DNA of 64,000 nucleotides from Aulosira sp. ZfuVER01 (GTDB lineage: Bacteria; Cyanobacteriota; Cyanobacteriia; Cyanobacteriales; Nostocaceae): contig JAVRCV020000065.1 in assembly GCA_034530615.2 (NCBI GenBank), positions 92,412 through 156,411 of the forward strand, in the 5' to 3' direction. The notes beneath the pieces were generated by a model, which saw only the letters and a program-made list of their open reading frames with translations, had not been told where the DNA came from and did not search any database. Below, piece after piece: positions 1 to 64,000 of the stretch (positions are counted from its first letter, which is position 1; the number at the start of each line of letters is the position of its first letter). The position numbers were made by a program, and so were the translations under genes.

Positions 1-216
1 GGCATAAAAGAGTTGAAAACCCCGTTCCATATCTGCTAGAGCAGCCGACAATATCTTCCAATCGAGACGCTCGATGTCACTATCAGCTAGACGCACTATG
101 GTAGCAAGTGCCTGTTTGATGTATTGCTGATTTTTTAACGTCGGTAAGCGATCGATTAATTCAGCGATATCCGCTTGTAGAGACTCTAATGTATCAAACG
201 ACGCAGATGAAGTCAT
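1..216 (-). CDS. LOG-family (Rossmann-fold nucleotide-binding) protein, 5' part; runs off the window
   Basis: Not in the ORF track. Manual translation from ATG at 216 gives MTSSASFDTLESLQADIAELIDRLPTLKNQQYIKQALATIVRLADSDIERLDWKILSAALADMERGFQLFYA, open to the edge. It resembles the N-terminus of cyanobacterial LOG-family proteins. Confidence 0.6.
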   Translation of the reverse strand, partial: MTSSASFDTLESLQADIAELIDRLPTLKNQQYIKQALATIVRLADSDIERLDWKILSAALADMERGFQLFYA

Positions 217-861
217 GATAACTGCTGCCACAATGGCATTATATTTTATCTAATTTTGGGGTGCTATGTATCAACTGTTGCACCGTTAGTCAGTCGCTAA
301 CAGCTTTTCTATATTGACCGACTACGCGATCGCAATAAAAAGCACCTGTGGTTAATTATCAACCAAGGCGCTAGTACCGCTACTTACTTTAAGTAAAGAC
401 GTTTTACCTCTACGCGGAATGAGAAATTACCAAAGTTCCGACCAAAGCAAACCTCTACTCAGATTGCTCTCAAAATTCAAAATTTAAAAAGCTTTTGTAG
501 ACTTGTAGCGGTGAAACAACACTGTTTTCGTAATGTCTGTGTCTGAATAACAAGAGTTTTTGTTAGTTCGTCCGCCAGACTTCTACTCTTTTGGAAAAGC
601 CATAGGGTAGTTAGTGGTGTCGCCGCTGGTGACTGGTGTTGGTTTCTCTGCGGGCGATATTTAAAGACATTTCCCCATTCAGGTGACTGCAAACCTTTAG
701 GGGATAGCAGAACCTGTTCGTCAGTCTTCAAAGGAAAATTCGCAGAGTTCGGGTATGAGACTTTATTTTTGCCAAGCTGTGTTAGGGATGTCCCCAACAG
801 ATATAACAAAATTAATTTAGCAGCAGTAATCTAAAAAGATTTACCACTGTAAAAAGTTCTA

Positions 862-889
862 TTGAGACGCGAAATTTCGCGCCTCTCAA
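862..889. repeat. REP-like palindrome GAGACGCGAAATTTCGCGCCTCTC
   Basis: Near-perfect palindrome downstream of trxA; a related copy lies at 33177-33200. Confidence 0.65.
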
Positions 890-962
890 ACTTGTTTACA
901 AATATTGACCTAAAAACTAGAACAAATGGAAAAATCAGAAGGATCTGATTAGGGATTGAGAT

Positions 963-1286
963 TCAAAGATATTTTTCCAATGTGTTAGCTAATGTAGTTT
1001 TAGGCACGGCACCGACGACCATATCAACCTTTTGCCCACCTTTAAAAATCATTAATGTGGGAATACTGCGGATGCCGTACTGACTGGCAACATTAGGATT
1101 CTCATCAGTGTTGACTTTAACAACTTTTAGCTGACCTTCGTACTGAGAAGCAATTTCATCCACAACTGGAGCTACCATGCGGCAAGGACCACACCAAGGT
1201 GCCCAAAAGTCAACTAAAACAGGTACTTCACTGTCGAGTACTTCTTGCTTAAACGTAGAATCCGTAACTTGTGCGGCTGCTGACAT
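963..1286 (-). CDS. trxA: Thioredoxin (m-type)
   Basis: WCGPC active site, 107 aa, and the conserved guaB-Yfr1-trxA context. Confidence 0.95.
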
Positions 1287-1410
1287 GCCTAAAAACCTTT
1301 GCCAATTATATTTCTGAGTTTCGTGAAAATTCTACCATAGCAAAAACAGCTGCTTAGGAGTGAAGGATGTACATTTGCAAAGAACTCTAGAATTTATTTA
1401 TATAAACATA

Positions 1411-1478
1411 AGGAACCGCCCGAACATAGTCCGGGCGGAGTGTGGTGTGAGGAGTGAACGGAAACATGCGTCTCCGCT
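1411..1478 (-). ncRNA. yfr1: Yfr1 small RNA
   Basis: The minus strand has the signature ACTCCTCACAC (1445-1455) between a 5' hairpin and a 3' hairpin CCGCCCGGACTATGTTCGGGCGG. A TACAAT -10 lies at 1485-1490. The position between guaB and trxA is the known locus. Ends approximate. Confidence 0.88.
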
Positions 1479-1589
1479 ATCTCTATTGTAGGCGACATAT
1501 GTAATTTTTCCAGTAATTGTTTAAGAGCCTGGAAAAATTTCCTGAAGGATGGAAGTTGCTATTTCCTAAGGATTAGGTATTTGCTATTT

Positions 1590-1790
1590 GGGCATAGGAC
1601 ATGGGGCAAACAAGGAGTGTGGGAGATGTGGGAGGATGGGGAAGATGAGGAGAAGCTCAGAATATATGTGGTTCGTTTCTCTCCTGTCTCCCCTGTCTCC
1701 CCACACTTCCTCATCTTCCTCTGCTTCCCCCTGCTCCCTGCTCCCCTGCGTTTTCTCCCTTGTCTTCCTTGTCTTCCTTGTCCCCCTTCC
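1590..1790. repeat. STRR-type short tandem repeats forming a purine-rich/pyrimidine-rich inverted pair
   Basis: GGGAGATG/GGAAGATG-like units are followed by CTCCCCTG/CCTTGTCTT units directly after the guaB3 stop. Confidence 0.7.
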
Positions 1791-1791
1791 T

Positions 1792-2955
1792 TTATTTACC
1801 CATGCCTAATTGTTGAGCTTTCTGGTAGACTTTGCCTTCAGTTAGTAGAGAAGGAGCAATCACAACTTCAACTTGCTGCATCTCCTTGATATTTTTGGCT
1901 CCTAAGGTGCCCATACTCGTCTTTAAGGCTCCTAAAAGATTATGGGTGCCATCATCTAGTCCTGCTGGGCCAATGAGTATTTGCTCTAGGCTCCCAGTGG
2001 TGGCAACGCGAATGCGGGTGCCACGAGGTAATACAGGGCTAGGAGTTGCCATGCCCCAATGATAACCACGTCCGGGAGCTTCAGCGGCTCTGGCAAAAGG
2101 AGAACCAATCATCACACCATCAGCACCGCAAGCAATGCACTTACAAATGTCACCACCAGTGATTAAACCACCATCAGCAATCACAGGAATGTAGTTACCA
2201 GTTTCTCGATAGTAATCATCCCGTGCGGCGGCGCAATCTGCGATCGCAGTTGCTTGGGGTACGCCTACGCCCAACACACCACGGGAGGTACAAGCAGCAC
2301 CAGGGCCAATTCCTACCAATACCCCAGCAGCCCCAGCTTTTAACAGATTCAAAGTTACTTCGTAGGTTACGCAATTCCCCAAGATTACGGGAATCGGCAT
2401 AGAACGGCAGAATTCTGCCAAATCTAATGGCACAACAGATTCAGGTGAGAGATGTGCAGTAGACACTACCGTAGCTTGTACAAAAAATAAATCCGCCCCA
2501 GCCTTAGCTACTACTTCGCCATATTTACTTGCGCCGGCTGGCGTAGCACTTACTGCTGCTATCCCACCTTGTTGCTTAATTTCCTGAATACGTTTTTCAA
2601 TTAATTCTGGCTTTATTGGTTCGGCATAGAGTTCTTGCATCAGGGACACAAATTCATCTTTGCCTACAGCGGCGATCCGATCTAAAATCGGTTCTGGGTC
2701 GGCATAGCGAGTTTGGATTCCTTCTAAATTGAGGACTCCTAAGGCTCCTAACTGTGATAAACGTACAGCCATACGCACATCTACTACGCCATCCATCGCA
2801 CTGGCAATGATTGGGATTTCTCGCTCAATATTGCCAATCCGCCACCTGGTATCTGCCAAACTCGGATCGAGTGTTCTGTTACCAGGTACTAAAGCAATCT
2901 CATCAATTCCGTAAGCTCTCCGAGCCGTTTTTCCCCGCCCAAGTTGAATATCCAC
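1792..2955 (-). CDS. guaB: GuaB3-family IMP dehydrogenase-related protein
   Basis: [12 protein letters not shown] catalytic loop and IADGG motif; no CBS domains. Confidence 0.9.
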
Positions 2956-3160
2956 GCTTAAACTTTTCTCAATTCTGTTTAAGCTAGGGTATCAAATTGT
3001 GGGTGAACTTGGTGCAATTTTTTCACAAGTAACTGTCAGAAAGTAGCTCTTAAGAGAGCCAAAAAAATTGCTACAGCAGTTACCATGTTGAAACTGACTG
3101 TTGTAAGTAACCATGCAAAATTAATTACAGTCATTTCGAGCGTTAGCTGAAAGCGTTCCC

Positions 3161-3188
3161 GTTCGGCGAAGCCGTTCTCGAAGAGTAG
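3161..3188 (+). repeat. 28-bp double-hairpin small dispersed repeat, copy 1
   Basis: GTTCG-GCGAAGC-CGTT-CTCGAAGAG-TAG; structurally matching copies at 25666 and 41062. Confidence 0.7.
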
Positions 3189-3208
3189 GGTAGCGAAGCA
3201 ATTCCAGG

Positions 3209-3355
3209 TGTCATTTAATGTGGGGAGACTTAAGCGGTTATGTCTGGGGAAAAACTCACCAGGAAATCACAGATCCAGTCGTAAATGAGCGAGAAAAACA
3301 GACATATTACGGTGCTGTTGACTATCTAAAACGACAATTACTGCGGAAACCTTAG
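3209..3355 (+). pseudogene. IS630-family transposase remnant
   Basis: Manual translation CHLMWGDLSGYVWGKTHQEITDPVVNEREKQTYYGAVDYLKRQLLRKP* resembles the start of the DDE domain of cyanobacterial IS630 transposases. It has no start codon and ends in a premature stop. Confidence 0.7.
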
Positions 3356-3421
3356 GTATAACTACAAGCTTTTCAGTATCTTCTTTGCTGATATCCAGAA
3401 TTTTTCAACATAAAATCTAAA

Positions 3422-4477
3422 TTACTGTTGAGTTGCCAAATTCTCCTCATTCTCTAACAAATTATTAGTAGTATTCAGCACAATTTGGGCTGAACCTATG
3501 AAAAAATCGCGGTCAATTGTAGTTGGGATATCGCTAGGTTGGTGGTAGTGAGGAGTCCGCAGATTAGCAGTATCAGTTACTAAGACAGCACCCACTCCTT
3601 GATACCAAAATGGTGCATGATCGCTACGTAAGGTATCTGGTGTCAATAAGCCTTTGAGAGGAATTGGCAGTGTAAGGACTGATGGTAAATTTGAATCCTC
3701 TTTATTCCGGGCTGTTGGCGGCATTGTCTGGGAGTTTTGAAAGGCATTCAGCAAAGGTAAATGTTCCGTATCGCCAATTGCTACTAAGAAGTCACCCTGA
3801 TCGCTGGGTGGGGTAACAGGTAAACCTGCTGGATACTCCTGACAGCCGGAAGTGTAGCAAGCATAACCTACCATATCCATAACGATCGCACCACGCAAGT
3901 TTTTTAACCTTTCTGGTTTATTGACAAAAGCTTTACTACCTAAAAGTCCGGCTTCTTCTTGGTCAAAAAAAGCTAGCTGCAATGTGCGTGCTGTGGGACG
4001 CGAACCCAGAATTCTCGCAACTTCTAACATCACAGCTACACCACTGGCGTTATCATCGGCACCTGGAGAGTCAGCAACGGTGTCATAATGGGCTGCAACT
4101 AGAATTGCGCCAGCTTTTTTGTGAGTTCCCTGGCGTTCGGCAAAGATGTTGACACCCTTAGAGAACTTTTCTAACTTAGGTGTCCAGCCTAATTTTCGCA
4201 GTTCAGTTGTAATATAAGTGCGAGTACGCGATCGCTCGGCGTTGGTATAACGCTGAAAATTCAACTTTTGAATATGGCTAAATAGCTTGTCAGCCGACAC
4301 CTGCAAATCCCTAGATACTCGCATAGATTCCTGTGATGGAGTATCTTCATGGGGAAGGCTTTCAACAATTACTGGCGCAGGATGCTGCTCAAATAACCTA
4401 TTGTTGGCAGTACCTCTACTACCCACAATTACAACCACTACTAGGAACAACAGCGCCAGCCAAATCCATTTTTTCAT
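3422..4477 (-). CDS. M28-family metallopeptidase, N-terminally anchored or secreted
   Basis: AHYDT, GADDNASG, EEAG, SDH and YH zinc-ligand motifs; hydrophobic N-terminus. Confidence 0.88.
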   Translation of the reverse strand: MKKWIWLALLFLVVVVIVGSRGTANNRLFEQHPAPVIVESLPHEDTPSQESMRVSRDLQVSADKLFSHIQKLNFQRYTNAERSRTRTYITTELRKLGWTPKLEKFSKGVNIFAERQGTHKKAGAILVAAHYDTVADSPGADDNASGVAVMLEVARILGSRPTARTLQLAFFDQEEAGLLGSKAFVNKPERLKNLRGAIVMDMVGYACYTSGCQEYPAGLPVTPPSDQGDFLVAIGDTEHLPLLNAFQNSQTMPPTARNKEDSNLPSVLTLPIPLKGLLTPDTLRSDHAPFWYQGVGAVLVTDTANLRTPHYHQPSDIPTTIDRDFFIGSAQIVLNTTNNLLENEENLATQQ

Positions 4478-4676
4478 GCGATCGATCCCTGCTTCTCAGA
4501 CTTAAGGTAGCGCAAACAGCAAGTTTGACAGCTCGTCTTTTGACAGAGTAAACAATTTCACCTAAAGTTCCCCAGTATAACAGTGCTGAGTACCGAGTGC
4601 TGAGAAAGCAGAGAAAATAATTTCTTCATCCTTCCACCCAAAACTCAGAACCGAAGACTCAGGAATTTATGGATTT

Positions 4677-5903
4677 ATGCTAGATTTATCACTCATCACA
4701 ATCCTGGGTTTTTTGGGGAGTTTTGGACATTGTTTTGGGATGTGTGGCCCTTTAACAATGGCATTTTCCTTATCGCATCAGCAGGAAACTCCTGATTGGC
4801 GACAGCAATTGAAATTTCACATCTTGCTGAATCTAGGACGGATGTTGAGTTATACCCTAGTCGGTGCGGGGATTGGCGCGCTGGGTTCAGTATTAATAGA
4901 AGGTGGACAACTAGCAGGTATTGGCAGTGAATTACGTCGCTGGATTGCAATTATTACTGGCTTGATGCTGATCTGGTTTGGGTTGGGACAACTTAAACCC
5001 GATCTGCTACCTCAGATTCCAGTTTTACACCCGCTATTACAAGGAAAATTACATAATCGTCTGAGTGCGGGAATGGTCAACCTTTCTTTGCAAACTAGAT
5101 GGTGGACGCCAGCACTTTTGGGGATGACTTGGGGATTAATGCCTTGTGGCTTTTTGTATGCTGCCCAAATTAAAGCTGCTGAAACTGGTAATTTATGGAT
5201 GGGTGCGGCAACTATGCTGGCTTTTAGCTTGGGAACCCTGCCGATGATGTTAGGTGCAGGCATTTCTGCTTCGTTGGTAAGTCAAGATAAGCGCAGTCAG
5301 TTGTTTCGTTTAGGCGGTTGGGTAACTCTTACCATTGGCACAATTACTTTGCTGCGAACTGGCGACACAATGGTCGATTACACCGGACACGCCGCCTTAA
5401 TTTGCTTGATTTTAGCGCTGATAGCTCGTCCGATTAGTGGCATCTGGGCTTCACCTTTGCGTTACCGCCGTGCTTTGGGAGTGGGAGCTTTTGTACTTTC
5501 TGTAGCTCACACTGTCCACATGATAGAACATTCACTGCAATGGAATTTTGTTGCCTTCTGGTTTTTACCACCAGACTTCCAGTGGGGCATGGCTGCGGGT
5601 GTTGTAGCATTGGTATTAATGACTCCCGCTGCGTCCACAAGTTTTGACTTTTGGCAAAAATATTTAGGTAAGCGTTGGCGACAGATTCATCTATTGAGTG
5701 TGCCAGCTTTACTGTTGAGTGTGATTCATGCGGTTTTGATTGGTTCCCATTACCTGGGTTCTTTACAATCAAATGGGGGGAATAAATTAGCAGCAGCGCT
5801 ACTGGGTTTTTTTACCCTCTGTGTGTTGCTGGTGCGTTCGCGGTGTTTTTGGACAAGGTTATCGATAGCAAAATTTTATGTTCCCCCAAGTAAGTCACGC
5901 TAA
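4677..5903 (+). CDS. DsbD_2/TauE-like membrane protein fused to a ferric-reductase-like transmembrane domain
   Basis: HCFGMCGP and PCG motifs in the N-terminal half; RRALG, W..IH and His-bearing TM helices in the C-terminal half. Confidence 0.75.
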   Translation: MLDLSLITILGFLGSFGHCFGMCGPLTMAFSLSHQQETPDWRQQLKFHILLNLGRMLSYTLVGAGIGALGSVLIEGGQLAGIGSELRRWIAIITGLMLIWFGLGQLKPDLLPQIPVLHPLLQGKLHNRLSAGMVNLSLQTRWWTPALLGMTWGLMPCGFLYAAQIKAAETGNLWMGAATMLAFSLGTLPMMLGAGISASLVSQDKRSQLFRLGGWVTLTIGTITLLRTGDTMVDYTGHAALICLILALIARPISGIWASPLRYRRALGVGAFVLSVAHTVHMIEHSLQWNFVAFWFLPPDFQWGMAAGVVALVLMTPAASTSFDFWQKYLGKRWRQIHLLSVPALLLSVIHAVLIGSHYLGSLQSNGGNKLAAALLGFFTLCVLLVRSRCFWTRLSIAKFYVPPSKSR

Positions 5904-6486
5904 ATTTTCTCTTCCTTTAGTTTTTTTATTATTCATCTCGGTCAATGAGCTTCATGCCGCCTCTGCCCATACAGTGAAAGTATCCGCAGATGTTGGTGGT
6001 ACTCTCCATATTGAACCGAATGATAATCCCCAAGCTGGGAACCCTACACAAGCTTGGTTTGCTCTAACCCGTAAAGGTGGAAAAGCGATCGCCCTTAAAG
6101 AGTGTAATTGCCAGTTAGCTGTTTATGCCGAACCCCATACAGCAAAAGAACCGCCACTGTTAGAACCTCCTTTAAAACCTGTGTCAACTGAACGCTATCA
6201 AGCTACACCAGGTGCAGAAATCACATTTCCCAAATCAGGGAATTATTTACTAGCACTAAGTGGTAAACCAACGGCAGGGGCAAGTTTTAAACCTTTTGAG
6301 TTAAAGTTTGACGTGACTGTAGCATCAAGTTCGGCAAGCTTATCACAAGAATCGCAGAATGTCAATGTGAATACTGATGTAGTAGAGACTCAATCTCAAT
6401 CATTCTCATTGTGGGCGATCGCCGCCGTCGTATTTGCAACCGCAGGTGTTGTGTTAGCTGTTGTGCAGAAGCGGCGGAGATCTTGA
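5878..6486 (+). CDS. Hypothetical exported protein with C-terminal membrane anchor
   Basis: Signal peptide-like N-terminus ending ASA-H, HIEPND motif, C-terminal TM plus basic tail; overlaps the upstream gene. Confidence 0.7.
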   Translation: MFPQVSHAKFSLPLVFLLFISVNELHAASAHTVKVSADVGGTLHIEPNDNPQAGNPTQAWFALTRKGGKAIALKECNCQLAVYAEPHTAKEPPLLEPPLKPVSTERYQATPGAEITFPKSGNYLLALSGKPTAGASFKPFELKFDVTVASSSASLSQESQNVNVNTDVVETQSQSFSLWAIAAVVFATAGVVLAVVQKRRRS

Positions 6487-6577
6487 GCAGAGGAAGCAGG
6501 GGAGCAGAGGAGCAGAGGAGAAATAATTAATGACTATTGCTTTCTTGCCCAATGCTCAATGCCCCATGCTCAATTAA

Positions 6578-7576
6578 TTACTTATGCCGCTGTTGATGCC
6601 ACTGCCATGCGTGTAGAACGATATCTTTGATGGCTGGGTATTGGGGTTGCCAGCCTAAGATTTTTCTGGCTTTATCGCTACTGCCGATTAAAGATGGGGG
6701 ATCTCCGGGACGGCGATCGCATTCTTGCACGGGGATCGTTAATCCTGTCACCTCCTCCGACGCTGCAATTACTTCTTTAACAGAGAAACCTAGACCATTG
6801 CCTAAATTGAAAACTTCGCTGTCGCCACCTTGCAATAAATATTCCAATCCTAAAATATGGGCGTCTGCTAAGTCGCTAACGTGAATGTAATCTCTAATGC
6901 AGGTGCCATCGGGCGTAGGATAATCAGTACCAAAAATTGAAATAGATTCGCGTTTGCCTAAAGCTGTTAGTAGTATCAAGGGAATCAAATGGGTTTCTGG
7001 GTTATGATCCTCACCTAGCAGTCCGTTGGGATCTGCACCTGCCGCATTGAAGTAGCGAAAACGTACTGATTTTAAACCATAGGCAACGTCAAAATCAGAG
7101 AGAATGCGCTCGACCATTAATTTAGTAGCGCCATAGGGATTAATCGGATTTTGAGGATGATTTTCGGGAATCGGGACAACTTCCGGCACTCCATAAGTTG
7201 CACAAGTAGAAGAAAAGACAAATTTCTTAATAGATGCTGCCAACATTGCTTCCAACAGCACCAGAGTACCCAGAACGTTGTTGCGGTAGTACTTGGCAGG
7301 GTCTGTAACTGATTCTCCTACGTAGGCGTAGGCAGAAAAGTGCATGACCGCTTCAATATTGCGAGTTTGAAATAGTTGATCTAATAGAGCGCGATCGGAT
7401 GTGTCACCCGCTACAAGCTCTACTTGCAGAACTTTCTCTACTAAGTCGCGATGCCCATACACCAGGTTATCAAGTATGACTACTTCATAGCCTGCTCGCT
7501 TAAGGGCAAGCACCGTATGGGAACCAATATATCCTGCTCCCCCCGTCACCAAAATTGTGGGCTTTCTAGGCGACAT
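6578..7576 (-). CDS. galE: UDP-glucose 4-epimerase
   Basis: TGGAGYIGSH, YGATK, RYFNAAGA and RDYIHV motifs. Confidence 0.95.
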   Translation of the reverse strand: MSPRKPTILVTGGAGYIGSHTVLALKRAGYEVVILDNLVYGHRDLVEKVLQVELVAGDTSDRALLDQLFQTRNIEAVMHFSAYAYVGESVTDPAKYYRNNVLGTLVLLEAMLAASIKKFVFSSTCATYGVPEVVPIPENHPQNPINPYGATKLMVERILSDFDVAYGLKSVRFRYFNAAGADPNGLLGEDHNPETHLIPLILLTALGKRESISIFGTDYPTPDGTCIRDYIHVSDLADAHILGLEYLLQGGDSEVFNLGNGLGFSVKEVIAASEEVTGLTIPVQECDRRPGDPPSLIGSSDKARKILGWQPQYPAIKDIVLHAWQWHQQRHK

Positions 7577-7817
7577 AGTTTTTCCTTTTGAGTTATAACT
7601 ACTTAACTAATTTAAATTACTGGTGTCTCATTACTCATTTGCAAAATTCTAAATAATACACCCAGTGTCAAAAAATTGCACTAAAATCACTACGACGGTA
7701 GTCTTTGGTTGTGAGGTTTGAGGTATTTTAAGTCAGGTAACAGTGCGATTACAATTTGACGAGAAAATAAATCCGCTGCCGGAAACCTTGAGGCTGACCC
7801 TTAAGGGTACGCCATTT

Positions 7818-7954
7818 GACGGCAGTTGCAACAATGGGAACTGCTCGCGGCAATGTGTTGGCTGGGAAAACCCGACAGACATTCGCTACCTTGCGGGTAC
7901 TTCTGCAAAGAACTCGTTCGGTACAGTAGTTCTACCCTCCGCAACAGACTGCCT
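7818..7954 (+). repeat. Small dispersed repeat with internal insertions
   Basis: Ends GACGGCAGTTGCAACAA...CGCAACAGACTGCCT match the element family at 25624, 40993 and 59450, but the interior is about 90 nt longer. Confidence 0.6.
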
Positions 7955-8003
7955 TAGCAAGGCAATGGTTCACCGCATCGGAAAATTTGAGAGTTAATTT
8001 ATT

Positions 8004-8681
8004 ATGTTTCTACTTTTAAGCAGGGTACTCCTGTGGCTATTAATTGGCACTGTTGTATATTCTTTGTTCCAAAGATTCTATCCAACAGGTAATTTTGTCG
8101 GGCGATTAGTCATAGTTATTATGTTGATCGTCATAGCGCTGGCGTTCATTAACCCCAACGAACCAGCGGTGGCTTCTTTGTGGAGATTGATATCATTCCC
8201 GCTTAAACCTTTGGGAGCATCGGTTTTGATGTTAATTTTTGCTTCCCAGAGAATCAAGGGAGGTGGAATAGATAAACCAGGAGGATACTTACTAGGTTGG
8301 GCGCTGACAATTTTACTGTTAGCAAGTACACCAGCTATTGCCTACTTTCTAGTTAGGGCACCAATAGCAACTGTAGGTAATCCTCAGTTGGCTACTGTGA
8401 GGCAAACTTTAGTGGCTTCGGTTCCAGATACAACAGCAAATATCTCTGATGTCATGGGGAATGGCATCTTACCTCAAAGTGAGATGGTGCAGTCAACCAT
8501 CGCTTTGAATCCATTAGATATTAAAGTTCCACCTTACCTATTGCAGAATCCTCAGGACATCAGAACACGCGGGTTACGAATTGAAGATTTTGTACCTAGT
8601 GCAGAAACCCTGCAAGTAACAACCCAAGCCTGGGAAAGTTATCTTAACCAAATTTACTTTTTCTTGCGTGGTCGCAGATAA
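8004..8681 (+). CDS. Hypothetical membrane protein
   Basis: 225-aa ORF with about 4 N-terminal hydrophobic segments. Confidence 0.7.
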   Translation: MFLLLSRVLLWLLIGTVVYSLFQRFYPTGNFVGRLVIVIMLIVIALAFINPNEPAVASLWRLISFPLKPLGASVLMLIFASQRIKGGGIDKPGGYLLGWALTILLLASTPAIAYFLVRAPIATVGNPQLATVRQTLVASVPDTTANISDVMGNGILPQSEMVQSTIALNPLDIKVPPYLLQNPQDIRTRGLRIEDFVPSAETLQVTTQAWESYLNQIYFFLRGRR

Positions 8682-8872
8682 AGCTCGAACCCTAGTAATA
8701 ACAAGGCCAAAGCACTATGTCCTGGTGGCTGGCCTTTTTAATACTCTTATTTCTGCCAGAATAAAAGGATGTTCAGTAGATTTGCTGGCAAGAGTCATTG
8801 GTTATTTCTCCCTTGTCTCCTTTGTCTTCCTTGTCCCCTATCCTTTTCTCCTGCTCTCTGACTTTTTTCTGA

Positions 8873-10624
8873 ATGGAACAATCTCGAAGACTGGCTAAAC
8901 TTGGTGCTTACCTGCGTCCCCATTGGCGGGAGGCACTGTTGGGTATTTTGGCTTTGTTCACTGTCAATGGATTAGGCGTTTATATTCCTTGGTTAATCCG
9001 CGCTTGTGTTGACAGACTCTCAACAACTTTTAGCTGGTATGAAGTTTTAAATTATGTAGTCGTCATCGTCTTACTCAGTTCCGCAATGTTGTTAATCCGC
9101 ATGGCTTCACGCATCTGGCTGTTTGGCGTGGGACGTGAGGTGGAATTTGACTTAAAACAGCGGATTTTTGAACACCTACTCAAGCTAGAGCCTTCTTACT
9201 TTGCCACTAATACTATTGGCGATTTAATTAGTAGGGCTACTAGTGATGTAGAGAATATTAAGCGCTTGTTGGGTTTTGCAGTCCTGAGTTTAGCAAATAC
9301 AGTGTTTGCCTATGCTCTGACACTGCCAGTGATGTTGACAATTAGTGTCGATCTGACATTAGCTTCCCTGGCAGTATATCCCTTGATGTTCTTTTTGGTA
9401 CATCTTTTTAGCGATCGCCTCCGCAAACAACAAACGGTTGTACAAGAACAACTCTCTGACATTAGCGAACTCATCCAAGAAGATATTAGTGGCATGGCCC
9501 TAATTAAAATCTACGCCCAAGAAGAAAATGAGCGTAGAGCTTTTGCCCAGAAAAATCAAGAGCTATTGACTGCTAATTTAGAACTAGCGAAAAGCCGCAA
9601 TACACTGTTTCCGCTGATTGGTGGTTTAGCTAATATCAGTTCGCTAGTAATTATCTGGCTCGGTGCAACCCGGATCTCGGCTGGGACTCTTGCTGTTGGA
9701 GATTTCCTAGCACTACTAATTTATGTAGAACGTCTAGTATTTCCCACTGCTTTGTTAGGATTTACCATCACCGCCTACCAAAGAGGTGAGGTAAGTATCG
9801 ATCGCTTAGAGTCGATTCTCTCAGTGACACCGAAGATTCAGGACACAACCGATGTCATCCATTTACCCAAAAGTGAAGTTCGAGGAAAACTGACAGCTAA
9901 AAATTTCAGTTACACCTACCCAAGCGCTACTACTCCAGCTTTAGATAATGTCAACTTTACGATTAATCCTGGGGAAACGGTGGCAATTGTTGGGGCTATC
10001 GGTTCTGGGAAATCTACTTTAGCCAATGCTTTACCACGCTTATTGGAGATTGAATCAGGGCAGTTATTTTTGGATGGATTGGACATTACAAAGATTGCAT
10101 TAGCCGATTTACGAGGTGCGATCGCCTATGTTCCCCAAGATAGCTTTCTGTTCAGCACCACCATCAAAAATAATATCCGCTACGGCGACCCAGTTAGGGA
10201 ACAGCAAAATATAGAGATGGTAGCCCAACAGGCGCAAATTCACTCAGAAATTAGCAATTTTTCGCAGCAGTACGAAACTATAGTTGGTGAACGCGGAATT
10301 ACGCTTTCTGGTGGACAGCGACAACGTACTGCTTTGGCTAGGGCAATGCTAGTTGATGCTCCAGTTTTAATATTGGATGATGCCCTTTCCAGCGTGGATA
10401 ATCAAACAGCTACACAAATCCTGAACAACCTTTCTAGTGGTACTGATAGAAAAACAGTTGTTTTTATTACTCATCAACTGTCTGCTGCTGCCGCTGCCGA
10501 TCGCATTTTTGTCATGGAGCAAGGCAAAATTGTCCAGATGGGTAAGCATTTAGAACTTGTCCAGCAACCAGGTTTGTACAGAAAGTTGTGGAGTCAGCAT
10601 CAGATAGAAGAATTATTGCATTAG
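8873..10624 (+). CDS. ABC exporter, fused permease and ATPase
   Basis: TM domain, Walker A GAIGSGKST, LSGGQRQR signature and LILDD Walker B. Confidence 0.93.
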   Translation: MEQSRRLAKLGAYLRPHWREALLGILALFTVNGLGVYIPWLIRACVDRLSTTFSWYEVLNYVVVIVLLSSAMLLIRMASRIWLFGVGREVEFDLKQRIFEHLLKLEPSYFATNTIGDLISRATSDVENIKRLLGFAVLSLANTVFAYALTLPVMLTISVDLTLASLAVYPLMFFLVHLFSDRLRKQQTVVQEQLSDISELIQEDISGMALIKIYAQEENERRAFAQKNQELLTANLELAKSRNTLFPLIGGLANISSLVIIWLGATRISAGTLAVGDFLALLIYVERLVFPTALLGFTITAYQRGEVSIDRLESILSVTPKIQDTTDVIHLPKSEVRGKLTAKNFSYTYPSATTPALDNVNFTINPGETVAIVGAIGSGKSTLANALPRLLEIESGQLFLDGLDITKIALADLRGAIAYVPQDSFLFSTTIKNNIRYGDPVREQQNIEMVAQQAQIHSEISNFSQQYETIVGERGITLSGGQRQRTALARAMLVDAPVLILDDALSSVDNQTATQILNNLSSGTDRKTVVFITHQLSAAAAADRIFVMEQGKIVQMGKHLELVQQPGLYRKLWSQHQIEELLH

Positions 10625-10711
10625 GGGTTTGCGTACTAGCGACAATTTCCTATAATGCGCGTATAATTTGTCAAGTCATTGGCTTGATAAATTATACAAA
10701 GTAAATACACT

Positions 10712-11980
10712 ATGTTGGGATTATTACAAAGTTTCTTTGTTGATGGCGGATTTATTCCGCATGGACACTGCTACCTCTGGAAACCAGGGTTAGTATTGCT
10801 ACACATCCTCTCAGATTCTTTGATTGCCTTAGCCTATTTTTCAATCCCTGTTGCACTGGTGTACTTTGTTCGCAAACGAGAGGATTTGCCTTTCAAATCA
10901 ATACTGCTATTATTTGGAGCTTTTATCATCTCCTGCGGTACAACACATTTAATGGAAATATGGACGCTTTGGCATCCAACTTATTGGCTTTCTGGTTTAA
11001 TTAAAGCGATAACGGCTTTTATTTCAATTTATACAGCTATTGTATTATTGCCGATAATTCCTCAAGCTCTAGCTATGCCAAGTCCAGCGCAACTGGAAAC
11101 AGCTAACAGTCAACTGAAGCTGACACTGCAAGAATTATCGAAAACGCAGGCACAACTAATTCATACAGAAAAAATGTCTTCTCTAGGGCAATTAGTTGGG
11201 GGTATTGTTCATGAAATTAACAACCCGATTAACTTTATTTATGGCAATAGTACAGCAGCTAATGAATATGCCGAAAACTTGCTTGATTTGGTTTCGCTTT
11301 ACCAAGAATACTATCCAAATCCCCAAGCAGAAATTCAAGTTCATGTTGAAAAAATTGATCTCGATTTCATTAGAGAAGACTTACCTAAAATCTTATCTTC
11401 TATGCAAATGGGAGCCGATCGCATCCTTAAGCTAATCTTAGGTTTGCGAAATTTCTCTCGATTGGATGAAGCAGATGTCAAGGAAGTTGATATTCACGAA
11501 GGTATTAATAGTACCCTTCTAATTTTACAGAGCCGCTTAAAAGGCAAAGCAGATCGTGCCGATATCCAAGTTATTAAAGAGTATGGTCAATTGCCTAAAG
11601 TTGAGTGTTATCCTGGACAATTAAATCAAGTATTTCTTAATATTCTGAATAATGCTATTGATACTTTGAAAGGCTCAAATGAGCAGCCTAAAATTATAAT
11701 TCATACTGAGGTTTTAGATAGTAGCAATCAAGTGCAGATCCGGATGGCTAATAATGGCTGTGGGATGACAGAAGATTTACAAGAAAATCATCTCTTTTTT
11801 ACTAACAAATCTATTGGTACAGTTACAAATCTAGGGATGTCAATTAGCTACCAAATCGTAGCTCAACATGGTGGTCACTTGAAATGTATATCAGCCTCGT
11901 CTCAAGGAACGGAAATTCTGATTCAAATTCCCATACGGATGAAATCTGCGGAATTAGCGAAAATACTGCCCTCTGGTTAA
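10712..11980 (+). CDS. Histidine kinase with ETR1-like ethylene-binding TM domain and a degenerate HATPase
   Basis: SDSLIALAYFSIP...FGAFIISCGTTH N-terminus; H-box HEINNP; altered G1 and G2 boxes. Confidence 0.82.
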   Translation: MLGLLQSFFVDGGFIPHGHCYLWKPGLVLLHILSDSLIALAYFSIPVALVYFVRKREDLPFKSILLLFGAFIISCGTTHLMEIWTLWHPTYWLSGLIKAITAFISIYTAIVLLPIIPQALAMPSPAQLETANSQLKLTLQELSKTQAQLIHTEKMSSLGQLVGGIVHEINNPINFIYGNSTAANEYAENLLDLVSLYQEYYPNPQAEIQVHVEKIDLDFIREDLPKILSSMQMGADRILKLILGLRNFSRLDEADVKEVDIHEGINSTLLILQSRLKGKADRADIQVIKEYGQLPKVECYPGQLNQVFLNILNNAIDTLKGSNEQPKIIIHTEVLDSSNQVQIRMANNGCGMTEDLQENHLFFTNKSIGTVTNLGMSISYQIVAQHGGHLKCISASSQGTEILIQIPIRMKSAELAKILPSG

Positions 11981-12122
11981 ATTATCAATTAGAAATTCTC
12001 TAATAGTAGTAATTTTACATAAGTTTACGTATTTGCCGATATCTATAGTGAAGACTATGTTAGTTTTTCCGAGAACTTGGGTAATATAAATTACCAAAAA
12101 AATAAATATTTGGTATAAATTG

Positions 12123-12758
12123 ATGTTAACAGTTGAGTTATCAACATCTGCTACTAGATTACAGCGTCGTCATGCTGGAGCGATCGCAGCTCTAGTTTTA
12201 ATCAGCTTATTGAGTTCATTGAGTGGCTTTCACGTTCATGCGTCTATTTCTAATTCCTGGGAAGGTTTCCTTTGGGGAATCGCAGATCCAGTAATTAGCT
12301 TAGATCGTCTGGTTAGTCTTGTAGCCATCGGCTTACTCTCGGCGGGAATGGTTCGCGGTGCTTTGATTGCTGCGGCTTTTGTGTCAGCAGGAGTCTTTGG
12401 TACAGTAATTCATCTATGCCATGTGAATTTAGCAGGTGCAGAAATCGGGATTGCAACTTCCACGATTGCCATTGGCGCTATGCTAATGTTGTCAAAACAA
12501 CCGAACTGGGTATTACTCTCATTGCTGGGAGCGATCGCAGGTTTATTTCACGGTTATGCTAGTACTGGATCTGCCATTGAAACGGGAATGTTGCCTTTAG
12601 TTATTTATGTACTAGGCGTTACCTTAACTCAATGTGCTGTGGTGATGAGTGCTAGAGAAATTTACGCAATGTTACCAAATAGAATGCGCTTTGCTGGGTT
12701 AGCTTTTTTGGCGATCGGTATTGTATGTTTGCGCAACGCAATTAACTTAGTAATCTAA
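12123..12758 (+). CDS. HupE/UreJ-family membrane protein (divergent)
   Basis: Multi-TM protein with GF..G..DP...LD and GLFHGYA segments matching the HupE/UreJ layout. Confidence 0.7.
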   Translation: MLTVELSTSATRLQRRHAGAIAALVLISLLSSLSGFHVHASISNSWEGFLWGIADPVISLDRLVSLVAIGLLSAGMVRGALIAAAFVSAGVFGTVIHLCHVNLAGAEIGIATSTIAIGAMLMLSKQPNWVLLSLLGAIAGLFHGYASTGSAIETGMLPLVIYVLGVTLTQCAVVMSAREIYAMLPNRMRFAGLAFLAIGIVCLRNAINLVI

Positions 12759-12864
12759 ACAAATCAATTGTTGCTAATTTGAGTTGTGAAATGTTTTCTC
12801 AAGGCAGTCCTTCATCATTAGTGGTTGCTCATAAATGATTTAGGACTGCTATATATAGCTGTAA

Positions 12865-13542
12865 TTAGCAAGCTCCTGTTTTCTTGAAGATTACATAAAA
12901 AGTTTTGCCAATTAACAACAAATCATAAAATATATGCCAATTTTGTTGATAGCGCAGATCTAGATCAACTATTTGTTCAAAATCTGTCACCTGAGAACGA
13001 CCATTAACTTGCCATTCGCCAGTTAAACCTGGTTTAACATTCAACCTTTGCCAGTGGCGCGGTGAATAATTAGCTACTTCATCAGCAGTAGGCGGACGTG
13101 TACCAACTAAGCTCATTTCACCTACTAAAACATTCCAAAACTGAGGTATTTCATCTAAGCTAGTACGTCGCAAAAATCGACCAACCTTAGTTATCCGAAA
13201 GTCATTTTGGTTTTTAAATATGAGTCCTTTAGCTTCATTCTCGACTAAAGACTTTAAATTTTCCGCATTGCTAACCATTGAACGGAATTTCCGAATCAGA
13301 AATGTTCTTCCTCGATATCCATATCTTTCTTGAGTAAAAAATATTGGTCCGGGACTATCGATTTTAATAGCGATCGCAATTGGCACAAACACAATTGCTA
13401 AAATTAATAACCCTACTAAGCTACCTAAAATATCTAGACAACGTTTAAATTTGGATTTTAGCGAGGGGTGAGGAATAAATTTTAATTCCCAACCTGTAAA
13501 AGTTGCACTTTGAAAAACATTATGTAATTGTGTGGGGTACAT
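12865..13542 (-). CDS. Bacterial sugar transferase (priming phosphoglycosyltransferase)
   Basis: KRCLDI, KFRSM, SLDEIPQFWNV.GEMSLVGTRP and KPGLTG motifs. Confidence 0.9.
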   Translation of the reverse strand: MYPTQLHNVFQSATFTGWELKFIPHPSLKSKFKRCLDILGSLVGLLILAIVFVPIAIAIKIDSPGPIFFTQERYGYRGRTFLIRKFRSMVSNAENLKSLVENEAKGLIFKNQNDFRITKVGRFLRRTSLDEIPQFWNVLVGEMSLVGTRPPTADEVANYSPRHWQRLNVKPGLTGEWQVNGRSQVTDFEQIVDLDLRYQQNWHIFYDLLLIGKTFYVIFKKTGAC

Positions 13543-13908
13543 CGTCCAAACTAAAATCAAGCGATAAAAGTAAAATTACTTAGCCTTGATTTGAATATAA
13601 GCTTAAGAGTATTAAAAAGATTTTATTTTTTCCGTGTATTTACTTGATCTTTAACAAGGATGCTGAGATCGTGATTTTTTATATTTTTAGGATAAAGTTA
13701 ATTAAACATCTCCGGACAAAGGCGACTAAACATTAGGAAAATTAGTCATCAAGTTCCTCTCGCTATAATTTGCTACGAATAAATACGTAAAAATTATCAA
13801 TTACATTTTAAGAGTGGCGGTTTCATAGTGTTAATGCGTATATTAAATTATTCAATATCCGTAGCGATATTACTATGTTGATCTTTCAAAATTAGGGTGG
13901 TAAGGATC

Positions 13909-14214
13909 ATGATTTCAACAGGAGTCGAAGTTAAAATAGGTCGCTTGGAATCGATTGTTGAGCAAATCGGCGAAGCAGTACTTTCTACTACGGAGACAAT
14001 TGAGAGCCTCGCCCAAAGAATGGAGACTCTCAGCGTGCAAATGGAAGCCCAAGGAAAGCAGTTACAGCAGCAAGGTTATCAAATTTTCGCATTGTGTGAC
14101 GCTGTACAAACCCTTGCTGAATCTCAGGATGATTCATTACAAAAACTCAGCCAACTCACCCAAACCTTAGATAAGCTGATGATACTGCTCCAAGGGTCAG
14201 ATGAGGAGGAGTAG
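13909..14214 (+). CDS. Hypothetical coiled-coil protein
   Basis: Q/E/L-rich heptad pattern; AAGGA RBS-like sequence before the ATG at 13909. Confidence 0.7.
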   Translation: MISTGVEVKIGRLESIVEQIGEAVLSTTETIESLAQRMETLSVQMEAQGKQLQQQGYQIFALCDAVQTLAESQDDSLQKLSQLTQTLDKLMILLQGSDEEE

Positions 14215-14298
14215 TAGGGAGACAAGAGAGTGTGGGGAGTGTGGGGAGTGTGGGGAGAAATAACTAATGACCATTGACTCTTGACTCTGGACTCTTGA

Positions 14299-14979
14299 CT
14301 ACACCCTTAATTTGGTAACAGCAATGTTACCCGAAAAACAGACATCCACATCGCTACCAGGAGTGCGATCGCGTTTTGCATATTCCCCTACATAATAAAA
14401 ATCATCGCCTTCTATTCGATAGTTAATTGGTAAGGCTTTGGTACAGGGTTGGCAAAACACCACTTCCGGGTATGGTTCTCCTGGTTGCAGATGTGGCAAA
14501 TTCACATTCCAGAAGTGTCCTGGTTCTAGGGAACGCTGGAGTAAGTCAGCTAAAACTTCCGCTGTGAATTTAGCAGCAAGTTCCCAGTCATAATCTTGCT
14601 TGGCTTTGCGATAGTGGGAAATAGCAATCCCTGGTATACCGTTCATTGCAGCTTCTCGTACCGCCGCCACAGTACCAGAAATATAGGCATCTACGCCCAA
14701 GTTACCCCCAGCATTGATCCCCGACAACACAAATTTGATATCGTCACTAATTTGTGATATTGCAATTCTTACGCAATCAGCAGGAGTACCGGCGATCGCA
14801 TATTCAGTTTGCGATCGTCGCTGGAGAGTAATGGGGCGAGTAGTCGTAACTTGATGTCCACAGCCAGATTGATGATCTCTCGGCGCAGCGACAATTACAT
14901 TTTTGTCCTTGACAGCATTGAGTAGCGCTTTAATTCCAGGCGCATCGATACCGTCGTCATTAGTGAGGATGATAGTCAT
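14299..14979 (-). CDS. surE: 5'/3'-nucleotidase SurE
   Basis: ILTNDDG, GTPADCV, SGINAGGN and SGTVAA motifs; start moved to MTIILTNDDG. Confidence 0.92.
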   Translation of the reverse strand: MTIILTNDDGIDAPGIKALLNAVKDKNVIVAAPRDHQSGCGHQVTTTRPITLQRRSQTEYAIAGTPADCVRIAISQISDDIKFVLSGINAGGNLGVDAYISGTVAAVREAAMNGIPGIAISHYRKAKQDYDWELAAKFTAEVLADLLQRSLEPGHFWNVNLPHLQPGEPYPEVVFCQPCTKALPINYRIEGDDFYYVGEYAKRDRTPGSDVDVCFSGNIAVTKLRV

Positions 14980-15030
14980 ATATTTATACTGAGGAGCCAA
15001 GCATCCATTGCTGTAAATTGAGGAAAGCAA

Positions 15031-16770
15031 ATGGAATTTTATCGTCAACCGCCCTTAGAGTCTAACAATCTCCTGCAACAGCTAGCCCAGTTGAGTGATG
15101 AGCAACTGCAACGAGATTACCTCAATTACCTGCAATGGACAGAACTTATAGCGCAGATGTTAGCGCAGCTAGAGGATGAGGCTCAAGCGTTACGAGTTGT
15201 CAGGTTAGCCTTAGAGATAGATTTGCGATTAGGGGCAAAGTTAGCAGGAGCAGTAAAACCAGAGTTTCAAGTGCAAACTGTGGGTTTGGTAACTGCATTA
15301 CAAGTCCCTGAAGTATTGAAAGTTCAACTTTTGGGGATTACACGTTCTGACTATGCCATTCCCTATCTGGTAGAAGCATTGAATGACGAGGAAAGCTGTA
15401 TTCCTCGGACTGCTACATTTGCCTTTGGTGAAATTAAATCTGATGTGGCGGTGAGAGCATTGATTGAGGCATTAAACCATCAAAAATCAGATGTCTATTG
15501 GCCAGCTCCTTACATCTTGGGGCAAATTGGATCGCAGTTAGCTGAAGCAGGATTAATTCATGCTTTGAACCATGAAAATTCTTGGGTTCGTGGTAACGCT
15601 GCTGAAGCATTAGCAGAAATAGGTAGAGAAGAAATTGTATACTTATTGATTCCATCTTTGAGAGACAAAAATCCTTATGTTGTACAAATGGCTGCGTCTA
15701 CCTTAGGAAAAATTGGTTATGAGGTTTCTGTACCAGCATTAATTGAAGTTTTGCAGCATGAAAATCCTAAAGTTCGTATCCAGGCTGCTTCTGCTTTAGG
15801 GAAAATTAAATCTGAAGTAGCGATTCCTTCACTAATTAAAGCATTAAATGATGAATCTCCTTCAGTCAATTGGTATGTTGCTGATGCTTTGGGTAAAATT
15901 GGATCTGAAACAGCAGTTACAGCACTAATTCAAGCTTTGCAACATGAAAACTATCGAATTAGATATAGTGCTACTTCTGCTTTAGGAGAAATCAAATCTC
16001 TACAAGTAGAGGAAGCATTAATTCCATTACTTTTAGATGAAAACTGGATGGTTCAGGATCGTGCTGTTGCTGCATTGGGAAATATTGGCTCTGATACAGC
16101 ACAAGCAACTTTAATAGAAGCTTTTCATAGCGGATATCTTTATCTCAATGCTATTCGTTCGTTAGGAATGACTGCGCCTCAATTGGCAGAGAGACTACTA
16201 ATTCAGATGTTGAATAATCAATCTCATCAGATTGATGCTATCCGTGCTTTAGGGCAAATTGGTTCTCAGATTGCCATTCCGGTACTAATTCAAGCTCTTA
16301 ACAATGTAGATTTTAAAGTTAGCCAAGCCGCTGCTTTTGCTTTAGGTAACATTGGCTCTGATGTAGCTGTTCCATTTCTCATAGAAGCTATGAACAATAA
16401 GAATGAATTTGTTCAGGAGAGTGCTGCGACGATTTTGGGAGAACTTGGCTCAGAAGCAGCAATTCCTGGACTAACTCATGCTTTAAATGATGGCTGTCCT
16501 TTGATTAAATCAACAGCAGCGACAGCATTAGGAAAAATTAGTTCCCAAGCAGCTATAGCAGCATTGATAGAAGCTTTGAATAAATATGTAACTGATGATG
16601 ATATTGATCATATTGCTATAACAGTTGCTGAAGCATTAGAAAAAAAAGGTACTACTGAAGCGCTACCTTATTTAGCAAAAATACTACTAAAACCAACTGG
16701 TTCCAAATCTACGTTTATCGAAACTGTATTTAATACGATCGCTGCGATTCAACATCGCTCTGGATACTAA
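15031..16770 (+). CDS. HEAT/PBS-lyase repeat protein
   Basis: About 13 repeats of the form ALG.IGS..AV..LI.AL......VR..AA. Confidence 0.88.
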   Translation: MEFYRQPPLESNNLLQQLAQLSDEQLQRDYLNYLQWTELIAQMLAQLEDEAQALRVVRLALEIDLRLGAKLAGAVKPEFQVQTVGLVTALQVPEVLKVQLLGITRSDYAIPYLVEALNDEESCIPRTATFAFGEIKSDVAVRALIEALNHQKSDVYWPAPYILGQIGSQLAEAGLIHALNHENSWVRGNAAEALAEIGREEIVYLLIPSLRDKNPYVVQMAASTLGKIGYEVSVPALIEVLQHENPKVRIQAASALGKIKSEVAIPSLIKALNDESPSVNWYVADALGKIGSETAVTALIQALQHENYRIRYSATSALGEIKSLQVEEALIPLLLDENWMVQDRAVAALGNIGSDTAQATLIEAFHSGYLYLNAIRSLGMTAPQLAERLLIQMLNNQSHQIDAIRALGQIGSQIAIPVLIQALNNVDFKVSQAAAFALGNIGSDVAVPFLIEAMNNKNEFVQESAATILGELGSEAAIPGLTHALNDGCPLIKSTAATALGKISSQAAIAALIEALNKYVTDDDIDHIAITVAEALEKKGTTEALPYLAKILLKPTGSKSTFIETVFNTIAAIQHRSGY

Positions 16771-16806
16771 AACTATGCGATCGCTCATTCATAAAAATTT
16801 TCTAAG

Positions 16807-17370
16807 CTAAACTTGCAACTCAAATCCAGGTAATATATCTTCTCCAGAAAGAATCGCTGGCATTTGCACAATTTCTACAGCTTTGTTGTGTCGGTAAATT
16901 TCCACTGTTGCATCTTGAGGATTAATCAGCCAACCCAAACGCAAACCATTTTTTATATATTCCTGCATTTTCTCTTGCAGAGGTTGGAGCCTATCTGTTT
17001 CAGAACGCAGTTCAATGGCAAAATCAGGTACAAGTGGCGGAAATTTTTTTCGCTGTTCTGGTGTTAAAGCTTCCCACCGTTCCAACTTTACCCAAGCCGC
17101 ATCAGGGGAACGTTTTGCACCATTTGGCAGGATAAAAATAGTTGAAGAACTAAAAACTTTGCCTAATTTAGCTTGACGATTCCAAATTTCTAAATCAGCG
17201 ATTAGTCCAGCTTCTTGATTTCCGCTTTCTCCTCCTACTGGCGGCACAATGATTAATTCTCCTGCTGCACTCATTTCCAGGCTTAAATCCTTATTAGCAA
17301 TACACAATTGATAAAATTGCTCATCGGTTAAATGAGCGATCGGTTCGAGATTGAGAACAACAGTATTCAT
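16807..17370 (-). CDS. Uma2-family PD-(D/E)XK endonuclease-like protein
   Basis: RSPDAAWV, PDFAIELRS and LGWLINP motifs. Confidence 0.9.
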   Translation of the reverse strand: MNTVVLNLEPIAHLTDEQFYQLCIANKDLSLEMSAAGELIIVPPVGGESGNQEAGLIADLEIWNRQAKLGKVFSSSTIFILPNGAKRSPDAAWVKLERWEALTPEQRKKFPPLVPDFAIELRSETDRLQPLQEKMQEYIKNGLRLGWLINPQDATVEIYRHNKAVEIVQMPAILSGEDILPGFELQV

Positions 17371-17830
17371 TGAACTTTTCCTCGTGCCTTTTTTGCTAAC
17401 ATTAATTGCCTTTAATTACAAGTTTAGCAGTGTAATTTAATCCTACTCCCCCATTACAAAGGTTTGCTACAGAGGGTACTCACCTCAAATACAATCCAAT
17501 TCACCATAAGGAAATCTACCTCCGCTTGAAAGTAGCGATCGCCTCTATTGCCCAAAATCGTTGGGAATAAGTTAAGTCAATCAGCAAAAAATCTTGAGCT
17601 ATATGGTATAATCTGCCAATGGTTTGCAAAATCCGCCCAATTTAGATAAATTCCTAAATCGGGCGGTATTTCTTAGCGGTAGTTAGTCTGTACTGCAACC
17701 ATCAAAATTGACAATAAAATCTATCTTTTGGGTATAGCGAAAACTTTCAGCTGTAAAAAGCTATAAACCAGGTGATTTTGACATTGGTTGTGTAGTATTT
17801 TTGGTGCAAGACTGTCTGCGAGTTTATCTA

Positions 17831-18574
17831 ATGAAACAGCTCCTCAACCAAGTAATTATCATCCCACAATACCTGATTAGGCTAATTCTGCCATTAGTAG
17901 CGATCGCTCTAGTTTCTTGCCTCGTTGTGCCATCGGCATTAGCTACTGGCGCATATCAAATACCCAACCTAGCTGTAGACAATAGCACCTGGGTTGTGGA
18001 TCAAGCAGAGGCAATCAGCCGTGTAAATGAAGGTCAAATTAGCAGCAAGTTGGCAGATTTGGCTAAGAAAACTGGTTACGAAACCAGAATTGTCACCATT
18101 CGCCGCCTTGACTATGGGGAAACACCAGAAAGTTTTGCCAAAGCGCTGTTTGAAAAATGGTTTCCCACAAAAGAAGCACAAGCCAATCAAACTCTATTGG
18201 TAATTGACACAGTTACCAATGGCACAGCCATCATCACTGGAGATAAAGTCAAGTCTTTGCTATCAGACTCTATTGCTGAGAGCGTAGCTTCAGAAACTGT
18301 CATGGCTCCATTGCGTAATGGTAATAAATATAACCAAGCATTCTTAGATGCGAGCGATCGCCTAGTCGCCGTTCTCTCTGGGCAAGCCGATCCCGGCCCA
18401 CCGAAAATCGTTGAGAATGTGCAGGTAGAAGGCACATTCAAGACAGCAGAAGAAACTGACAAAGATAAAGGTAATGCCACTGCTTGGGTGGTAGGGCTAT
18501 TAATTGCGGCTACTATTATCCCAATGGCGACTTATTATCTTTACCAAGTTAATCAACCAACGAACAATGGCTAA
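17831..18574 (+). CDS. psb32: Photosystem II repair protein Psb32 (TPM domain)
   Basis: Signal peptide, TPM-like domain (RRLDYGET, LFEKWF, YNQAFLDASDRL) and C-terminal TM ATIIPMATYY. Confidence 0.8.
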   Translation: MKQLLNQVIIIPQYLIRLILPLVAIALVSCLVVPSALATGAYQIPNLAVDNSTWVVDQAEAISRVNEGQISSKLADLAKKTGYETRIVTIRRLDYGETPESFAKALFEKWFPTKEAQANQTLLVIDTVTNGTAIITGDKVKSLLSDSIAESVASETVMAPLRNGNKYNQAFLDASDRLVAVLSGQADPGPPKIVENVQVEGTFKTAEETDKDKGNATAWVVGLLIAATIIPMATYYLYQVNQPTNNG

Positions 18575-18632
18575 TAGCTGATAGCTGACTGTTAACCGTT
18601 AACTGTCAACTGTCAACAATTAGCAGTTAAAT

Positions 18633-19016
18633 TCAATCTTGAACGTACTCTTGCCCTGTCACTAAAGCCACCTCAGCCCGGACAAATTCTCTACCTAAAT
18701 AGGCTGCATGGTCTAAAAGACTTACAGGACAGGGCTGAGTTTCTTCAAAGATTTTGATGCAAAGTTCCTTGGCTGTTCTCCCACTAAATACAGTTGTGTG
18801 AGTTCGTTCTACTTTTCCCCTAGCAGGAATCACCTTCCCCGTTTCTGGATCTACAGCTAAACCACGCTCATCAATTACATTTGTAAAATGCTTGGCATAA
18901 ATTAACTTTGCTTCCCGATCCAAGTAGATAATGAAATATCCGCTAGGGTCAAGTTCAATATGACGCCCAGAAAGCAGATCGTCAATTGCTGCCAAATCTT
19001 CTACCATCAAATTCAT
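18633..19016 (-). CDS. DUF4346-domain protein
   Basis: LDPSGYFII and HAAYLGRE...YVQD motifs. Confidence 0.8.
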   Translation of the reverse strand: MNLMVEDLAAIDDLLSGRHIELDPSGYFIIYLDREAKLIYAKHFTNVIDERGLAVDPETGKVIPARGKVERTHTTVFSGRTAKELCIKIFEETQPCPVSLLDHAAYLGREFVRAEVALVTGQEYVQD

Positions 19017-19122
19017 AGTTATTCTTAAAATCAAATTTCCGCAAAAAAGTTTTTGCACTCTATTTCAAGTGTAATTCTTCCTTTCCTATATTCCCGTGTA
19101 TTCTTAGTCTGTTTATAATTTA

Positions 19123-20310
19123 TTAGCTCTCAGCATCTTGTTTACTAAAAGGTAACTTCGCATTCATCGCCTCAATTTCCTGCTGTTCGAGTTGATTCAC
19201 TTCTCTGATATAGGGCAGCAAAATTTGTGATAAACGACTGTTGTAAAATCTGTGCAAACTTTGATTGGGTTTAGCAGGAAAACCGCGCCGTTTTTTGTGG
19301 CGTCCACCAGCACCTGGATCAAACATTTGGATATCGTTAGCGATCGCCCATTGAATGGGTGCATAATAGCAAGCATCAAAATGTAAGCAATCTATTTCTT
19401 GAAAACTTCCCCAATAGCGCCCATATAGTCTGTCACCTTTAAATAAACAAAAAGACATTCCTATGGGGTGTCGACTATCTTGTTCGCTGTATGCTGCAAA
19501 AAACAACACTCGATGGCGATAATTGCTGTGTAACTGTTCAAAAAACCGTTTTGTCAGGTATTTACTACCCCACCAGCCAAACTTGTCACAAGTATCCGCA
19601 TAGAACTGATACATCAAAGGAAACAAGGAATGAGGGATGTCATCACCAGTCAGTGGTTGTAATCGTAAACCCGCCTTTTCTACTGCTTTGCGTTCCCGCT
19701 TAATATTGCGGCGCTGATTGGCGTTGAACACAGCTAAGTAATCATCAAAATTTTTAAATCCTCCATTTTCCCAGATGTAGCTGTGATGCAACCAACTTGT
19801 AAAACCTTGCCTTTCCAGCACAGGACGCCATTGGGGATCGACATAAAGAAAATGACACCCAGAAATGCGCTGCTTAGTGCAGAAAGAGTCAATCTCATGC
19901 ACCATCAAGCCTGTAATTTCATCCTCATCTTCTCCAGAGGCAATCAAGAAACGATAGCCTTCAGCAGGAGTAAACGGTGTCATTCCCAACAATTTCGGGT
20001 AATAATCCACCCCAATACGTTCAGCTAAATTTGCCCACTGGTGATCGAAAACAAATTCACCAGCACTATGTCCTTTCAAGTACAGAGGGGCCGCAGCAAT
20101 CAATTCTCTATCGCGCCATAGTGTTAAGTGATTTGGCAACCAACCAGTTCTGCGTGTTGCACTGTGGGATATCTCCAGATTGTTCAGCCACTCCCACTCT
20201 AAAAAAGGAGTTTTGAGGGGTAATGCCAAAGCATCCCAAGCCTGTTGGGGTATTTCGGCAATTTTATCGATCCAAACGATAGAATAGCGAGGTTTTAGTT
20301 TTTCTATCAT
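19123..20310 (-). CDS. GNAT/FemAB-like N-acetyltransferase family protein
   Basis: GEFVFDHQWA, PFTPA.G, LYGRYWG and LHFDACYY motifs. The ORF-track extension upstream is STRR-derived. Confidence 0.85.
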   Translation of the reverse strand: MIEKLKPRYSIVWIDKIAEIPQQAWDALALPLKTPFLEWEWLNNLEISHSATRRTGWLPNHLTLWRDRELIAAAPLYLKGHSAGEFVFDHQWANLAERIGVDYYPKLLGMTPFTPAEGYRFLIASGEDEDEITGLMVHEIDSFCTKQRISGCHFLYVDPQWRPVLERQGFTSWLHHSYIWENGGFKNFDDYLAVFNANQRRNIKRERKAVEKAGLRLQPLTGDDIPHSLFPLMYQFYADTCDKFGWWGSKYLTKRFFEQLHSNYRHRVLFFAAYSEQDSRHPIGMSFCLFKGDRLYGRYWGSFQEIDCLHFDACYYAPIQWAIANDIQMFDPGAGGRHKKRRGFPAKPNQSLHRFYNSRLSQILLPYIREVNQLEQQEIEAMNAKLPFSKQDAES

Positions 20311-20440
20311 CGTGTGGGTTTTTAGGTAACTAGGATGAGGGAGATGAAGGAGACAAGGGAGATATAGGAGTGTGGGAAGTGTGGGGAGTTTTCTTCCCCC
20401 TCTTTTCATCATGCCCCATGCCCAATTTCTATAGGGTAAT

Positions 20441-21133
20441 CTAATCTAGCGATCGTTGTAGCCGATAGTGCAAAAACACTTCCTGCTCAACTTGATGAAC
20501 TTCTAAAAGTTGGAGGCGGGGTGCCAAATTCGCCAGAAATCCTTCGCCAGATACTGGTGTGGGTGCATTAGCACCACCTAAAATCAAGGGACAGACCGTC
20601 AACCATAATTCATCTATTAAATCTAGTTCCAGCATTGACGCTACTAACTCCCCACCCCCCAATACTACTAAGCGTGTTATATGTAGAGATACCAGGTGTT
20701 TTAGTGCGGCAGGAGTATCTATCTTGCCCTTTGGTGTTTCAAAAACCAGAATTTGATCGAATTCTGATTGTCCTTGCCAGGAAAGTGCGCCAACTGTAGT
20801 TGTAAGCAACCAGCGTTTAATTGGTTGTTGAAAAAAGTGAATTTCCGGATTGAGGTTAGCAGATTGTGTAATGACTATATGAACTGGCTGGGTAGATTTG
20901 CCCTCCTGTGTTCGACGTTGCAGCAGTGTAGGATGTGATACGGTTAGTGTAGTACCGTATGCACGAAGTGTACCAGCACCAAAGAGAACGGCATCAGAGG
21001 CGGCGATTTGTTTTTCCAGGTGTGCTTTATCAGCCTTTGAGCCAAACCGAGCAGGCGATCGCCTAAAGTCGGCTATTTTGCCATCTGCACTCATTGCCAA
21101 AACCACTGTGGTGTGAGGACGATGTTGCACCAT
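20441..21133 (-). CDS. RibD C-terminal (reductase-like) domain protein
   Basis: AMSADGKIA, GAGTLR, LGGGELV and LIDELWLTVCPLILGG motifs. Confidence 0.85.
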   Translation of the reverse strand: MVQHRPHTTVVLAMSADGKIADFRRSPARFGSKADKAHLEKQIAASDAVLFGAGTLRAYGTTLTVSHPTLLQRRTQEGKSTQPVHIVITQSANLNPEIHFFQQPIKRWLLTTTVGALSWQGQSEFDQILVFETPKGKIDTPAALKHLVSLHITRLVVLGGGELVASMLELDLIDELWLTVCPLILGGANAPTPVSGEGFLANLAPRLQLLEVHQVEQEVFLHYRLQRSLD

Positions 21134-21426
21134 TGAGTTACTTTGATAGTTTTAGTATTTTCCTTGCTGTGTGTAGATTTAACAAAAATCCATATATGCA
21201 AGCTACTGTTTAGTGATTTCGCCAGTGTATAGATATGCAACACAAGCCTTTTTTACAGATAAGCTTCACGGGTTTTGGTATACCATGTTTCTTTTTGCAG
21301 ATACAAACTTTGATATCTTTAACGTTTGCTAATAAAGTATTGATAACTTAACAAAATGTCTCATCTAGCTGGTCTAATTGCATATCTTTGGCTGTTGTGG
21401 TTTGCAGATGCGAAGTGAGACGTTCG

Positions 21427-23550
21427 ATGGATAAGTCCCGTCAATCATCCTTTCGGCGTATTTTATTAACAAGAATATTGCTGCTGTTTGTGCCAGTGTT
21501 ATTAATAGGAGAGATTGTCGCCTTAAATAAGGCACGCACTAGCCTATTAAAAACGGCGCGACAGAACTTAACAGAAAGTGCCGTTATTAAAGGGGAGAAG
21601 ATTGTAGATGCGATCGCAACCCTGAAAACTAGTTTGCTCATTATCAGTAAAACAAAAGTTATACAGTCTCGTTCACTCACTGAGGCGCAGGAATTTCTTA
21701 ATCAAATAGCGCAACAACTGCCAACCAAAATTGAATGTCTTCAATTAAAGAATTTACAAACAGACAAAATAGTTGCCAGTACTTGTGACGACAAACCGAT
21801 TGAAGAACTGAGCCAATCTTTGCCTAGCCAAGGAGTTGATATTACAGCAATTTTACCTCCCAAGGCTGGAACAACTGGTTCTAGAGATCCACAAAACCAA
21901 TTGCAAGTATTATTATCGGCTCCAGTCTATGATGATACAGGTAAATTGCTTTACAGCTTAAGTCTTCATTCAGCATTGTACCAACAAACCACAAAACAGC
22001 CGGGATCGCTCACAGGCTCTCTACTAGTTATCTCTGAAGATGGCACAATTTTAGCGCACCCATTACCAGAAAGAGTGGGGAATAATATTCAACAGTATCC
22101 AGATGCTGCCAAACTTCAAAGTATTATTCAAAATGCGAATATAGGGCAAAAAGATTCTACAGATGTGTCTTTTAATCAGAAGCAAGAATTAGTAGCCGGT
22201 TATACAGCAATTAAAGATCCCATTAAACAAAATTCACAGCAAAAATGGATTGTTTTAGCTGTTACCAGTGTAGAAAATGCTCTTTTTGGTTTGGAAGAAA
22301 TAAAACTGATTCTCATTGTTTTAACAGTGGGTTTAATAGGTGCAAGTTTATTAGCATCTTTGTATTTAGCTCCTTACCTCGCAAGACCAGTAGAAGAATT
22401 GCGAGATTATGCTCTCAATATTGACAGCCATCACAACGCCCAACCAATTCCTCATCATTTTAAAATTCGGGAGTTTAATCAACTAGCACAAGCCCTAGAT
22501 CAAATGGTTGAAAGACTCAAAGCTTGGGCAGAAGAACTGGAAATAGCGTGGAAAGAAGCAAAAACTGCTAATCAAATTAAAAGTCAGTTTTTAGCTACAA
22601 CTTCTCACGAATTGCGAAATCCACTAAATATTATTATTAACTGTGTTCGCCTAGTTCACGATGGCTTGTGTGATAACCGAGAAGAAGAAATAGAATTCCT
22701 CAAGCGTGCCGATGAAACAGCGATTCATCTATTAGGAATTATTAATGATTTACTTGATATTTCTAAAATTGAAGCGGGCAAACTTTCAGTAGTCGCAGAA
22801 CCTCTGGATCTGAGAAAATTACTGCTGGAAGTCATTAATTTACAGTCAGTGAATGTACAACAAAGAGGCTTGCAGTTGAAAACTGACCTGGGTAGCGAGC
22901 AAATTCCAGTGAAAGCAGATGCAGCAAAGCTCAAGCAAGTACTGATTAATGTAATTGGCAATGCTACTAAATTTACCGAAGAAGGAAGCATTGCGATCGC
23001 TTGTGAAATCCACAAAAGTTACGAGCAATCCCAAGTATTGATTCATATCACAGATACAGGCATGGGGATCGATCCTGCCCAACAGCACAAACTATTTCGT
23101 CCCTTTGTGATGGTAGATGGTGCAAGTACACGCAAAATTGAGGGTACAGGATTAGGACTGGCGATTTCACGCAACTTAATCGAACTCATGAAAGGCAGTA
23201 TAACCCTCAAAAGTGCGGGGCTTCATCAAGGCACAACAGTCACTATCACTTTGCCTTTAATTGATATTTCCCTATTATCTCCCCCAGTAGAGGAAGGTAA
23301 TTTTAAGGATATCGAAATCTCCGCCATAGATGAGGCAAACAGGGGAATGAACGGCTTTGCTCATCTTCAACCAGAACCGCTACTTGAGTCTACAGAAATC
23401 CCAGAATCTACAATAGCAAGGATAGATGAACCCAAAGACGAGTTGCCGCTTGTGGAAGATACTTGCGAAGTCAATCTTCTGAGTCCACAAACTGTTTTGT
23501 CTAGTCTAGCGACGGGAGAAGCTTGTGCTAACGGTACTTCGGAAAGGTAG
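21427..23550 (+). CDS. Membrane sensor histidine kinase (Cache-like, HAMP, HisKA, HATPase)
   Basis: Two TMs, SHELRNPL H-box, NATKFT, DTGMG and GTGLGLAIS boxes. Confidence 0.9.
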   Translation: MDKSRQSSFRRILLTRILLLFVPVLLIGEIVALNKARTSLLKTARQNLTESAVIKGEKIVDAIATLKTSLLIISKTKVIQSRSLTEAQEFLNQIAQQLPTKIECLQLKNLQTDKIVASTCDDKPIEELSQSLPSQGVDITAILPPKAGTTGSRDPQNQLQVLLSAPVYDDTGKLLYSLSLHSALYQQTTKQPGSLTGSLLVISEDGTILAHPLPERVGNNIQQYPDAAKLQSIIQNANIGQKDSTDVSFNQKQELVAGYTAIKDPIKQNSQQKWIVLAVTSVENALFGLEEIKLILIVLTVGLIGASLLASLYLAPYLARPVEELRDYALNIDSHHNAQPIPHHFKIREFNQLAQALDQMVERLKAWAEELEIAWKEAKTANQIKSQFLATTSHELRNPLNIIINCVRLVHDGLCDNREEEIEFLKRADETAIHLLGIINDLLDISKIEAGKLSVVAEPLDLRKLLLEVINLQSVNVQQRGLQLKTDLGSEQIPVKADAAKLKQVLINVIGNATKFTEEGSIAIACEIHKSYEQSQVLIHITDTGMGIDPAQQHKLFRPFVMVDGASTRKIEGTGLGLAISRNLIELMKGSITLKSAGLHQGTTVTITLPLIDISLLSPPVEEGNFKDIEISAIDEANRGMNGFAHLQPEPLLESTEIPESTIARIDEPKDELPLVEDTCEVNLLSPQTVLSSLATGEACANGTSER

Positions 23551-23564
23551 GGGTTTGGGCATAG

Positions 23565-24692
23565 TTATTTGTTTCCTCCCCTGCTTTTTCTTTCTTGTCC
23601 CCAATTCTCAGCTTTGAGAAACACAACTTCCCCACCTCGCTGGAGAGATATTGTCAGGGCGGCGAGAATTTGCACTAACTCTGCGCCTACCCAACCAGAT
23701 GAAACCACTGGGGGAGTATTTTTGAGGATACAAGAAATAAAGCGATCGCAAACCCGCTGCAATGGTTCGCCCTTTTCTACTTCTAATACCTCATGGCTTT
23801 GATTTATGGGCAGAAATTGATTGTCCTGAAATTCAAACTCACCTTGCAATAGGGTTAAAGGCGATGAATGTGACATTTCATCGAAAATCAAGCTACCACG
23901 CTGACCGACAACCGCCAACCGTCTTTGTTTATCAGTATTCAGCCAGCAAAGATGAATATATGCTTGAAAGCCATCTGGATATGTCAGCGTCACCCATACT
24001 AAGTCAGCTAGCTCTTGGTCGTGGGATGAAGAAGATGCCGTGAAATTCTCCGCGTCTCCGCGTCCCCTTGTCTCCTTGTCCCTAACTCCCTGCAACCACA
24101 CCGTACCCGTTGCTTGCACTTTCACTGGTAGCTGACCCAGCCAAGTGTTGAAGATGGCAATATCGTGAATCGCTAAGTCCCACAATGCGTCCACATCTTG
24201 TCGGACTGGACCTAAATGAGTGCGGGTGGCGTAGCCATAGCGTAAATCTCCTAACTTACCCGCCTGAATTACAGCTTGCCCTTTCTCAACGGCGGGGTGA
24301 AATAAATATGTGTGATCTACCATCAGTATTAAATGCTGTCGCTCTGCTAACTGGCAAAGTTCACGACATTCTACTGGGTCTAGAGTTAAGGGCTTTTCTG
24401 CTAAAACATGGTATCCCTGCTTAAGAGCATCCTTAATCAGGTGATAATGAGTGGTAGCAGGAGTAGCGATCGCCACTGCATTCAAATCTGATACTTGCTT
24501 TACAGCCTGCCACTCAGTTGTTAATAATACATTTTCATTTAAATTAAATTGCCGTTTTACCGCAGCCAACCTTTCTGGATTGGGGTCTACAACTGCACCA
24601 ATACGCACTTGGGGATGTTCTAAAAAATTCCGTAGCAAATGCACGCCCCAACGCCCAACGCCCAGGACAGCAATTGTAATTTGGTTATTCAT
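23565..24692 (-). CDS. Gfo/Idh/MocA-family oxidoreductase
   Basis: GVGRWG, EKP and DLAIHD motifs. Confidence 0.88.
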   Translation of the reverse strand: MNNQITIAVLGVGRWGVHLLRNFLEHPQVRIGAVVDPNPERLAAVKRQFNLNENVLLTTEWQAVKQVSDLNAVAIATPATTHYHLIKDALKQGYHVLAEKPLTLDPVECRELCQLAERQHLILMVDHTYLFHPAVEKGQAVIQAGKLGDLRYGYATRTHLGPVRQDVDALWDLAIHDIAIFNTWLGQLPVKVQATGTVWLQGVRDKETRGRGDAENFTASSSSHDQELADLVWVTLTYPDGFQAYIHLCWLNTDKQRRLAVVGQRGSLIFDEMSHSSPLTLLQGEFEFQDNQFLPINQSHEVLEVEKGEPLQRVCDRFISCILKNTPPVVSSGWVGAELVQILAALTISLQRGGEVVFLKAENWGQERKSRGGNK

Positions 24693-24789
24693 TAGTTATT
24701 TGTCAAGATTCAAGAGTTAAATTTTTGACAGTGGAATTTAAGCTCTTGAGTAATAACTGAATTATCTTCGGATGAATAGCCTATTGGGT

Positions 24790-25509
24790 TCAGGGTTGTT
24801 CCGGATTACTAATAGATAAAAAAGCTACTTTAGCTGCGGCTTGTTCGGCAGCTTTAATAGAACGTCCCTTACCTTGACCTAATTGTTTGCCGTGCAACCA
24901 CACTTCCGCAACGAAACGCTCTTGATTGCGATGGGGTTGAGTCACTTCTACAACCCGATACTCAGGTAAAACTTTAAATTGCGCCTGAGTCCATTCTTGC
25001 AGCGCAGCTTTGTAGTTCAACCTAGCTGGATCGAGACGAATTTCTGCAGCTAATTGTTTGAAGTGAGGATCTAGCCAAGGACGGATGAGATCGAGATTGT
25101 TAGTGCTGAGGTACAACGCACCCAGAACAGCTTCAAAAGCATCCGCCAGCCGAGATTCTTGACCAACTTTATCAGCAGTAGCACTACCAGCGACTAATAG
25201 ATATAGTTCTAAACCATATTCTCTGGCTAATTGAGCGAGAATGCGATCGCTCACTAATACAGAACGAATTGCCGCAAAATCCCCCACTGGACAATCTGGA
25301 TAATGTTCCCACAACACCACCGCAGCTACTAAGCGCACCACAGCATCACCGACAAACTCTAGTTGCTCATAATTTGCGGACTCAGAGACAGTAGGATGAG
25401 TCAGCGCTAAATCTAGCAGTTGCCACTGTATGGGTGCTTCTTTGAGTAGCCCTAATTTTTTAACTAAACTTTCAAGCTGCCGCTGACGGCGTGGATAAGC
25501 GAGGGACAT
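24790..25509 (-). CDS. rnc: Ribonuclease III
   Basis: EQLEFVGDAV, ADAFEAVLGA and a C-terminal dsRBD. Confidence 0.93.
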   Translation of the reverse strand: MSLAYPRRQRQLESLVKKLGLLKEAPIQWQLLDLALTHPTVSESANYEQLEFVGDAVVRLVAAVVLWEHYPDCPVGDFAAIRSVLVSDRILAQLAREYGLELYLLVAGSATADKVGQESRLADAFEAVLGALYLSTNNLDLIRPWLDPHFKQLAAEIRLDPARLNYKAALQEWTQAQFKVLPEYRVVEVTQPHRNQERFVAEVWLHGKQLGQGKGRSIKAAEQAAAKVAFLSISNPEQP

Positions 25510-25623
25510 TCAATCAGAAGGGGAGAAGGGAGCAGGGGAGCAGGGAGCAGTGGAAGATGAGGGAGATGGAGGAGATAAGAACAAATGACAAATGACTATT
25601 GCCTATTCCGTTCTTGCCCAATG

Positions 25624-25737
25624 ACGGCAGTTGCTACAACGCGACGGCACTTCCTTCAAGTCGGCGTTCGCCCTTGGCGTTGCCGAAGGCTAGCCGCCCA
25701 ACGGAGTGCCTTGGAAACCCGCGCAACGCACTACCTC
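25624..25737 (+). repeat. Triple-nested small dispersed repeats
   Basis: The outer element ACGGCAGTTGCTACAACG...CGCAACGCACTACCTC contains ACGGCACTT...AACGGAGTGCCT, which in turn contains the 28-bp double hairpin at 25666-25693. Confidence 0.65.
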
Positions 25738-25780
25738 CCCAAAGCCCGATGCCCAATGCCCAATGCTCAATAATTAAAAA

Positions 25781-26246
25781 GGGAGAGAGCAGATCATAAG
25801 CCGGGTTCTGTTCTCTGATGTAGAGATGTTATTGTAACCTCCCTACAATGAGGGCAGTTATCTATCTGGGACGTTTGTTACCAAACGCCTCTAGCGGCTC
25901 TGTTTTTGCGGAACTGGTAAAAGACCAACCATAGTTCCTTTCGCCTTGCTCCCAACCGGGGTTTACCGAGCCAGCGCCTCTCGACGCTGCTGGTGCGCTC
26001 TTACCGCACCTTTGCACCCTTACCAAAACAAGTAAAAAGTAAAAAGTACAAAGGTAAAAGAAGATTTCTTTCTTTTTACTTTTAGCTTTTATCTTTTGAC
26101 TTATTTTGGCGGTATCTTTCTGTGGCACTATCCTCACGATCGCTCGCACTGGACGTTATCCAGCAAGTTTGGTCTTTCGGGAGCCCGGACTTTCCTCAAA
26201 CCAGTTGTTCTAACCGATCTGCAACCGCCTGCGTCTACTCCCTCCC
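25781..26246 (-). ncRNA. rnpB: RNase P RNA (bacterial type A)
   Basis: The minus strand carries GAGGAAAGTCCGGGCT, AGTGCCACAGAAA, GGTAAACCCC and AACAGAACCCGGCTTAT conserved regions. Ends approximate. Confidence 0.96.
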
Positions 26247-26290
26247 TAGATCCAGTGTAATCTTGGATGGCATTGTGTGTCTGATTTGAA

Positions 26291-27001
26291 TTACTTCTTT
26301 TTATTCCAAGGTAGGGCGTAAGTCCAAGGCAGTTTCCTGATTGTGAAAGGACAATTAACAATGCACATTGGCGGGATATTCACACCAGGAGCCAGACCAA
26401 CACGTACCTCAGAAATTCGCAGTACTAACTGTAGGGAAAAATCTAACTGTTTTGTTCTGTTAACAAAATCGTTGTACAACTTTCTTTGCGCCTTGACAGG
26501 ACTTTTTTGTAAACCACTAATATCAATTAAGGCTTTTGTTGTTGAGTAAGTTCCTGTAGTTGCATCTCGGCTGAAAACATCTTCTGCTGTCACTGTTGCA
26601 GAAAGCGTTTTCTTGGGAGCGACAAGGCTGGGACTTTGCGGTACAGCCAAGTCGCGGGTCAAGTCTGGTGATTTGCGAATTACTCGGCGTGATTGCTTGT
26701 TGTGTTCAACTACTATCGAGCTATTGTCCCAATCAATATAGATAGCAAGATTATCAGATTTATTTTCAATGCTAACTGACAACTCTTTCAACTCGTCAAA
26801 TGAGTATGAGGGGCTAAGTCTAAAAGAAATTCCTACTTGGTCTTGGAGATTTTGCTCTTTGAGTTGATCGTCAACAACTCCTTTTTGATGTTCAAATTTG
26901 ATTTTGTCATCGATCGACTCAATCATCAAATTAAAAATATAAGTGACGCCGATAATATAAAGCGTCAAAACCAGTAAATTTTGGTCGCCATTTCCTCTCA
27001 T
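26291..27001 (-). CDS. Hypothetical protein with one N-terminal TM
   Basis: 236-aa ORF immediately upstream of rnpB on the same strand. Confidence 0.7.
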   Translation of the reverse strand: MRGNGDQNLLVLTLYIIGVTYIFNLMIESIDDKIKFEHQKGVVDDQLKEQNLQDQVGISFRLSPSYSFDELKELSVSIENKSDNLAIYIDWDNSSIVVEHNKQSRRVIRKSPDLTRDLAVPQSPSLVAPKKTLSATVTAEDVFSRDATTGTYSTTKALIDISGLQKSPVKAQRKLYNDFVNRTKQLDFSLQLVLRISEVRVGLAPGVNIPPMCIVNCPFTIRKLPWTYALPWNKKK

Positions 27002-27063
27002 AACTTAAAATATAGACTCCCTCTAATAATTTTGTATATTCGTTTCATAGCCATACCCTATAT

Positions 27064-28206
27064 TTAATCTTGCTTCATCGTTACAGACCGTTCTAGCCAG
27101 CCCCGCCGCCAAAAAAAGAATAATAATCCACCTGCGATCGCTGCCATAACTGCCAAGCACATCGGATATCCCCAATACCAATTCAGTTCAGGCATATTAT
27201 AGGGGGATTTTTCGGTATTGAAGTTCATTCCATAAATTCCCGCTACAAAAGTTAAGGGAATAAAAATTGACGAAACCACCGTTAGTATCTTCATTATTTC
27301 ATTCATTTTGTTACTAACTGCTGACAAATAAACATCCATCAATCCTGATGTCAGTTCGCGGTAAGTTTCTACCATATCAATTACTTGCACTGCATGGTCA
27401 TAACAATCTCTGAGATAGATTCGCACCTCATCACTTATAAGTTCACCGCTATCTCGCATCAAAGAACTAATTACATCCCGTTGCGGCCAAATGGCGCGAC
27501 GTAGTTGCAGTAATTCTCGCTTAATTTGGTAAATCTTTTTGAGTGTTTTCTGGGTAGGTTTGACCATGACTTCCTCTTCTAAATCTTCAAGTTGCTCACC
27601 ATAACTTTCTAACACAGGAAAAAAGCCATCAATAATTGCATCTAACAGGGCATAATTTAAATAATCTGCTCCTGATTTGCGAATAATACCCTTAGATTTT
27701 TCAATCCGCGATCGCACTGCTTCAAAGCAATCATGTTCTGGTTCTTCTTGTACAGTCAGTAAATAATTTTTACCTAGTACAAAACTTACTTGTTCGCTAT
27801 AAAAGCCAAAAGCATTCTCCTTTGGGACTACCATCCGAGAAATTATTAATAATTGGTCTTCATAATCTTCTGTTTTCGGTCGCTCTGGCACATTGACGAT
27901 ATCTTCTAAAACTAGAGGATGTAAATCAAATACTTGACCCACTCTTTGTAATATGTCTTGATTACCTAAACCCTGCACATCAACCCAAGTTACAGATGAT
28001 CTATCTAAATAACTGATGCATTCCTCCGGAGTTTCTATTTGTTTGCTGATGTAATTATTTTGGTTATAATCAATCAAAATTATTTCCGGATATTCCGCAT
28101 TTTCATCAATGATCAGAGTTCCTGGTACATTTCCTGGTTGTTGATAAAAGTCTTTGATAAATAGATGATTGACGGCTTTATTTCGCCGACGTATTTTTCT
28201 GACCAT
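27064..28206 (-). CDS. corA: Mg2+/Co2+ transporter CorA
   Basis: YGMNF signature, MPEL and two C-terminal TMs. Confidence 0.93.
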   Translation of the reverse strand: MVRKIRRRNKAVNHLFIKDFYQQPGNVPGTLIIDENAEYPEIILIDYNQNNYISKQIETPEECISYLDRSSVTWVDVQGLGNQDILQRVGQVFDLHPLVLEDIVNVPERPKTEDYEDQLLIISRMVVPKENAFGFYSEQVSFVLGKNYLLTVQEEPEHDCFEAVRSRIEKSKGIIRKSGADYLNYALLDAIIDGFFPVLESYGEQLEDLEEEVMVKPTQKTLKKIYQIKRELLQLRRAIWPQRDVISSLMRDSGELISDEVRIYLRDCYDHAVQVIDMVETYRELTSGLMDVYLSAVSNKMNEIMKILTVVSSIFIPLTFVAGIYGMNFNTEKSPYNMPELNWYWGYPMCLAVMAAIAGGLLFFFWRRGWLERSVTMKQD

Positions 28207-28498
28207 ATAGTTTTACCTTTAATAATTAATTATTAGTCATTTGTTAATTTTGAAAAATCCAAATATGAGATTTTTGATGAGGCTTGATAGCAAAATATAG
28301 TTTTCTTTGTGTCTCTGTGGTTCAAATATCTTCTCAGGGACTTCCAAATTAAAAATAACCCATCGCGCTAAATGTAAGCGATCGAGGAAAAGGGCTAAAG
28401 AATTAGAGACAAATCATTTGTATCAGGTAGTGAGTGAAATGGTATTAACTATTTAAGCCGATATGATATCATTCCCTCACCTCTAGGTCAGAAATGAT

Positions 28499-28536
28499 AA
28501 AAAAAAAAAACAGTTTGCCTTAGCTAAGACAAACTG
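28499..28536 (-). terminator. Intrinsic terminator of groEL
   Basis: The minus strand reads CAGTTTGTCTTAGCTAAGGCAAACTG followed by a long T run. Confidence 0.8.
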
Positions 28537-28567
28537 CTTAATAAATATTTATATGGGGCAGCAGAGA

Positions 28568-30250
<1,683 letters not shown>

Positions 30251-30279
30251 TCATTTCTCAAGCGCTTCCATTAGACAAT

Positions 30280-30306
30280 TTAGCACTCACAGAGCAAGAG
30301 TGCTAA
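30280..30306. promoter_or_regulatory. CIRCE element (HrcA operator)
   Basis: Perfect TTAGCACTC-N9-GAGTGCTAA about 33 nt upstream of the groEL start. Confidence 0.95.
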
Positions 30307-30464
30307 CTTCCAAGAGCGATCGCATAACAAAAGATTGGAGATTGGTGAGATGAGGGACAAGGGAGAAATAACTCTTGACTCTTGACCCTTGACTCTTAAC
30401 ACTTATTGATTAACATACAGTTGATGCTCATGTTGAATAGTAGCAGTAATGGTTGAATTGGGAG

Positions 30465-31556
30465 ATGAATCTAGACAACTCCCTTAAATCCCTCGGTATT
30501 GCCGACCCTAGCGGCACCGGCTGGTTGGCTGTAGTATTTACGTTTCTCTTGGCTTGGCTAGTAACATGGCGGTTAATTCCCACAGTACGCAAATTTGCCT
30601 TGCGGGTAGGTTGGGCTGACCAACCAAACGCACGACGGCTTAACCGAGAACCTTTGCCCAATGCAGGGGGTCTGGCTATTTATACGGGCGTGATTGCGGC
30701 ACTAGTATTAGCTACCCTTTTACGACCAATCGAATTACAAGGCGTATTGGCTCAAGTACTGACTATTCTTTTAGGAGGGACGATATTAGTTCTGGTTGGC
30801 TTTATTGATGACCAGTTTGGCTTACCTCCCTCAGTACGGATGTTTACTCAGGTTCTCACAGCCTTGTTGCTGGTTGCCAACGGTATTAGAATTGAAATCG
30901 CTTTTGGCACACCAATCGACTATTTTCTTTCTATATCGCTAACAGTATTTTGGGTAGTAGGAATTACTAATGCTATCAACTTGATGGATGGTATGGATGG
31001 TTTAGCCGGAGGGGTAAGTTTTATTACTGCCATGAGTTTGTTGGCGGTTTCTGCCCAAATTTCCTATCGCGCAGCAGCGACCCTGGTACTGGCTGCATTA
31101 GGGGGTGCAGCGCTGGGCTTTTTGCGCCATAACTTCCACCCCTCGCGGATCATTATGGGTGATGCCGGAGCCTACTTTTTTGGGTATGTGCTGGCCGCAA
31201 CTAGTATTTTAGGGAAACTCCAGGTAAACACTGTATTTTCCCTAATTCCGACAGTTTTATTTTTGCTGTTGCCAGTGTTGGACACTACTCAAGTAATTGT
31301 GCGACGACTGATGGCAGGGAAAAATCCTATGAGTACTCCTGGCAAAGACCATCTGCACCATCGCTTGCTGGCTTGGGGATTTTCCCAACGCCGTGCTGCG
31401 TATACTCTTTGGTCAATCACTTTGGTTTGTAATTTGTTGGCGATGAGAATGCAGAATTTGACCTTGGTACAAATGCTAGCTACAACAATAAGTGTCATCT
31501 CCCTGATTTGCTTTACTATCTGGGGGAGAATACAGAAAACAGAATGTATTTCATGA
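30465..31556 (+). CDS. MraY/WecA-family (glycosyl transferase family 4) undecaprenyl-phosphate GlcNAc-1-P transferase
   Basis: GFIDD, NAINLMDGMDGL, MGDAG and HLHH motifs. Confidence 0.88.
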   Translation: MNLDNSLKSLGIADPSGTGWLAVVFTFLLAWLVTWRLIPTVRKFALRVGWADQPNARRLNREPLPNAGGLAIYTGVIAALVLATLLRPIELQGVLAQVLTILLGGTILVLVGFIDDQFGLPPSVRMFTQVLTALLLVANGIRIEIAFGTPIDYFLSISLTVFWVVGITNAINLMDGMDGLAGGVSFITAMSLLAVSAQISYRAAATLVLAALGGAALGFLRHNFHPSRIIMGDAGAYFFGYVLAATSILGKLQVNTVFSLIPTVLFLLLPVLDTTQVIVRRLMAGKNPMSTPGKDHLHHRLLAWGFSQRRAAYTLWSITLVCNLLAMRMQNLTLVQMLATTISVISLICFTIWGRIQKTECIS

Positions 31557-31686
31557 GTAACTTTTTGGTAACGAAAGTTGTAAATGTTAGCTAATGTTCT
31601 TGAAGCAATAAAAGTGGCGATCGCTCTTCCATTTGCGATCGCCATTTCTGTAAGTATCAAGGTTTTTTACACTGGTAACAGCCGAT

Positions 31687-32469
<783 letters not shown>

Positions 32470-32845
32470 TCACCGCGCTAATTATCTTATGGTGATTTGA
32501 GTCATATTTTGTACTTGTTTGGTATGGGCATAGGGCATTTGTCATTGGTTATTTCTCCCTTATCCCATTTCTCCCAATGCTTCCCACGCTCCCTTGTCTC
32601 CCTGCTCCCCTGCTTTTTCTCCCTTGTCCCGTTTTCATGCATGGTGATGAAAATTTTTTCATTGGGACTGCCTTCTGATTACATTTCTATAAACTCATCA
32701 AGTTTTGCAAATTCTCACTTTCAGCAGCTAAATTTTGATTACGAGGATAGTTAATTTTCACTTAATAAAAACAAAATGATGTTACACCCTTTTTTTTAGG
32801 CACGCATTACTATTGAAAGCAAACAACAGAAAATTTGTGTGTCAT

Positions 32846-33163
32846 ATGGCTACTAAAAAACAATTCAACAGCTTTGAAGAGATGTTGTCTAGTTCTGATG
32901 TACCTGTGTTGGTAGATTTTTATGCTGAGTGGTGCGGTCCTTGTCAAATGATGGTGCCAATTTTAGAGCAGGTAAATGCCCAACTTCAAGGTCGGTTACG
33001 TATTGTTAAAATCGATACGGAAAAATATACAGAGCTAGCAAGCCAGTATCAGATTTATGCCCTACCAACTTTGGTACTGTTTAAGCAAGGTCAACCAGTA
33101 GATCGGATTGAAGGAGTGATGCAAGCACAGCAGTTAGTGCAACATCTCCAAGGCGTCATTTAA
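32846..33163 (+). CDS. Thioredoxin (second paralogue)
   Basis: WCGPC active site; start moved to the ATG at 32846. Confidence 0.9.
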   Translation: MATKKQFNSFEEMLSSSDVPVLVDFYAEWCGPCQMMVPILEQVNAQLQGRLRIVKIDTEKYTELASQYQIYALPTLVLFKQGQPVDRIEGVMQAQQLVQHLQGVI

Positions 33164-33176
33164 GATTGTTATGCAC

Positions 33177-33200
33177 AGAGGCGCGAACTTTCGCGTCTCT
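33177..33200. repeat. REP-like palindrome AGAGGCGCGAACTTTCGCGTCTCT
   Basis: Same family as 862-889; directly after the thioredoxin stop. Confidence 0.65.
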
Positions 33201-33538
33201 ACCAGCCAAAAATATTTATAAAAATAATAAAATATTTAATCATTAGAAACCGTCTGATAGAAAAAAGGTAAAAAATTGAATAAATAAGCCTTTGCTATAT
33301 GTTGATTTTAAAATTATATTTATTAATCACCGCCTGAAGAATTATGTTTTTAGCAAAAATCAAATTCGTTAATGGGAAGCTAACAGTTAAATTCTATAGA
33401 AGTAGAGCATAAAAATTTATGAACTACAGCTTTGTTATGTTCTGTAAGTAACCCATACAGCTTTATATTGTAACAAGTGGTAAATATTTCATAGACTAAG
33501 TATTTAAGATAACTGCTTGTTGTTTAATAAAGCCCAAT

Positions 33539-34759
33539 ATGCTCGAATTTTGGAATAATCTGTTTACTTTCGGCCCATTTATTCCTCACGGCCACTGCTA
33601 CCTCTGGAAGCCAAGTTTAGTATGGCTCCATTTCATGTCCGACTCGCTGATTGCTTTAGCCTATTACTCGATCCCCATCACACTGGTTTATTTTGTACGT
33701 CAGCGGCAAGACTTACCCTTTGATTGGATATTTTTGCTGTTTAGTGCTTTCATTATTGCTTGTGGTACTACCCATGTGATGGAAGTGTGGACGCTGTGGT
33801 ATCCAACTTATTGGATTTCAGGGTTACTGAAAGCCATAACAGCACTTGTTTCAGTGTACACAGCAATGGTACTAGTACCACTCGTACCCAAAGCGATCGC
33901 TCTACCCAGTCCAGCACAGTTGGAAGCTGCTAACCTAGAACTACGACAACAAATTACCCAGCGCCAGAAAGCAGAAAATGCCCTGCAATTAGTGAACGAA
34001 GAGTTAGAAACCAGAGTCAAGAACCGAACTTTAGAACTAGCTCAGATTAATGAAGAATTGAAAACTGAAATTGCACAGCGGCTAAAAGCACAAAAGCGAC
34101 TGCAAACTCTATCTGGCAAGTTAATTGAAGCACAAGAAGCAGAACGGCGTCGCCTTGCACGGGAATTACATGATGAAATTGGTCAAGCATTAACAGCAGT
34201 AAAAATCAATTTGCAAACCTTACAACATTTATCCCATCTCAATAAAACAGAATTGCCATTGCAGGACAGTATTGACATAGTTGAAGTTGCTCTGCAACAA
34301 GTACGCAGCTTATCACTTGATTTACGACCTTCATTATTAGATGATTTGGGGCTAGTGGTAGCACTACGGTGGTACATAGATCGTCAAACTCAACGTGCTG
34401 GTATCATTGGAGAATTGGTAAGCCAGCCTTTAGAAACCAAGCTATCGCCAAACTTAGAAACAACCTGCTTTCGTATTGTCCAAGAAGCCCTCACCAATGT
34501 GGTGCGCCATGCTAAAGCACAACTGGTAACTGTTAAATTATGGCAACAGGAAACTCAGCTGCATCTAATAATTCGCGATGATGGTATTGGGTTTGATGTG
34601 AATTTAGCAAAGGAAAAAGCTACTAAGGGGGGAAGTTTAGGTTTGCTAGGAATGGAAGAGCGTGTTTTGCTAATTGGCGGTCAAATCGAGATTAAATCTG
34701 TTCCTGAACACGGCACTGAAATTCACGCTATTTTCCCACTTTCTGAAAATCAAACTTAG
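33539..34759 (+). CDS. NarX-class (HisKA_3) histidine kinase with ETR1-like ethylene-binding TM domain
   Basis: SDSLIALAYYSIP...FIIACGTTH; ERRRLARELHDEIGQ; EALTNVVRHA; DDGIGF; LGLLGMEER. Confidence 0.88.
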   Translation: MLEFWNNLFTFGPFIPHGHCYLWKPSLVWLHFMSDSLIALAYYSIPITLVYFVRQRQDLPFDWIFLLFSAFIIACGTTHVMEVWTLWYPTYWISGLLKAITALVSVYTAMVLVPLVPKAIALPSPAQLEAANLELRQQITQRQKAENALQLVNEELETRVKNRTLELAQINEELKTEIAQRLKAQKRLQTLSGKLIEAQEAERRRLARELHDEIGQALTAVKINLQTLQHLSHLNKTELPLQDSIDIVEVALQQVRSLSLDLRPSLLDDLGLVVALRWYIDRQTQRAGIIGELVSQPLETKLSPNLETTCFRIVQEALTNVVRHAKAQLVTVKLWQQETQLHLIIRDDGIGFDVNLAKEKATKGGSLGLLGMEERVLLIGGQIEIKSVPEHGTEIHAIFPLSENQT

Positions 34760-34894
34760 ATCGATTGATAGTTTGAGGGAAAAACAAGGGAAAATATGAA
34801 CATAATGCTTGATTCCAAACTTATTTAGCCTTATTTTCACTAACCAATTCATACCTTTTTAGACAAAAACCGCTAGTTTCCGATAATCCGCTAA

Positions 34895-35560
34895 ATGACC
34901 GCAGCCCCACAATTGATTCGTGTTTTACTAGCAGACAATCATACTCTTGTCCGTGCTGGATTGCGTGCGCTCCTACACACTATCCAGGGTATACAAGTAA
35001 TTGCAGAAGCAGGTGATGGGCGTGAGGCTCTACACTTGATTGCAAAACATCAACCTGATGTAGTGTTGATGGATATTGCCATGCCAGAAATGAATGGCTT
35101 AGAAGCTGCGGCACATGTGGTTAAAGAATTTCCCCAGGTACGGGTAATTATGCTTTCTATGCACGCGAATGAGGAATACGTGTTGCAAGCATTACGTATA
35201 GGAGCAATGGGTTATTTACTCAAAGATGCTGGTATTAGTGAACTTGAACTAGCTATTAAAGCGATTTCTCAAGGTGAAACCTATCTTAGTCCAGCAGTTT
35301 CCAAGCATGTTGTTGCCAATTACTTACAGCGGGTAGGTAATGAGCCTAATTCTTTAGAACAATTAACATCACGCCAGCGCGAAATTTTGCAGTTAATTGC
35401 CGAAGGGCGAAGCACAAAAGAAATTGCGGAACTACTATATATCAGTGTCAAAACAGTAGAAACCCATCGAATGCAACTAATGAAGCGGCTAGATATTCAT
35501 GATGTCGCTGGATTAGTGCGCTATGCCATTCGCATGGGACTGGTAATTTCAGATAGCTAA
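34895..35560 (+). CDS. NarL/LuxR-family response regulator
   Basis: REC domain (LMDIAMP) plus LTSRQREIL...SVKTVETHR HTH. Confidence 0.92.
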   Translation: MTAAPQLIRVLLADNHTLVRAGLRALLHTIQGIQVIAEAGDGREALHLIAKHQPDVVLMDIAMPEMNGLEAAAHVVKEFPQVRVIMLSMHANEEYVLQALRIGAMGYLLKDAGISELELAIKAISQGETYLSPAVSKHVVANYLQRVGNEPNSLEQLTSRQREILQLIAEGRSTKEIAELLYISVKTVETHRMQLMKRLDIHDVAGLVRYAIRMGLVISDS

Positions 35561-35697
35561 TACAGGAAAAAATTTTTATCATTAATGTATGAAAAAGATA
35601 CTCATAAATCCTCATTCCCCTAAACCGCCTGCTCAAAACCTGAATTTTTTGTGTTTATGCCTAAGTTTCACAGCAAAATTCTCTAAACAATTCAATT

Positions 35698-35877
35698 ATG
35701 CAAGAGCCGACTGTGGAGCAAGCAAAGGCGCTTTTTAGGGTCTGCTACCAATTGACCAATATGTATTGCTCAATTCATCTTGTGAGAATAGATGAAACAA
35801 CAAATCGTCTTTACATACTTGCTGGAGAAGAAACTCAGTTAGAAATATTGCCCAACGGCAGCGTGAGGTATTTATGA
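35698..35877 (+). CDS. Small protein, DUF6888-like (59 aa, missing from the ORF track)
   Basis: MQEPTVEQAKALFRVCYQLTNMYCSIHLVRIDETTNRLYILAGEETQLEILPNGSVRYL*, with ATGA coupling to the next gene. Confidence 0.7.
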   Translation: MQEPTVEQAKALFRVCYQLTNMYCSIHLVRIDETTNRLYILAGEETQLEILPNGSVRYL

Positions 35878-36143
35878 CCAAACAAAATTTTCAGGCGATG
35901 ACTAAGCAAGAGTTAAGAGCTTATGTGCTGGAACACCGAGAAGACCAAGAGGCTTTTGATGCCTTAACCAAGAAACTGAGAGAGGAGCCAGGAATTGAGA
36001 TCGCCTCAATGGAGCAGTTACGTCAATTGATTGAAGCAAAACGGGATAGATCTGATATAAAAAATGCTCAATCGGCATTAGAAGAAGCATCGCAAATTAG
36101 CACAATATCTCTTGAAGACCTCAAAAGGGAACTAGGACAGTGA
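35874..36143 (+). CDS. DUF6887-like protein with antitoxin-like C-terminal extension
   Basis: NFQAMTKQELRAYVLEHRED N-terminus; C-terminus ...ALEEASQISTISLEDLKRELG; GTGA coupling to the RelE-like gene. Confidence 0.7.
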   Translation: MTKQNFQAMTKQELRAYVLEHREDQEAFDALTKKLREEPGIEIASMEQLRQLIEAKRDRSDIKNAQSALEEASQISTISLEDLKRELGQ

Positions 36144-36391
36144 GCTACCAAATACAAGTTATGTCTACAGTTGTGGAGCAGCTTAAAAAACTCAATTCTG
36201 CGGTTCAGCAGCAAGTGATTACGAAAATAGAAGAATTGGCATTAAACCCATTTCCTGAAGGTGTAAAAAAACTTGATGCTGAAACAGCTTTGTATTTACT
36301 TCTCTTCAATGACTATCGAATTGTTTATCAAATTCAAGAACAAGCTTCACTAATAACAGTAACAAAAGTTGCTCACCCAAAAAATTACTAA
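36140..36391 (+). CDS. RelE/ParE-family toxin-like protein
   Basis: 83 aa with the pattern Y.I......QLKKL, NP.P.GVKKL, DYRIVY and V.H. Confidence 0.8.
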   Translation: MSYQIQVMSTVVEQLKKLNSAVQQQVITKIEELALNPFPEGVKKLDAETALYLLLFNDYRIVYQIQEQASLITVTKVAHPKNY

Positions 36392-36703
36392 TTTTTGATT
36401 AGTACCTGATTTTGAAATATAGGTAGGGGAGCCAGCGAAGCCGTAAGGGTGTACTGGCTTCTCGCTTTCTGCATCTGGCGTTGAGCAATGCCCACCCTAA
36501 AAATTATTCTAGTGAACACTCAGGGAATATCTCAGTGTTTTTCTACTTAGATCTCAGGGTTTTCCTGATTTAGTTATCCTGGGAGGTAGCGTAATGTATG
36601 AATCAGGTACAGCACAGAAGAGAAGACTTTCCTCAAAGTCAAATCTTATTTGTAGCTTGATATCCCAGTAATACTAGTTTCTGGACACTTACCAATCAAC
36701 ACT

Positions 36704-37072
36704 ATGCCTCCCCTGCGCATTCTTTTAGTAGATGACAGCCTTGCTTTTCTCGAATCCGCCGCCCGCTTTTTGGCTATGGATAGGGAACTGGAAATTGTTG
36801 GGCGTGTTCTCTCAGGAGAAGAAGCACTGAAGCAGGTGCCACAATTGTGTCCCGATTTGGTATTGATGGATTTAGCTATGCCAGGAATAAATGGTCTGGA
36901 AGCAACACGTCAGATTAAAGAGCGCCCAAGTGCGCCATACGTTGTCGTTTTAACACTAAATGATGGCAGTGAGTATCGCACTGCTGCTCTGGCTGTGGGT
37001 GCAGATGGGTTAGTCACCAAATCAGAAATTGGTACAGCGTTACTGCCTTTAATCCACTCCCTATGTACTTAG
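36704..37072 (+). CDS. Single-domain response regulator (receiver only)
   Basis: LLVDD, LMDLAMP and conserved T and K residues; no output domain. Confidence 0.88.
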   Translation: MPPLRILLVDDSLAFLESAARFLAMDRELEIVGRVLSGEEALKQVPQLCPDLVLMDLAMPGINGLEATRQIKERPSAPYVVVLTLNDGSEYRTAALAVGADGLVTKSEIGTALLPLIHSLCT

Positions 37073-37088
37073 GCAGAGTTAAATAATA

Positions 37089-39971
37089 ATGATTAAAACT
37101 ATACTTGAATATCCAGGAAAGCTGGCTACTACTGAGTACAAGGCAATTGAGAATGTAATGCTGCCAGAATCAAACGGAAAGAAAACTGTTATTACTTTAG
37201 AGCGAAGCGCTGAACAAATTAAGGCAGAAATTAAAGCAAAATTTGGTTTTGTTCCACCTTTTTTTGAACCAGCAGAACAAACTCCACAAGTACTGGAAAA
37301 TCTTTGGCAACAGACACTTTCTGCCTATGTAAACAATCCACTGCCAGCGCTATTTAAAGAAAAACTTTCTGCATACCTTTCACGCTTCTGTGCCGTTCCT
37401 TACTGCATGATCTGCCATAGTTGCACTTTACGTCCTTTAGGGATGAGTGCAGGGGAAGTTTTGGAGTTATTGGAATCTCCTTTTCCATCAATCATAGATA
37501 TTGATGAACACCTGAGTTTACTAGGAGCAAACTCTGATTCCCTTGGTGTCTGGCCAGAATCGAATTCGGTATTAGAAGCAAGTCTCCTCTACTGTGCAAT
37601 ATTTATTAGTGTGGCATCAGAGCAAGCAGAGCATTGCCGTCAAGAGTTACGGCGGATTTTGGGGACTGTTAACTACAACCATCTCATTGGTTTTATTGCT
37701 TATGTGAAGTCTTGCCTGGTATGGATGGAATCTCATCCAGAAGTATCTTATGAAGCGGATCTGCGAGCGATCGCTCATTTGGCTCCCTTAATCGAAGAGG
37801 AACCTGCTTTGGCTGAGTTCTTTGGTAACTATCGAGATAGGGTGAGGCTAGAATCCCAGAGCCGCACAGCACAACTAACTGAACTAACCGCGCGCCAGCA
37901 TCAAGAGGAAATTAGGCAAAAGCAAGCTGAACGAGAACGACTTGTAGGACAGATAGCGCAACATATCCACAAGTCTCTTGACTTAAGAGAAATTCTCAAT
38001 ACCACAGTGTCGGAAGTCCGGCAGTTTCTGCAAACTGAGAGGGTGTTTATTTACCGCTTCTGGGAAGATTGGAGTGGTTCTGTAGTAGTGGAATCCGTAG
38101 CTGCTGGCTGTTCGCCCATTTTAGGAACAACCATCAAAGATTCCTTTTTTGTAGAAGCTACTTGCCGCGAACTTTATCAACACGGTCGCACCCAAGCAAT
38201 AGCAGATGTTTACACGGCGGGTTTCTCTCAATGTCATATTGATTTAATGGCTCGACTGGAAGTTAGGGCTAACTTAGTCATACCAGTTGTGCAAGGAGAC
38301 AAATTATGGGGATTGTTGGTGGCTAACCAATGTTCCGAACCGCGACATTGGCAGCAGTTGGAAATTGATTTGCTCAAGCAGTTAGCAATGCAATTAGCGA
38401 TCGCAATTCAGCAATCTGAACTTTATCAGCAAATCCAAAGCGAACTGATCGAGCGCCAAAAGTCAGAACAGAAAATCCGCGAACAAGCTGCCTTACTTGA
38501 TGTTGCCACTGATGCAATTCTTGTCCAATCTCTAGACAACCACATCCGATTCTGGAATAAAAGTGCCGAGCGTTTGTATGGTTGGAAAGCAGCTGAGGTT
38601 ATGGATAGAAATGCCCATCAGCTCATTTTCGATGAAACTTCGCCCCAACTCCAGCAAGCCCAGGAATCTGTGATTGAGCGTGGCTCTTGGCAGGGAGAGT
38701 TATCTCAAGTTACGAAAGAAGGTAAACAAATCATTGTCTCCAGTCGTTGGTCATTGGTACTCGACTTCCTGGGGCAACCTCAATCAATCCTGATTGTCAA
38801 CACCGACATCACAGAAAAAAAACAACTAGAAGCGCAATTTCTCCAAGCCCAACGTCTTGAGAGCATTGGAACTCTTGCTGGTGGCATTTCCCATGACCTC
38901 AATAATGTATTGACACCAATTATTACCTCAGCGCAACTCTTGCTGAAGACCCAACTCAAACCCGAAAAGCAACAGCGTTTACTGAGCATCATCGAAACCA
39001 GTGCTAAACGCGGCGCTGCATTAGTCAAGCAAGTTCTATCATTTGCTCGAGGAATGGAAGGTCAGCATACGATTTTAGAACTCAAGCATTTACTATTAGA
39101 AATTCATCATGTTGTTAAAGAGACATTTCCCAAATCAATAGAAGTTGAATTAGATATATCACCAGAGGTTTGTGCTGTTTGTGGAGATATTACCCAACTG
39201 CATCAGGTTTTAATGAACCTAGTAGTCAATGCCCGTGATGCGATGCCTGACGGTGGGAGGTTGAGTCTCCGTTCAGAGAATATTTTCATTGATGAAAATT
39301 ATGCCCGGATGAATCTTGACGCCTCTGTTGGCCCCTACAGTGTGATTACTGTTGCCGATACAGGAATTGGCATGAAATCGGAAGTTCTGTTGCGAATTTT
39401 TGAGCCTTTTTTCACTACCAAAGAGCAAGGCAAAGGTACAGGACTTGGCCTGTCAACAGTCATAGGGATTATCAAAAGTCATCATGGTTTTGTCACTGTA
39501 GAGAGTGCAGTTGGCAAAGGAACCAAATTTCGCGTATTTTTGCCAACAGTTTTGGCTAATCCAGAGTCAACATCTTTAAATCAAGAACTGCTGCAAGGGC
39601 AGGGAGAATTAATTCTCGTTGTCGATGATGAAGCCCCAATCAGAGAAATTACCAAGACATCACTAGAAAAATCGAATTATAGAGTACTCACGGCTAATGA
39701 TGGACTTGAAGCGATCGCCATATATTTGCAGCACAAAGAAGAAATCAGTGCTGTATTGATGGATATGATGATGCCAGAAATGGATGGACTAACTACCATC
39801 CGGGTATTAAAGCAAATTAATCCCCAGGTTTTGATGATTGCCGCTAGTGGACTTACCGATAGCTCTCAGTATAATTCTGCCGTAGGCACAGATGTGCAAG
39901 CATTTTTGGCCAAGCCTTACACGTTGCAGGAATTACTCAACACATTACACGGGCTACTAAGGGCGAATTGA
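37089..39971 (+). CDS. Hybrid histidine kinase: AhpD/CMD-like domain, GAF, PAS, HisKA, HATPase, REC
   Basis: FGFVP...[11 protein letters not shown]-terminus; GAF with [24 protein letters not shown]-box; GTGLGL; C-terminal receiver. Confidence 0.88.
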
Positions 39972-40048
39972 AGTCTTTTAGCCTACTCAGTGCTGAGTAC
40001 TTAGTGAGATTCCCCACTCAGCACTCAGCACTTTTAACTCAACACTCT

Positions 40049-40969
40049 TTAAGACCGCCGCACATTCAAACAACACCACTCTTTCTTTTTCCACAAAGTA
40101 GCAACGATCCAGCCATGCTCCTCTAAAGCATCAGCTACAGCTTTAGATTGCTCAAGTAAAATTCCGCTAAATATTGCCCAAGTTGTCGGCTTGGCGATCG
40201 CACTAATTTCTGGAACTAACTGAATAATTACATCAGCCAAGATATTGCAGACAATCCCATCTACTGGTTCCTCAATCAGTTTCTTTAAAATATCTACACT
40301 TCCCTCTGCTGGAATCAAGCGTTCTGGACTAATGTCGTTGAGTGCGCGATTGCTAAAGGTGGATTGCACTGCTAAAGGGTCAGTATCTACGGCATAGACT
40401 TTATCAGATCCTAATAGCACTGCCCCAATAGAAAGGATACCAGAACCACAACCAATATCCGCAATTACTACATGGTCATTTTTAGGAGACGAGTCTGCGA
40501 AACCTTTGGGTAATTGGCTCAACCGCATCTCTAGCGATTCTAAACATAACTGAGTTGTCGCATGGTTTCCCGTACCAAATGCCACACCAGGATCGAGGCG
40601 AATCACTAGGCGTTCTGATGTTTCTGGTAATGGTAGCCAGGCGGGATTGATCAAAAAGCGATCGCCTATTTTCTCTGGTTGCCAATATTGCTTCCAGCTA
40701 GTTGCCCAATCCTCTTCATTAATTAGCTGCCAGTGTAAAGCAGGCGCAGCTAATCCCACACATAGAGCATCTTGACGCAGCCACAGCGACAGTGCGGCTA
40801 AATCTAATAAATGTGCTTGAAATTCCGGCAAATAAGCCCGTACTAAAGAAGCATTTCCTTTACCTTCAATAGCTGTACCACGACAGCCAAAATCTTCCAA
40901 ACGCCAAAAGATAGAATCTTCTAGGTCTGGTTCACATAAAATCTGTAGTTCCCACCAGGTTTTTGCCAT
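40049..40969 (-). CDS. prmA: Ribosomal protein L11 methyltransferase
   Basis: [24 protein letters not shown] and NILA motifs; start moved to MAKTWWEL. Confidence 0.93.
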
Positions 40970-40992
40970 CTTTTCAGTGCTGAGTGCTGAGG

Positions 40993-41036
40993 AGCCACTG
41001 CGTTGCGGGGGTTCCCCCCGTTGTAGCAAGTGGCGT
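40993..41036 (-). repeat. Small dispersed repeat (uninterrupted copy) within a (TGAGTGC)n STRR
   Basis: The minus strand reads ACGCCACTTGCTACAACGGGGGGAACCCCCGCAACGCAGTGGCT and is flanked by TGCTGAG on both sides. Confidence 0.65.
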
Positions 41037-41092
41037 TGCTGAGTAATGAGAAAGTCAACCCCTACCCTTCGGGAACGACTTCGTCGAACGGG

Positions 41093-41269
41093 GAATTCAA
41101 AATTATTAATTCAAAATTCAAAATTAAAGAGATTAATAGGGGCTTGCACCCACCAATAATCTAAGACCGTCAAATCAGAGATTGTGACGAGGGTTTGTAC
41201 CCATAATTAATCAATTCCAAAATTTTTCTTATTCTTCATTTTGAATTTTGAATTTTGCATTTTGAATTC
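41093..41269. repeat. MITE-like element with (AATTCAA)n/(TTGAATT)n inverted ends
   Basis: GAATTCAAAA...TTTTGAATTC termini built from heptamer repeats around a non-coding core. Confidence 0.5.
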
Positions 41270-41373
41270 AAAAAAGGTCATGAGTCCTGAGCAGTGAGGA
41301 ATCTTTTCTTAATTCTTGAGTAGAAAAGTCTTGAATCTTCATACTCAGAACTCGCTACTCAGCACTCAGCACT

Positions 41374-42954
41374 TTATAGTGTTACCGTATATGCGTCCCG
41401 AATTCCAGGCACCTTGATAATCTCAGCCAAAATCCCTTCAGGTAAGGGATCGTCAATACTGAGAGCCATGACTGCATCACCACGGACGATTTTCCGCCCT
41501 ACCTGCATACTGGCAATATTCACATTAAAACTGCCGAGTAGTGAACCGAGTTTGCCGATGATTCCTGGCATATCGCGGTGCAGGGTGAATAGCATATATT
41601 TGCTAGGAGGGACGTTAATCGGGAAACCGTCAACGTCAGTTAGGTGAATTTCCTTCTCGCCTAACAAAGCACCGGTGACAGAATGAGTACCCAAGGTACC
41701 TGTAGCTTCTAAATGCAGAGAACCCGCATAGTCACGTACAGAGGCATCTCTGGTTTCAATTACCCGAATTCCGCGTTCTTTAGCTTCAATGCTGGCGTTA
41801 ACGTAATTTACCCGTTCCCGCAATGCTTGGTAAAGTAGTCCTTTGAGGGAAGCGACTACCAAAGGTTGACTCTTATTAGTTGCCAGTTCACCTTGCAATC
41901 TCACGTTGAGTAATTCTACCCGACCGCCAGCCAATTGTCCTACTAGGTTGCCTAAAGTTTCTGCAAGTTCCATGTAAGGTTTGAGTTCTTCCAAGACATC
42001 AGGGCCGAGTCCGGGAATGTTCACGGCGGAACGTGCGGGTAAACCTAACAGCACATCGCGAATTTGTTCGGCCACATCTATCGCCACATTCACTTGTGCT
42101 TCCGCAGTTGATGCGCCTAAGTGGGGGGTGAGGATTACTTCTTTACCTAGCGATCGCAAATCTGATTCACCTAGAGGTTCAGACTCAAACACATCTAACG
42201 CAGCACCAGCGATTGTACCTTCTTTGATTGCTGCTGCTAAAGCCGCTTCATCAATAATGCCACCACGAGCGCAGTTAATAATCCGAGCAGTCGGTTTCAT
42301 CTTTGCCAGAGTTTTGGCATTGATTAAGTGGGTAGTTTCTGAGGTTTTGGGGATGTGTAGGGTGATATAGTCGGCTTGCTGCATCAGTAAATCTAAATCT
42401 ACTAACTGACAGCCAATTTGTTCGGCTCGTTCTGTAGAGATGAAGGGATCGTAAGCTAGGAGTTTCATCCCCATTGCTTTCGCCACAGCAGCTACATGGG
42501 AGCCAATTTTACCCAACCCAACAATACCGATAGTTTTTTTGTAAACTTCCGCGCCGACAAAAGTTTTGCGATCCCACACACCGCTTTTCACCGACACATT
42601 AGCATCGGGGATGTGACGAGATAGAGATAACATCATAGCGATCGCGTGTTCGGCAGCTGCGATCGTGTTACCCTCAGGAGAATTAACTACCACAATTCCG
42701 TGGCGCGTGGCGGCGGGAACATCCACATTATCCACACCCACGCCAGCACGACCGATAATTTTTAACTGCGTGCCGGCTTCAATAATTTCTTGGGTAACGC
42801 GCGTACCAGAACGAATCATCAGCGCGTCATACTCACCAATGATTTCTACCAGTTCTGCTGGTTTTAAACCTGTTTTGACATCAACAGTAGCAACTTGCGA
42901 GAGAATGTCAATTCCAGCCTGGTCAATAGGATCGGAGACAAGAACCTTGGACAT
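41374..42954 (-). CDS. serA: D-3-phosphoglycerate dehydrogenase
   Basis: RAGVGVDN, GLGKIG, TPHLGAST and a C-terminal ACT domain. Confidence 0.95.
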   Translation of the reverse strand: MSKVLVSDPIDQAGIDILSQVATVDVKTGLKPAELVEIIGEYDALMIRSGTRVTQEIIEAGTQLKIIGRAGVGVDNVDVPAATRHGIVVVNSPEGNTIAAAEHAIAMMLSLSRHIPDANVSVKSGVWDRKTFVGAEVYKKTIGIVGLGKIGSHVAAVAKAMGMKLLAYDPFISTERAEQIGCQLVDLDLLMQQADYITLHIPKTSETTHLINAKTLAKMKPTARIINCARGGIIDEAALAAAIKEGTIAGAALDVFESEPLGESDLRSLGKEVILTPHLGASTAEAQVNVAIDVAEQIRDVLLGLPARSAVNIPGLGPDVLEELKPYMELAETLGNLVGQLAGGRVELLNVRLQGELATNKSQPLVVASLKGLLYQALRERVNYVNASIEAKERGIRVIETRDASVRDYAGSLHLEATGTLGTHSVTGALLGEKEIHLTDVDGFPINVPPSKYMLFTLHRDMPGIIGKLGSLLGSFNVNIASMQVGRKIVRGDAVMALSIDDPLPEGILAEIIKVPGIRDAYTVTL

Positions 42955-43443
42955 GATTACTTTATTTAAAGCTACAGGTTTTGCTGCACAAGACTTTTTA
43001 GTGTAGTCTTTATCCGTTACAATTCAGCAAAAATTGTTTGTTTTAATATCAACTTATCCTTACACTGACACCTGGGGGTAAGGGTATCCATCAGTTACAG
43101 GGGTGGTATGGCGCTGCCTCCTAATGTTTGAAGATGTGTGGCTATTTGCGCCACCTCTGGGTAAATATAAACCATTAACTGGGGCCAGCAGTAGATATTT
43201 ATCAATAGTTAAGAGTTACTTAGATTTCTCACAGGGTAAGTAGATGCTGGGGAATTTCACTGCCTGTCCGTTGAAGCTCAAGCTGCGATCGCTACCAGTG
43301 AATTTTCTAGGCTCGAAATTGTCGTATTTGATTCTTAAGTTTAATTATCGAGTGAGTACATCTGCCATAAGATAGATTTCTAAGGAGGAGAGGTATGTGA
43401 TTTGTCATTTGTCTCCCCTACTTCCTCTGCACCGCTTCTCTCT

Positions 43444-45462
43444 TTAAGGTACTCGCCAAATTTTAATTGTTCGGTCGCTACTTCCACTGACTATAGTCTC
43501 TCCATCAGGGCTAATTGCTACAGCATTCACTGAACTCCTATGCCCAGCCAGATTAGTTTTGAGAGCACCAGTTTGTAAATTCCAAATTTTGATAGTAAAG
43601 TCCCAACTTCCACTGACTAAAGTCTTTCCATCTGAGCTAATTGCTACAGCACTAACTGGATAGTAGTGTTTGGCGAGGGTATTTTTTAACTGTCCTGTTT
43701 GCAAATCCCAAATTTTGATAGTATCGTCTGCACTCCCACTTGCTAAAGTCTTACTATCTGGGCTAATAGCAATAGACATTACCGATTTTGTGTGTCCGTT
43801 GAGAGTAATTTTTAACTGCCCTGTTTGCAGATTCCAAATCTTGATAGTATTGTCTACACTCCCACTTGCTATAGTTTGTCCATCTGGGCTAATGGCAACA
43901 GGCATCACTGATTTTGTATGTCCGTTGAGGGTATTTGTTAACTCTCCTGTTTGCAAATCCCAAATTTTGATTTTCTTGTCTTCACCACCACTTACTAGAG
44001 TTTTTCCGTCTGGACTAATCGCCACAGAATTGACCGAATTTTGACTTTTAGGAAGAGTAGTTTTTAAATTTCCAATGGGTAAATAAACAATTTTGATATT
44101 GCCATCTTTACTGCCACTAACTAAAGTTTGATCATCTGAGCTAATAGCAACAGAATTAACTTCATCAGAATGCAAGTTTAGAGTATTTTTTAAAGCGCCA
44201 GTTTGCAAATTCCAAATTTTGATACTTTTGTCTGCACTACCACTTATTAAAGTTTCCCCATTAACACTAAATGCTAGGGAATAAATCGAGCCACTATGGC
44301 CAGTTAAGCTATTAGCTAAAGCTAGTTTTTCATAGGCAACTGTTTTAGATGGTAGAGATTTAGTAATTTTCCAAACTTCATATCCTCCCAAACCCAGCAG
44401 CAAGATAGCACCACCTATGATTAATGGTATTTTTAACTGTTGTTTAGGTTTGAGTGAGTCTACTGATTTTGATGGTGGAGGTTGATAGTTTACTGTTGGT
44501 AGTAATTCAGGTGATGGGGGTGATACTTGCCGAGGATAAGCTACTGTAGCAGGCATTTCGTGTTTACCCACATCTTTCAAAGCTTGTAAAACTGCTTCTG
44601 CTGACTGATAACGCTCCTCATAGTTTGATTGCAGCAATTTATCTAAAATCATCGCTAATTTTTGACTGACTGGTTGCGGCAAATGTTGTCGCCAATTAGC
44701 AACCCAGCCATACCCTTGTTGCTTCCACAATTCCCAAGGGGAGATATCAGTTAGTAGATGAAAGCAAGTAGCACCCAAACTATATAAATCACTAGCTGGA
44801 TATGCTTGTCCACCTTGCATCTGTTCTAAGGCAGCATAACCAAAAGAGCCGATAGTTGTTCCTTGGTGAGTAATTACCGTTTCACTCAACTGTTTAGATG
44901 CACCAAAATCGATGAGAATTATATCTCCCTTTCCTGGTTGAGACGATTTACGACGGAGAATATTTTGGGGCTTGATATCTCTGTGAATTACTTTCTGTTC
45001 GTGAACAATTTTGAGAATACTTAATAAATCGAGCAGCAATTCCTGAATCTTTTGCTCACTAAAAATACCCTGCTGTTGTAATTCCTCTAATAAATTCTCA
45101 CCGTCGATAAACTGCTGCACCAAATACAAACGATTATCTTGCTCAAAATATGCCAACAGCGTTGGGATTTGTGGATGTTCTCCTAAATGTTGCAGTCGCC
45201 TTGCTTCTTGCTCAAATAATTCCGTCGCCTTTTGCAGTGCGCCAGTTCCCTGTATCTGAGGTGCAAACTGCTTAATGACGCATAGTTCATTGAATTTTTC
45301 AACGTCTTCAGCCAAGTAGGTTTTACCAAATCCCCCGCTACCCAGTACCCGAATGGGACGATAATGTCGCAATACAATCAGGGGAACTCCACAGTGAGAG
45401 CAAAACTGTGTGCCATCAAGATTGGGAGGATTATCGCAAGAAGAGTTGAGGCAACATATCAT
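43444..45462 (-). CDS. Ser/Thr protein kinase with N-terminal 4-Cys motif and about 7 C-terminal WD40 repeats
   Basis: GSGGFG, HRDIKPQN, DFG; a central TM-like segment; GH...V.SVAISPDG.TL.SGS.D..IKIW repeats. Confidence 0.92.
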   Translation of the reverse strand: MICCLNSSCDNPPNLDGTQFCSHCGVPLIVLRHYRPIRVLGSGGFGKTYLAEDVEKFNELCVIKQFAPQIQGTGALQKATELFEQEARRLQHLGEHPQIPTLLAYFEQDNRLYLVQQFIDGENLLEELQQQGIFSEQKIQELLLDLLSILKIVHEQKVIHRDIKPQNILRRKSSQPGKGDIILIDFGASKQLSETVITHQGTTIGSFGYAALEQMQGGQAYPASDLYSLGATCFHLLTDISPWELWKQQGYGWVANWRQHLPQPVSQKLAMILDKLLQSNYEERYQSAEAVLQALKDVGKHEMPATVAYPRQVSPPSPELLPTVNYQPPPSKSVDSLKPKQQLKIPLIIGGAILLLGLGGYEVWKITKSLPSKTVAYEKLALANSLTGHSGSIYSLAFSVNGETLISGSADKSIKIWNLQTGALKNTLNLHSDEVNSVAISSDDQTLVSGSKDGNIKIVYLPIGNLKTTLPKSQNSVNSVAISPDGKTLVSGGEDKKIKIWDLQTGELTNTLNGHTKSVMPVAISPDGQTIASGSVDNTIKIWNLQTGQLKITLNGHTKSVMSIAISPDSKTLASGSADDTIKIWDLQTGQLKNTLAKHYYPVSAVAISSDGKTLVSGSWDFTIKIWNLQTGALKTNLAGHRSSVNAVAISPDGETIVSGSSDRTIKIWRVP

Positions 45463-45567
45463 ACACGTAGGTTGATCGGCAGATAGAGTAATTATCGCCT
45501 AGCGATCGCTTGCTGTCAGTAACCCGATAAATCGCTATAATTCTGGTGAGTTTTGGGGAAACCAACC

Positions 45568-46371
45568 ATGTTAGAGTACAACCTGCCGAGGTACTTGCCC
45601 TCTGCCGAAGAACTACCAGACTCTGACGACACACCTGTGGATAATGAACTGCAAGAATTAATACCAGGTTTGCTGAAGGCAATACTGCTGATACTTTGGG
45701 CAGAACGCCTGGACTGGTTCTTTGGCGTAGATATGGGTATTTATTATCACCCTGATGAACCTGCTATTGTGCCTGATGGGTTTTTGAGTTTAGGGGTAGA
45801 GCGTTTTTATGATGAGGAATTGCGCCCCAGTTATGTGCTTTGGGATGAAAATGTTGTACCTAGTTTAGTGCTAGAGGTAGTTTCCCCAAATTATCGTAAG
45901 GAATACACGACTAAATTAGATCAATATGCGGAATTAGGCGTACTGTACTACATAATTTATTCTTCCCGCCGTCGCCGCAAACCGCGCCTGGAAGTGCATA
46001 AGTTAGTTAATGGTAGATATGAATTGCAACCAGGAAACCCAGTTTGGCTACCAGAAATTGGCTTAGGAATTGGCTGCGAAAGAGGAAACTATTGCGGTGT
46101 CACAAGGGAATGGCTGTATTGGTATACCGAGGAAGGTAAGCGTTATCCTACGCCCAAAGAACAAATTCAACAAGAAGCACAACGCGCCCAACAAGAGGCT
46201 CAACGCGCCCAACAAGAAACACAACGCGCTCAACAAGAAGCTCAACGCGCTCAACAAGAAGCTCAACGCGCTCAACAAGCAGAGCAACGCGCCCAACAAG
46301 CAGAGCAACGCGCTCAACAATTGGCAGAACAATTAAGAGCGTTAGGTATAGATCCTAATAATCTGGGTTAA
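45568..46371 (+). CDS. Uma2-family endonuclease-like protein with expanded coiled-coil tail
   Basis: LPDSDDTPVDNE, VPDGF and LEVVS motifs; (QQEAQRA)n tail ending LRALGIDP. Confidence 0.9.
   Translation: MLEYNLPRYLPSAEELPDSDDTPVDNELQELIPGLLKAILLILWAERLDWFFGVDMGIYYHPDEPAIVPDGFLSLGVERFYDEELRPSYVLWDENVVPSLVLEVVSPNYRKEYTTKLDQYAELGVLYYIIYSSRRRRKPRLEVHKLVNGRYELQPGNPVWLPEIGLGIGCERGNYCGVTREWLYWYTEEGKRYPTPKEQIQQEAQRAQQEAQRAQQETQRAQQEAQRAQQEAQRAQQAEQRAQQAEQRAQQLAEQLRALGIDPNNLG
46168..46320 (+). repeat. Coding 21-nt tandem repeat (about 7 copies, QQEAQRA/QQAEQRA)
   Basis: CAACAAGAAGCTCAACGCGCT-like units in frame in the Uma2 gene. Confidence 0.85.
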
Positions 46372-46464
46372 ATATTTCCAGAAACACATTCTATAGAGTT
46401 TTCAGATTTACACATTTGCAATAATTGCAGTTGTCGCTATTGGCGCAAGATGTACTTCAGAAAA

Positions 46465-47319
46465 CTATTTCTTTTTAGGAATCACATTCCTAATTCCACC
46501 TTTCGCACCGACAGTATCACCTATGTAACGAGGGATGATATGAATACTCGCGTGCATCATATTTTGTCCCGCTGCTCGATTGATGTTCATTCCTAAATTA
46601 AAACCAGCGGGTGAAAATTCTGTTTTGAGAATTTCTTGTACTTTGTTCACCATAAACCAGCAAGCAGACTGTTCTTTGAATGGTAGCTCAAAATAACTGC
46701 TGACATGGCGTTTAGGAACAACTAAAATATGTCCTTTACTTACAGGATAACCATCAAACATCGCATAAGCAGTTGCTGATTCTGTTAATAGATTTAGATT
46801 TCTATGGGGATTGCAAAATAGACAATGATTAGAGGAATTGCGTTGGTAATTATAGTGGCTATATTCATAAAACTCCCGCATTTTATCCAAATAAATTGAA
46901 TTAAATGGGAGTTTTACAATACACTGATAGGTAGGCTTTTTATGAACATAATGTTCTCTAAAACCTTCTTTTCTAATATCTCTTCTTACAGCATAATAAG
47001 CTTTGCCTCCTGGTTTTAATAAGTGTGATACTTGCATGAGTACATTAGCTTGTTCTTCAGGAAACAAAACATTTAAAACATAAAAGCAGATGATTGTGTC
47101 AAATTTTTCTTGAGGATATTCAGGAAAATAATAAGGGTCATAACCTGTAATATCACAGCCTTTTTGGCGCAAGATTTTCGCATCATTGCCAAAGCCGCAA
47201 CCAAAATCTAGTATTTTACCTTGAAGCAGGTTTTGAGTTAATAAAAACTGTGCAGGGAATGATAAGTTACTTCTTTCTATTGCAGTGAGATGACTGAATT
47301 GATTTTTCTGCTGTTTCAT
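46465..47319 (-). CDS. Class I SAM-dependent methyltransferase fused to a HIT-family domain
   Basis: LDFGCGFG and YDPYY motifs; C-terminal CLFC, PVSKGHILVVPKRH, AGQ..MHASIHIIPR. Confidence 0.85.
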   Translation of the reverse strand: MKQQKNQFSHLTAIERSNLSFPAQFLLTQNLLQGKILDFGCGFGNDAKILRQKGCDITGYDPYYFPEYPQEKFDTIICFYVLNVLFPEEQANVLMQVSHLLKPGGKAYYAVRRDIRKEGFREHYVHKKPTYQCIVKLPFNSIYLDKMREFYEYSHYNYQRNSSNHCLFCNPHRNLNLLTESATAYAMFDGYPVSKGHILVVPKRHVSSYFELPFKEQSACWFMVNKVQEILKTEFSPAGFNLGMNINRAAGQNMMHASIHIIPRYIGDTVGAKGGIRNVIPKKK

Positions 47320-47428
47320 GGAATTTAGGTGCTTTTCCCTGCCTTCAGGTGCATCTCGTTAACCGAACTGCATTTTGATTGGTTTTGCTACTGTTCGGGT
47401 AGTTATATTTGTTATTTTGCTAATTCCT

Positions 47429-48175
47429 TTATGCGATCGCATCAGGGTCAACACCTAGCTCCCGTAACTTAGCTGCTAATATATCAGCACGTTGGCGTTC
47501 TTGTTCTGCGCGTTGGTGTTCTTGTTCAGCTTTTTCGCTACTCCACAATAGCAAATTTCCTTCGCTATCCCACCACCGTAGCCAATTCATGGTTTGGCAT
47601 AATCTTTCACCTTGCCAAATTCCGAGAAATAACTCCAACTCAGGAATCCAGAAACGCCCATTTGCATCTGCTGGCTGCAAAGTATATTGTCCATTTTGCC
47701 AGCAGCGTACTTCTAAACTTGGTTCGTAAGGGTCGTAGGTAACGTAGGTTGGAATCTTAAGAATCCGTTCGTAAAAATAGAGTTTACCGTAGGGTGGAGT
47801 TGAGCGAACTGATAATTCTCCGCCTTCAGTGTCTGAAAGAAATTCCATCACTACAGCCACCGCTGCGCCTTCTAAATTGGGAGTATAACTACGCCGAATT
47901 ACATCAGCAGCTACAGGCTGAACTTGAGGTACATAAAACCAGTCAGGTGCTTTGACAACGATTTTTTTGTTGACTGTGGCTACCAGTCCAAAATTAGAGC
48001 CAATCAACATCTGGGGTTGGATGCGTCCTGCTGTTCCTAAAGCATCGGTAAGCGCTGCGGCGAGAGGTGGTTGCTGAATATTTTCCACGGGATCGTCGGG
48101 TAAAATAAAGTCGGCTGGAAGTGCTTCCCAAGTGACAATTGGTTCTTTTTGGATGGGGTTAATTTGTAGAACCAT
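47429..48175 (-). CDS. Uma2-family endonuclease-like protein
   Basis: LPDDPVEN, KAPDWFYV and MEFLS motifs; tail LRELGVDP. Confidence 0.88.
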   Translation of the reverse strand: MVLQINPIQKEPIVTWEALPADFILPDDPVENIQQPPLAAALTDALGTAGRIQPQMLIGSNFGLVATVNKKIVVKAPDWFYVPQVQPVAADVIRRSYTPNLEGAAVAVVMEFLSDTEGGELSVRSTPPYGKLYFYERILKIPTYVTYDPYEPSLEVRCWQNGQYTLQPADANGRFWIPELELFLGIWQGERLCQTMNWLRWWDSEGNLLLWSSEKAEQEHQRAEQERQRADILAAKLRELGVDPDAIA

Positions 48176-48354
48176 AAAACTTTTCCTAGTATCAATTCCA
48201 AGTTATCAGTAAATATTTAAGTAGCCCACCAAAACCAGGATCTTGTGAGCAATGCCCACCCTACAATTAAAGGTCTACTGACTTTAAATTATCGTAAAAT
48301 CTTAAATGCTTGCTGAGGCTAGTGTATATACTCGTGGTCAGAATATAAACAGAC

Positions 48355-51300
48355 ATGAGTATGCTAATTGAATGGTTCACTACCTGGGTAGCTACCAAAG
48401 CCGTTGGATTTCTGGCCAAAACTATTATCAGCGAAGAGTTTGCTAAAGATTTAGTCAAAGACTGCGCTAAAGATTTTTTCAAATTTATCTTTAAAACTGC
48501 TGTAACAATGCCCTTTCAGCAAGAACCGCTGCAAAAAGCTGAAATCATGGCACTGACAGAATTTTTGCAACTGATGCAACAGGATTTAGAAGATGGCGAA
48601 CTTTATGAAAATGAAATTGAAAAGTATACGCAGCCAATCAAGCAATTTCTCAAGCATCCACAAGTCAGAGAAATTTTAGGCAATGCTTTTCAGCATGACT
48701 CTCAAGCTATAGATACCAAGAAATTAGCAGAAATTTGGTATCAACTTAATTCTTCATCCCCGTTACCAGATGATTTTAACTGGAAACGGGTTGGTAAGAA
48801 ATATGTGCAAAAAGTTAAAGAAATTATTTTAGGATTTTCTGAACTTAGAGAAATCCTTGATTCTAAGAATCTAGATAAAATTCGAGCAAATACAAAAGAG
48901 ATTGCCGGAATTATTCCTGAATTTGATTTAGAACGATATCAAGAAGCAATTCGTGAGAGCTACGGTAATCTCAAATTAGATAGCTTAGATACTAGTGGTT
49001 ACGCCTATAACGAACTGAAGTTATGGCGAATGTTTATTGCTCAAAATGTGCGGGAAGGTGAACAAGTTCTACCACAAGTTCACGCACTACCGAAAGAGCA
49101 TTTTAGACGGCTGCAAGAAACTAACCAACTAGAAGCAGCAGTTGCAGCAGTAGAATTAGAACAGCCGATACGTTCAGTATTAGATATAGTCAATAAAAAG
49201 CAAAAGTATAAATATATTGTGATTTTGGGCAATCCTGGTGCAGGTAAGTCTACTTTGTTGCAATATCTGGCTTTGAATTGGGCAGAGTCACCACTAAATA
49301 ATGTTATCTCCTTGCCGATTCCTTTATTAATTGAGTTACGCACTTATATGCGACGGCGAGATAATAATGAGTGCAGTAATTTTCTCGAGTTTTTCCATAA
49401 ATGTAGCGGTGCAATTTCTCACTTGAATCAACATCAACTGCACGAACAGCTTAAGGCTGGTAAAGCTTTGGTAATGTTTGATGGTTTGGATGAAGTCTTT
49501 GATCCTGGTAAGCGAGAGGATGTAATTACAGATATTCATCGCTTCACTAATGAGTATTCTAATGTGCAAGTGATTGTCACTTCTCGCGTAATTGGCTATA
49601 AACCGCAAAAATTGCGCGATGCTGAGTTTCGCCACTTCATGTTGCAAGATTTGGACTCATCACAAATTCAGGATTTTATTCACCGCTGGCATGAGTTAAC
49701 TTTTAGCGATGCAGCAGATAAAGTTAGGAAACGGGATCGATTGCAAAGAGGAATTGAAACTTCCAAAGCTATTACAGAATTAGCAGGTAATCCCCTGTTG
49801 TTGACGATGATAGCAATTCTCAATCGTAATCAGGAATTGCCCAGAGATAGAGCCGAACTTTATAAAAAAGCTTCAGAGGTTCTGCTGTATAAATGGGATG
49901 TGGAACGTGCTTTACTAGAAGATAAAACTTTAGATCATAAAACTATTCATTATAAAGAGAAGCAAGCGATGCTGCGTCAGGTTGCTTATTATATGCAAAC
50001 TAGTGGCAAAGGTTTAGCAGGTAATTTAATTAGAGAAGATGATTTAATCCAGATTTTGACGGACTATCTCAAAACTATAGAAGTCAGTCAAGCCAGAGCA
50101 TCTGCGAAGGTAATGATTGATAAATTGCGAACTCGCAACTTTATGTTATGTTTCGTAGGCGCAGATTACTATGCCTTTGTGCATAGAACATTTTTGGAAT
50201 ATTTCTGTGCTTCGGAGTTTATCTGGCAGTTTAAAGAAACACAAACCTTGACCATTGATAAACTTAAAAATGAAGTTTTTGGCAAGCACTGGCATGATGA
50301 GACTTGGCACGAAATCTTGCTGCTAATTGCAGGAATGATTGAGCCAAAATTCGTCGGTGAAATTCTGGAATACTTAATGCTGCAAGATGGCGAAGAGAGA
50401 AAGTTCGTCAATCTATTTTTAGCAGCTAAGTGCCTTGTAGATGTAAGAAATCGCTCGGTGATTGCGTCAACAGCGAATGAATTACTGAACAAGATAAAAG
50501 CTTTAACTAGCTATGACCTCTGTTACTATTACGTAGCATATCGGGACGAAGAAGAAACTCAGCTAGTTCAGGAGATTCGCACTCAAGCAGTTGCAGTTAT
50601 TGCAACAACTTGGCAAGAATCTCTTGACACCAAAACTTTCCTGAAAGACTGTGCTATCCAGGATGATAGGTGGGAGTGGGATGTGCGGGGTGCAGCAGTT
50701 AAAGCATTGGCTCAGAACTACAAAGATCACCCCGACACCAAAACCATCTTCAAAAACTATGCTACCCAAGATAAAAACTGGTATGTACGACATGCAGCAG
50801 TCGAAGCATTAGCGCAAAACTACAAAGATCACCCCGACACCAAAACCATCTTCAAAAACTATGCTACCCAGGATGATTATGAGTATGTCCGAAGTGCAGC
50901 AGTCCAAGCGTTAGCTCAGAACTTCAAAGATGACACCGACACTAAAACCTTTCTCAAAGACCGCGCTACCCACGATGAGAACTGGAATGTGCGAGGCGCA
51001 GCAATTCAAGAATTAGCTCAGAATTTCAAAGATGATCCCGACACCAAAATCTTTCTCAAAGACCGTGCTACCCACGATGATGATTCGGATGTGCGGCGTA
51101 TAGTAGTCGAAGCATTAGCTCAGAACTTCAAAGATGACCCCGACACCAAAACCTTCCTCAAAGACCGCGCTACCCAGGATGATAGTGCGAGTGTGCGAGG
51201 TACTGCTGTCTTAAAATTAGCCCAGAATTACAGAGATGACCCTGATACCAAAGCTTTGGTTAAAGACCGCGCTATCCACGATGATGATTCGGATGTGGGA

Positions 51301-52182
51301 CGTGCAGCTATTGAACAATTAGCGCAAAACTACAAAGATGACCCCGACACCAAAACTATTCTCAAAGATCGCGCTACCCATGATGATTATTCGGATGTGC
51401 GGGGTGTAGCCATAGAACAATTAGTGCAGAACTACAAAAATGATCCCGACACCCAAACCATCCTCAAAGACCGCGCTATCCACGATAATTATTCGGATGT
51501 GCGATGCGCAGCTGTCCAAGAATTAGCGCAGAACTACAAAGATGACCCCGATACCAAAACTATTCTTAAAGATCGCGCTATTCACGATGATTATTCGGAT
51601 GTGCGGGGTGTAGCCATAGAACAATTAGTGCAGAACTACAAAAATGATCCCGACACCCAAACCATCCTCAAAGACCGCGCTATCCACGATGATAACTCTG
51701 TGCGAGGTGCAGCCATTGAACAGTTAGCACGGAACTACAAAGATGATCCCAACACCAAAACTATCCTTAGAGACTGTGTTATCCAGGATGATAGTGCGAG
51801 TGTGAGAGATGTAGCTATCCGAGAATTAGCCAGAGGTTTCAAAGATGACCCTGACATCAAAACTATCCTCAAAGACCGTGCTAGCCAGGATAATCATTAC
51901 AATGTGCGAGGTGCAGCCATCGAACAATTAGCTAAGAATTTTAAATATGACTCTGCAATGTTTGAACTGTTTTATACTTGCGCGCTCAATGACCCCTTTG
52001 CTGGTAGTCATAGTAGTTTTCTTCGCAATCCTCGGTACATTGCGCTTGACATAATAATCAAGCAATTTCCTCAGCATCCCCAGACTTTACCACTGTTGCG
52101 CAACAAAGCAGAAAATGACCCAGATGAAAAAGTACGGGAGTTTGCTCAGAAGAAGTTGAAGCTGTGGGAAGGGAAAAGGTAA
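48355..52182 (+). CDS. NACHT (STAND) NTPase with C-terminal HEAT-like repeats (NLR-like)
   Basis: Walker A GNPGAGKST, Walker B MFDGLDE, VTSR, NPLLL, FVHRTFLEYF; about 13 repeats of about 34 aa. Confidence 0.9.
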   Translation: MSMLIEWFTTWVATKAVGFLAKTIISEEFAKDLVKDCAKDFFKFIFKTAVTMPFQQEPLQKAEIMALTEFLQLMQQDLEDGELYENEIEKYTQPIKQFLKHPQVREILGNAFQHDSQAIDTKKLAEIWYQLNSSSPLPDDFNWKRVGKKYVQKVKEIILGFSELREILDSKNLDKIRANTKEIAGIIPEFDLERYQEAIRESYGNLKLDSLDTSGYAYNELKLWRMFIAQNVREGEQVLPQVHALPKEHFRRLQETNQLEAAVAAVELEQPIRSVLDIVNKKQKYKYIVILGNPGAGKSTLLQYLALNWAESPLNNVISLPIPLLIELRTYMRRRDNNECSNFLEFFHKCSGAISHLNQHQLHEQLKAGKALVMFDGLDEVFDPGKREDVITDIHRFTNEYSNVQVIVTSRVIGYKPQKLRDAEFRHFMLQDLDSSQIQDFIHRWHELTFSDAADKVRKRDRLQRGIETSKAITELAGNPLLLTMIAILNRNQELPRDRAELYKKASEVLLYKWDVERALLEDKTLDHKTIHYKEKQAMLRQVAYYMQTSGKGLAGNLIREDDLIQILTDYLKTIEVSQARASAKVMIDKLRTRNFMLCFVGADYYAFVHRTFLEYFCASEFIWQFKETQTLTIDKLKNEVFGKHWHDETWHEILLLIAGMIEPKFVGEILEYLMLQDGEERKFVNLFLAAKCLVDVRNRSVIASTANELLNKIKALTSYDLCYYYVAYRDEEETQLVQEIRTQAVAVIATTWQESLDTKTFLKDCAIQDDRWEWDVRGAAVKALAQNYKDHPDTKTIFKNYATQDKNWYVRHAAVEALAQNYKDHPDTKTIFKNYATQDDYEYVRSAAVQALAQNFKDDTDTKTFLKDRATHDENWNVRGAAIQELAQNFKDDPDTKIFLKDRATHDDDSDVRRIVVEALAQNFKDDPDTKTFLKDRATQDDSASVRGTAVLKLAQNYRDDPDTKALVKDRAIHDDDSDVGRAAIEQLAQNYKDDPDTKTILKDRATHDDYSDVRGVAIEQLVQNYKNDPDTQTILKDRAIHDNYSDVRCAAVQELAQNYKDDPDTKTILKDRAIHDDYSDVRGVAIEQLVQNYKNDPDTQTILKDRAIHDDNSVRGAAIEQLARNYKDDPNTKTILRDCVIQDDSASVRDVAIRELARGFKDDPDIKTILKDRASQDNHYNVRGAAIEQLAKNFKYDSAMFELFYTCALNDPFAGSHSSFLRNPRYIALDIIIKQFPQHPQTLPLLRNKAENDPDEKVREFAQKKLKLWEGKR
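50590..51950 (+). repeat. Coding tandem repeats with a 102-nt period (34-aa HEAT-like units)
   Basis: Units of form VR.AA...LAQNYKDDPDTKT.LKDRA..DD, including near-identical recent duplications. Confidence 0.88.
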
Positions 52183-52404
52183 AGGGGTAAGGGGAAAGGG
52201 GTAAATTCATTCCTTTGCCCTTTTTCATTGAGCGAGAATTATTAATATGGTATCTGTTTAGACGGGCTTAGTAGCTTGTTACCAGTCATCGCTCCTCAAT
52301 TTTTCTCACAATTCCAGCAAAATGTTCGATTAGCCTTAGCAGTGGGAATTATATACTGAGCAATTAATGCTACTCAGTTTATATAGTTACCGGGTGAATC
52401 TACA

Positions 52405-52881
52405 ATGGCTTATCAAAATATCACTGCTACCGTTTCGTCAGAAGATATTCAAGAAATTAAAGCAGCGCTACAGACAATTCACAATAAGCTACCCTTTCTC
52501 GTTACCCTCAGCACTGAAGAGCGGCGCAAGTTAGTCAAAATGGGCGATAAAAGCCTAGCCTTTGTGAACAATAGCGTCAGTGCGGCGCAGTCTAACCGTG
52601 AAATTCTCCCAGCCAGCTTTAACATCGAGGAATTTGTCCAGGATTATCAATTAGCCACCACACTCACCGAACTTTTAACCTCAATGCGGCAACTCACCGA
52701 GCAAGTCGATGATACCCTTTTGGCAGTCGGTAGTGAAGCCATGAGCAGCAGTTTGACAGTTTATGATTATGTCAAAACAGCTGCGAAAAAGACTCCAGGC
52801 TTAAAAACTCTAGCAGAACAGTTAGGTGAACGCTTCAAAGCTCTCAAAGGTAGACCTGTTAAAGCTACATCTGGTAATTGA
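52405..52881 (+). CDS. Uncharacterised 158-aa alpha-helical protein directly upstream of a 21-nt repeat array
   Basis: Clean ORF (LPFLVTLSTEERRKLVKMGDKS...DDTLLAVGSEAM...YDYVKTAA); no recognisable catalytic motif. Confidence 0.82.
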   Translation: MAYQNITATVSSEDIQEIKAALQTIHNKLPFLVTLSTEERRKLVKMGDKSLAFVNNSVSAAQSNREILPASFNIEEFVQDYQLATTLTELLTSMRQLTEQVDDTLLAVGSEAMSSSLTVYDYVKTAAKKTPGLKTLAEQLGERFKALKGRPVKATSGN

Positions 52882-52885
52882 TAAA

Positions 52886-53213
52886 TTAATACTGCTCAAC
52901 GAGGCTTGGAACTCCGTTAACCAGCCTCCAATACTCATTAACCAGTCTTTGAACTCCGTTAACCAGTCTCAGATACTCGTTAACCAGGCTCCAATACTCA
53001 TTAATCAGTCTTTGAACTCCGTTAACCAGTCTTTGAACTCCGTTAATCAGTCTCAGATACTCGTTAACCAGGCTCAGAACTCCGTTAATCAGTCTCAGAT
53101 AATCGTTAACCAGTCTTTGAACTCCGTTAACCAGGCTCAGAACTCCGTTAACCAGGCTCAGATACTCGTTAACCAGGCTCAGATACTCGTTAACCAGCCT
53201 TAGAACTCCGTTA
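52886..53213. repeat. Modular 21-nt tandem array: 14 full units (52907-53200) plus degenerate flanking units
   Basis: Unit = (TTG/CAG/CCA/TGG)(AACTCC/ATACTC)(G/A)TTAA(C/T)CAG(T/G/C)CT. Confidence 0.93.
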
Positions 53214-53761
53214 GACAGCATTGCTATCCGAAAATTCAACTATCTCATTTCAGGCAAAGACTGAGAACTTTGATATTATGGCAGGCGATCGCCCGTAATT
53301 GTTCGTAGATCATCAAAAACTACAACCAATGTAGTATCGACAATGTTGCGAGTTATGTACCATAATTCTTTTTCGGATTCATGAGCAAGCGCTCACTCTC
53401 AACCTCTGAAGTATTTCGTAACTTAAAAATTAGCTGTTTTCATCCGTTGATAGCTCTGCATCCATCGCCCATTTGCTTGCGTAATAACACTTAAGTATAT
53501 GCAAGTAAGTATACGTAAAAAATAAAAAAAGTATTAACTATTTAAGGCTGAAACCCTTTTATTGATATAAATAACCAAGCAAATCTATAAGTATGTAGGT
53601 TGTATTAAATAAATAAATAGTCCAAGCGATCGCCTTCATAAATTCACCGTAAATACCCTGATATCCTCCCCCCCCACCTAGAGAAATTCCGCAATAACAC
53701 GGTTACGTCATTTTGTTGTTCAGATCAAAATGACGAATATCCAGTTTAGGAGGGTAGATTT

Positions 53762-54007
53762 GTGACAAGCCCTGTAATGACGGTTATTAGAGTCAATCTA
53801 GAGAAAGCGAAAGAGGTGGCTCTAAACTGGGAACGAGCTTCATATACTGAACTGAGTGCTTATTGCTTGGAAATTTTACGGGAGATTGGATGTTCTAGTA
53901 ATGAACTCCCGGTAAATTTACAGACTCGTGAGCAACAGCTCAATTTCATCGCAGGTTTCGCTTCTTATGCATTTGGTGAGGTGCTCAATGTCCAGAACGC
54001 TAAATGA
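53762..54007 (+). CDS. Small hypothetical protein
   Basis: GTG start with a strong AGGAGG RBS; overlaps the next ORF. Confidence 0.6.
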   Translation: MTSPVMTVIRVNLEKAKEVALNWERASYTELSAYCLEILREIGCSSNELPVNLQTREQQLNFIAGFASYAFGEVLNVQNAK

Positions 54008-54287
54008 AGATATCTTTAATGAACCCGAACAGGTAGAAGAAGTTAGTTTACCTGTTACAGAAGAAGATTTGTTTATTTTAATGCAGAAATTTGCTGGCTA
54101 TGAAATCCCTACAAAGGTTTTCTCGCAAGCTGTGGCTATTGCTGCTTATGACCGTGCATCAGCTTTCCGCTATGCTGATAACTATGTGAATATTCTCAAG
54201 AACAAGAGTAAGCGTAAACATTGGCTGAAATTAGAGCCTGCACCTGATTTCCGTCTCGATCAGAGATACGCAGATTTGAAAAATTAG
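53988..54287 (+). CDS. Small hypothetical protein (99 aa)
   Basis: ATG at 53988 preceded by GAGGTG; MSRTLNEDIFNEPEQVEEV... Confidence 0.6.
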   Translation: MSRTLNEDIFNEPEQVEEVSLPVTEEDLFILMQKFAGYEIPTKVFSQAVAIAAYDRASAFRYADNYVNILKNKSKRKHWLKLEPAPDFRLDQRYADLKN

Positions 54288-54493
54288 AGTTTGGAACCTT
54301 GCTGGTTCTACTGGAATTAGGGCTAAACACAAAATAAATCTGCATTGGCTAGGGAAAAGCTGATTTTTGCAGTTGAGGCTTACTCAACCAGATATATAAC
54401 TATTGATCTCAGCCTTTGTATCAAGTCTTCAGTCGCTGAATGCTTTTGCTCTAACAATATTTGAGTTTAGGTTTCTTGTCTGGATTTACGGAT

Positions 54494-54598
54494 TTAGGAA
54501 ATTGGCTGTCCTGCTTGCTGAAATTGTATAACATCCAAATCCAACACCTGTGTTATTTGTTCTAAAGTTAAGCTTAACCCTAATAATCTAGTACCACT
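54494..54598 (-). pseudogene. Remnant of an Rpn/DUF2887-type protein C-terminus
   Basis: The minus strand translates SGTRLLGLSLTLEQITQVLDLDVIQFQQAGQPIS*, like the RLL.LGL..EQIAQ.L.L tail of that family. No upstream body was found. Confidence 0.5.
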
Positions 54599-54988
54599 TT
54601 GCAGAAGTCAAAACTCAACAGGCTTTTATTCTAGACTTTTGCTCTATATTCGTAGACTCAGAATGTCTTCCTGCAAAGCACGGAAGTCTACTTAGACCGC
54701 ATTTTACTAGGTGAAGTTTCTAATTTTGTCTTTAAAGGACATATCTTGTCTACCTTCTAAACATACGTTTCCTAGAAACAGAACTCAACATTACCAGTTT
54801 TCCTCTCGATTCAAGCTAGAACTTTAGTAATTGCTGATGTTATATTTGCAAACTTATCACTTGCTGATTTGATAGTTGCTGTATCTTCATCTTCAATTAC
54901 TATTTTTTTGTCAAAGGTCAACAGTCAAAAGTTATTAGTTATTTCCCCCTTGTCCTTCTTGTCTCCCTCATCTCTCCCTTTCTATTTA

Positions 54989-55759
54989 CTAAGGAAATTT
55001 TCGCTCTCTTACTTCCAGTGCATAATCCTGTACAGCTTTAGTAATATTCTCTCGAAGGTTGGTATAAACTTTGGCAAATGGTGGTTGCTTTTCTGAAAGT
55101 CCAAGAACATCAGAGGTGACTAACACTTGTCCATTACAATGGATTCCAGCACCAATGCCAATAGTAGGAATACGGAGTTTTTCTGTAATACGCAGTGCTA
55201 AATCAGCAGGGATATGCTCTAAGACGATCGCAAATACGCCTGCTTGTTCCAGAGCGATCGCTTCGTTTAAAATTCTCTCTGCGGTTTCTTGAGTTTTGCC
55301 TTGTTGTCGCAAACCGAGTTGATGGACTGATTGTGGTGTTAAACCTACGTGTCCCATAACAGGAATTCCGGCTTGCACCAAACGCGCAATAGTTTCTACC
55401 ATTGCTGGGTAGCCACCTTCTAATTTGACAGCTTGAGCGCCTGTTTCTTTTAGCACCAGCCCAGCTGAGTGCATTGCTTGTTGAATGCTTTCTTGATAAG
55501 TCAAAAAAGGCAAATCTACCACAACTAAAGCGCGTTTCACACCACGGCGCACGGCTTTAGCATGATAGAGCATCTCCTCTAAAGTAATTGGCAATGTTGT
55601 CTCATAACCCAGAACTACCGCCATAGAGTCGCCTACAAGGATTAAGTCTACCCCAGCTGCATCGAGAAGTTGGGCGATCGCATAATCCCAGGCGGTCAAC
55701 GCTACGATTGAACGTCCTTGTTGTTTCCATTGAATTAATTGCTGGGTGGTAACTACCAT
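54989..55759 (-). CDS. panB: 3-methyl-2-oxobutanoate hydroxymethyltransferase
   Basis: [19 protein letters not shown] and TIGIGAG motifs. Confidence 0.95.
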
Positions 55760-55848
55760 TGCCAATTATTAAGATTTTGCAGTTTTTGTAATTTATTATT
55801 CGTCATTGGTCATTTGTTCTTGGCAAATGACCAATAACAAAAGACTAA

Positions 55849-56940
55849 TCATTTCACAGCACGACTAAAAGCAAGATGGGTTTGTGCACTACCCACTTTG
55901 GGCATTAACCAAGCTAAACCTTCACTAGTGCCAATCCACAATTTATTGGCGATATCAGGTGCAAGGGCCAGTACCCGGCTAGAAGGAAGTCCTGCAACTT
56001 CGTCCAATACAGCTCCTGTATTTGGATTTAATCGTAACAAACCATTGTTCGTACCGATCCAAACACTACCATCTTGGGCAAAGCGCACTGCTGTCACATT
56101 ACGTCCGCGCAAGCGAGTCACAGACCGCAACACTGCACCAGTTTTTGGGTTAATCACCAGCAAATTATTCGGCATCCCTGCCCAAATTAACCCTTCTGGG
56201 CTAATAGCCAAAGCTTGCACTGTCGTACCCGGTAAATCAGCAATTCGCTTCATAATTAAAGCATTAGCAGTATTTACTCGGAGCAGTCCGTCTAGAGTGC
56301 CTACCCAAAGTTGGCCGTCCGCATCTAAAGTCAAGGCGTTAGCACTAACACCAGGCAGATTTTTTAAGGTGGTCATAATTAAGCCTTGGTCAGGACTAAC
56401 TAAGGCTAAACCGTTATCAGTTCCAGTCCACAAATAACCCCGTTTGTCAACCAATAGCGATAACACCCGTTTGGAAGGCAAAAATAAATTCTGCGCCGTG
56501 ATTTCACTAGTGCGGGGTTCGACGCGGATCAGTCCCTCATAGTTTCCTACCCACACCCGCCCTACTTTATCTTGGGCTAAAGCACTAATAGCAACATTAG
56601 GTAGACTCACACGAGAGACAATCTTGCCAGTTTTGGGGTCAATGCGTGACAAGCCTCGCCAAGAAGCTACCCAGAGATTTCCTGTAACATCAGCTAACAA
56701 GTTGCTGACACGATAATCTGTTTCGATTGAATGCTCTTCTAGTTCCCGTTGATCTGGTAAGGGGTCTACTCGCGCAGGTGGTGCAGAAGGCGGGTAAGAG
56801 GTAGTTTTTGGCTTAGTGGGAGCAGGAATAACAGTTTTTTGGGCTGTTGCTGGATTTGTCAACCAGATAATTCCCATACTTGGCAGTACCATCATTCCTG
56901 CCAGGATAGAAGTAATCAATATACTAGTACGCTTAACCAC
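55849..56940 (-). CDS. Exported beta-propeller protein (two-component-regulator propeller-like repeats)
   Basis: Signal-like N-terminus and repeated D..G.LW.GT..GL units. Confidence 0.8.
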   Translation of the reverse strand: MVKRTSILITSILAGMMVLPSMGIIWLTNPATAQKTVIPAPTKPKTTSYPPSAPPARVDPLPDQRELEEHSIETDYRVSNLLADVTGNLWVASWRGLSRIDPKTGKIVSRVSLPNVAISALAQDKVGRVWVGNYEGLIRVEPRTSEITAQNLFLPSKRVLSLLVDKRGYLWTGTDNGLALVSPDQGLIMTTLKNLPGVSANALTLDADGQLWVGTLDGLLRVNTANALIMKRIADLPGTTVQALAISPEGLIWAGMPNNLLVINPKTGAVLRSVTRLRGRNVTAVRFAQDGSVWIGTNNGLLRLNPNTGAVLDEVAGLPSSRVLALAPDIANKLWIGTSEGLAWLMPKVGSAQTHLAFSRAVK

Positions 56941-57456
56941 GGTGATATCCCTTGAAAGACAGTACCCTAGCCATTAGGCTGCTGACAGAAGTCGGGTAAA
57001 GGAGAAGGAGAAAAACTTAATAGAGATTGATTTTCTCGTTTCCCACCGCTAAAAAACTCTGTTGCGGAAATTAGCTGGGGGTTAATTTCAGTGTTCCCCT
57101 CGCTGGGATTTTTTAAACGCCTTCAGCAATTTTTCTCTTGTATTGGGGATGAGGGAACTCAGGGATATGGTACTGGAGGGAATAGAGGCTAGGGGCTAGA
57201 ACACTAAAGTTTGTATTGAGCAAGAAAGAAAAACACGGGAAATTATTGAGGAGTTTTTCCCTTACATTTCTTGCCTACTAAGCTTTTGCTTGTCTTCGAT
57301 CCGATAGAGAAATTTCTAATTGTAACTGCTCATACAAGCATAGATGAGTACTTGTAAAGCATTCTTAACAAAATGTTTAAAACTTTATGTAATAACAAAT
57401 TTAAATAAATAAGTTAAAAAGTTTCAAAGTATAACTTATCGATTTCTTGATATATT

Positions 57457-57470
57457 GTGAGACAAGTTAC
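57457..57470 (+). promoter_or_regulatory. NtcA-type site in the rbcL promoter
   Basis: GTG-AGACAAGT-TAC (within TGT-N10-ACA) directly after a TATATT -10-like box, about 500 nt upstream of rbcL. It resembles the repressing NtcA site I recall for Anabaena rbcL. Confidence 0.65.
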
Positions 57471-57960
57471 AAATTACGTGGTGTGCAATTTTTGTCTTGC
57501 GCTCACCACTCCATCTAAACCTACCTCAGTCAAAATTGTTCCTATTTTCCTGGTAAATCAAGGAAATTCAGGAGATTTTCCAGAGAGAAAGCCCACAACT
57601 CTAGCTACTGTTCAGAGATAATGGGCAAGAGGCAGCCTTGTGAAGCAGCAAGGTTAATTGGGGTAGACAAGGTTTGAAGGAGTGCGAGAAAGAGATAAAA
57701 AGAATTTATATGCCTAGGACAGAGGAAGAGTCAGAAGTACACAGTCGTGTATCTCGAAAAATCAAGGAAGCTGGTGATGATGTCTTGGATACTTCACCAA
57801 ATGTTCCTGAATAAAAACCACTACCCTTTGCTATAGACAACCCCTAAAAAATTTTTCTGTGCTTTTCCCTGCTACCAGGGGAAAGAAAGCAGTGGGGGGA
57901 AATTGCCTGCCACGTGATTTGATTTAAGTAACAAAGTGTGACTTCTTGGAAGGATAAAGT

Positions 57961-59391
57961 ATGTCTTACGCTCAAACGAAGACTCAGTCAAAAACTGGGT
58001 ATCAAGCCGGGGTTAAAGATTATAGACTGACTTACTACACCCCCGATTACACACCTAAAGATACAGATGTTCTGGCCGCTTTCCGGATGACTCCCCAACC
58101 CGGAGTTCCACCCGAAGAAGCTGGTGCTGCTGTAGCTGCTGAGTCTTCCACAGGTACTTGGACCACCGTATGGACAGACTTGCTCACTGACCTAGACCGC
58201 TACAAAGGTCGTTGCTACGATATTGAACCCGTTGCTGGTGAAGACAACCAATACATTGCATACGTTGCTTATCCTCTAGACTTGTTTGAGGAAGGCTCCG
58301 TCACCAACATGTTGACCTCTATCGTAGGTAACGTGTTTGGTTTCAAAGCCTTACGGGCACTGCGTTTAGAAGACTTACGGATTCCAGTTGCTTATCTAAA
58401 GACCTTCCAAGGACCTCCTCACGGTATCCAAGTTGAGCGTGACAAATTAAACAAATACGGTCGTCCTTTACTGGGTTGTACAATCAAACCCAAATTAGGT
58501 CTGTCTGCTAAGAACTACGGACGCGCTGTATACGAGTGTTTGCGCGGTGGTTTGGACTTCACCAAAGACGACGAAAACATCAACTCTGCACCATTCCAAC
58601 GTTGGCGCGATCGCTTCTTGTTTGTAGCAGAAGCAATCCACAAAGCACAAGCAGAAACCGGCGAAATCAAAGGTCACTACCTAAACGTTACCGCCCCCAC
58701 CTGCGAACAAATGTTGCAACGGGCTGAGTTCGCTAAAGAACTCAAAATGCCCATCATCATGCACGACTACCTAACCGCAGGTTTCACCGCCAACACCACA
58801 TTGGCTCGTTGGTGCCGTGATAACGGTATTCTGCTGCACATCCACCGCGCGATGCACGCTGTAATCGACCGTCAAAAGAACCACGGTATCCACTTCCGCG
58901 TTTTGGCTAAAACCCTGCGGATGTCTGGTGGTGACCACATTCACACCGGTACAGTGGTTGGTAAATTGGAAGGTGAACGCGGCATCACAATGGGCTTCGT
59001 TGACCTGTTGCGCGAAAACTATGTTGAACAAGACAAGTCTCGCGGTATTTACTTCACCCAAGACTGGGCTTCTATGCCTGGTGTAATGGCAGTTGCTTCT
59101 GGTGGTATCCACGTATGGCACATGCCTGCACTAGTAGAAATCTTTGGTGATGACTCCGTTCTCCAATTCGGTGGTGGTACACTCGGTCACCCCTGGGGTA
59201 ACGCACCTGGTGCAACCGCTAACCGCGTGGCTTTGGAAGCTTGTATCCAAGCTCGTAACGAAGGCCGTAACTTGGCTCGTGAAGGTAACGACGTTATCCG
59301 CGAAGCTGCTAAGTGGTCTCCAGAACTAGCTGTAGCCTGCGAATTGTGGAAAGAAATTAAATTTGAATTCGAGGCAATGGATACCGTCTGA
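57961..59391 (+). CDS. rbcL: RuBisCO large subunit (form IB)
   Basis: [11 protein letters not shown] catalytic motif; 476 aa. Confidence 0.99.
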
Positions 59392-59437
59392 TCCTCAAGT
59401 AACTAGTAAAAAGTTAAAAGGTAAAAAAAACTTTTTA

Positions 59438-59494
59438 CCCTTACGGGTTCGCCACTTACTATAAGCCGGGAAACCCGTCCAACGTAGTGGCTCA
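59438..59494 (+). repeat. Small dispersed repeat inserted in the rbcL-rbcX spacer hairpin
   Basis: CGCCACTT...CGGGAAACCCG..CAACGTAGTGGCT interrupts the (ACTTTTT)n arm of an STRR inverted repeat. Confidence 0.6.
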
Positions 59495-59538
59495 CTTTTT
59501 ACTTTTGACTTTTTACTTTTTATGGGCTGGGGTCAAGC

Positions 59539-59946
59539 ATGAATCTTAAGCAAATTGCGAAAGACACAGCCAAGACTCTCCAAAGTTACCTGACTTATCA
59601 GGCACTAAGGACGGTACTGGCACAGCTAGGCGAAACTAATCCTCCATTGGCAATTTGGCTACATAATTTTTCTGCTGACAAAATTCAGGATGGAGAATCT
59701 TATATTGCCCAATTGTTAAAAGAGAAGCCAGATTTGGCATTGCGGATAATGACTGTCAGAGAACACATTGCTGAGGAGATTGCAGAATTCTTACCGGAAA
59801 TGGTTCGTACTGGTATTCAGCAAGCCAATATGGAACAGCGTCGCCAGCATCTAGAGCGAATCACTCTCATAGAGACATCAAACCCCAGTCTGCAACAGGA
59901 ACAGCAAACAAGCTCAGATCCAAATTTGGATAACTTATCTAGTTAG
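59539..59946 (+). CDS. rbcX: RuBisCO assembly chaperone RbcX
   Basis: [22 protein letters not shown]; located between rbcL and rbcS. Confidence 0.97.
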
Positions 59947-59990
59947 CCGAACAACGTAGTCGTAAAAATCGCAACCCATTATCAACAGCT

Positions 59991-60320
59991 ATGCAAACTT
60001 TACCAAAAGAGCGTCGTTACGAAACCCTTTCCTATCTACCTCCCCTGTCTGACGCTCAAATTGCCAAGCAGATCCAGTACATCCTGACCCAAGGTTACAT
60101 CCCAGCAGTTGAGTTTAACGAGACTTCTGAGCCTACCGAGTTCTTCTGGACAATGTGGAAACTGCCTTTGTTTGGCGCTAAATCTACTCAAGAAGTATTG
60201 AACGAAGTTCAAGCTTGCCGTTCTCAGTATTCCAACCAATATATCCGTGTTGTCGGTTTTGATAACATCAAGCAGTGTCAAGTTCTCAGCTTTATCGTTC
60301 ACAAACCCAGCAGATACTAA
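59991..60320 (+). CDS. rbcS: RuBisCO small subunit
   Basis: [19 protein letters not shown] and IRVVGFDN motifs. Confidence 0.98.
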
Positions 60321-60357
60321 AGCTGGCAAGCTGAATTAGTTAATTAATTCCCCCATA

Positions 60358-60388
60358 GGAGAGGTAGAATTATCTACCTCTCTTCTTT
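60358..60388 (+). terminator. Intrinsic terminator after rbcS
   Basis: GAGAGGTAGA-ATTA-TCTACCTCTC followed by TTCTTT. Confidence 0.75.
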
Positions 60389-60389
60389 C

Positions 60390-61022
60390 ATGAAACTAAT
60401 TATGAATTCCATACAGCTACCAGATCTGAGAATTTGTTTTGTTGGGGACTCTTTTGTTAATGGTACTGGCGACCCTGAATATTTAGGTTGGACAGGTAGA
60501 ATATGTATTAATGCTAATAAAAAAGGTTATGACATAACTTACTATAATTTAGGAATTAGACGAGATACGAGTACCGATATAGCAAAGCGTTGGCTACAAG
60601 AAGTATCAGTTCGCCTACCTAAAGATTCTTATGGCAGAGTCGTATTTTCTTTTGGGTTAAATGACACAACCATAGAAAATGGTAAAACTCGTGTAGACCT
60701 GATAGATTCTATCAGAAATGCTCGCAAAATTTTAACTGAAGCTAAACAGCTATATCCTGTTTTGATGATTGGCCCAGCACCATACGCGGAACCAGAAGAC
60801 CACCAAAGAAAAAAGAGAATTAGCGATTTATCAAAACAGTTTGCATCAGTTTGTCAGGAATTAAATATTCCTTATTTAGACATTTTCCCCCTATTAGAAA
60901 ATTCGACTATTTGGAGCGATGAAGCTATAGGAAACGACGGCGTTCATCCAAATGCAGGAGGTTATGCAGAATTTGCCCAAATTGTAGAAAATTGGGATGC
61001 TTGGTCAAGTTGGTTTAAATAA
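60390..61022 (+). CDS. SGNH/GDSL-family hydrolase
   Basis: FVGDSF, NLGI, FGLND and DGVHP blocks. Confidence 0.88.
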   Translation: MKLIMNSIQLPDLRICFVGDSFVNGTGDPEYLGWTGRICINANKKGYDITYYNLGIRRDTSTDIAKRWLQEVSVRLPKDSYGRVVFSFGLNDTTIENGKTRVDLIDSIRNARKILTEAKQLYPVLMIGPAPYAEPEDHQRKKRISDLSKQFASVCQELNIPYLDIFPLLENSTIWSDEAIGNDGVHPNAGGYAEFAQIVENWDAWSSWFK

Positions 61023-61054
61023 GAATTGCCTATACTAAATGCAGCAATATTTCT

Positions 61055-61771
61055 ATGAGGAACCTGCCAATGTCAGCATCGGCAAAACCAATATTGAGTA
61101 AAAAAATACAAATTCCACCCTTAGAAAGTGGCGATCGCCTCACTCGTCACGAATTTGAGCGTCGATATACAGCGATGCCAAATATTAAGAAAGCTGAACT
61201 CATAGAAGGAATTGTATACGTGGCCTCACCCTTACGTTTCAAAAGTCATGGGCAACCTCATGGTAATCTCATTGGTTGGTTGTGGACTTACAAAGTAGCT
61301 ACCCCAGGTGTAGAGTTAGGTGATAATGCTACAGTCCGGCTTGATTTGGATAATGAACCACAACCTGATGTTGTTCTATTAGTTGACGAACAACTTGGTG
61401 GACAAGCACATATTAGTGATGATGATTATGTAGAAGGCGCACCGGAATTGGTCGCAGAAGTTGCTGCTAGTAGTGCTGCTAATGACTTGTATGATAAAAA
61501 ATGGGTATATCGCCGTAATGGTGTTAAAGAATATATTGTTTGGCAGATATTCGAGAATAAACTCGCTTGGTTTCTTTTAGAAAACGGTGAATACATATCA
61601 TTAGATACCGATGCAACCGGTATTATCAAGAGTCGTGTTTTTCCTGGTTTATGGTTGGATGTAGAAGCATTATTAACAGGGAAAATGACACAAGTTTTGA
61701 CAGTTTTACAACAAGGTGTGAACTCTCAAGAACATCAAGACTTTTTGCAACGCTTATCACAAAAATCTTAA
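61055..61771 (+). CDS. Uma2-family endonuclease-like protein
   Basis: LESGDRL, EPQPD, APELVAEVA and GVKEYIVW motifs; start may be 61070. Confidence 0.88.
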   Translation: MRNLPMSASAKPILSKKIQIPPLESGDRLTRHEFERRYTAMPNIKKAELIEGIVYVASPLRFKSHGQPHGNLIGWLWTYKVATPGVELGDNATVRLDLDNEPQPDVVLLVDEQLGGQAHISDDDYVEGAPELVAEVAASSAANDLYDKKWVYRRNGVKEYIVWQIFENKLAWFLLENGEYISLDTDATGIIKSRVFPGLWLDVEALLTGKMTQVLTVLQQGVNSQEHQDFLQRLSQKS

Positions 61772-61836
61772 TATATTAATAATTTAAGATAACAAATACT
61801 ATTGTTAGCTAATGAAGCTATATAGAGGCAAAATTT

Positions 61837-62064
61837 ATGACTCAAATTACTGTAAATGAAGCATCTCAACACTTGCCTGAATTGATTGAAGCCGCACTCA
61901 GTGGTGAAGAAATTATCATTATCAAAGATAACCAACCTGTAGTTAAGTTAATTCCTGTGTCGCCAGTTAAACGCCGTCCTAAATTTGGGAGTGCTAAGGG
62001 TCTAGTAAAAATCTCTGATGACTTTGACGAACCACTCGAAGATTTTAAGGAATATATGGAATGA
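61837..62064 (+). CDS. Phd/YefM-type antitoxin (VapB partner)
   Basis: EA...LPELIE...GEEIII...PVVKL with a DDFDEPLEDFKEYM tail; ATGA-coupled to the PIN gene. Confidence 0.85.
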   Translation: MTQITVNEASQHLPELIEAALSGEEIIIIKDNQPVVKLIPVSPVKRRPKFGSAKGLVKISDDFDEPLEDFKEYME

Positions 62065-62441
62065 AGCAACTACTGGACACTCATACTTTTATTTGGTTTG
62101 TTATGGGCGATCCAAGGATCAGCATGAGTATGCGATCGCAAATTGAAAATAATGATAATTTGCTCAGTATGGTCAGTGTTTGGGAAATGGCAATTAAGTA
62201 TAGTATTGGTAAACTCAGCTTCAACGTTACCTTCAATGAGTTTATCGAACAGCAAACAATTATGAATGGTATTGAATTACTACCAATCAACATAGACCAG
62301 ATTTTTGTTGTTTCCACGCTCCCTTTACATCACCGTGACCCATTCGACAGAATGTTAATTGCACAGTCTATAGTGGAAAATATCCCTGTATTGAGCGCTG
62401 ATACAATTTTTGATGCTTATCCAATTCAGCGTTTGTGGTAG
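62061..62441 (+). CDS. vapC: VapC PIN-domain toxin
   Basis: LLDTH, SVWE, HRDPFDRMLIAQ and SAD motifs. Confidence 0.9.
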   Translation: MKQLLDTHTFIWFVMGDPRISMSMRSQIENNDNLLSMVSVWEMAIKYSIGKLSFNVTFNEFIEQQTIMNGIELLPINIDQIFVVSTLPLHHRDPFDRMLIAQSIVENIPVLSADTIFDAYPIQRLW

Positions 62442-62531
62442 TTAGCATTTCCTTTCTACCAAAAGATAAATGAAAAGTAGACACAAAAAAACTTAGCATT
62501 ATTTTAATAAGTCCCAGGCTAGAACAATTTT

Positions 62532-63803
62532 ATGAGTTACTACATTGCTCCTCGTTTTTTGGATAAACTCGGTGTCCACATTACCAAAAACTTCTTAGAT
62601 CTTCCTGGGGTGCGAGTACCCTTGATTTTAGGAATTCATGGACGTAAAGGTGAAGGAAAGTCTTTTCAATGTGAGTTAGTCTTCGAGAAAATGGGTGTCG
62701 AAGTGACTCACATCTCTGGTGGAGAATTGGAAAGTCCAGATGCAGGAGATCCAGCACGTTTAATTCGACTGCGCTATCGGGAAACAGCGGAATTAATCAA
62801 AGTGCGCGGTAAAATGTGCGTGCTAATGATTAATGATTTAGATGCAGGTGCAGGTAGATTTGATGAAGGCACTCAATATACTGTAAATACACAGTTGGTG
62901 AATGCCACACTGATGAATATTGCTGATAACCCTACAGATGTGCAGTTACCTGGAAGCTACGATTCCACACCTTTACATCGTGTACCAATTATTGTCACAG
63001 GCAATGATTTTTCTACCCTTTATGCACCATTAATTCGAGATGGTCGCATGGAGAAATTCTACTGGGAACCCAACCGCGACGATAAAGTGGGAATTGTGGG
63101 CGGAATTTTTGAACCAGATGGACTTTCTCAGCGAGAAATTGAACAGCTAGTTGATACATTTGCCAATCAATCAATTGACTTCTTTAGCGCTTTGCGATCG
63201 CGCATTTATGATGAACAAATCCGGGAATTTATCCATAAAGTAGGATTTGAGCGTGTTTCCTTACGTGTGGTAAACAGCTTGGAAGGGCCACCAGCATTTA
63301 AAAAGCCAGACTTTAGCCTGTCTCATTTAATTGAATCTGGTCACTTGATGGTAAGTGAGCAAAAACGGGTGGAAAATTCCCAGTTGGTTGATGAGTACAA
63401 TCGCCTCAATCGCGGTAGAAGTTATCAAGCTGCGCCACCTGCTGAGGTAACACCAACTAGTCAGCCGTCAAGCAATGGTGGAAATCAAGCTCCAAAAACT
63501 AACGGTTTTCACAAGGAAGTATCGAGTCCACATTTAACCTTAGAGACACAAGAACAGATTCGGCAAATTTTGGCTCAAGGTTACACGATTAATATTGAAC
63601 ACGTTGATGAACGTCGCTTCCGCACTGGTTCTTGGCAAAGTTGTCTTAACACCCACATCGATGCACACTCAGATGCAATTTCAGCGTTGGAATCATGTTT
63701 AACTGAATATAGCGGTGAGTACCTGCGCTTGGTAGGAATCGATCCGAAGGCGAAGCGGCGGGTGATAGAAACGATTATTCAGCGTCCGAACGGGAAAAAT
63801 TAG
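62532..63803 (+). CDS. rca: RuBisCO activase (AAA+) with C-terminal RbcS-like domain
   Basis: GRKGEGKS, INDLDAG and RDGRMEKF motifs; linker followed by EHVDERRFRTGSW...YLRLVGID. Confidence 0.95.
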   Translation: MSYYIAPRFLDKLGVHITKNFLDLPGVRVPLILGIHGRKGEGKSFQCELVFEKMGVEVTHISGGELESPDAGDPARLIRLRYRETAELIKVRGKMCVLMINDLDAGAGRFDEGTQYTVNTQLVNATLMNIADNPTDVQLPGSYDSTPLHRVPIIVTGNDFSTLYAPLIRDGRMEKFYWEPNRDDKVGIVGGIFEPDGLSQREIEQLVDTFANQSIDFFSALRSRIYDEQIREFIHKVGFERVSLRVVNSLEGPPAFKKPDFSLSHLIESGHLMVSEQKRVENSQLVDEYNRLNRGRSYQAAPPAEVTPTSQPSSNGGNQAPKTNGFHKEVSSPHLTLETQEQIRQILAQGYTINIEHVDERRFRTGSWQSCLNTHIDAHSDAISALESCLTEYSGEYLRLVGIDPKAKRRVIETIIQRPNGKN

Positions 63804-64000
63804 ACAAATTGTTTGTCCACTCTGACAAATTAATGCTGCGATCGCACATTCAAGACTTATCAGAATTGATGATGCGATCGCTTTTACTGTTTGAGTGTAA
63901 AGGGATAGGTGGAGCATTGACCATAGGGGTTGCCGTAGGCATCGCTTAATCCCTCTTTTGTTACTACGGGAGGAGTATAATCAGGAAGGAAATCGGAAAC

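Follow-up and report, generated by a model that had tools for sequence, protein, structure and literature searches.

The DNA analysed here (the window) is a stretch of 64,000 nucleotides from Aulosira sp. ZfuVER01, whose assembly comprises 83 contigs and 8.03 Mb in total. The best protein matches, like the rbcL-rbcX-rbcS-like genes noted below, agree with a cyanobacterium of Nostocales type. On its plus strand, an open reading frame at 52405..52881 encodes a 158-aa protein of an unnamed family, predicted to form an antiparallel homodimer (see below), and is followed by a non-coding array with a period of 21 nt (TRF at 52909-53213: period 21, 14.5 copies, 79% matches, score 316). The array consists of 14 full 21-bp units (52916..53209), preceded by a decayed first unit that shares their register (52895..52915) and followed by a partial last unit (53210..53218), where homology with relatives that lack the block restarts. 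Each unit combines the core RTTAAY with CAG and three variable slots that take few states (TCT, GCT or CCT in slot 1; TTG, CAG or CCA, and once TAG, in slot 2; AACTCC or ATACTC, and once ATAATC, in slot 3), which bears out, in register, the modular unit given in a preliminary description of this locus. Slots with few recurring states, no unique spacers and no match of the array in Rfam likewise uphold its view that the array is not a CRISPR. Two of its details need correction: the array does not begin 5 nt past the stop, since 13 nt separate the stop from the first in-register unit and 34 nt from the first complete one (an ATTAAT at 52885, near the stop, is out of register), and the suggested traces of a 63-nt higher-order repeat do not stand out from shuffled unit order (lag-63 unit identity 0.814 against 0.768, p = 0.12; lag 84, p = 0.16). 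A chance origin of the periodicity is excluded; of 1500 regions sampled downstream of genes in the host genome, 33 reach the same periodicity score.

Upstream of the gene, on the same strand, lie a NACHT and HEAT-repeat (NLR-like) gene (48355..52182; Pfam NNH2, NACHT, and HEAT_2) and a conserved element (52344..52377) with GGGAAT, a −10-like hexamer (TATACT) and an inverted repeat, possibly a promoter plus operator or 5′ hairpin. The inverted repeat, similar to TAGCA-N5-TGCTA and unlike the array unit, overlaps the −10-like hexamer at a fixed position (−47/−48) in 11 of 22 loci of the subfamily. Another 21-nt repeat of the window (46167-46320) lies within a Uma2-type gene (45553-46371) and encodes QQEAQRA heptads; it is coding and unrelated to the array at 52916-53209.

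The 158-aa protein matches no family in Pfam, NCBIfam, PHROGs or PADLOC, and the same holds for 114 family members scanned; together with the fold searches described below, this supports its earlier characterization as an orphan of no known function. The best hit of a sequence search against the PDB was a dynein coiled coil (E = 0.004), nothing usable, and the ESM Atlas returned unnamed clusters only; an automatic label from the latter, "methyl-accepting chemotaxis protein," was rejected for want of Pfam support. The family is large (876 matches at 90% clustering; 2388 clusters at 50% identity), and its loci are found in Cyanobacteriota, Bacteroidota, Ignavibacteriota, Calditrichota, KSB1, Acidobacteriota, and Pseudomonadota, a listing based on the 80 of 202 confirmed stretches that were kept. 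It is rare on mobile DNA, with matches in 1 of 72,556 plasmid records, no phage record and one weak viral contig; two metagenome scans yielded 0 and 1 locus (L232), and a viral scan none. Two members (P0144 and P0181) carry about 70 extra residues at the C-terminus that look beta-rich. The host genome encodes four paralogues, each with an array, one of which sits behind a gene with an internal stop (G000:C22:147-611); elsewhere in that genome, a short gene fragment (G000:C79:85741-85848) adjoins a 63-nt array on the fragment's 5′ side.

Linkage of gene and array was scored from the best 84-nt window with lag-21 or lag-42 identity of at least 0.6 within 900 nt downstream of the gene, omitting loci with partial gene matches or less than 400 nt of flank. 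By this score, and with counts that overstate independence because many loci are close kin (34 Nostoc rows, for example, are near-identical), an array lies 3′ of the gene at 70 of 80 cyanobacterial and 9 of 23 non-cyanobacterial loci (13 of 23 at a threshold of 0.55), against 3 of 83 and 0 of 23 in the upstream control and the background of 33 in 1500 random gene ends of the host genome. Only lags of 21, 42, and 63 peak downstream of the gene. Among 40 further, lower-scoring cyanobacterial loci, one of them without flank, an array follows 18 of the 30 genes that are intact and 4 of the 9 that are broken. The gene and its array therefore belong together, as had been proposed on the basis of a single locus. 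A clear array is absent from 12 of the 30 intact paralogues of the lower-scoring set, among them the whole of a divergent subgroup in three genomes (G080, G158, and G294), from 10–14 of the 23 non-cyanobacterial loci and, by eye, from the Thiodictyon plasmid copy.

The 21-nt period persists among homologues as the unit sequence diverges: array 5-mer similarity falls from 0.81 at protein identities of at least 90% to about 0.1 at 30–40%, and four protein types pair with four unit families; the accompanying protein tree comes from a quick search. In Cyanobacteriota, Acidobacteriota, Ignavibacteriota, Calditrichota, and Bacteroidota alike, the array stays on the same side of the gene and retains its period, though all other neighbors change. 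At the orthologous site of three related genomes (G303, G312, and G310) the gene is kept, and the length and module mix of the array differ. A module, GGAGCAAAAAG, is common to arrays of Calditrichota and Cyanobacteriota (L095, L103, L049, L008, and G000:C4:23824), which suggests that the arrays are homologous across the two phyla. At six loci (L048, L058, L083, L086, L095, and L103) a motif of the GGGGTA/TACCCC type stands at the array end, 170–380 nt past the stop, and may be a conserved terminus of arrays in Bacteroidota, Calditrichota, and KSB1. At L008, a tandem repeat of 52 nt lies between gene and array, 128–334 nt past the stop; 52 nt is the other fixed repeat size, reported for Firmicutes only (PMC8161180).

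The host genome holds 17 arrays of the unit family found at 52916-53209, of which 15 have no gene on the assembled contig (3 of the 15 lie near a contig end). More broadly, it contains 93 arrays with periods of 20–22, 41–43 or 63, some of them of period 20; 79 lie outside long ORFs and 4 adjoin the gene, most of the 79 belonging to unit families with no gene alongside, and no second recurrent gene was found beside the other array families of this genome. About ten further modular families of 21, 42 or 63 nt and one of 20 nt, with no recurrent adjoining gene, can be recognized there (example sites: C8:81522, C15:176005, C16:86893, C1:32544, C46:4547, C49:8037, and C66:64014). The preliminary description had counted arrays elsewhere, independent of the gene, against the link; this is what is seen locally, in the 15 gene-less arrays, and not genome-wide, where arrays track the gene, so that the link is extended rather than refuted. 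A pattern of three units occurs in 15 of 21 gene-bearing and 0 of 280 gene-free genomes of the phylum (301 in all), and in 41 of 58 gene-bearing and 2 of 93 gene-free genomes of the family, in samples that overlap and with matches that include the gene-adjacent array itself. All 14 genomes with at least 20 pattern matches carry a homologue, and a second, unrelated 21-nt family without an adjoining gene occurs in 7 of the 301 genomes, all seven gene-bearing. One genome (G035) has neither gene nor pattern, and three congeneric genomes have both; the exceptions are G315 (99% complete) and G378 (79%), which have the pattern without the gene. In G409 (520 contigs), with 48 pattern matches, the only gene detected belongs to another subfamily.

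Many of the gene-less arrays sit in tracts of heptamer or nonamer repeats. The small dispersed and heptamer (STRR) repeats of Nostocales are said to have been described by Elhai and coworkers in 2008, and we know of no partner gene for them; the arrays resemble them in being small repeated elements of the same intergenic regions, many of the 21-nt arrays lying inside the heptamer or nonamer tracts themselves.

Within the unit, the near-palindromic core RTTAAY is followed by two arms that three variable bases separate, and the sequences seen in the left arm are largely reverse complements of those seen in the right. Core and complementary arms (arm-NNN-arm) thus give two pseudo-dyads per 21 bp, and hence equivalent half-sites once per helical turn. 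The pairing of arms is close to that of shuffled arms, both within units (3.09 against 3.03) and across the core (2.94 against 3.01), and arms without clear covariation fit symmetric sites better than selected hairpins. Over all families, the self-complementarity of the consensus unit is modest (12.6 against 10.8 of 21).

An AlphaFold2 model of the protein (114-row alignment; mean pLDDT 96, pTM 0.79) consists of five helices (residues 12-28, 37-42, 48-63, 74-126, and 133-148), the fourth of which spans 53 residues, and has no beta strand, in agreement with the helical protein first described. Foldseek returned no match at E ≤ 0.001 among PDB and viral structures, and the best VIA match (Z 6.4 over 67 residues, rmsd 4.2) covers a helical hairpin only. 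Across these searches (Foldseek against PDB and viral structures, wide VIA) matches were to generic hairpins, with none to a known DNA-binding fold such as the ribbon-helix-helix or helix-turn-helix; empty family and structure libraries do not prove the fold new. The net charge of the family is about zero, and the only basic stretches are residues 31-50 (+1.4) and 141-158 (+3.0).

Residue couplings were derived by mean-field covariation from 363 sequences, with an Neff of only 178. The couplings F72-V119, F77-S116, L68-V119, I67-T130, L90-V101, and M94-V101 all have i+j of 187–197; this band, picked after the couplings had been inspected, holds 6 of the 7 top couplings inside residues 66-131 (17% expected) and is enriched among the top 45 couplings (p = 0.003). 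An alpha helix rises 1.5 Å per residue, which would place the coupled residues up to about 70 Å apart in a straight helix, too far for contact within one chain, and they most likely touch between chains. The model and couplings point most readily to an antiparallel dimer centered near residue 96. The dual couplings of F31 (with L83 and T104) and of L35 (with L87 and A107) behave as would those of symmetric mates, and a coupling of S50 with R143 sets the conserved head beside the C-terminal helix.

The gene-array pair is real, widespread and unexplained. The reading that we favor for the observed linkage, period, symmetry, non-coding status, and dispersal, to which we assign a probability of about one half, is that a two-fold symmetric, rod-shaped dimer of the predicted kind binds the double-stranded 21-bp units beside its gene, and likely those of the gene-less copies as well. 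Of the three options offered in the preliminary description (a repeat RNA, a multi-site DNA-binding platform, and a peptide partner), the platform fits best, with the unit as a candidate site. In such a dimer, the 53-residue helix would pair antiparallel with its mate about a dyad near residue 96, and the basic head of one chain (R40, K45-G47-K49, and S50) would lie beside the C-terminal helices and basic tail of the other (Y120, K124, R143, and F144). The two ends would then be some 70–80 Å apart, close to the length of 21 bp (71 Å), so that the dimer could set the period in the manner of a ruler; successive dimers might coat one face of the DNA, and gene-less arrays would provide further docking sites. 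Candidate outcomes for the cell are local DNA bridging, nucleoid organization, or the upkeep of a selfish unit of gene plus array that seeds gene-less copies. A more ambitious version, which we regard as rather unlikely as a whole, holds that this large, multi-phylum family of helical dimers is a ruler over two turns of DNA that makes or maintains bacterial "satellite" arrays. The 21-bp code would be specific to the paralogue, and the protein would seed and rewrite gene-less arrays over the chromosome with no transposase fold.

Phased short repeats beside the gene of a small dimeric protein are familiar from parC-ParR, sopC-SopB, and plasmid iterons. The present arrays resemble such partition centromeres and iterons in that phased repeats adjoin the gene, but no ATPase/NTPase or Rep gene is linked to them, and the pairs are chromosomal and multi-copy, with a single match among the 72,556 plasmid records. 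In form, the arrays fit the fixed 20–21 nt non-coding tandem repeats that Subirana and Messeguer reported for Cyanobacteria and called enigmatic (PMC8161180). That report, with data mainly on Bacillus, equates 21 nt with two helix turns and suggests an unknown protein polymerizing along DNA; its available part names no partner protein, nor do those of two other reports (PMC6749651; PMC8625621). The arrays described here share with the constant-size repeats a period of 20–21, at least four units, a sequence that varies between families, several families per genome and non-coding status, and differ from them, as far as the published account goes, in their tie to a single family of genes. In the main texts of openly accessible papers, no account of such a pair of gene and array was found; supplements may list these repeats. 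The family would supply a candidate partner protein, with thousands of members, for the enigmatic fixed-length repeats, together with a structural reason for their period and cognate protein-array pairs that can be swapped. The question of the repeats' partner is now testable in laboratory Nostocales, where four paralogues and dozens of arrays occur in one genome. If the protein indeed has a new fold that binds DNA, its natural variants in specificity would also be of general interest.

The rival that survives best, though we consider it improbable, is that the protein helps to make or move the arrays. By marking or bridging their DNA, it would allow enzymes of the host to place copies of about 300 bp at new sites and to alter them 21 bp at a time. 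This rival draws on the near confinement of gene-less arrays to gene-bearing genomes and on the turnover of the arrays: when 20 arrays were fetched from two related genomes (G303 and G312) and nine sites compared base by base with their orthologous sites in the host genome, the array was absent at five, reduced to about 1.5 units at one and present at three. Unrelated gene-less sites have end sequences in common, which indicates that arrays are copied in blocks of about 300 bp. Arrays also expand, shrink and are rewritten within a fixed vocabulary, their interiors being wholly rewritten between strains; at one intergenic site in six strains, five have a long array with differing interiors and the sixth about two units. 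However, the protein has no catalytic motif or fold, the nine sites inspected include neither a clean empty site nor a target duplication, other repeats having replaced the intervals, and, with many copies in heptamer and nonamer tracts, their movement could be passive, through ectopic recombination; the co-occurrence would be explained as well by common descent from a gene-adjacent array.

This scenario follows the logic of REPIN-RAYT systems without a transposase. In those systems, RAYT is a tyrosine transposase of the HUH type and REPINs are inverted doublets (Bertels and Rainey, PMC3116915). As there, a cluster of repeats stands beside the gene, gene-less copies are dispersed and paralogues have their own repeat flavors. 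The protein here differs in being all-helical and without an HUH/Y1 match (by Pfam, NCBIfam, motif, and model), neither a conserved HUH motif nor another catalytic motif being found in the 158-aa protein family, and the arrays differ in being head-to-tail 21-bp repeats of fixed period, with no inverted doublet.

Next in rank, and also improbable, is that the array acts as RNA, either as a 3′ extension of the transcript or separately, which the protein binds or which is cut to multiples of 21 nt, loosely in the manner of type III toxin-antitoxin systems. The array folds more stably than its shuffles (z of −5.8 for the minus and −2.4 for the plus strand), the median distance from stop to array is 49 nt, and no plus-strand terminator was called ahead of the array in the window. 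On the other hand, the gene-less arrays have mixed orientation to their flanking genes (6 sense, 4 antisense, 3 between divergent genes, and 2 undetermined); at eight loci, all non-cyanobacterial (L033, L034, L036, L037, L044, L058, L095, and L103), a hairpin and U-run are seen by eye between stop and array; and other repeats are inserted in that interval, often in cyanobacteria, up to about 630 nt. Arm pairing, as given above, is near that of shuffled arms, and Rfam has no match. One RNA run, in which 4% of the words are present and whose contigs are mostly less than 90% alike, is uninformative on expression. The repeat RNA of the preliminary description is therefore weakened, by mixed orientation, pre-array hairpins and arms without covariation, rather than refuted. 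In type III toxin-antitoxin systems (ToxIN, CptIN, and TenpIN) the array lies upstream, with a terminator after it, its RNA folds into a pseudoknot and the protein is an RNase. The pair shares with them a small gene and short tandem repeats, but its array is downstream (an upstream array being found at 3 of 83 and 0 of 23 loci) and unmatched in Rfam, and none of the 114 members matches an RNase family of the ToxN, CptN or TenpN type.

Below this stands the unlikely case of an inherited cassette, in which the protein makes no contact with the array, which a different factor of the host would recognize or which slippage would have produced in passing. Arrays without a cognate gene, genes without arrays and the neutral net charge of the protein would suit such a cassette; mere linkage would decay, however, whereas period and side are kept over five phyla despite the change of neighbors.

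A coding role, in which either strand of the array would specify a heptad-repeat peptide as partner for the long helix of the protein, is highly improbable. The period equals seven codons, and open frames of 125 aa (52826-53203, plus strand) and 117 aa (52886..53239, minus strand) span the array, each most likely no gene. P0271 (330 aa), the single longer form among 8000 scored candidates, reads in frame into array-derived heptads, an extension that probably reflects loss of the stop in one lineage, and the minus frame of the Nostoc 42-mers has acquired 1 new stop against 4.1 ± 1.8 expected. Yet no frame combines an excess of synonymous changes with a deficit of stops (49 and 81 unique changes). 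Among 78 arrays, some plus frame is open in 46 and some minus frame in 48, with no peptide in common, and at L003, L004, and L006 every 42-mer interrupts the homologous minus frame with a stop; self-pairing accounts for the long helix. With these frame tests, the variable heptad partner suggested earlier fails.

Least probable of all is a role of the module in NLR-linked defense against phage, the conflict role once hinted at: the NACHT-HEAT gene is also upstream at the orthologous site in G303, G310, and G312, and neighbors are often genes of variable regions, but such a gene or a piece of it precedes only 4 of 105 loci, no PADLOC family is common to more than 2 of the 114 members, and the family has no phage copy and one weak viral-contig match. 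The NACHT-HEAT gene is a local neighbor that stands outside the module, and the other neighbors of the gene-array pair vary freely, with no constant partner.

The surroundings of the pair show further variation between strains. In two genomes (G308, L113; G306, L114) a 5.6-kb block is missing that corresponds to 47580-53207 of the window, from the interior of the Uma2-type gene to the array end; the joints differ slightly between the two, and one of them has an overlap of 4 nt. Position 47579 is thereby joined to 53208, a junction that was considered as an empty site and rejected, since it cuts the Uma2-type gene and is thus a deletion. In G312, a two-gene insert (L116:190-660), which we take to resemble a HicA/HicB pair, separates the NACHT gene from the helical gene. 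Downstream in the window, positions 57961-60320 hold what are presumably rbcL-rbcX-rbcS-like genes.
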